NCBI GenBank assembly: GCA_024626585.2
Contig: JANKJI020000002.1
Coordinates: 216,440,745-216,479,324 of the forward strand
Source of the DNA: Ginkgo biloba
Lineage: Eukaryota; Plantae; Ginkgophyta
Length of the DNA stretch: 38,580 nt
Direction: 5' to 3'
The translations under genes were made by a program, and so were the position numbers. Positions 1 to 38,580 of this stretch are shown in pieces. The notes below the pieces were generated by a model, which was not told the DNA's origin, did not search any database, and saw only the letters and a list, made by a program, of their open reading frames with translations. Numbering within the stretch: position 1 is the stretch's first letter; the number at the start of each line of letters is the position of its first letter.

Positions 1-328
1 TAGTCAAGGTAAAGTGGTCACATGGTAATGGGTCAAGGGAATGTTAGTGAGGGAGGTTAGAATATTAAACAATACAAATTAATATGAAAAAGTGTCACCA
101 TGGGAGTAAGCAAGTTACATGCAATGAATGTACATTATTGCAACCTCTTTAATATATATTAACCCCATTTAATGAAGAAGAAATAGTATGGGAGTTTCAC
201 TATTGCACTCCACCCCTCTTTGATTTTTTATGTCCTATATTATGCGTGCAAATGTGGGTTGTCTCATAGAGGAGTTATGATGATTATGTGGAGTTATGCT
301 ACTCAGTACCTTCAATTGGTATCAAAGA
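1..328 (+). mobile_element. 3' part of an LTR plus tRNA-iMet primer binding site
   Basis: ...TTCA (314) AT TGGTATCAAAG (317-327), a degenerate TGGTATCAGAGC immediately after a CA LTR end. Confidence 0.6.
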
Positions 329-418
329 ACAAGTTTTAAAAATGTGTGATAAGAGTTTTTAGAAGTTGAGTATAGTTAGGTGTGTAGCTATGGAGTTGTA
401 TTACAATGATGATGTGTT

Positions 419-470
419 GAAATTGGTGACTGCAAGTTTTCATGAATTGGTGACTGTAAGTTTTTATGAA
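419..470. repeat. 24-bp tandem duplication
   Basis: AATTGGTGACTGCAAGTTTTCATG / AATTGGTGACTGTAAGTTTTTATG. Confidence 0.85.
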
Positions 471-2610
471 ACTAAGAGTTTGTTGATCTATTGTTAAGCT
501 TCAGGTTTGAAACCTGAGACTATGTGATTGAGTAAAAAATTTAAAATTCTCTATAGAAGTGTTATGTGAGAAGATTTACAAATTAATTTTTCTTGCACGA
601 GCACAACTTTCAATGCAAAAAGAGAATGGGTAGAATTTTGCATACAATGTCCTTATATGTCATTGGTTGTGGAGACTCTTTAAAAAAAGGAGTAGTAGAG
701 GAAATGGTTTAAGTGAGAGATGAGACCAAATATTTTTGAGTTAATTTTTTTATAATCTTATATGTGGAGTCTTCCCTCTTATAAGTAATCACTATGACAT
801 GAGTCAAATAAAACCAGTGTTTTATTTCATATGGTCTGAAGAGTGTTTTGACTTAGCCTATAAATAATGGTCTATTTATATCACTCCATTGGTTGATTGG
901 CATCCATAAAAATTCGTTGGAGTCTCCATATTAAAGTATATGGGAATTAAGGTTTAATAACATGCATTTCTTTATTTAGTATGGGAAAAATAATCAAAGT
1001 CTAAAGTCCATAAAAACTGCTTATTCATTCTAGCAGTTTGGGGAAGAGACAAATGGGACAAAGGAAACATGAATTCCCTAACATTAAAAATATGTGAGAC
1101 ATAGGGACACTATATAAAAATATGATAGTAAAGAGATCATGAGGAATAACTCTTGATCCAAATTGGCATCCAATGATCATCCACCATTGCTACCACTGAC
1201 TTCAAATCCAGTTACCAAGATAAATATGATAAAGGTAAATGGTTTAGGTAAGGAGGTCTCAAATTTAAAAATTATTGGAGTGTATAATTTTATCAGGCTT
1301 GTGACAACTTTGTAAAAAGGCAAGTCGCCTAACTAAAGGGTTTAGAGTCTAGAGGAGCGTTGGTGAGGATCCATCAGGGTATCAATTTTTTTAGTTGCAT
1401 GTATATATCTACTAAATTATAATTTCTCTCTTATGTAGAAGTTCATTATAGTTTGGGAGGGCCCCCCCATAGTTAGAAGCACCATAAATTAGACTGCTAG
1501 CAGCATCAGTTAGAAGTAGTTGCATTGCATGGAGATGNNNNNNNNNNNNNNNNNNNNNNNNNNNNNNNNNNNNNNNNNNNNNNNNNNNNNNNNNNNNNNN
1601 NNNNNNNNNNNNNNNNNNNNNNNNNNNNNNNNNNNNNTAATTATGGCTATTTTTGAAAGTATTTCCCTGAGAAGGTGGCTTCCTTGACCATGGTCTCCAC
1701 TCCCTCTATGTATGAGGAGTAGGTCTCTAATGACTCCTTTGTCTTTTTCTTAGATTGGTCAGCCTTCTATCATCTTTCTTGAACTTAGGACTCATGATCT
1801 TGTCAGAACTTTTAGAGGGTTTACAACTCCTTATCGACATGAAAGGTACTAACTTATTGTCTGAGTTGGTTGTCTTGGTATGTTGCCTTCCTATATTGGC
1901 CATGTTATCGGTTGATGATTATTCATAGCATGTTTATAGTTGTACTCTCCTTACTCATGTCAGATAAATCCATCAAATTCTTGACCTTGGCCTTTGCAAA
2001 CTATATCAATTTATCCATCTCATGAGTTGTTTCATATACCCTCTTTTCCAAAGATCTCACTTATTCTTGTCTGACCATATTCTCTTCATGCATGATTTAT
2101 TGAGTCTACATGAAGGTCTATGTTGGTAGTTTGGATGTGACTATCATGATACCACTTAGTGATTGCTCTTAGACTACCACTATTAGGATCACTAAGGGCT
2201 TATTTATTTCTTAAAATTTGAAGATATCCCACTCCATTGGTTGATGCTTACTAGATTTGGTTGATTATTTGTCAGATGATAGTGTGCCACCAGTGTTAGT
2301 ATGTTTATCACTCTTGGTACTCTTGTTAGTGGATTATTGTGTTTCTCATTGATTCATCCCCTCCTATTGTGATCGTTCCTTTGTCAAACTTAGTTTCTTC
2401 TCTTTATGTCTCCCATACACTTATGTGAATGATTGCGTATGTTGGAGTGGGTCGATGTTTAAGGGTTGGTCTTATTGTTCGATGGTTATTCCTATAGTAC
2501 CTCTTACCTCAATATTATACTCCTGGTGGAAATCTATTGTCAATGTTATGTCATCTCCAACAGTTCTTCCTTTATCTATTTGTGTTGGAGTCTATCCTTG
2601 GTCTCTCAGT

Positions 2611-2654
2611 TGTTACTACTACTATTTTTGTTATTGTTATTATTATTGTTATTT
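2611..2654. repeat. Degenerate trinucleotide microsatellite (TAT/TAC/TGT)
   Basis: tgttactactactatttttgttattgttattattattgttatt. Confidence 0.6.
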
Positions 2655-3556
2655 CTCATTTCCTGATTGTCCGTCTTCTTGTTGATGTCCTCCCTCTTTT
2701 TGGGTTTGCGATGGGATTCCTTTTATATCAATTATTTATGGAGGCTTTGGGGTGTTATATGTATTCTTCTCTCCACTTCCCTATGTATGTGACTTCTCAC
2801 CACTGGCCTTTATCTATGGCTTCTAGCCATTGCCCTCTAGTCGTGGCTTCTCACTACTACTTTCTTCTACCTTATGCTTCTTTGTTCTCCTTTTCAATTC
2901 TNNNNNNNNNNNNNNNNNNNNNNNNNNNNNNNNNNNNNNNNNNNNNNNNNNNNNNNNNNNNNNNNNNNNNNNNNNNNNNNNNNNNNNNNNNNNNNNNNNN
3001 NTAAAATTCAAAGCATTGATATTTTGCATGCGGGTTGAACAAGGTCTAGGTCCCAAATTTAAGGTTAATGTCCCATCCATTTAGGTCCTCTTTGTATAAT
3101 AGATCTTAATTAACCATTCCACATAAAACTTGTGCGAAGAACCTTTTAGGTCCATTGTATTTTTAACATACATAAGAAATTTTTCATCGATATCCATTCC
3201 CTCACCTCCCAAATCCATTTTTTATATTTCATTATTCCAACTTCTCCTAGAATATAAAAGAGCCTAAAGGGATTATGCGGGCTCCTTCAACTATCACTAA
3301 AATATGTAATAATAACCTAAGATAATTGACGTGTTCTATTATCCCTCCCTAGAATCTAAAAGAGATTAAAGGGTATATTTGGCTTATATTTTTTAGGCCC
3401 CTCTCTTCTTCCTTGTCCTTTTCCTTCCTCTCTATCCATGTCTAGGCCTATTGTCCTAGTCATGGATCTAGTGCATGCCATATGACAGAAGAAAAAAGTT
3501 TAAAATTAAAAGGAAAAAATGGAAATTGATTTTGTCACCTATCTCAAAGCATCCAT

Positions 3557-4148
3557 GCTCTAATACCAAATGATATACCTATTGGAAAAGTTCTAAAGGT
3601 AACCCTTCAATATATGGAAACATTGATAAAAAACTAAGGGTTAATCCTCTCTTTTGTATTAATATAACCACTATTATACCTATTATATTAATCTGTCTAT
3701 ACAAACAGTATGGGTCCATGCCTATATACAATTGATTTCAATGAGTGATTTTGTATGATGCATCTCTAGAAGAAAAGGTACAATATTTTTCATGAACATT
3801 CTCAACTTTTCTAAATGCATCGTGATTTTCGTGAGTTACATTATAGTTTTTCTCTTTATGCCATTATAGGTTTTTCCTAAATCGTATAGTTTTCTTGAAA
3901 GCTAAAATTAGTAAGGAAAGATTTTATAGAAGTATGAACTCCATATGTAAAATGAGACAACGACTCAACAATACCCTATTGACCTGAAACTCACTTGTAT
4001 GAATCCCAACACTAAGATTCAACGTTCTATGAATTATGAAGAAAGGATCTAAAAAATTAACAAGAGAATCACATAGCAATTAGATAAAGAAGAAGCTCTC
4101 TCAATTACAAGTCTGAAAGTGTAAAAGATACAAATGGTAATGGTTACA
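3557..4148 (-). mobile_element. PBS plus 5' LTR of a minus-strand LTR retrotransposon (outer boundary tentative)
   Basis: GCTCTAATACCA at 3557-3568 (reverse complement TGGTATTAGAGC), then AA, then TG at 3571. A possible far end is GGTTACA at ~4148. Confidence 0.55.
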
Positions 4149-5929
4149 TGTGCATGGATTATTTTATCTAGAAACCAATTAGAAGCATAGTAATATAGGC
4201 TCTAAAAGGAAACATGCCCATCCACACNNNNNNNNNNNNNNNNNNNNNNNNNNNNNNNNNNNNNNNNNNNNNNNNNNNNNNNNNNNNNNNNNNNNNNNNN
4301 NNNNNNNNNNNNNNNNNNNNNNNNNNNAAGGCCACACTCATTCCTTATTTAAAAAAATATGAGTTGATGAAAGATGGAAAGCCTTTCATCCTTATAATGG
4401 TTCCAATTCTCAAGTCTAATTATTTGGTTTCTAATGGGAAGTACAAATAGACTGTACAAGATTTTAGGAATTTTATTTTGGTGACAAGTGGAAAAAATAT
4501 TAAATCAAAACTTGAGATAGTTGTGGAATAGGCCTTATTGGAAATATTAGAGTTTTTATTTTTGTATTGGATGAGAAATGGGATCCATTATTTCCTTAGA
4601 AGAAAGGAAGTGATGTTCCATTAATTATGACAGAGCTAGATTTTGGTTCTATGGGGCCTAAGTTTATGAAGGAGGCTATGACCATGATAAATATATTTAA
4701 AAGTTTTTACTATTATGGGGTCTTCTCTCACTATATTATATTTCTTTTATTATCCATTATCTAATTATAGATAACGTATGTGCATTTTCATGCTACTATT
4801 ATATTCATTCCTAATAATGTATTGCTTATTATTTATGAGATTATAATAGTTTAGTTGAAGCATGCATGCCATGTTCCCTTTCATAACCTTGCTAAGTTTG
4901 GCTAAGTTTTTTCGTATATAAGAGACTTTTTCCTTATGTTATCACACTTTTGTTAATTATAACTTTGGTCACACATACATTATTAATTTTTATTCTTCCA
5001 TAACTATTCCCATTCCATCTAGATAGGTTTATCCTAATCCATTAATCAACCATCTTCATGCAACCAAGGGATCATTATTTTGATTCATTAGTATGTCATA
5101 AATTATTCATAATTAGAGCTCCTAATATTTTTAGTTCATCAATATAATAATTTTATTACATTTATTTTTTCAATTAATCATTATAGATTATACTTCATTT
5201 GATATTATTGAAGGATCCTATCATTTCTCCCCAAACACTTAACTTACTAGTCCTCCAATAATTTAAATATACTTAGAGGGTGGTTCCTTTGTTAGAATTT
5301 ATTATTATTTTGTAATGTTTACATGATATATTTATTGTAAATNNNNNNNNNNNNNNNNNNNNNNNNNNNNNNNNNNNNNNNNNNNNNNNNNNNNNNNNNN
5401 NNNNNNNNNNNNNNNNNNNNNNNNNNNNNNNNNNNNNNNNNNATGACTAGGCTCTTGATGACTAGAACATTATATTTAAGGATCCTATCATCCAGGGATC
5501 ATGGTTTATTAAATTATTTAATGATTTTACTATGTTAAGTTATTATAGGTATTAATTCAACATTAACCAAGTAGACTTATTGGTACACACTAGGTCCCAA
5601 GCAACAAAGGACAAAGCTAAGGTCACTTAAGACCAAGGACCTTCCCATTAGCAGCCTCCTAATAACCAATCTCACCAAAATGTGACCGATCCTATATGAG
5701 GGAACCCATCTTATGGGACACCCCTAAGGGGATATCTTTCCTTTGATAAATTTTCCTCCTTGGCAAATTATGATATTTTGATAGACCTAAAGAAGTATTC
5801 CATTGTCATGGGTCCATATCAAGCTATGAGATTTTTTAAGTAGAATGAAAGGATGATGGAAGAATTATAAGTTGAGGAAAAATAGATAAACATAAGTGTT
5901 GATGAAGAAGAAATATAAGCCAAGGTGTT

Positions 5930-6631
5930 GGTCCTAAATAATCAAAGTCCCCCCTTTTATATATCTTTGAAGATGAATGATTACATACTTCAAAACTATA
6001 TTGTGTACACGGGAGCGACGCAGAATATGATGCCTTATGTTGTTATGAAGGTTCTAGGGCTCTAGTGCATTTATACTAATTAGGTTGTGAGGGGGATGGA
6101 CTCAAAAATCATAGAGACTGATATTAGTAAAATCAAGCATTTAGTGGTAAATATGGTTGTGGATTCCAGGATAGTAACAATAATTTCACTCGTAATGGTT
6201 TGCATGCCTCCATTATATGGTATGCTCCTAGGTCGTGAATGGATAGATGAGATAGGGGAAGTCATTAACACAAGGATGGATACCATTACCTCCCCTTATA
6301 ACAAGTATATCATCTCTCTCTTAAGAGAAGGCAAATATAAAGACCTTGTTCATGATAGGGAAGGCAAAGAGGCTAATACCCAATATGTTCCTAGAGGTAT
6401 GGGCACTTATATTGTGTTTATAGAAGATGACAACGGTTTGCCAACAAGTGAAGAGGAGTAGTATGAAGCCGACATCAAAAGGAAAGGCCAAGTATGGACT
6501 ATATACTTTAATGGGACAAAGTCAAAGTTTGGAGTTGGCATTGGGATATCTCTCCATGCTCTCGACACAATAGTTTATATGTTTGTATACAAACTAAATT
6601 TTGAATGTGCCAATAACACGACCAAGTATGA
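5930..6631 (+). mobile_element. Decayed Ty3/gypsy Tat-lineage pol fragment: aspartic protease followed directly by an additional (archaeal-type) RNase H
   Basis: PPFYISLKMNDYILQNYIVYTGATQNMMPYVVMKVLGL* is a degenerate LDSGA protease. WTIYFNGTKSKFGVGIGISL...YKLNFECANNTTKYE at ~6495-6631 fits W.LYFDG...GAG...L.F.CTNN.AEYE. In-frame stops are present. Confidence 0.8.
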
Positions 6632-7177
6632 NNNNNNNNNNNNNNNNNNNNNNNNNNNNNNNNNNNNNNNNNNNNNNNNNNNNNNNNNNNNNNNNNNNNN
6701 NNNNNNNNNNNNNNNNNNNNNNNNNNNNNNNCCAATGGGTCTGATTGGGCCTTGGTAAAGCCTCTAAAATTGATCCATGTGGATAGTCTCTAATTCATAG
6801 AAGTTGTTGCTGAGTGTCATCTCGTTCTATGTGTCCAGCGTAAAGAGGTGCTCGTAAATCAGGCTCTCTGGATCTGATTCATGCGTATCCAGAAGGTGAG
6901 GTATCATTTACGAGCGCAATATAGCCATGGATTACTTGAGATGACACGATGCATTTGCTAGACATTGTTCGTTCCAAGTGGCATGGCAATACATCCCAGA
7001 TGATTTGGTAGAGGTTCATGGAATAACAGGCCGAGCATTCCATGTTGATTCTCAGAATTTTGAACTTGGCTACTATGGTTATAGTCTAGCCCAACAGAAA
7101 GTTGGTGATAATACAAAGGGGAGGAGGTCACGTAGAAAGAACATAAAGACATCACAGAACTCAATGCCCAACTGATG

Positions 7178-7347
7178 GTCATCTTGATTGTCTTGGACTT
7201 GACCATAGGTGGGATCTTGGGCACATTAATTGTTAAAACACCATCCACACACGACGTAGAAATGGAATCCACATTGGTGTCCCTGGGCAATGCAAAATAA
7301 AACGATAATTTACAGGGCACTCGAGCTTCCAAATGTAAGATCTTGGT
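7178..7347 (-). pseudogene. Small heat-shock protein (HSP20/alpha-crystallin) C-terminal fragment, class II/III-like
   Basis: TKILHLEARVPCKLSFYFALPRDTNVDSISTSCVDGVLTINVPKIPPMVKSKTIKMTIS matches the sHSP consensus (ERR.GKF.RKF.LP.NAN.D.ISA.C.DGVLTVTV.K.PP...KTI.V.I). The N-terminal half is not seen upstream. Confidence 0.8.
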
Positions 7348-8861
7348 CCATAATTACTTACAAATTCAATTCTTGAGTTTTAAGAAGTAAATTGCACTAC
7401 TAAAAGACACATTATAAATGAATTGCAAACCCAAAAAGAGCCCTTTTAATCTCAACTCCATGGACGTGAGCTGCTAAAGAATAAACAACCTACCTAATTG
7501 CTTGTGTAATCTATAGCACCAGAGTTCAAAACTCTTCCGACTATTTCCAATATGCCATAGCCTAATAGAATTCAACTCCATAGTTAGGTCCTAAAAAACC
7601 TAGCCTGTTATCGCTTCGGAGAAGCCAATGAAACATTCCGGAGCCTTCGGTGGCGCCTCCTACATATGGATCTAGACACAAAAATTATTTTCAATTTCAT
7701 TTTTTTGGGGGTTCGCAATAGGAGTTTCTCTCTCCTATCAGAGATTCCCATTTTTTTTTAGTAAATAGTATATACATGCTTTAGTGAGGGAGGTAATGCA
7801 TATTATAATGTTTCACTTTTTATAGTATTGATTTATCTTTTATAGAAATTACAATCCATGTTGATCAAACACTTGGAAATTTAAGTATTATTTTATTTAT
7901 TATAATAAATATTTATCATGTGTTTATTTTACTATGTGAAATTGAAGTATAAATTTGTTATGATTTTAATAGTATTATACATCAAAAGTTTTAAGTGNNN
8001 NNNNNNNNNNNNNNNNNNNNNNNNNNNNNNNNNNNNNNNNNNNNNNNNNNNNNNNNNNNNNNNNNNNNNNNNNNNNNNNNNNNNNNNNNNNNNNNNNNNN
8101 NNNNNNNNNNNNNNNNNNNNNNNNNNNNNNNNNNNNNNNNNNNNNNNNNNNNNNNNNNNNNNNNNNNNNNNNNNNNNNNNNNNNNNNNNNNNNNNNNNNN
8201 NNNNNNNNNNNNNNNNNNNNNNNNNNNNNNNNNNNNNNNNNNNNNNNNNNNNNNNNNNNNNNNNNNNNNNNNNNNNNNNNNNNNNNNNNNNNNNNNNNNN
8301 NNNNNNNNNNNNNNNNNNNNNNNNNNNNNNNNNNNNNNNNNNNNNNNNNNNNNNNNNNNNNNNNNNNNNNNNNNNNNNNNNNNNNNNNNNNNNNNNNNNN
8401 NNNNNNNNNNNNNNNNNNNNNNNNNNNNNNNNNNNNNNNNNNNNNNNNNNNNNNNNNNNNNNNNNNNNNNNNNNNNNNNNNNNNNNNNNNNNNNNNNNNN
8501 NNNNNNNNNNNNNNNNNNNNNNNNNNNNNNNNNNNNNNNNNNNNNNNNNNNNNNNNNNNNNNNNNNNNNNNNNNNNNNNNNNNNNNNNNNNNNNNNNNNN
8601 NNNNNNNNNNNNNNNNNNNNNNNNNNNNNNNNNNNNNNNNNNNNNNNNNNNNNNNNNNNNATATCTATATTTAATAATTATTTTTAAAATTTATTATAAA
8701 CAATAAATATTCAAATACTTTAATACTTTTGTCTCTCTAGGTTCATATTGCCCATTTTGGGACTACGAGGATGGACATAGATGTTTACCGACTTCCATCA
8801 ACATAAAAGATTAAACATTTGGTATCGACGTTCTTGAATATATCTTATTTTATATTTTTCA

Positions 8862-8915
8862 AGCGATCATCAATTGTAAAATGCAGCCATGAGGTTTCGG
8901 GTTCGAATCCTTCAG
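8862..8915 (+). promoter_or_regulatory. tRNA-like B-box (possible tRNA-SINE head remnant) upstream of ATP11
   Basis: GAGGTTTCGGGTTCGAATCC at 8891-8910 contains a perfect GGTTCGAATCC. Only a weak A-box-like TCAATTGTAAA lies upstream, and there is no full cloverleaf. Confidence 0.4.
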
Positions 8916-9075
8916 ACGTAGGCCGATGCAATGCAAACAAAGAAGCCTGAAAAACCCCAACCGTGCTGTTAAAAGGGAAAGAAGACAAACTGGTATGACA
9001 AAATCTAACGGTCTGAGAAGTATAGCGCAAGCATGTGTGTAAGCCTAAACACGATTCAGCAACAAATTTCAAAAA

Positions 9076-9345
9076 ATGGCATTTGCTATCGCAATGAGGA
9101 GTTCAACTAGATACAATCACTTGATCCAAAAGTTTGGTTATATTCCCTCCATTTTTGTACTCTCGTCCACGAAATCTTCCGACTCCTACAGACGAATTTC
9201 AGGCATTCCTTCGTATTGGGAGAGACATAGTGCTAAGGATCTGCCAGGAGATGCCAAGAAATGGGGTTGTGCAGGTTTTAATAGAGGTTCCAAATATGCA
9301 ACAGGTTTTTCAGCACTAGCGCCCAAAAGCTTGGAGTCCATAATT
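9076..9345 (+). CDS. ATP11: ATP synthase mitochondrial F1 complex assembly factor 1, exon 1 (runs into N gap 9346-9464)
   Basis: ATG at 9076. The R/S-rich N-terminus looks like a mitochondrial presequence and is followed by DLPGDAKKWGCAGFNRGSKYATGFSALAPKSLESII, matching the plant ATP11 pattern (LP.DF.KWGSLGF.K.S.FA.GF.PL.PK.LDSI). The exon end and donor site are hidden in the gap. Confidence 0.9.
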
Positions 9346-9820
9346 NNNNNNNNNNNNNNNNNNNNNNNNNNNNNNNNNNNNNNNNNNNNNNNNNNNNNNN
9401 NNNNNNNNNNNNNNNNNNNNNNNNNNNNNNNNNNNNNNNNNNNNNNNNNNNNNNNNNNNNNNNNCCTAAATCCTTTCTCCTTTCGTATAAATTGTTTGCT
9501 TGAACTGGAATTTTTATCTTTGTTGCCTTCCTTGAAGGGTGTTGCCCATTTTGGATCAATAGAAGTGAAGTAGAAGGGTTTTACGTGTTTTGTTGACTTC
9601 AATGTGTTCATTAAATTTTAGTAACGGTCGATTTCTAGTTACCCAGGAACAAAAAGAACTAGCGATGTGATTTCATGGGAATTGAACTTACGACAGCTGG
9701 TTGTCAAATACTGCATGCTAAGCACCGAGTCCGTCTAGTTTAGTCAGATAATAGACCTCATATTCACTTAGCAAGTACACTTCAAAATCTATTACATAAT
9801 GAGGAAAATAAACTATTTAC

Positions 9821-10012
9821 CAAGGGNNNNNNNNNNNNNNNNNNNTAACAATATGTTGTGTTATTCCTCCTTGCAATAAGCCGCTTCCGATCAACTATGC
9901 CCAGGGATTGATACCGTGCTGCCAGAGGCACCCCATGAAGAGGCCCAGTTGCAGATGAGGGGGAATGGTACACAACTTCATGTTTACTTGTATCCTCTGC
10001 TTCACGATAGAT
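9821..10012 (-). CDS. ACC1: Single exon of homomeric (cytosolic-type) acetyl-CoA carboxylase, antisense inside the ATP11 intron; functional status unknown
   Basis: The minus strand reads tttgtagttgcag|ATC TAT CGT ... IYREAEDTSKHEVVYHSPSSATGPLHGVPLAARYQSLGIVDRKRLIARRNNTTYC(YDF in gap)PL|gtaaat. This matches the plant ACC1 motif IYRE...GPLHG...Y..LG..DRKRL.AR..NTTYCYDFPL. There are no stops and the AG/GT ends are canonical. Confidence 0.9.
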
Positions 10013-10710
10013 CTGCAACTACAAATAAACTCTTCAAAGCAGGAAACTAATCATACATCAACTGAAAACAAAAACAAAGTAAAAGCAAGATNNNNNNNNN
10101 NNNNNNNNNNNNNNNNNNNNNNNNNNNNNNNNNNNNNNNNNNNNNNNNNNNNNNNNNNNNNNNNNNNNNNNNNNNNNNNNNNNNNNNNNNNNNNNNNNNN
10201 NNNNNNNNNNNNNNNNNNNNNNNNNNNNNNNNNNNNNNNNNNNNNNNNNNNNNNNNNNNNNNNNNNNNNNNNNNNNNNNNNNNNNNNNNNNNNNNNNNNN
10301 NNNNNNNNNNNNNNNNNNNNNNNNNNNNNNNNNNNNNNNNNNNNNNNNNNNNNNNNNNNNNNNNNNNNNNNNNNNNNNNNNNNNNNNNNNNNNNNNNNNN
10401 NNNNNNNNNNNNNNNNNNNNNNNNNNNNNNNNNNNNNNNNNNNNNNNNNNNNNNNNNNNNNNNNNNNNNNNNNNNNNNNNNNNNNNNNNNNNNNNNNNNN
10501 NNNNNNNNNNNNNNNNNNNNNNNNNNNNNNNNNNNNNNNNNNNNNNNNNNNNNNNNNNNNNNNNNNNNNNNNNNNNNNNNNNNNNNNNNNNNNNNNNNNN
10601 NNNNNNNNNNNNNNNNNNNNNNNNNNNNNNNNNNNNNNNNNNNNNNNNNNNNNNNNNNNNNNNNNNNNNNNNNNNNNNNNNNNNNNNNNNNNNNNNNNNN
10701 NNNNNNNNNN

Positions 10711-11830
10711 TTCTTCTAGTTTCTTTTTGAAGGAGGAGATATGGAAGACAAGATATGGAAGACATTGTGGATTTTCCACATGGAAGACATAGGTTGCCTC
10801 TCCAATGTGCTTGATAATCTTATAAGGCCTAAAGAAGTGAGGCTTCAACTTCTCTTTATTTATATTCTTCAAAGAGGATTGTTTGTAGGGTAGCAATCTA
10901 ACACATCCAATCCCCTATTGAAAATCCTATTTCAATTTGATGTTAGCCCTTTTGCTACTTTAACCTATACTATGCAATTTTGAGTTTCTCTTGAAGAGTC
11001 TTGAAAGTTTCTCGGGCTTCTTGTTACTAATCTTTCATTAGAGGGACTTTAAATTCTACTTGTAAACAATCTCTAAGATTTGGTGGGTCCTACCCATATA
11101 AAAAGCTTGGAATGGGCTCATTTGCATTGAGAAATGATAAGTGGTAAATTACTAATGTTCAATCAAATATAACCATTTCGTCCATTCCATTTGCTTGCCA
11201 TTCATGTAACTATGAAGATATCCTTTGAGGTGAATGTTAACCACCTTGATAATTCTAGAGAGTACAATGTATAATTTTCTTCAAAATTTGCTAATGAATT
11301 TGGTATTACAATTGCTTATGATCTCCTTCGAGTAGTCATGAATAGTACATATCTCTTGCATGAACACTTCTACCACTTGGCTAGTTTTATATGTGGTTTA
11401 TATAGGAATATAATGTGCAAACCTTGTGAGTTTATTAACCACCACATATGTGCAATCCTGTTTAGCCAATTTTGGTAGTTTGATGATGAAATCCATAGAT
11501 ATGCTTTCCTTTTTCTTTTCTAGAATAGGCAATAGGTGCAATCATTTTAGAAGAAGGATAATTTCATGTTTGTGCGGCTAACAAATTTGATGTTCCTCCA
11601 TAAATATTTTTTTTCAAAAGGAAATAAAAATAAATTTTTGGATGTCTTTCTTCATCCTTTTTCCCCAAAAGTATTGCCATGCCTTCAAATAGTTTTAAAG
11701 AAGTTGGCGTGTTTAGTTGGAGGTACTTTATGTCTTTCTTTCCATGGCTTTGATCCTAAACCTACACAAGGGAATTAAATACATATGATCCTTATAACAA
11801 AGGCTTTCATTTTTCCTTTTGAACTTGCTT
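10711..11830 (-). mobile_element. Decayed Ty3/gypsy integrase (chromovirus-like), antisense in the ATP11 intron
   Basis: ESISMDFIIKLPK...VVVNKLTRFAHYIP (~11410-11510), EIISNCNTKF, MSPFQA, and the C-terminal LPYKQSSLK..KLKPHFFRPYKIIKHIGEATY...VFHISSFKKKL (GPY/F module). Many stops and frameshifts. Confidence 0.85.
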
Positions 11831-14800
11831 GGTTTTTGTGATGAATTTTAGAGACAGATTGTTGATCTTGGGTCCTTGTTTTGAGGATGATACGTACTTT
11901 GATAGTAGGTTGCAATAGTGTCAAAGATAGGAGTATGAAATCTTTTCACCGTCTTACTTATTCATACAAAGTAAGCAGTTAAATCAGGAAGGTGTAGATT
12001 CGAAAATCACATGCAAGCCATCTATGCCAGTCTAGCCAACTTTGCTCCATCCACACATCATTTCAAAAGGCGCCGTAATAATAACACAATTCATAGGTCC
12101 TCATTTACCACNNNNNNNNNNNNNNNNNNNNNNNNNNNNNNNNNNNNNNNNNNNNNNNNNNNNNNNNNNNNNNNNNNNNNNNNNNNNNNNNNNNNNNNNN
12201 NNNNNNNNNNNNNNNNNNNNNNNNNNNNNNNNNNNNNNNNNNNNNNNNNNNNNNNNNNNNNNNNNNNNNNNNNNNNNNNNNNNNNNNNNNNNNNNNNNNN
12301 NNNNNNNNNNNNNNNNNNNNNNNNNNNNNNNNNNNNNNNNNNNNNNNNNNNNNNNNNNNNNNNNNNNNNNNNNNNNNNNNNNNNNNNNNNNNNNNNNNNN
12401 NNNNNNNNNNNNNNNNNNNNNNNNNNNNNNNNNNNNNNNNNNNNNNNNNNNNNNNNNNNNNNNNNNCACACTTATCTTTGCAATCAATGATGCTCGTATG
12501 CATGATACTACTAGTGGTGTTGATATCTTGTTGAGAGATAACCCTAGTGCCAAAGAAAAGTTGAAAAGAGACCCACACCTAGCACTCTCCCTTGGCTACA
12601 AGGGGTGGAATCAAGTAAGAAGGCTACTTGATGTTGATAGTTAGAATTTATGGATTAGAGGTTTGGTTGGTAGCCAAATAGGCCCCTTTAAGTGGTACCC
12701 GACGGCCAATAGTGGATGCTAGTGTAAGTTGCCAAATCTACCCTTGCCCCTAATGGTCTAGTCTTTTAAGCCTAGTATGTGATTGTACTTGTAGCACTTG
12801 AGTAATTAATGTGAAAGAATATTTCTTTATGCATTTTTACTCCAATGACTTATCTTTCATGTAACATGTAATATTGTTAGCATGCGGGTTTAAGAGGAGG
12901 GACTGTTACAATCAGTGATGACATCTACTTCAGCATCAACTATGGCATCAACTTCAACACCCACATCGGCATTTGTATTAGTAAATTGCTCTACATTGAC
13001 CTCAATTCCACTGATCATTCTAGTCTTAGTTCTGACATCAAAAGACAACATGGCACTTAGCACCACTACAACTTTCATGATTCTATGTAGTTCTTCTTGA
13101 TGTCGAGTGGGATGCTTTCTCTTGTTATTAGGGGGCCTGAGATGTTGATGATCATTTATGTGATCGATAGGACTTGCACACACACAAGACTAGTCCTCAA
13201 TAGTTGGAAAGTTATCACCAAATGTATCTAAATGTAACTGTTTAGAAGGAGGTACCTTGGTCATTTATACAAACCCATTCTCTATTTGTAGACACCATGG
13301 TGAATTAACCTAGGCTACTTGCTACAATGGTCCTTGCACCCTATATACATTGCATCCTATTCTTATTCATAAATTTTCTACATAATTGAGTATCGTCTCT
13401 ATTCCTCGTGTACGTGCTATTCTAGGTCTGTAGCTCAGATCATTCCATTCTTCATGTCAATGTTAGTTAACTTTACCCTACATGAAAAAGCAAAAATCAG
13501 GCTTTACCTTGCAATTGAAGGTTAGTTGAAGGGTTTACCTTGCATCATGCAGCTTCACCTTGCGATAGAAGCTTAAATTTAGGTTCATCTTGCATCATAA
13601 TGTTGTTGTTGCCTAGATCCAACACTTTCAATAAGAGGCAATTGGGGTTTGTCTTTGAGCAAGACGTTGTAACTTGGATTAGTAGTTGAAGTACTCAACC
13701 ACTATTATTAGTGAAGCTTGATTGGTTCTACAGGTATTGAAAGGAGGGTTCTTGTACTAGTGATATTAGGATCGAGTTCTAATTAGCATGTTTCTAAATT
13801 GGCATAGTTGAAAGAAAGGCAACCATTGAAGAGTTAGCTAGAGCAAGAAAGAAAAAATGTGGTTGAACTTAAATAGAGTTAGAGAAAAGCAAAAACTAAA
13901 GGCTTGATCCAAAAATGATTTATCGAAGAAAGAATGGTTAGGGTGCACCAATGGAAAACCTCCATGGAGGATGTAGAAAACAACTTTCTTAGGAAATAGG
14001 AGAATCAAGTGAAGGACATAGTACAAATAGAAAACTGTGGCTACTAAAGGTGCTAGTAACCAAGAGCTTAATTAGGTCTAGAACAAGCCAATAGAGCAAA
14101 AGGAGAATGGAAGCAGTTATAGGAAAACAAGCAACTTTGTCATTTGAAAATGTGAGCGTTTGATGGCAAAGGCACTAGAGTGGAATCTCACTATTAGCTC
14201 AATAAGATTGAAAAATAATTTCGATACATTTAAGATTATTGATAGACGTAAATTGTTATTATTTTTTTTTGTTGCAAATATTATTTTCTTCTATTCACAT
14301 GGTTGGAAAAATTACANNNNNNNNNNNNNNNNNNNNNNNNNNNNNNNNNNNNNNNNNNNNNNNNNNNNNNNNNNNNNNNNNNNNNNNNNNNNNNNNNNNN
14401 NNNNNNNNNNNNNNNNCATATGTTGGGCTCTCAAATTGTTGCTTGATAACTTCACCTTTTTACTTATCATGGCTATTCTCGGTTGTGCCACAGGTTAGGT
14501 GTAGGTCCTACTTACTATTTACTTCACTCATTTTCTTGATTTTTACCCTCCTTAAGGCTTAGTTTACTTGATTTGTCTAGCTTGAAACATCTCTTCCTAC
14601 CATGCAGAGATCATTGTCCTCAATGAGGTCTTCTTCACGAACATAAGATGGTGATTATCACATGGATTTTGCAATGGGCTTGTTAGACCATTCTTCAAGA
14701 TACTCTTTTATTTCTCGACTTTGAAGCCTTCTCCTTCTTGCTTCTAATATCCTTACTAGATTGTGGATCTCTTGTTCCACTCCTTGTACATCAACAAAGG

Positions 14801-15394
14801 AGGACCTTTGATTCCTTTTCTTGCTTTATGTGTCTTACTGGTCTTTGTCATAGACAATTGTCTTGTGTCTCGTCTTGACTGACATTAGCATCAACAATCT
14901 TTGACATGTAGACTCCCTTTTAGCCCATCTTCTCCATTGTAATATTCATCCCCCTCGAAAGCCAACTTCCCCACTATGTGAATCGCCTTCTCGGCCATTG
15001 TCATGTCTCTCAGTTTGAATGATGTTGCCTTGTAAAAAAGCAACACATAAAACATTACATTGGTATAAACCTTAATAAAAATAAATAAATAAAATCTAGG
15101 CCCTTTTATTAGCCTGTGGTCACTTGAAGCCCATATGACCTCTTCTAAGATATTAATATGAAGCCCATAAATTAAGTATAGAAGTATATTAAGCATATCG
15201 TTACATCAGACTTTAGTTGAGTCCATAGATTCTCCCTTTTTTAAAAGACACAAGTGCACCTTGTATATTAAAACAATGACCTACTACATCACATATATTG
15301 CATCAAATATTCAGTGTGAATTGAACCACCTATGTTCCCATTCAAGGATGATTGGTGCCCCTTAATTTGGAATGTCGTATAAATCTTATATCAA

Positions 15395-16160
15395 CTAGAA
15401 ATCTAGCCATCGATGTCTTCCTCCTAGGGTAATATCATCCAAGATCATAGAATTGAGCAACTCCTTCACCAAAGTAGTGTTGTGCATCAACTTTGGAATT
15501 GTCAAAATCTTGTGGCTTTGAGAATTTGTGGTTAATCCCTTAAATGTTGCTTTGTTCTGGTTCAATTTGTGGCCTAGGGCCACCTTTACAACTGCTTTGT
15601 GGTAGACATCCCAATTCTTAGGGATAGCCTCGTCCACCACCACATTCTTTAACATATCCATTGAGAATATAACCTTCTCTAGACACAATGGGTTTTGTAA
15701 GTTGTTGAAATACTTTTGATCTTTCTCTGTCGAGGCAACAATAACAACCAACTCTAAGAATCGTGTGCGAAAATCTTCCACTAAACTTCTTGATTGCCTT
15801 AATCACCTTAACACACGCTGCATGCTCTGCTTTTGCTTTATGAGGAAGGTGACGTAGATCACTTACTTTTGTGAGTGATTTAGGTGCCATGCTTATCGTT
15901 ACCTCCACACGCTTCATCACTAATGCCATTTTTTTCGAATTCTGCTTTCACGCGCGTGTCGATACGGTTACCATCACGTCTTCCAAGCTTTTGCATGCTT
16001 CTTAAANNNNNNNNNNNNNNNNNNNNNNNNNNNNNNNNNNNNNNNNNNNNNNNNNNNNNNNNNNNNNNNNNNNNNNNNNNNNNNNNNNNNNNNNNNNNNN
16101 NNNNNNACAAAATCACTTCCGCAATGCGCATGAGGGTCATGGCCTCATAAACTCCTACCA
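15395..16160 (-). mobile_element. Possible retrotransposon gag remnant
   Basis: The minus frame SVEDFRTRFLELV...STEKDQKYF..L resembles the gag major-homology region. It is frameshifted and gapped. Confidence 0.35.
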
Positions 16161-17256
16161 AACGGGCGGTACATCATCAAGCACCTTCTTCACATTTGGA
16201 AACAATTTTTAATAATGTTTCTTCTAATTCCCTTCGACTTTCCTGCCTCTATTTATCCAACATCTCCTCCTTCAATGGATGAGGAGGAATCCTATCCACT
16301 TCTATTGAAGGCTCTCTTGCATTTCCTCGACTCCCACTTGAGTTGGGACTGAAATGTTAGGCCTCCATATCTACCTTGTCCTGAGCCTCATGTAGAAATG
16401 CATCTAGTCCTCTATGAATTTCTCACACCTCCCAAGACTAATGTCCAACCTTGCAGTTTAGTGAGGGTGAGACAAATAAAACCTGTAAAATTTACAAAGT
16501 CCTCCAGGTTGATGACTGGCATCCCGACAAATAATGAGATCAGGGACTGCATGGGTAAATTGTGCTCACTTACCACAAGATTCCTTCAATGGTCCCCCTG
16601 ATTGTCCTCCACCTTTGGAAGCTTCCTCCTGAGAAAAATTCATATCATCCTCATCATTCTCATCCTATGACATTATCAATTGCCTCTATTTCTGCTATAA
16701 GTCCTATGGAGGATTAGTCACCTAGTCAACATCATACAACTTTACTCATGATTGTGGAGCCTCTAGATATACAATCTTGCTCATCAACTAATAATGCAAT
16801 TATAGTTCTATATCAAGGTAGCTCCATGATCAAAATTGCAATAGACACCGTAAATAGCCATGATGGAACACTGCCAATTTGTCATCTTGTGATTCTAAAC
16901 AATACTAGCCATTACATATAAACTGTTCCTTAGAAATCTGAAACGAACATTGATGATTATTTGCACCATAAAACATTGAGACATGATGTTGCTTGATACA
17001 AATATACCCTTCATCACAAAAGAAGAAGTTCCTAGAAGATAACATCAATATACGATCACTAGAAAATCTCAGAAACATATGACATATGACATCCTAGAAG
17101 CCTTATATGTCTATATGCAAGTAGACAAATGAGACAAGTAGAACCAATGTTTAAATGTTCAAATGTTGAGGAGATACATGCCATCTTGCTGAATGCACGC
17201 GGGTGTATCTACTCTAGTAATGCTTCAAGCACGAAGTGTTTTCAAATGGAAGGACT

Positions 17257-18045
17257 TGTTATGACCTTGATTAACAAGTCTATGTAATTGCACATTAATT
17301 ATCAATAATTGGACAAGCTAGTAGTTAGGGTATTGCGTTCTTTGTGTTGAGATTGAGACCAAGATGCGTGGATTATCGAAGTATGGTATGCCAAGATGTC
17401 AAGAGACAAGAGGACTTGGTTCTACTAGAGTTGGGGCTTGTGGTTGATACTTTCTAGTAGCCATCAACTAAGGGACGAGTTTATTTAAAAGGGTGGAGAT
17501 GGTAATGACCCTTCTTGTATCTATTATAAGAACATGATGATGATTCAAATACAACACCTATAGGTCTTTTGGTGAGTTGGTTCAAGGTATTTTAGATGAG
17601 AACTCCATGGTTAGGCGAGCTCACCTTCGAGCATTGGTTGGATGGGTGACCTCTTGCGAAGTAGTGTCAATGTGTGGCACATAGAAGTTGGTATTAGAGT
17701 CCAAGGTAAATTATGTTCTTTATGTTGAGACTTAGACTAAAATGGGTGGCTTACTCAAGTACAATTACGATGGCACAATTAAGATGTCAACAAACATGAA
17801 TTCTTAGTTATGCTAGAGTTGTGGCTTGTAATTGATACTCTCTAGGAGTGTTAGACTCTAGAACGAACCTATTCCAAAGGGTGAAGATTGTAATGACCTT
17901 TGTATCTGTTATAATTAATGTATACTCATTATATTTTAGTACTTAATGTAATTTATACATTAAAGGTGTCATGAATTAATGTCATAAGTCCTAAGTGTAA
18001 ATAAGGGTCCAAGAGAGTCACTACATGGATGTCATGCAGAGGGAG
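17257..18045 (+). mobile_element. Cassandra-like non-autonomous LTR element (TRIM) in tandem arrangement, with a 5S rRNA-derived segment in the LTR
   Basis: LTR-start motif TGTAATGACC-like at 17257, 17501 and 17889. PPT-like AAAGGGTGGAGAT before 17501 and AAAGGGTGAAGAT before 17889. tRNA-iMet PBS TGGTATTAGAGT at 17689-17700. Two homologous non-coding internal domains (~17325-17500 and ~17701-17888). 5S-like segment at 17596-17662. Confidence 0.8.
17596..17662 (+). promoter_or_regulatory. 5S rRNA-derived internal Pol III promoter segment (box A, IE, box C), degenerate
   Basis: Gapless hand alignment to recalled plant 5S rRNA gives about 47/67 identity. It contains AGAACTCC, box A-like GGTTAGGCGAGC (17609-17620) and exact GGATGGGTGACCTC (17640-17653). 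The 5S 5' and 3' ends are absent. Confidence 0.85.
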
Positions 18046-20438
18046 NNNNNNNNNNNNNNNNNNNNNNNNNNNNNNNNNNNNNNNNNNNNNNNNNNNNNNN
18101 NNNNNNNNNNNNNNNNNNNNNNNNNNNNNNNNNNNNNNNNNNNNNATGAAGTGATTCATTATCTACATTCTGGCTGCAAGTAGCTTCTGTCAACTGACGA
18201 AAAACTACCTACAGTTTTAGTGCAAATAACCGCAATCACATACACATAATAATTCCAACATGATATGGTAGGCTATATTAGCAAAATGGTACTTGCAAGT
18301 TATCAATTCTTTAACTAAGCTGCTACAGTCTTCTTCGTCCATCTCCAATCACGGTCTGCAGGTATGCCTGTGGGCCTACATGGCACTTCCTATCGTCATC
18401 CATCTCACCCTTACTTGCATTTCAGGTGCAAGTAACCCCTTTGGAGGTCAAAATTGCGTCCAACCACCTTGAAACCAAGGGTCATCATTGTACTCTTGTC
18501 AGGTATACATTATTACCAAGAATCAAGAGAAATGGCTGGATGACTGCTTCAGAAGGTGTAGAAAAACTTAGAAAGCAGGACAAAAGATGGGAACAATTCG
18601 AACCCCATCAGCGTCCAACTGTGTTTTTAATTTCCCTAGTCTATTGAGATTCTTTATCAAACCCTCATACTTAGTAATAAAAGAAGGTATCTTCCATCCC
18701 TAGACTTTAATATGCATTTCCTAGGCCAGCCCCATTGATATATACAGCCAATGCTTGGAAACTCGAATCTGTAAGTTTCTACGGCAATCCACCCTTAACT
18801 TTGACTAGCTGCACTTGCAATATTCTTTGGCCATTCTTGAGCTTCCATATGAACAGTCCCAAACTTATTCGGTGCTCTCTCACAGATGGCAGTTTTGTGG
18901 ATACAGATAGCAAGGGTACAAATGATGAATGGACGTTTTATTGTTAAGATGATTTTATTAGATAGAAAGAATTACAAGCAATTCACAATAAAAACTGGGC
19001 GGAGTTAGTACACACTCAAAGTGACACCTCAGCATTTAGAACTGGACAAAGATATAGCCCCATGGGCACATACCTAAAGTACCATAATGGAAGTAGTCAT
19101 GAATGGATGCCTAATTGAAGAACACTTAGCATTAAAGATCAACTGTCAGCCATTGTTGGCTTTTTGCAATAGAATTAGAACAATTTCTATTACTATCACT
19201 ATTTATTCTTCATCATTGTTAATATCATCAGCTTTTTGCATTTATTATTTTTAAGACATTAATGGTCATTGAAAAGGGCACGAATTTGGAATTTCTTCAT
19301 ATTCTCTCCTAANNNNNNNNNNNNNNNNNNNNNNNNNNNNNNNNNNNNNNNNNNNNNNNNNNNNNNNNNNNNNNNNNNNNNNNNNNNNNNNNNNNNNNNN
19401 NNNNNNNNNNNNNNNNNNNNNNNNNNNNNNNNNNNNNNNNNNNNNNNNNNNNNNNNNNNNNNNNNNNNNNNNNNNNNNNNNNNNNNNNNNNNNNNNNNNN
19501 NNNNNNNNNNNNNNNNNNNNNNNNNNNNNNNNNNNNNNNNNNNNNNNNNNNNNNNNNNNNNNNNNNNNNNNNNNNNNNNNNNNNNNNNNNNNNNNNNNNN
19601 NNNNNNNNNNNNNNNNNNNNNNNNNNNNNNNNNNNNNNNNNNNNNNNNNNNNNNNNNNNNNNNNNNNNNNNNNNNNNNNNNNNNNNNNNNNNNNNNNNNN
19701 NNNNNNNNNNNNNNNNNNNNNNNNNNNNNNNNNNNNNNNNNNNNNNNNNNNNNNNNNNNNNNNNNNNNNNNNNNNNNNNNNNNNNNNNNNNNNNNNNNNN
19801 NNNNNNNNNNNNNNNNNNNNNNNNNNNNNNNNNNNNNNNNNNNNNNNNNNNNNNNNNNNNNNNNNNNNNNNNNNNNNNNNNNNNNNNNNNNNNNNNNNNN
19901 NNNNNNNNNNNNNNNNNNNNNNNNNNNNNNNNNNNNNNNNNNNNNNNNNNNNNNNNNNNNNNNNNNNNNNNNNNNNNNNNNNNNNNNNNNNNNNNNNNNN
20001 NNNNNNNNNNNNNNNNNNNNNNNNNNNNNNNNNNNNNNNNNNNNNNNNNNNNNNNNNNNNNNNNNNNNNNNNNNNNNNNNNNNNNNNNNNNNNNNNNNNN
20101 NNNNNNNNNNNNNNNNNNNNNNNNNNNNNNNNNNNNNNNNNNNNNNNNNNNNNNNNNNNNNNNNNNNNNNNNNNNNNNNNNNNNNNNNNNNNNNNNNNNN
20201 NNNNNNNNNNNNNNNNNNNNNNNNNNNNNNNNNNNNNNNNNNNNNNNNNNNNNNNNNNNAAAAGAATTTCTCCGTTGCTGACAAGGAGAGGAGGGCTGAA
20301 ACTGGGAATGATATTCCTTATGAAAAGTAGAGATCTCTATTTTCTTTGTACATTTTAGTTGTTAGCAATATCTATGTATGCTTGTGATCATCCTTGAAAT
20401 TAGACCATTATGGGCTAATATGTGAATTCGTTGTGCAG

Positions 20439-20605
20439 CGCAAATGCCTCATATGCTTTTCACAGGTCTTGAGGATTACAAGGCAAGAGGAACCCAAGCT
20501 TCCCCTTATTTCACTGTAACTTATTACAAGGAATTTGCTGATAGCAAAGGCTTGGTGCTTGTTCGTGGAGATATCATTTTTACTAGCAAGCTCAGTGATG
20601 CAGAG
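20439..20605 (+). CDS. ATP11: ATP11 penultimate exon
   Basis: Acceptor ttgtgcag| and donor |gtatta. Encodes QMPHMLFTGLEDYKARGTQASPYFTVTYYKEFADSKGLVLVRGDIIFTSKLSDAE, the conserved ATP11 core. Confidence 0.95.
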
Positions 20606-20778
20606 GTATTATTGGTTGATATATTATTGTAAGGAAATCAGTGAGTTGTTTATTTGTGCAAGATGGCATTAATGGTTGAAGTCCAGTTTTTTAGTTTCAC
20701 ACCAAGCTACATTCGGCTTAACTGTGCTTTGCTTGACTTTTGTTGTGTTTTGATTTTTTTAACTTGATTCCATTGCAG

Positions 20779-20916
20779 GCAAGCTGGCTTCTGGAAACTG
20801 CTCATTCTTTTTATTTGAATGATTCAAGATACAAGCTAGTTGAACAGTTCAATAGAGAAACTAGCGAGTTTGAATTTAAAGATGTTCTTCTATCACTCGA
20901 CATGCCATCAGGTTAA
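20779..20916 (+). CDS. ATP11: ATP11 last exon with stop codon
   Basis: Follows a 173-bp GT-AG phase-0 intron (20606-20778, acceptor cattgcag|). Encodes ASWLLETAHSFYLNDSRYKLVEQFNRETSEFEFKDVLLSLDMPSG*, with TAA at 20914-20916. Confidence 0.95.
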   Translation, partial: ASWLLETAHSFYLNDSRYKLVEQFNRETSEFEFKDVLLSLDMPSG

Positions 20917-22695
20917 TATTCCTTAGTTTCACAGTCGCACCATTCTTATCATATCCTGTAGGAGTGTAGTTTGTCACTTGTCAGGGTAGTCTAGTTCAGC
21001 AAATTATTGTTTCTTTTTTATACCATTCAATAAATTTTGATCTTCCCTCTACTACAAAGATAAACATAATTGGTGCTTATTTTCATTTGTTGCTTAAGAC
21101 GGTTCCTTAATGCACTTAGAGCAATTGAAAAACCAATGGGAGGCAACACAAACACTTGGGGCATACTCTAAAAGGTTAAAATTCTTGGGGTCAGCGATTG
21201 TAGATTATTGCTGGAGAAAGGCCAAGTAGCCCTTTTAATGAAAATATTTAGACAATGTCACTGATCTAGGTGAGGAAATAACAAGGTTTCTTAATGTGGA
21301 CCATGCACATCATTTCCTTTGTTGGAGCAATTAGTTGGTATAAGGGGAAGAACATTGTGAGCTTGATAGAAGATCATATGGAAGTATTTGTTTGGTGTTT
21401 AATCTAAGACAATGCATTGGGGTTGATTGTGGGCATGATTATTGGCCTAATTGGCTATTGCAAAACTAGGTACTTGTCCTTTAATTTGGGGCTGATTATC
21501 ATGCACATGTATTGTCAATTGTAGTCACAAGCCATTATATAGTCTAATAAAGAGAAACGAATATTAGTTGTGATTGCCTGCTAGTTAGAGGTTGGTCTGT
21601 AACTACCTAACCACCATAGGAGGCTACACGGAATCCAATCATTGTGATTTGTGTAAGAATCAATTTGGCGATTAGATTTGTATTTGAGAGGTGTTGGTAT
21701 GTATCTCCTAATGTATCTTCTATGAGGATATTGATGATCTTTGCAAAATTTGTCTTATGTANNNNNNNNNNNNNNNNNNNNNNNNNNNNNNNNNNNNNNN
21801 NNNNNNNNNNNNTGGGGGAGAAAGTTTTGTGCAATAATGTTAACCCTTGGCATTGTAGTAGCGTAATTGCGAAGGCAAATCCAGTCAACATGGTTTTTGT
21901 TAAATGCATGTAATGACCTCGATTAACAAGTCTTACACATTGATCGATAAATTAGTATTAGGATATCAATTGCAAAGGGTCACAAGATGAAGAGGTGTTT
22001 TTTCATAAGCACTCTTGGGAATTTGTCAACTAGTCCATAGTTGTGGCAAACAATTGCCATCTGTTATATCTTGATTGCATTCAATATTGATATATTAAAT
22101 GGCAAATTGACACATCCCAAAACAACCTTCAAGTGCCAACAAAAAGAAGTCTGTAATGTTTGAATACAAATACTGTTACAAACCATCATCCAATTTATGC
22201 ATNNNNNNNNNNNNNNNNNNNNNNNNNNNNNNNNNNNNNNNNNNNNNNNNNNTACTATCTAATTACCACATTTGAAATATATCCACTTTAGCATAGATCC
22301 AAGCAATGACAACCATTCACAACACCAACTAGCCCTAGGCCCAATTGGCTCACTTGGGATTCCCTTTTGGGTTATTATTATTAAAGAAAAAATGTAGAGT
22401 TATAAGGATAAAGACTCTAAACTTTCCAACTTTATGGTGAGCTCTCCTCCAAGCTTTTCCCATTCCTTCATTGTTCACATTGTTTAAATATGACAGAGAA
22501 GTGGCCTATGGTCTCCATGATTTTTGGCTTTTCACCTCTTATGACCTTTTATCTTTTGGCCACTCTTCCACGTTNNNNNNNNNNNNNNNNNNNNNNNNNN
22601 NNNNNNNNNNNNNNNNNNNNNNNNNNNNNNNNNCCTTTTAATTTCTTGTGCTCACTTTTGGGTGACTAGTCAACTTCTTGTCACTGTTTAGCTTA

Positions 22696-22841
22696 TAGTG
22701 GCTATTCATTTTCTAGTGATTGTTCAAATTTTGACGATTGTTTAACTTCCATTGGTCGTTCGACTTTCAATGGCCATTCACATAATGATTATTCATCTCT
22801 CGATGATTGTTCAATGTCTGATGATCATTCATTTTTTAGTG
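22696..22841. repeat. Degenerate ~18-bp tandem repeat
   Basis: Recurrent [ag]tga(t/c)t(a/g)ttca units, e.g. agtggctattcattttct / agtgattgttcaaatttt / gatgattgttcaatgtct / gatgatcattcatttttt. Confidence 0.7.
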
Positions 22842-24989
22842 NNNNNNNNNNNNNNNNNNNNNNNNNNNNNNNNNNNNNNNNNNNNNNNNNNNNNNNNNNN
22901 NNNNNNNNNNNNNNNNNNNNNNNNNNNNNNNNNNNNNNNNNTTCAATGTAGGAGAAGATTCATAAATAACCATCTTGACTCCTTACAGCCTCACCAAAAA
23001 TGAATATGAAAAAAACTTTCTTCCTTTTTAATTATGCAAAATAACTTCCCACTACCAGAGTAATTACCAAAAATCCACTATATATAGATCCTTGCTCTCC
23101 TTACACATGAAATTCCTTCGAGATAGCCAAAAGTTCTTTTGAACCCTAGAAAAATGACTTTCACCCAATTTATAGCCCTTTGATGGGAAGCATATTGTAA
23201 TTGTTCACAACTACTCTCGACCTCTTTTAACAATTGGGAGGCATAATATTTATGAATTAGAGACAGGAAATTTAAAAGCATGGACACTCTTCATTCTTTG
23301 AAAGTGATGAGAATGAATTCTTGCCATTTGTCAAACTCTGGTTGGCTATGATTGCTATGTCCATACCTTGATGAGACATCCTGCATGCTTCAAGAGTCCA
23401 TCAATATATATCATTAATTTCCACTATAAGTTGTTAGGAATACATCACCATCACCCATCACCCTGGCCCTTGCTTGGCCTTAAACATGATCCATTAGAAG
23501 TTCCTTCAAAAGAGCATTTTCTAATGCTTTTTATAGTTTTGAATTGTGTTAATACACAAAAGCTATGCCTATTTAGCTTGAGTGTTTTAAAAATTATTTT
23601 TTCTTACCTACAAATTATTTTTTTTCTAATTTCATCTTTCTTTATCTAGTATAATATTTCTAGCTCAAGAAAACTTTGGTTTGTCATCCTTAGTTGAGCA
23701 TTTAGTTTCAACGTTAGAGTAATGGTCTCCAAAGTGTTAGCCTTTCAATCAAGCTTCCATTGATAATATTCAAACCATATTGAAGGCTCATTGCCTGCAT
23801 CATAGACTATGGGATTTCCTAAATAAAGGTAAGCCACATCAACACTTTATAAACCATCATAGTTCTATGGCCTCATCACATCATAAACCATGGGGTTTAT
23901 TGAGTCCTTTGTGTTGTTGATGATGCATAAAATTCTCCAATACTAATAAAGTATGGAGATATAGTTGTTGAAAATTTTGAAGAAAAATGATATCCTCAAT
24001 GTCTTCTTATGGAAGAGGTGTTGAAACAAGAGTAGTAAAATCCTTCTAATTGTTGATGATAATGGTTATACGAACCTCAATAAAAAAACTAACTGAATAA
24101 TGTCTTATGTCTATTTATAAAGTATTATTCAAAACTTCTAGTGTCCCATTTATTAATGCATGTGAGTGATCATCTATAATAGCCACTAAAATATCTTCTA
24201 CTTTATAATTAGAGATGATGGTAGTTGTAATTTTCATATTTTTTATTACGAGCAAGAGATCTCTATATCTCTACCCTTAATTTCTTACCTTTCTAGAGTA
24301 ATCTGACTCCTACTTGCAAAGAAAAGAATGCAAAAAATATGCCAAAGATGATTGGGCCAAGCTCTTATTAATAGCAAACAACTTATTATAGAAGGAAACA
24401 AAAAAGAGTAGCATCGTCGTGCACTTGATAACAANNNNNNNNNNNNNNNNNNNNNNNNNNNNNNNNNNNNNNNNNNNNNNNNNNNNNNNNNNNNNNNNNN
24501 NNNNNNNNNNNNNNNNNNNNNNNNNNNNNNNNNNTATATGGAATGCCTTATCATGTTTGTATGATGTAGAATATAAATAAAGGACCATTCAGTAAACTGA
24601 TCTATTCAAACACTTATTGATTCACTCTTTCTTTTAGGTACACATATTTATGATAGCTATCCATATATTCATATGGAAAATATAAGAGAATTTAAATAAT
24701 GGAATAAGTTATATGATGTATTGATTGAATTGTGTTATTAAGAGAACAATTAGTCTACTGATATTTTGAAAATGGTGAAGCAAAAAATCATAAACTTGAC
24801 ATTTGGCAAACATTTGATGAAAAAGTGTATGATGGTAGTGATTAAGAAATATGAACATATAATTCTAAAATTATTCATAAAATAAGAAGAGAAAGATAGA
24901 GAATTACCATAGAAGCCAACAATATTAGATATAAATAGGACTGATCAAGAGGCATACAGAATAAATATTTTTCAACTTGGAAGAGAAAA

Positions 24990-26327
24990 TGAGGATAAAT
25001 CCATTGAAGTTGATTATTATTTGGATGAATAAACTATGGCTAAGGTGTATGGAGTTTTAAAATAATATATCAATATTTTTGCATGAAAAAATAAGGATTT
25101 CAAAGGAATTCCACTCAAAACAAGATAATTGAGAATTAAACTAGAGGAAGGATCTCAACTAGTAAGGTAGAGACTGAATAAGGATGAATATAAAGTACAA
25201 GAAAGTTGTTCAATAACAAATTTATAATACATTAGATGTAGAATCCATTTATTTTGTAGAGAAAAGTGAGTGGGTATTCCTAGTTATTATTTCCAATAAG
25301 AAAAATGGCAAATTAAGAATTTTTGTTGATTTTAGAAAGCTAAATAGTGTAACAAAGATAGATCCCTTTAGCAACAAATTTTACGAAAGAGGTATTAGAG
25401 AATGTGGAAGGCATATAAATTTATTCATTTATAGATGTATTCTCTAGGTATAATCAAATTTAGACTCACCCAAATGATTAGTTAAATATTTATTGTTTTA
25501 TAAAATGGGGATTATATGCTTATAGAGTGATGTTGTTTGGATTGACATATGCACTAACTTCATTTTCAAGAATAAGAATATATAGGATTAGAGATTTCAT
25601 CCATAATTTTTTGGATATTTATTTGGATAATTGGTTAATATTTAGATTCATCAGGGAGCATATTGCTCATTTGCGAACAATGTTATAAATATATAAGGAA
25701 TCAATAAGTTTGCTAAATTTAGCAAAATGTCAGATGATGATGTCATTTGATAAACTATTGGGTCATACTATTTGCAAAGATGGTTTGATGGTATACCCTA
25801 CTAAGGTTTGAATTATTCTTGGGTCATAACCTTTAGTTAATCCATCATAGATGAAGAAGTTTTTAGAGCATATCAATTATTATTGCAAGTTTATTAAAGG
25901 GTATGTGAATATTTCAAGTCCACTACAAACATTGTTGAAGAAAGATGAACCATTTATATAGATATAAAAATGTAATAATTCCTTAGAACTTTTAAAAATA
26001 AATATAGTAGAGGCATCGATACTATACTCTCTTAATTAGAAAGAGGATTTACATGTGTATGTTTATGTATCGACAACAACAATTAGATTGATTTGAGAAT
26101 AACTGGGAGATGGAAAAAATATGATCCTATTTACTTTCCAAGAAGAAAACTTGGATGAGAAGAGATGAATTGTTTTACAATGGAGAGATAGGAACTTAGA
26201 ATTCTATGTTTAATGCAAAAATTTAGGCATTATATGATTGGAATTAAATTTGCATTTATGTGGATCATCAACCACTAAAGTATATTATTAATAAGCTAAC
26301 AGAATAAGGGAGATTGAGCAAGTAGAT
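24990..26327 (+). mobile_element. Decayed non-chromovirus Ty3/gypsy reverse transcriptase-RNase H
   Basis: Motifs in order: KSEWV, GKLRIFVDFRKLN (~25310-25345), YSFIDVFSRYNQI, YRVMLFGL, FLDIYLDNW (YxDD mutated, ~25610-25634), LLGH.ICKDG, YYCKFIKGY, LHVYV, QKFRHY, DHQPLKYIINK. Numerous stops. Confidence 0.92.
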
Positions 26328-26334
26328 TGTTGGA

Positions 26335-26921
26335 CGGCTATCCGATCAAGATTACCAGCAGAGACATTCGTGCAGACTCAAAAAATCATGCATGAAGAGA
26401 ATGTTTTCCGTTTGGAGTACTTGGCCGCATTGGAGAGGAAACTGAAGGAACATCATCAGGAGGTAGACAACCTTGCTCAGTTCGCCCACGATCAAGTTAG
26501 GAACACATTAGACTTGTCGGATTTGCCTGCCACTAGTTCTGTGGTTGATATGGTAAGGACGTTGATCACTCGACAATAGGAAAGACATCTATTAGAATTT
26601 TGACGAGCCAATAGATTGGGCGACAAGGCTGACCGATTGCAACAAAAAACTCAACAGCTGGAAGTTGAGTTAAAAACCTTGTAGAAGTACCGACAGGATC
26701 ATGAGGCCTAGATCAAGGAATAATAGCAACAACAAGTGTTGGCAAAGCAGAAATCAACATAGTCCTTTGCGACTTACTCCTCCTACACCGAGGCTATTGA
26801 GGCAATGGTCATGGAAGAAGAATTCTTGGGTTAGTACTTTTAGAAGCATCCCTAGATGGTGCAAGAAGCACTTGGGAAGGTGGAGCAGGCTAAAGTAGTA
26901 GTCGAAGAAATCAACAAATAA
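26335..26921 (+). pseudogene. Decayed coiled-coil ORF of unknown function, probably a retroelement accessory ORF
   Basis: An E/Q/K/L-rich heptad-like frame continues from the 26370 ORF through several stops (LERKLKEHHQEVDNL...DRLQQKTQQLEVELKTL*...EALGKVEQAKVVVEEINK). Base composition shifts abruptly from the adjacent RT. Confidence 0.45.
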
Positions 26922-29490
26922 NNNNNNNNNNNNNNNNNNNNNNNNNNNNNNNNNNNNNNNNNNNNNNNNNNNNNNNNNNNNNNNNNNNNNNNNNNNNNNN
27001 NNNNNNNNNNNNNNNNNNNNNGATTAGCTTTGGATATTTTGTCTTCCTATGAGTAGAAACTCTATTTTGAAATGCTTAAACCAAAGTGGTTATGAATGGG
27101 TCCTCATTAGATATTATCACCCTATAGTGATCCATAATCCCATTATTGTAAACCATCTTGATAGATGTTAAACACTAGTTTTTGAAAGAATCTAATACTC
27201 TAATTGTTCATAGCGTATCACCCTACCCTCTAGGGCCAAGCAAATTATATACAATCAATTCATTAATGAAACTAACTTGAGGGTGAGAGATACTAAATAG
27301 GATTTGGATTGCCTATTGGAATAGTTAGATTATTTTTATATAGCGTTTGGCTCTTCCATCCCCCTTTACAAGTCCCTCTATTATTATCAATGCATGGATG
27401 AGACCTCAAAGTGGGTTAAGGATTATAGCTAGAAGATCATATAGAATAAATAAATATTTTAGTTTATTGGTATTCCATTTGGATTTAGAGTAACAACTAG
27501 ATAAATCTAGGTCAATGTAAATTGTAGTGTTAAGAGGAAGTTGGCTTAGTATAATGTCCAATATATTTCACTAGTAAGTAGAGTGAAAATTATCCATAAA
27601 GTTTTATCACTAGTTCACATGTGTTTATTTTGTCTTCTAATTCCCTCTGGCATTATATATAAATAAATAACTTTTGTATAAGGTGGATCATCTAAATGGA
27701 ACTTCCTCCCAAAGGTAAAGTTGGCAATCAATTATTTTGACAAATAAGAAGGTAGAATGGGTATAATTAATATTAAGGGCTAAGGTACAACCCTAGGTTA
27801 TAAATAGATAATTAGAGCCTTGGTAAGGGATGCCACCTAGAATTTGTTCATAGACTATAGGATTTTTCAAGTTCTTCCTTTTGGTATTTGATCCCATGAA
27901 TGTTTATAATTAGAACACATCTTGACTCTTATGGTTTATTTCAAAATGAAATGCTCCTTTGATTTTAGGGATATTTAGAAGGACTAGGAAAAAGTTAGAA
28001 TAATTTTATAATGGAAAGGACAAAGCCATAGAAAAGGGATATATACCCCTAAGAAGTTAATTTGGTGGACAAGATTTCTTCTTTATAATATTTCCCCCCT
28101 ATTACCTAATTTTCCTAATATGACTCGTTACTAGTTCAAGAAAGGAATACTAATAATCAACATGATTTCAAACCTTAGAGAAAGTAGATGGTTCCTCTAC
28201 ACTAAATTTGAATATACTTGGGGGATCCATAACTCTTATGCATGCTTTTTATAAATAATCATATTTACTATCCTAAAGGATATATGAGGTAAAGTTTTAA
28301 TTAAATCAAACCAACCTAAGTAGATGGATTGGGAATAGGGNNNNNNNNNNNNNNNNNNNNNNNNNNNNNNNNNNNNNNNNNNNNNNNNNNNNNNNNNNNN
28401 NNNNNNNNNNNNNNNNNNNNNNNNNNNNNNNNNNNNNNNNCTTGTCAGTGTGAAAGATTGTTAGCCATGGTTATGTTGGACTGACATATCTCCCCTTAGT
28501 CTTGGTGGAATATTACATTGTATGATAGTGTTTTATGCACCACTAGAGATACTTCCCAGACTCCACGTTGTCGACATTCCTTGTCATTTTTACATAGAAT
28601 CTTCTCCACTTCTCACCAATGACCTCTTTCCTATGGTTCTTGCCAACTTTTCATCTGCCTNNNNNNNNNNNNNNNNNNNNNNNNNNNNNNNNNNNNNNNC
28701 TTCATCTTTTTTATGGTGAGTTCATCCTAAATGGAATAATCCAATCCATTGACATATCTAGAAACCATCTACTTCTCATTTTCCTCATGGCTACATCTTA
28801 TGGATAGTTTATAAAATTCAATAGTGTACCCTTGCACACTCTTCTCATTTTATCTGAGGTTCTAAAATTCCTTGTAAAACCTCTTCTCATAGTCCTTTGA
28901 CAAGAATTTTCTCTNNNNNNNNNNNNNNNNNNNNNNNNNNNNNNNNNNNNNNNNNNNNNNNNNNNNNNNNNNNNNNNNNNNNNNNNNNNNNNNNNNNNNN
29001 NNNNNNNNNTGAACTTCAACCTATTTAGAGCTTTGAGATCTTCTCAATTGAAGTACTTTTATAACACTCCAATACATTCCATTAGGTATTCTAAATTCAA
29101 ACTTCCCCCAAAGTTTGAAACCTCCACTTTGTGCCATTTGGCCTATTCCTCCACAATTTAATCAATACCTCATCCCTACCCACTGGTCCCTGCACCTGTA
29201 GTGGTTGTAATTCTACCTTAGGTTTAGATTCAGAGTCTGATTCAATTCTCTTTATCTATTCTTCATCTTCTAAATCCTTGATTCATCGTAATAAATCTTA
29301 TAAATCTCTATTTCCAAGTCTTGTTTGTCTATCACCTCTAACCTTGAACACCATTTCTCCTTTACTCATCTTTTACCAAGTGGAATTTTCACAAGATTTC
29401 ACTGGCTCTTTCTTCTTTACCCATGAGCTCCTCATGATATCTACTACTAGGTNNNNNNNNNNNNNNNNNNNNNTACTAATCCATATATTT

Positions 29491-29681
29491 GCTCTAATAC
29501 CAAATGATACATGCTGCTAGTGAGGATAACCCATTATAAGGGAAATTTTAGACCTCTACAGGCTAGGAATATACGTAGAACTCATAAGAGTGCGCAATAA
29601 TGTCGATGGAAGTTAAAAATCACACATATATACAACGCTTAATTTGAAGTCTTGGGTTTTCTTCTTCTATTAATTCTAAAA
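29491..29681 (-). mobile_element. PBS/LTR junction of a minus-strand LTR retrotransposon
   Basis: GCTCTAATACCA at 29491-29502, followed by AA and TGATAC at 29505. The junction is the same as at 3557-3575. Confidence 0.55.
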
Positions 29682-31997
29682 NNNNNNNNNNNNNNNNNNN
29701 NNNNNNNNNNNNNNNNNNNGCTAAGGTCTGTCCTATGGCAGGATTTACATCCAGTTACATGTACCCCCAATAGGAGGGTTATAACCACCATACTTCAAAT
29801 GTTTCCAATTCCTTAAATCCTCTCAATTATTTGGATACACCCAATTTCCTCCCATTTGACAGTCTTCTACTTACTTTTCTCCCAATTCAAGACTCATAGT
29901 CCTCCTCTAAGTTCTGATCTCCCAAACACCTGTTCCTCCTANNNNNNNNNNNNNNNNNNNNNNNNNNTCTAATTTTGGCACATTCAACCTCAATTGAATG
30001 TATTAATTACCTATCAGGTACTCCTCCAATCATTGCTCACCATGGTGGACTAGACCATACATACACCATGCTCATCCACCGCTCAATAGCCATAATATTT
30101 GAATTTTTGGTCCTTTCTTGGCTCTTCAATGTCATTAAAATTTGGTTAGTGTGGTTGGTGGATATTCCTCGTCATCCATCCTCAACATAACTTCTTAGAT
30201 GAATACTCTATTTTGGCCTTTTAATCTTATTTAAAGAATAATCTAGCTTTTATTTAAATTTGGCATTTTTGGATTCGTGGTCATGTCATCCTTCACCGAC
30301 ATTTTGCACTTGCTTTGACCATGTTGATCATCCCCTGTAGGTCTGTATTTATCACTCCACATTCACCCTATTATGTTTTTCTCTTATTATATTTTCTTTA
30401 TTTCCCCTTAGGTATGTCAACACCCTTTGTCTGATATTCCAAGTTTATCAGCTAAAGTTTCTAAAATCTGACAATGTCGACGAACTTTGACCATGTTGTC
30501 CTTTGTTGTTACCATACTAATGAGGTTGGTATTTCCTGACCTTGTCGAGTCTTCTTTTTTTATCGTCCTAATGCACCTAGGACATNNNNNNNNNNNNNNN
30601 NNNNNNNNNNNNNNNNNNNNNNNNNNNNNNNNNNNNNNNNNNNNNNNNNNNNNNNNNNNNNNNNNNNNNNNNNNNNNNNNNNNNNCTCTTCTCTTCTATA
30701 AGTAGAGTGTTCTTCAACTAAGGAATAGGATTCTGATCATTTTTAATTTACCATCTTGTGATCCCTAGAAGAATATTTATATTTTTTGAGGATTCCTTCA
30801 TGGGGGTCTGTTGAGAGGAATTCTCTTTCTTTTTTTTCACTGGGTGCTAAAATTTCCTGGGTACCAAGTAATATGATCACTGGTAATTTCTAAGGTGGCC
30901 ATTCTAGGTTATGAGGCTCAATGGTGAGATATGTTTGATTCCTTGTCTAATAATTATANNNNNNNNNNTGATCAATATGAGAAATTAGTGGATGATTGAT
31001 GACCAAGAGGCTCTGGGTTCTAGAATTAATATTAGGATAATATTTCTCTTTGATCTCCTTAATGAGATGCTATATGAAATCAATATGGGGCCAGGATGAA
31101 GAAATTCTTCTATCACTAGGTACTTCTAATGCATAAGATGTTCTATTGTCTTTAGTCCATTTGAGCTCCCTCAACTACTTTTTAAAGGTACTTTTTAACC
31201 ATTCTAGACTATTATTTAACCTCTATAGGATTGTAAATATGGTGAGATTATCCTATAGAGACAGAGTAGAAACATACCATATAGAGTTGAAATCCTTGAG
31301 GATAAGGATAGAGGAATTAGAAGTTGAGAATCGATGGATCAAAGAGATGGAAGAAGAAAATTGGAGGAAAAAGTGAGAGGAGAAGATGATGACCACACTG
31401 AGGAAGATGGAAGAGTTAAAAAGAGAAAAGGAAAAAGAAGAAGAAAAATATTTGGTTGAGAAGGTCCAATATAAAAGACAAAAAGAGAAAGAGCCCATGG
31501 GAGGGTAGGATGAAGAGGAACCAACTATGGTTCCATGAAAAGTTGAAGAGAAGGTTTCGTGTGAGGAACATGGTGAATAATAATATGAGGAGCATGTGAG
31601 AGAGCTAGTTATGCATGAGACTAGACTAAAATTAATATTCATGGTGGGTGACATAGAGGTAGAAGTGAAGGAAATAATGGAGGTTTTGTGTAATGGAAAA
31701 GTGGAGCACAATGAGGTGTAGTATGAAGAAATTTTATATGATGAACAAGAAGAGGAAGGTAGTGAGTAGGATATAAAAATAGGATAGATTATCATTAAGG
31801 AGGATATTGCAATGGATGACAGTGTTGGTGATGGATGCAAGGAAGATGAGGGAGCTCATTTAGAGATTAAAATTTAAATAAATGAATAGGTTGAGGAAGA
31901 GGTTAGCAAGATTAGTGAAGATCCCAAGGAGGGAGTATCAAGTGGCATGGAGTAGTTGGATAAAATCCCTCAAAGAGTGAATGAAGAAAAGATAGTT

Positions 31998-32081
31998 TAA
32001 TGAATGGGGTGTGTCATTCATTGAATGGAGTACATCATTTGATGAACATAGTGTATCATTCATCAAATGGATTGTGTCATT
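31998..32081. repeat. Degenerate 21-bp tandem repeat running into a gap
   Basis: atgaatggggtgtgtcattca / ttgaatggagtacatcatttg / atgaacatagtgtatcattca / tcaaatggattgtgtcatt. Confidence 0.75.
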
Positions 32082-32936
32082 NNNNNNNNNNNNNNNNNNN
32101 NNNNNNNNNNNNNNNNNNNNNNNNNNNNNNNNNNNNNNNNNNNNNNNNNNNNNNNNNNNNNNNNNNNNNNNNNNNNNNNNNNNNNNNNNNNNNNNNNNNN
32201 NNNNNNNNNNNNNNNNNNNNNNNNNNNNNNNNNNNNNNNNNNNNTTTATTTCCTAAATTTATTCTAATATTATAATGTGACCATTATAAACATATTCTAT
32301 CAATAAAATACTAACGAAATAATCCTTTCTTGCGATTATTTGCCATGGTTATGTACTAGTAGTATATCTAAAAAAATATAGCATCTATCCATATGAAAAC
32401 AAAAATAATACTATTAATAAAATTTTACACCAATCCAACACAAATGTAAGCAACTGATTATTTACAACCATACTAAATTATAATTAGTTTAACATTTTAT
32501 TGTGGTTGTGTCCCCGAGCATAGTTACTTCTTTATTCTCTATTGCCCACTCCATGAGCTCTTTATACAGATTTGGGATCTCCTTTTGACCTTCCTTGTTG
32601 GATGTCCCTCCTTGTGACTGATTCCCATTATGTGTGCATGCCGAATCAGCTAATAGATGCTTCATTGGCTTTGAGTGCCATTTCTTCCAATTGTTTAATG
32701 CTGTGCATTGCATTTTTACCTCATTTAAGCAAAGTTTGCCCCTCCTCTTTGTTTCTCTTTCACTTGAGCATCTCATAAGGGGCCATTGTTTCATGGGGTG
32801 TCCATGTATCCCCCAATGTAGGGATCCTAAGAACATTGTTTAGCATGGAACACTTGTTTGCCCTTGCTCCACTAATTTTTCATGGATATATTCTAAATTA
32901 TTGAGGGCAACAAGTTCTTCCCCAATGAATAGTTCT

Positions 32937-33086
32937 ACCATTATCAAATGGCCTCATATCATTTGTCAAATGACATCATACCATTCAATGAATGACTCAA
33001 TACTATTCGTCGAATGGTCGAACAACTCAGTACCATTTGACAAATAGTCGAACGACTCAGTATCATTCGTCGAACGGACAAACAAC
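32937..33086. repeat. Degenerate 21/30-bp tandem repeat, inverted relative to 31998-32081
   Basis: Units include taccattcaatgaatgactca, tactattcgtcgaatggtcgaacaactcag, taccatttgacaaatagtcgaacgactcag and tatcattcgtcgaacggacaaac. The reverse complement contains gtcattcattgaatgg, as at ~32014. Confidence 0.7.
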
Positions 33087-33870
33087 AAAGGGTTGCGACA
33101 AAAAAAAAATACAAAATGATGGGAATTAAAGAGAGGTCACAAGAGGATTTATGGCATATTGGAGACCTATGTAGTGGGTTTTAAATCACCTACAACATGT
33201 TTTTAAGGGTATTAAAGATCCCCAAAAATAATTTTAATGGAGTGATGGTTGGTAACAATTTTTAGAGGGAGAATGGATGGTGGTAAGTGGAGAGAACCCC
33301 ATTGAAATACTTGGACAATGCTTGGGAAAAAGGCTCAATTTAGTAGGGTGTAGGGAAGAGAAGAACATATCTACAAGGAAGAAGAAAGATAGTAGGGAGA
33401 TAGGATATTCAGAGGAAGGGAAAGGCAAGAAGGCCTAAGAGAAGGGAGTCCATGGATGGTCAGTAGAAGAAGACAATAAACATGCTGTAAAGAAAGGAAG
33501 AGAAAAATATATTTGGAGGAGAGGAAGAGAGTGCAATCCAATAGGAGTTTAGGGAGTGGTTAGAAATTTTGAGTAGAGGAAAGAAGGATCGTATGAATGT
33601 CGAAGAGAAAAGAGGAAGAGAGGCATGATCATTAGTCTATTTGGAGAGGGAGGAGAGGATTGGGTCCATGAGGTGACCTTGTAGGGATAGTAAGGTATAA
33701 TTGATGGAGAATAGTGAGGAAATTAGTGTTAGAACCGATGATAGAGGCAGCCACATTCGAAAGGAAGAAGACAAGTTTGGGTCTAAGGATAGACCTTGCA
33801 GGGTTGTGGGTAGTTAAATCATGGAAGAGGTCTCGGAGGCCAGGTTAAGAATATTTTATGCCTTCTCCAA

Positions 33871-34419
33871 GGTGGGTGATTTGGTAATGTAAATAAAAAC
33901 CTAGTCTAGGGATAAATGTATGCGAGTCTCTAAAAATAATCCATGGGCCATATGTTATATAAATGCTTTCAAAAATGAATGCAATGGCTTTATTTGTGTA
34001 TTTTCATTGTTCATGAATGTGCATGCATTTTATTGATTTTGAAATATTTTTGTGAATTTATTGGTTGTGTGGGTTTGTTGAGAAAACACCCNNNNNNNNN
34101 NNNNNNNNNNNNNNNNNNNNNNNNNNNNNNNNNNNNNNNNNNNNNNNNNNNNNNNNNNNNNNNNNNNNNNNNNNNNNNNNNNNNNNNNNNNGAATTTGGT
34201 GGAAAAATTTTCAATAGAGGAAACCACATTTTAAGGGAAGAAGAAAGAGGGGGCGTGAAGTCTGAGTGGGGAAGATTGTGTGCATTATTTGAAGTGGGAG
34301 ATTTGGTAATGTAACGAAAATTCAAGTTCAAGGATAAATGTATGTAAATTCTAAAAATAAGTTGTGGGCCAAATGTAATGAAAAGATTTGAATTAATGCA
34401 ATGTATTTGTTTGTGTAAT
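33871..34419. repeat. Diverged ~135-bp direct repeat (33871-34005 and 34291-34419)
   Basis: Both copies read gtggg.gatttggtaatgtaa...ggataaatgtatg....ctaaaaataa....tgggcca.atgt...aatgcaatg....tttgtgta.tt. Confidence 0.8.
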
Positions 34420-35969
34420 TNNNNNNNNNNNNNNNNNNNNNNTTCATTTTTAAAAAATACTTCTATGGAATTATGGGTTGCGCTATGAGCCATTAATTGA
34501 AGGGATAAGGAGGAACATCCTATAAGATCCTGGGTAGCGAACACTAGTTTAAGTCATTGGGGAACCAATTATATCAATGTCACCTCCTTTCACACAAATG
34601 TGATATTCTTCATGAAATATCCCCTACTCTTTCTTTCAAGTCCATTCCTAGTAAACATGTTTAAATTTTCTCTCTCCTTATTAGATTATCTCCATTAGTA
34701 TTTTCCCAACATGTGCATCCTTTCTGCACTTGATATCTCCTAAATATCAAAAAGTCAATAATATAGGTTGGACATGGGTCCTTTCATTAACTCATTTGAA
34801 AACTTTGTTCTATTCCATGGGGCATGAGAGACACAAGAGTTTCCACCTTTCCTTAAAAACTCTGACCTTTGATTAACACTCTTTATATAAGTTTGTGGGC
34901 ATGATTTCTCCATTTCATTACTTTCTAATTTTGGTTTAGGTCTGTACGACTTCAGTGCATTACTTGATCTATCTACCATGGAGTTTTCTCAAAATCTAAA
35001 TCCTAATTCCACTATTTATTAAGTGAATGCCATTTTATCAACTCATATATATCACCACTTTTGGGTTCGTGGCCACTATTCAGGATTTTAACATGAGAAC
35101 TTCAATTATCCCTTCTAGTTCTCTAATCATCCAAAATCCAAAATACTTCAAGGGCATCCTCAAAACTATTTCAAAGTTTTGGTAAGTTTGTGGAAGTAAC
35201 CTACTATACTTATACATACTCAAACACTTTGCCATAAATTCATAAAAATAAAAATTTTAAAACTCCATTTCACTCCTTTCTTGGGTCCATGGGANNNNNN
35301 NNNNNNNNNNNNNNNNNNNNNNNNNNNNNNNNNNNNNNNNNNNNNNNNNNNNNNNNNNNNNNNNNNNNNNNNNNNNNNNNNNNNNNNNNNNNNNCGCAAT
35401 GCCCTCTTGCCTTGGTCTTGCTCTGCTTCATAGGCTTTCCTCTGTACGTTTCTCGATGGTGAATTCCCTCCTAAGTTGTGTCTGCTCAACTACTCTCCAA
35501 CTTCACTCTGTAATTTGATAGCACTTCGTTGCTCTCTCCTTTCAATCTCCCCGAATGACCTCTTACGGGTTTAATTTATAGTTTTGGATCCATCAGATCC
35601 TTTGNNNNNNNNNNNNNNNNNNNNNNNNNNNNNNNNNNNNNNCATTAACTTTGCAATGGCCACAACATTAATGGCTACAACATTCATTGAAGTGCCTCTT
35701 CCTCGACACCTTTCTCTTCTCTAGATTTACCTTCTGGTTCACTGACATAAGTCGATCTTGCCCTTCGTCGACCTTATCAGTTGTTAGTTTGTCTTGCCTT
35801 GCTGCCTTTCAAAGGTTTACTTGCCATCCGACGTGGTCTACTAGTCTCTCTCTTCCAATGCAAGTCCACTCTTTTCTCCGCCAACGTCGTTCATCTCTTG
35901 CTTTNNNNNNNNNNNNNNNNNNNNNNNNNNNNNNNNNNNNNNNNNNNNNNNNGATATCGGGATTATTCC

Positions 35970-36215
35970 TCACCAATGAAGTTAGTTTTGTCTTCACCGA
36001 CGGATGTCAAACAACCCTTTCACCGATGAGGTTAGATAACACCTTCACCAATGAGGTTGGATAACACTTCATTGATGAGGTTGATTAGCTACCTCACCGA
36101 TGATGTCGGTGCACCACTTTACCGATGGGGTGATTCTATTCATCTGCCAATGGTGTTGGCCCATTTTTCTCCTCCACCAATGGTGTCAGTTTACTCCTCC
36201 ACTAATGGTGTCAAT
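35970..36215. repeat. Degenerate ~25-bp tandem repeat in the internal region next to the 36503 PBS
   Basis: tcaccgatgaggttagataacacct / tcaccaatgaggttggataacactt / cattgatgaggttgattagctacct / caccgatgatgtcggtg... / ccaccaatggtgtcag / ccactaatggtgtcaa. Confidence 0.75.
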
Positions 36216-36502
36216 TTTTTCTTAGCCCACAACATTGGTCAGCCACTCTAAACTCTAATGGATGCTCTTGCATCAAAATCCCCTTCTTTCAAAAGATATG
36301 AGCTCCTGCTCATGGGTCACTTCTTTATGGCTATCCTTGGTTATCTCCAGACTTTGCCCCGAGTCACCCTGCTCTGTAACTGTGCTTTGATCTAGGCTAT
36401 GAAACTTTGCTCTGCCACTACACTACTATTAAACTCAGATGTTTCTTTCTCACTTCTGGGCTCTTGATAAGATGATCCTTGGTTCTGATGTTCAGTCTCT
36501 AT

Positions 36503-37365
36503 GCTCTAATACCACTGGCGTAGCAAGACGGCGATAGAGTAGCCACCACCATCGACTTAACTTTTAGGATCTTTCCCTTGACGCTAACACGACCCACTTG
36601 TTAAGAATAGAAAAGAAAAATTATGGCGCTTGCAAAATAAAGAAACGAATGAGGCACAACATGCAATCGATATGTTAGGTTGACACAGGAGTTTTGAACT
36701 GGAGAAACTATCTTGAGGAATAAAATTCTAGGTATATTTAGCAAAAACACCACAGGGACTACGCCCTTACATACATACTCATGCCCACTAGATTTATGAA
36801 TCTGGCCTGTAGCCTATACAATGCCCAATGGCGTTATAATACAGCCACACAGCTTCATTATTCTTGCTTTGATAAGATAACCATGCAAATTCCATGATGC
36901 CTCTTCATTAGAACAACTTCCTCGCTCTCAGGAGTAGCCTTACTCTGCGTGTTGTCCTCTGAATCCTTGCTCCATGGTAATCTTGGCAGACTTCCCTTTG
37001 CCCAATCGTGTCCTACTCCTGAATTTGGATACCGGCTTGTCAATCGCTCTTCTGTTCAATCTACAAACTAACAACACTTCGTTGCTTTCTCTATCTTCTC
37101 TCCCTTTTGTGATTCCTACTGGTTCTATTTATAGGCTAAGATCCAATGGACTCTCTTACTCCTACGCACAATGACTTTCCTACTTTAATGACACTATTAG
37201 GTGAGTATTAATTTTGTAATGGATTCTGTAATTAATGCTTGCCACGTTCATAGAAGTACCTTATCATTTCCATCCTTCACCCTATTGGTTATTGTAATCT
37301 GGCTCACCAACGTGAGTTGATATGGTCTTCTGTTAGTATTGCCTATTATCGATCAATCCTGGCTA
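36503..37365 (-). mobile_element. PBS plus 5' LTR of a minus-strand LTR retrotransposon
   Basis: GCTCTAATACCA at 36503-36514, C, then TG at 36516. A minus-strand TATA (plus-strand CTATTTATAG, ~37125) is followed by a purine-rich R-like region. The far end is probably in the gap. Confidence 0.6.
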
Positions 37366-37465
37366 NNNNNNNNNNNNNNNNNNNNNNNNNNNNNNNNNNN
37401 NNNNNNNNNNNNNNNNNNNNNNNNNNNNNNNNNNNNNNNNNNNNNNNNNNNNNNNNNNNNNNNNN

Positions 37466-37755
37466 TTATCTCATTTGGATAGAGTATTTAAGACTCCCAT
37501 TACACCTATCATACTATATAGAAGAAATTGTAGAGCCTATTACAAAGGCCATCCCGAGACCCATAAAGAGACAATTTAAAGCCTAACCTAACCAAAAGGT
37601 GTATGTAAAAATTAATATGTCCAAACCATTTTGTAAAGGAATTAACCTCTTTGATGGACATAGAATTTAAAATAACAAGCATATTACTTTGATCTACCCT
37701 TGTCCTATTATATATATAATATAATAGGATATTTTGTCAAGGACTTCCCCTTGTT
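37466..37755 (+). mobile_element. LINE (L1-clade) ORF1 remnant
   Basis: IWIEYLRLPLHL...PNQKVYVKINMSKPF...YFDLPLSYYIYNIIGYFVKDFP resembles plant L1 ORF1 (VWV..P.LPL...RVCV.ID.SKPL...Y..LP..C..C...GH..KDCP) with a decayed zinc knuckle. Confidence 0.6.
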
Positions 37756-38580
37756 ATCCCTTCCCAATAAAAATGCATCAACTACTTCTCATAAAGAAGA
37801 TAAAATCCCCACTTCCCTTTCTTAGAATCTGCCTGAAACCTCTTCTACACCTCCCCTCTCAACTTCTATTCTATAAAAAGTATTCCCCCCATCATCAAAC
37901 ATAAATTAACCTCCACATCACCTCTTAATAAAGTTATTATGGGGAAGGANNNNNNNNNNNNNNNNNNNNNNNNNNNNNNNNNNNNNNNNNNNNNNNNNNN
38001 NNNNNNNNNNNNNNNNNNNNNNNNNNNNNNNNNNNNNNNNNNNNNNGGAGCTCCCTCGCATTCATCTCAACCTCCCATGGAGAAGTTGAAGAAGGCCAAT
38101 GATATCTTCCTAATAATTATTCTAAATGTTGAGGTGATTATCATAGGAAAGAAAGCATGCCTTCTCTCATTCCCCTTAGATAAAGGAAAAGGTCATGCTG
38201 ACTCTAAGAAGAAGAAGAGCCTAAAGTGACTAGCACATACTTCCCCTATGGACACTAAGCCAATTTATTTTACCACTTACTTTATCCCTATTGAGGNNNN
38301 NNNNNNATTATAATTTTAAAAAAAGGTAATATATTTTCAAGGCAGATAAAATAAAAATTTAAGATGGTGAGGATGAGGTGAGAGTCTTTTGAAGACTATT
38401 GATGTATAAGGTTCAAATACTATCCTACTAGTATGATTATTTTTTATTGTTCTTAGAATGTGCATGGACTAAAATTTCCATAAAGGAGAGGCATGCTTAA
38501 GAATACACTTAGAGTTATTATTTCTATACTAAACTTTATGGCACGCCAAGGACTCAAAGTGTAAGGATTTTGACTTAATA

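Follow-up and report, generated by a model that had tools for sequence, protein, structure and literature searches.

The DNA analysed in this study (hereafter, the window) is a very gappy stretch of scaffold, 38,580 nucleotides long, that contains 37 runs of N. Reading of positions 17200-18300, combined with a repeat search, revealed on the + strand an internal block, a purine tract (PPT), a unit bounded by TG and CA, 7 nt, a PBS, a second internal block, a second purine tract, and the stub of an LTR, in this order. The individual features, including those located within the TG..CA unit, are as follows.

17335-17486, + strand: internal domain, copy 1; its 5' end is truncated or overlaid by another repeat, and it is 75-81% identical to 17710-17876
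17487-17499, + strand: PPT 1 (AAAAGGGTGGAGA), purines at 12 of 13 positions, abutting the TG start of the LTR
17500-17681, + strand: LTR of 182 nt with TG..CA ends, the sole complete copy in the window
17567-17570, + strand: T-run (CTTTTGG), a candidate Pol III stop, upstream of the 5S core
17596-17661, + strand: 5S-derived core (internal control region), equivalent to 5S positions 37-102 without a gap
17609-17620, + strand: box A (GGTTAGGCGAGC), one mismatch to RGTTAAGYRHGY
17639-17651, + strand: box C (TGGATGGGTGACC), one mismatch to RRRATRGGTRACY, exactly 18 nt after box A
17689-17700, + strand: PBS for the initiator Met tRNA (TGGTATTAGAGT), 7 nt past the LTR end and 37 nt past box C
17701-17876, + strand: internal domain, copy 2, non-coding and homologous to copy 1
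17877-17888, + strand: PPT 2 (AAAGGGTGAAGA), before the next TG start, with one T (17888) intervening
17889-17915, + strand: stub of the next LTR (TGTAATGACC...), its first 27 nt, matching 17500-17529 and then broken

Layout of the element and its surroundings

The two internal domains resemble each other far beyond chance, their alignment scoring 167 as compared with 45.6 +/- 6.7 for shuffled sequences. Several parts of this layout had been proposed in a sequence-only reading that preceded our analysis, and three of them were confirmed as they stood: a Met PBS behind the LTR (17689-17700, with two C-to-T changes), a non-coding internal domain of about 190 bp (17701-17888, in which no ORF of note was found), and a PPT before each LTR start (17487-17499 and 17877-17888). 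The same reading had placed an LTR of about 185 bp at 17501-17685. The LTR is indeed there, but its bounds are better set at 17500-17681 (182 nt), given that similarity to other copies of the element begins at 17500-17502 and ends at 17682 (two contigs). The start of a next LTR, also proposed, is present as well, although only about 27 nt of it (17889-17915) precede the break.

The PBS TGGTATTAGAGT differs from TGGTATCAGAGC at two positions, both of which are C-to-T changes, and the published strict Cassandra pattern, which demands an exact TGGTATCAGAGC, would miss the window copy. A PBS match alone is at the chance level for the window, where five sites were found and 2.3 are expected, so that its meaning comes only from its position. 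Three further Met PBS-like sites (TGGTATTAGAGC) occur on the - strand at 3557-3568, 29491-29502, and 36503-36514; none of them has a box C nearby, and they probably belong to other LTR elements.

The sequence past 17915 is unrelated to the element and soon runs into an N gap (18046-18145). A different high-copy repeat occupies 17916-18045, where it abuts the broken second LTR and reaches the N gap; its summed contig depth is about 1000 at 17932-17963, and a nested insertion of this repeat may have cut the second LTR. Neither a complete LTR-internal-LTR unit nor a target-site duplication was found in the window, which holds no element ends that permit a target-site duplication to be read. We also considered a third LTR upstream of the first internal domain and rejected it, as the resemblances were visible only by eye and the alignment scores did not exceed those of shuffled sequences. 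The succession of internal domain, LTR, internal domain, and LTR start indicates that the stretch represents part of an array, either tandem or recombined. The full element would measure about 570 bp, as calculated from two LTRs of 182 nt and an internal part of about 207 nt. The copy in the window is a dead relic, with a mutated box A and PBS, an extra TTTT between the presumed transcription start and box A, one LTR missing, and the other cut, and it is without evident effect on its host gene.

Elsewhere in the window, an ORF at 6958-7332 on the - strand encodes the C-terminal part of an Hsp20 domain (E = 1.4e-6), the sole Pfam match among the ten ORFs searched. A word-based protein search found no homologue of this ORF, which is probably a gene fragment; an ACCase-like exon, searched in the same manner, matched two proteins.

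The 5S-derived core and its promoter boxes

References for the analysis of the core were taken from a second metagenome scan with the box A/box C pattern, which returned 120 loci and supplied both plant 5S genes and angiosperm-type Cassandras. The Cassandras recovered were of the grass type (L067 and L073; LTR 280 nt, period 589 nt) and of dicot types (L009, L081, L056, and L091). The 5S reference was a plant-type gene on a metagenome contig (L002:2173-2291, - strand), which scores 93.5 bits on the Rfam 5S model.

Against this gene, 48 of the 66 letters of the core are identical, and the alignment score of 60 compares with 16.2 +/- 2.6 in 1000 shuffles (z = 16.9); nothing else in the window matches 5S nearly as well. 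Conservation is concentrated in the boxes, with 10/12 letters identical in box A and 12/13 in box C, as compared with 8/18 in the stretch between them. Positions 1-36 and 103-120 of 5S are absent from the element, and the match ends 20 nt before the LTR end and 27 nt before the PBS. The sequence-only reading had described a gapless match of 67 nt lying about 23 nt from the 3' end of the LTR, with box A and an intact box C. The absence of gaps, the short distance, and the presence of both boxes in the LTR were borne out; the length is 66 nt and the distance 20 nt, and each box, box C included, has one mismatch to the published motif.

A working definition of Cassandra consists of box A RGTTAAGYRHGY, 18 nt, box C RRRATRGGTRACY, and the PBS TGGTATCAGAGC within 5-200 nt (Kalendar et al. 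2020, PMC7215508). When the window was searched for box A and box C at this spacing, a single match was obtained, at 17609-17651 with two mismatches, and none of 100 shuffled sequences matched. The T that forms the first letter of box C is shared with the dicot-type Cassandras L056 and L091. In addition, all Cassandras have a core of about 70 bp similar to the 5S internal control region (PMC10853983), and a profile of 22 Cassandra LTRs matched 17599-17674 with E = 2.8e-9.

The Rfam 5S model (RF00001) gave no match on the whole window, on 1 kb around the core, or on 161 nt around it, either at the gathering score or at E values up to 10. The tandem plant-type 5S genes of L002 and L103, by comparison, reach 73-93 bits on this model. 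The blank result on the window is nevertheless uninformative, because the model also misses every clear Cassandra locus that we compared. Together with the presence of only a part of 5S, this blank would agree with the segment being a one-off 5S pseudogene fragment in a single repeat copy, or a chance likeness. The z value of 16.9, the exact 18-nt spacing of the boxes, and the failure of all 100 shuffles to reproduce the motif speak against this explanation, and we give it practically no credence.

Family copies and a proposed life cycle

Copies of the element elsewhere in the genome were sought among the contigs of two DNA runs from the same organism (contig sets of at least 6.6 Gb; single-copy depth about 8-17), which were aligned to 17100-18045 at 80% likeness. 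Dozens of distinct contigs matched the element at 80% or more, and the summed contig depth over the 5' half of the LTR reached 500-1100, as compared with about 8-17 for the single-copy contigs of the locus. The depth of the LTR contigs dropped between the boxes and recovered over box C. In each run, 16-19 contigs lost alignment at 17589, where a one-letter indel occurs, and then carried GGTTAAGC, that is, an intact start of box A. One contig spanned the whole LTR (17498-17682) at about 80% identity, and another spanned 17546-17682 at about 89%.

The sequence-only reading had named a lack of the 5S segment in other genomic copies as the result that would speak against it. What we found was the opposite, as 16-19 contigs per run extend to box A and two span the core at 80-89%. 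Since the 5S core is common to many copies at the same place, it is a property of the family, and a one-off insertion of a 5S pseudogene is ruled out.

The other copies also shed light on the history of the core. At box A they read GGTTAAGC, with T at 17618, and the letters at 17618, 17628, 17632, 17634, 17636, and 17639 differ from the window in two to four other contigs; all six changes are toward plant 5S. When the six letters were swapped to the state of the other copies, identity to 5S rose from 48/66 to 54/66. That all six differing letters are closer to 5S elsewhere indicates that the older state of the family was more 5S-like and that the window copy has drifted.

The boundaries of the LTR were observed at other loci as well. 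In eight contigs, similarity started at 17502, and the letters upstream were unrelated to the window (agreement 0.47, no higher than chance). Unrelated flanks at the LTR start are what dispersed 5' or solo LTRs would look like. Joints from the LTR into an internal domain were found in other copies (e.g., 17698 to 17391 and 17740 to 17388), and at other loci an internal domain is joined to a complete LTR body (17903 to 17553, separated by 37 LTR-like letters). These contig joints support the order LTR-internal-LTR at other loci.

One contig of another run, X17, had an unusual structure. This run is labelled as coming from a second organism and was guessed to be RNA, and some of its pieces are identical to the window locus. 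The contig had a word depth of about 500, as compared with 3-14 for the others. It contains a joint from 17570 back to 17420, has a period of 151 nt, and breaks at the T-run; its repeat unit consists of the 3' end of the internal domain, the purine tract, and the first 70 nt of the LTR. The same joint was present at single-copy depth in the DNA run X2. The contig may stem from a family member with strong expression or from a local tandem.

A rival explanation is that the family is a 5S-derived satellite of about 388 bp, in which the PBS and the purine tract would be chance look-alikes. The head-to-tail layout in the window (period 385-388 nt), the joints that go back in several contigs, the 151-nt period in one of them, and a PBS match that by itself is within chance for the window are all compatible with such a satellite. 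However, the PBS and both purine tracts lie exactly at the repeat boundaries, beside the TG and CA ends; eight contigs begin exactly at the LTR start with unrelated flanks; and tandem arrays are known for Cassandra and other TRIMs (PMC7215508, PMC4717578). We consider a satellite origin to be very improbable.

Cassandra is defined structurally as a TRIM with the 5S internal control region in its LTR (PMC7215508, PMC10853983), and the anatomy of the element agrees with this definition, as the sequence-only reading had suggested in calling it a Cassandra-like, 5S-carrying TRIM. We are thus confident, short of certainty, that the stretch is an incomplete, decayed remnant of a non-coding, multi-copy TRIM family whose LTR carries the 5S internal control region in the Cassandra design.

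The distribution of T-runs bears on how such a family may have been transcribed. The candidate Pol III stop (17567-17570) ends 38 nt before box A in the window; in 21 of the 22 angiosperm-type Cassandra LTRs, a comparable T-run ends 26-28 nt before it. Most other copies of the family lack the second TTTT, which the window carries at 17590-17593. No run of four or more T occurs in either internal domain; shuffled sequences were free of TTTT in 21% (17682-17888) and 40% of cases, the two domains not being independent of each other, and this absence weakly supports Pol III read-through. In an oligo-T-primed RNA run (one run), two reads fell on the LTR.

Upstream of the first internal domain, 17283-17334 was covered in the RNA run X22 by 13-19 reads that come from another locus (several letters differ), share about 50 nt with the window, and have oligo-T loose ends before 17283. 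Polyadenylated RNA made elsewhere therefore contains sequence related to 17283-17334.

In a type-1 Pol III promoter, the boxes recruit TFIIIA, TFIIIC, and TFIIIB. In intact members of the family, these factors would assemble on the 5S boxes, and Pol III would start about 50 nt upstream of box A, which corresponds to a site near 17560 in the window. The transcript would then run through the PBS, the T-run-free internal domain, and the purine tract, and would terminate once the T-run of the next LTR is reached. The enzymes that copy this RNA into DNA would be supplied by an autonomous LTR retrotransposon, with the initiator Met tRNA priming at the PBS and the purine tract priming the second DNA strand. 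This model is drawn from the type-1 Pol III promoter and the biology of Cassandra (PMC7215508, PMC10886601), and we infer from it the putative Pol III start and stop, the use of borrowed enzymes, and past mobility of the family. Given that the T-run lies 10 nt farther from box A than in the references, the terminal repeat of the transcript would be only about 10 nt, and read-through of the T-run in the 5' LTR would be needed.

Origin of the family and comparison with known systems

Cassandra is the textbook case of a retrotransposon whose Pol II promoter has been swapped for the internal Pol III promoter of a 5S gene. Cassandra TRIMs were reportedly described from ferns and angiosperms by Kalendar and colleagues in 2008, and later accounts of them include Kalendar et al. 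2020 and Maiwald et al. 2024. Two papers from 2024 indicate that no Cassandra has been reported from gymnosperms (Maiwald et al., PMC10853983; Garcia et al., PMC10946416), and Cassandra signatures were not seen around gymnosperm 5S insertions (Garcia and Kovarik 2013). In the literature searched, which extends to late 2026, we found no published Cassandra or other 5S-bearing TRIM in Ginkgo, conifers, or cycads, and the statement in the sequence-only reading that Cassandra is on record from ferns and angiosperms but not from gymnosperms agrees with this literature. The element is thus probably new for gymnosperms, within the known Cassandra design. That its host lies outside the gymnosperms, the element being a diverged member of a fern or angiosperm Cassandra family already on record, appears unlikely, given the giant genome and the lack of flank similarity to the angiosperm-type Cassandras compared.

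The gymnosperm gap in the distribution of Cassandra can reflect either a single origin before the seed plants, with loss in gymnosperms or members overlooked there, or repeated origin. A Cassandra-type family in a gymnosperm makes the question of a single origin testable by sequence. One reading, to which we give somewhat less than even odds, is that the element belongs to a gymnosperm (probably Ginkgo) Cassandra-type family whose compact, fern-like build would mark it as an intermediate of a single lineage predating the split of the seed plants. If this is true, the family fills the one gap in a distribution that covers ferns, monocots, and dicots, and a borrowed Pol III promoter has been kept for more than 300 million years.

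The rival possibility is convergence, in which an unrelated TRIM independently captured a 5S promoter fragment and acquired a Cassandra-like function without descent from Cassandra. An independent uptake of box A, IE, and box C alone has a precedent in Ajax (PMC10886601), a 5S-promoter TRIM of ribbon worms treated alongside the TRIMp3 concept (Kojima 2024, PMC10886601). The sequence comparisons bear on this possibility. Similarity in a blastn search against the 120 metagenome loci was confined to 17596-17665, and nhmmer profiles built from the flanks alone and from the PPT junctions of angiosperm-type Cassandras, with the core removed, found no match on the element. No match outside the core was obtained to any of the angiosperm-type Cassandras compared, and the element is therefore none of the known angiosperm families; a match to a known Cassandra in an angiosperm or fern host had been the other result that the sequence-only reading said would overturn it. 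This comparison of descent covered angiosperm-type loci. Cassandras of different plant families, however, also share little past the core of about 70 bp, with an overall identity of 44% (PMC10853983). The missing flank similarity would thus be anticipated under common descent as well, and it does not discriminate between a deep origin and an independent capture.

Two further observations are in favour of convergence: the spacing of the T-run departs by 10 nt from a value that hardly varies in 21 of 22 reference LTRs, and some copies have stayed very close to 5S between the boxes (54/66), as a more recent capture might explain. Against it, the element and Cassandra share, by eye, the same 5S boundaries, the upstream T-run, a TGTAAT-type start, an AAGGG-type purine tract, and the Met PBS; furthermore, the occurrence of Cassandra in ferns and angiosperms brackets the gymnosperms. 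We hold an independent capture to be less likely than not, and a single ancient lineage likewise falls somewhat short of even odds.

The search of the metagenome contigs also yielded results of its own. The full published pattern with the strict PBS returned no loci from these contigs, and no members of the window's family were found among the 120 loci. A 5S-like core at L076:186-249 has the derived letters GCTCA and TGCGAAGTA in common with the core in the window, with no PBS seen downstream; it may be a distant relative of the window's family in an environmental sample. In a small metagenome Cassandra, L113:184-801, the LTR measures 223 nt and the period 395 nt; its boxes are 16 instead of 18 nt apart, and a PBS TGGTATTAGAGCC is located 75 nt after box C.

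In overall design, the element resembles Cassandra in being a non-coding mini LTR element with a 5S core of about 70 nt, box A and box C separated by 18 nt, a Met PBS, a purine tract, and TG..CA ends, as well as in having a T-run upstream of the core, if at another distance from box A, and in the tandem LTR-internal arrays. By eye, and without statistical support, the likeness extends to the TGTAAT start, the CTTTTGG run, the AAGGG-type purine tract, and the ..ACA end. Known Cassandras range from 563 to 968 bp, and those of ferns and Piperales are about 600 bp long with LTRs of about 200 bp (PMC10853983); the inferred length of about 570 bp and the 182-nt LTR fit this small class. The distance from 5S to the PBS is 27 nt in the window, as compared with 8 nt in ferns, 75 nt in L113, 143-144 nt in grass-type copies, and up to 173 nt in Brassica (PMC7215508). 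The short distance between 5S and the LTR end, which the sequence-only reading had pointed out, fits the fern-like small class, in which the LTR is about 200 bp and the PBS lies near 5S.

The element also differs from the Cassandras compared in several respects. Its LTR (182 nt) is shorter than those of all the references (223-386 nt), its T-run ends 38 nt rather than 26-28 nt before box A, its PBS lies 7 nt rather than 2-3 nt past the LTR end, and its host lineage is probably a gymnosperm. Angiosperm-type Cassandras have a hairpin upstream of the purine tract, while none was seen in the window's element. Perfect hairpins next to the PPT were observed in the grass type (GACCGACG-AGGA-CGTCGGTC) and in L113 (ACATGACG-AGGA-CGTCATGT), and the outer arms of the hairpins in L067, L003, L008, L040, L041, L053, and L113 differ in sequence yet stay complementary.

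With 5S genes and pseudogenes, the element has in common the 66 homologous nucleotides (positions 37-102), in which the promoter boxes are best kept. It differs from them in that the segment is embedded in an LTR beside a PBS, outside an rDNA array, and has no 5S fold scored by Rfam. When repeats are clustered, dispersed 5S-like LTRs of this kind can be misread as 5S rDNA loci or as pseudogenes, and an abundance of 5S pseudogenes has been ascribed to gymnosperm genomes (PMC7025596). The same concern about misidentification of 5S has been raised for FISH (PMC10946416).

The tandemly arrayed TRIMs (Gao et al. 2016, PMC4717578) are similar to the stretch in the window in having more internal domains and LTRs than a two-LTR unit; the stretch differs from them in being a worn fragment with one full LTR, a 27-nt stub, and internal domains that are about 20-25% divergent. 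Ajax is likewise a small element whose LTR contains only the promoter part of 5S (box A, IE, and box C), and its function, too, was deduced from the conservation of motifs. Ajax belongs to an animal lineage and certainly had a separate origin, whereas the element in the window resides in a plant and has flanks that are, by eye, Cassandra-like.
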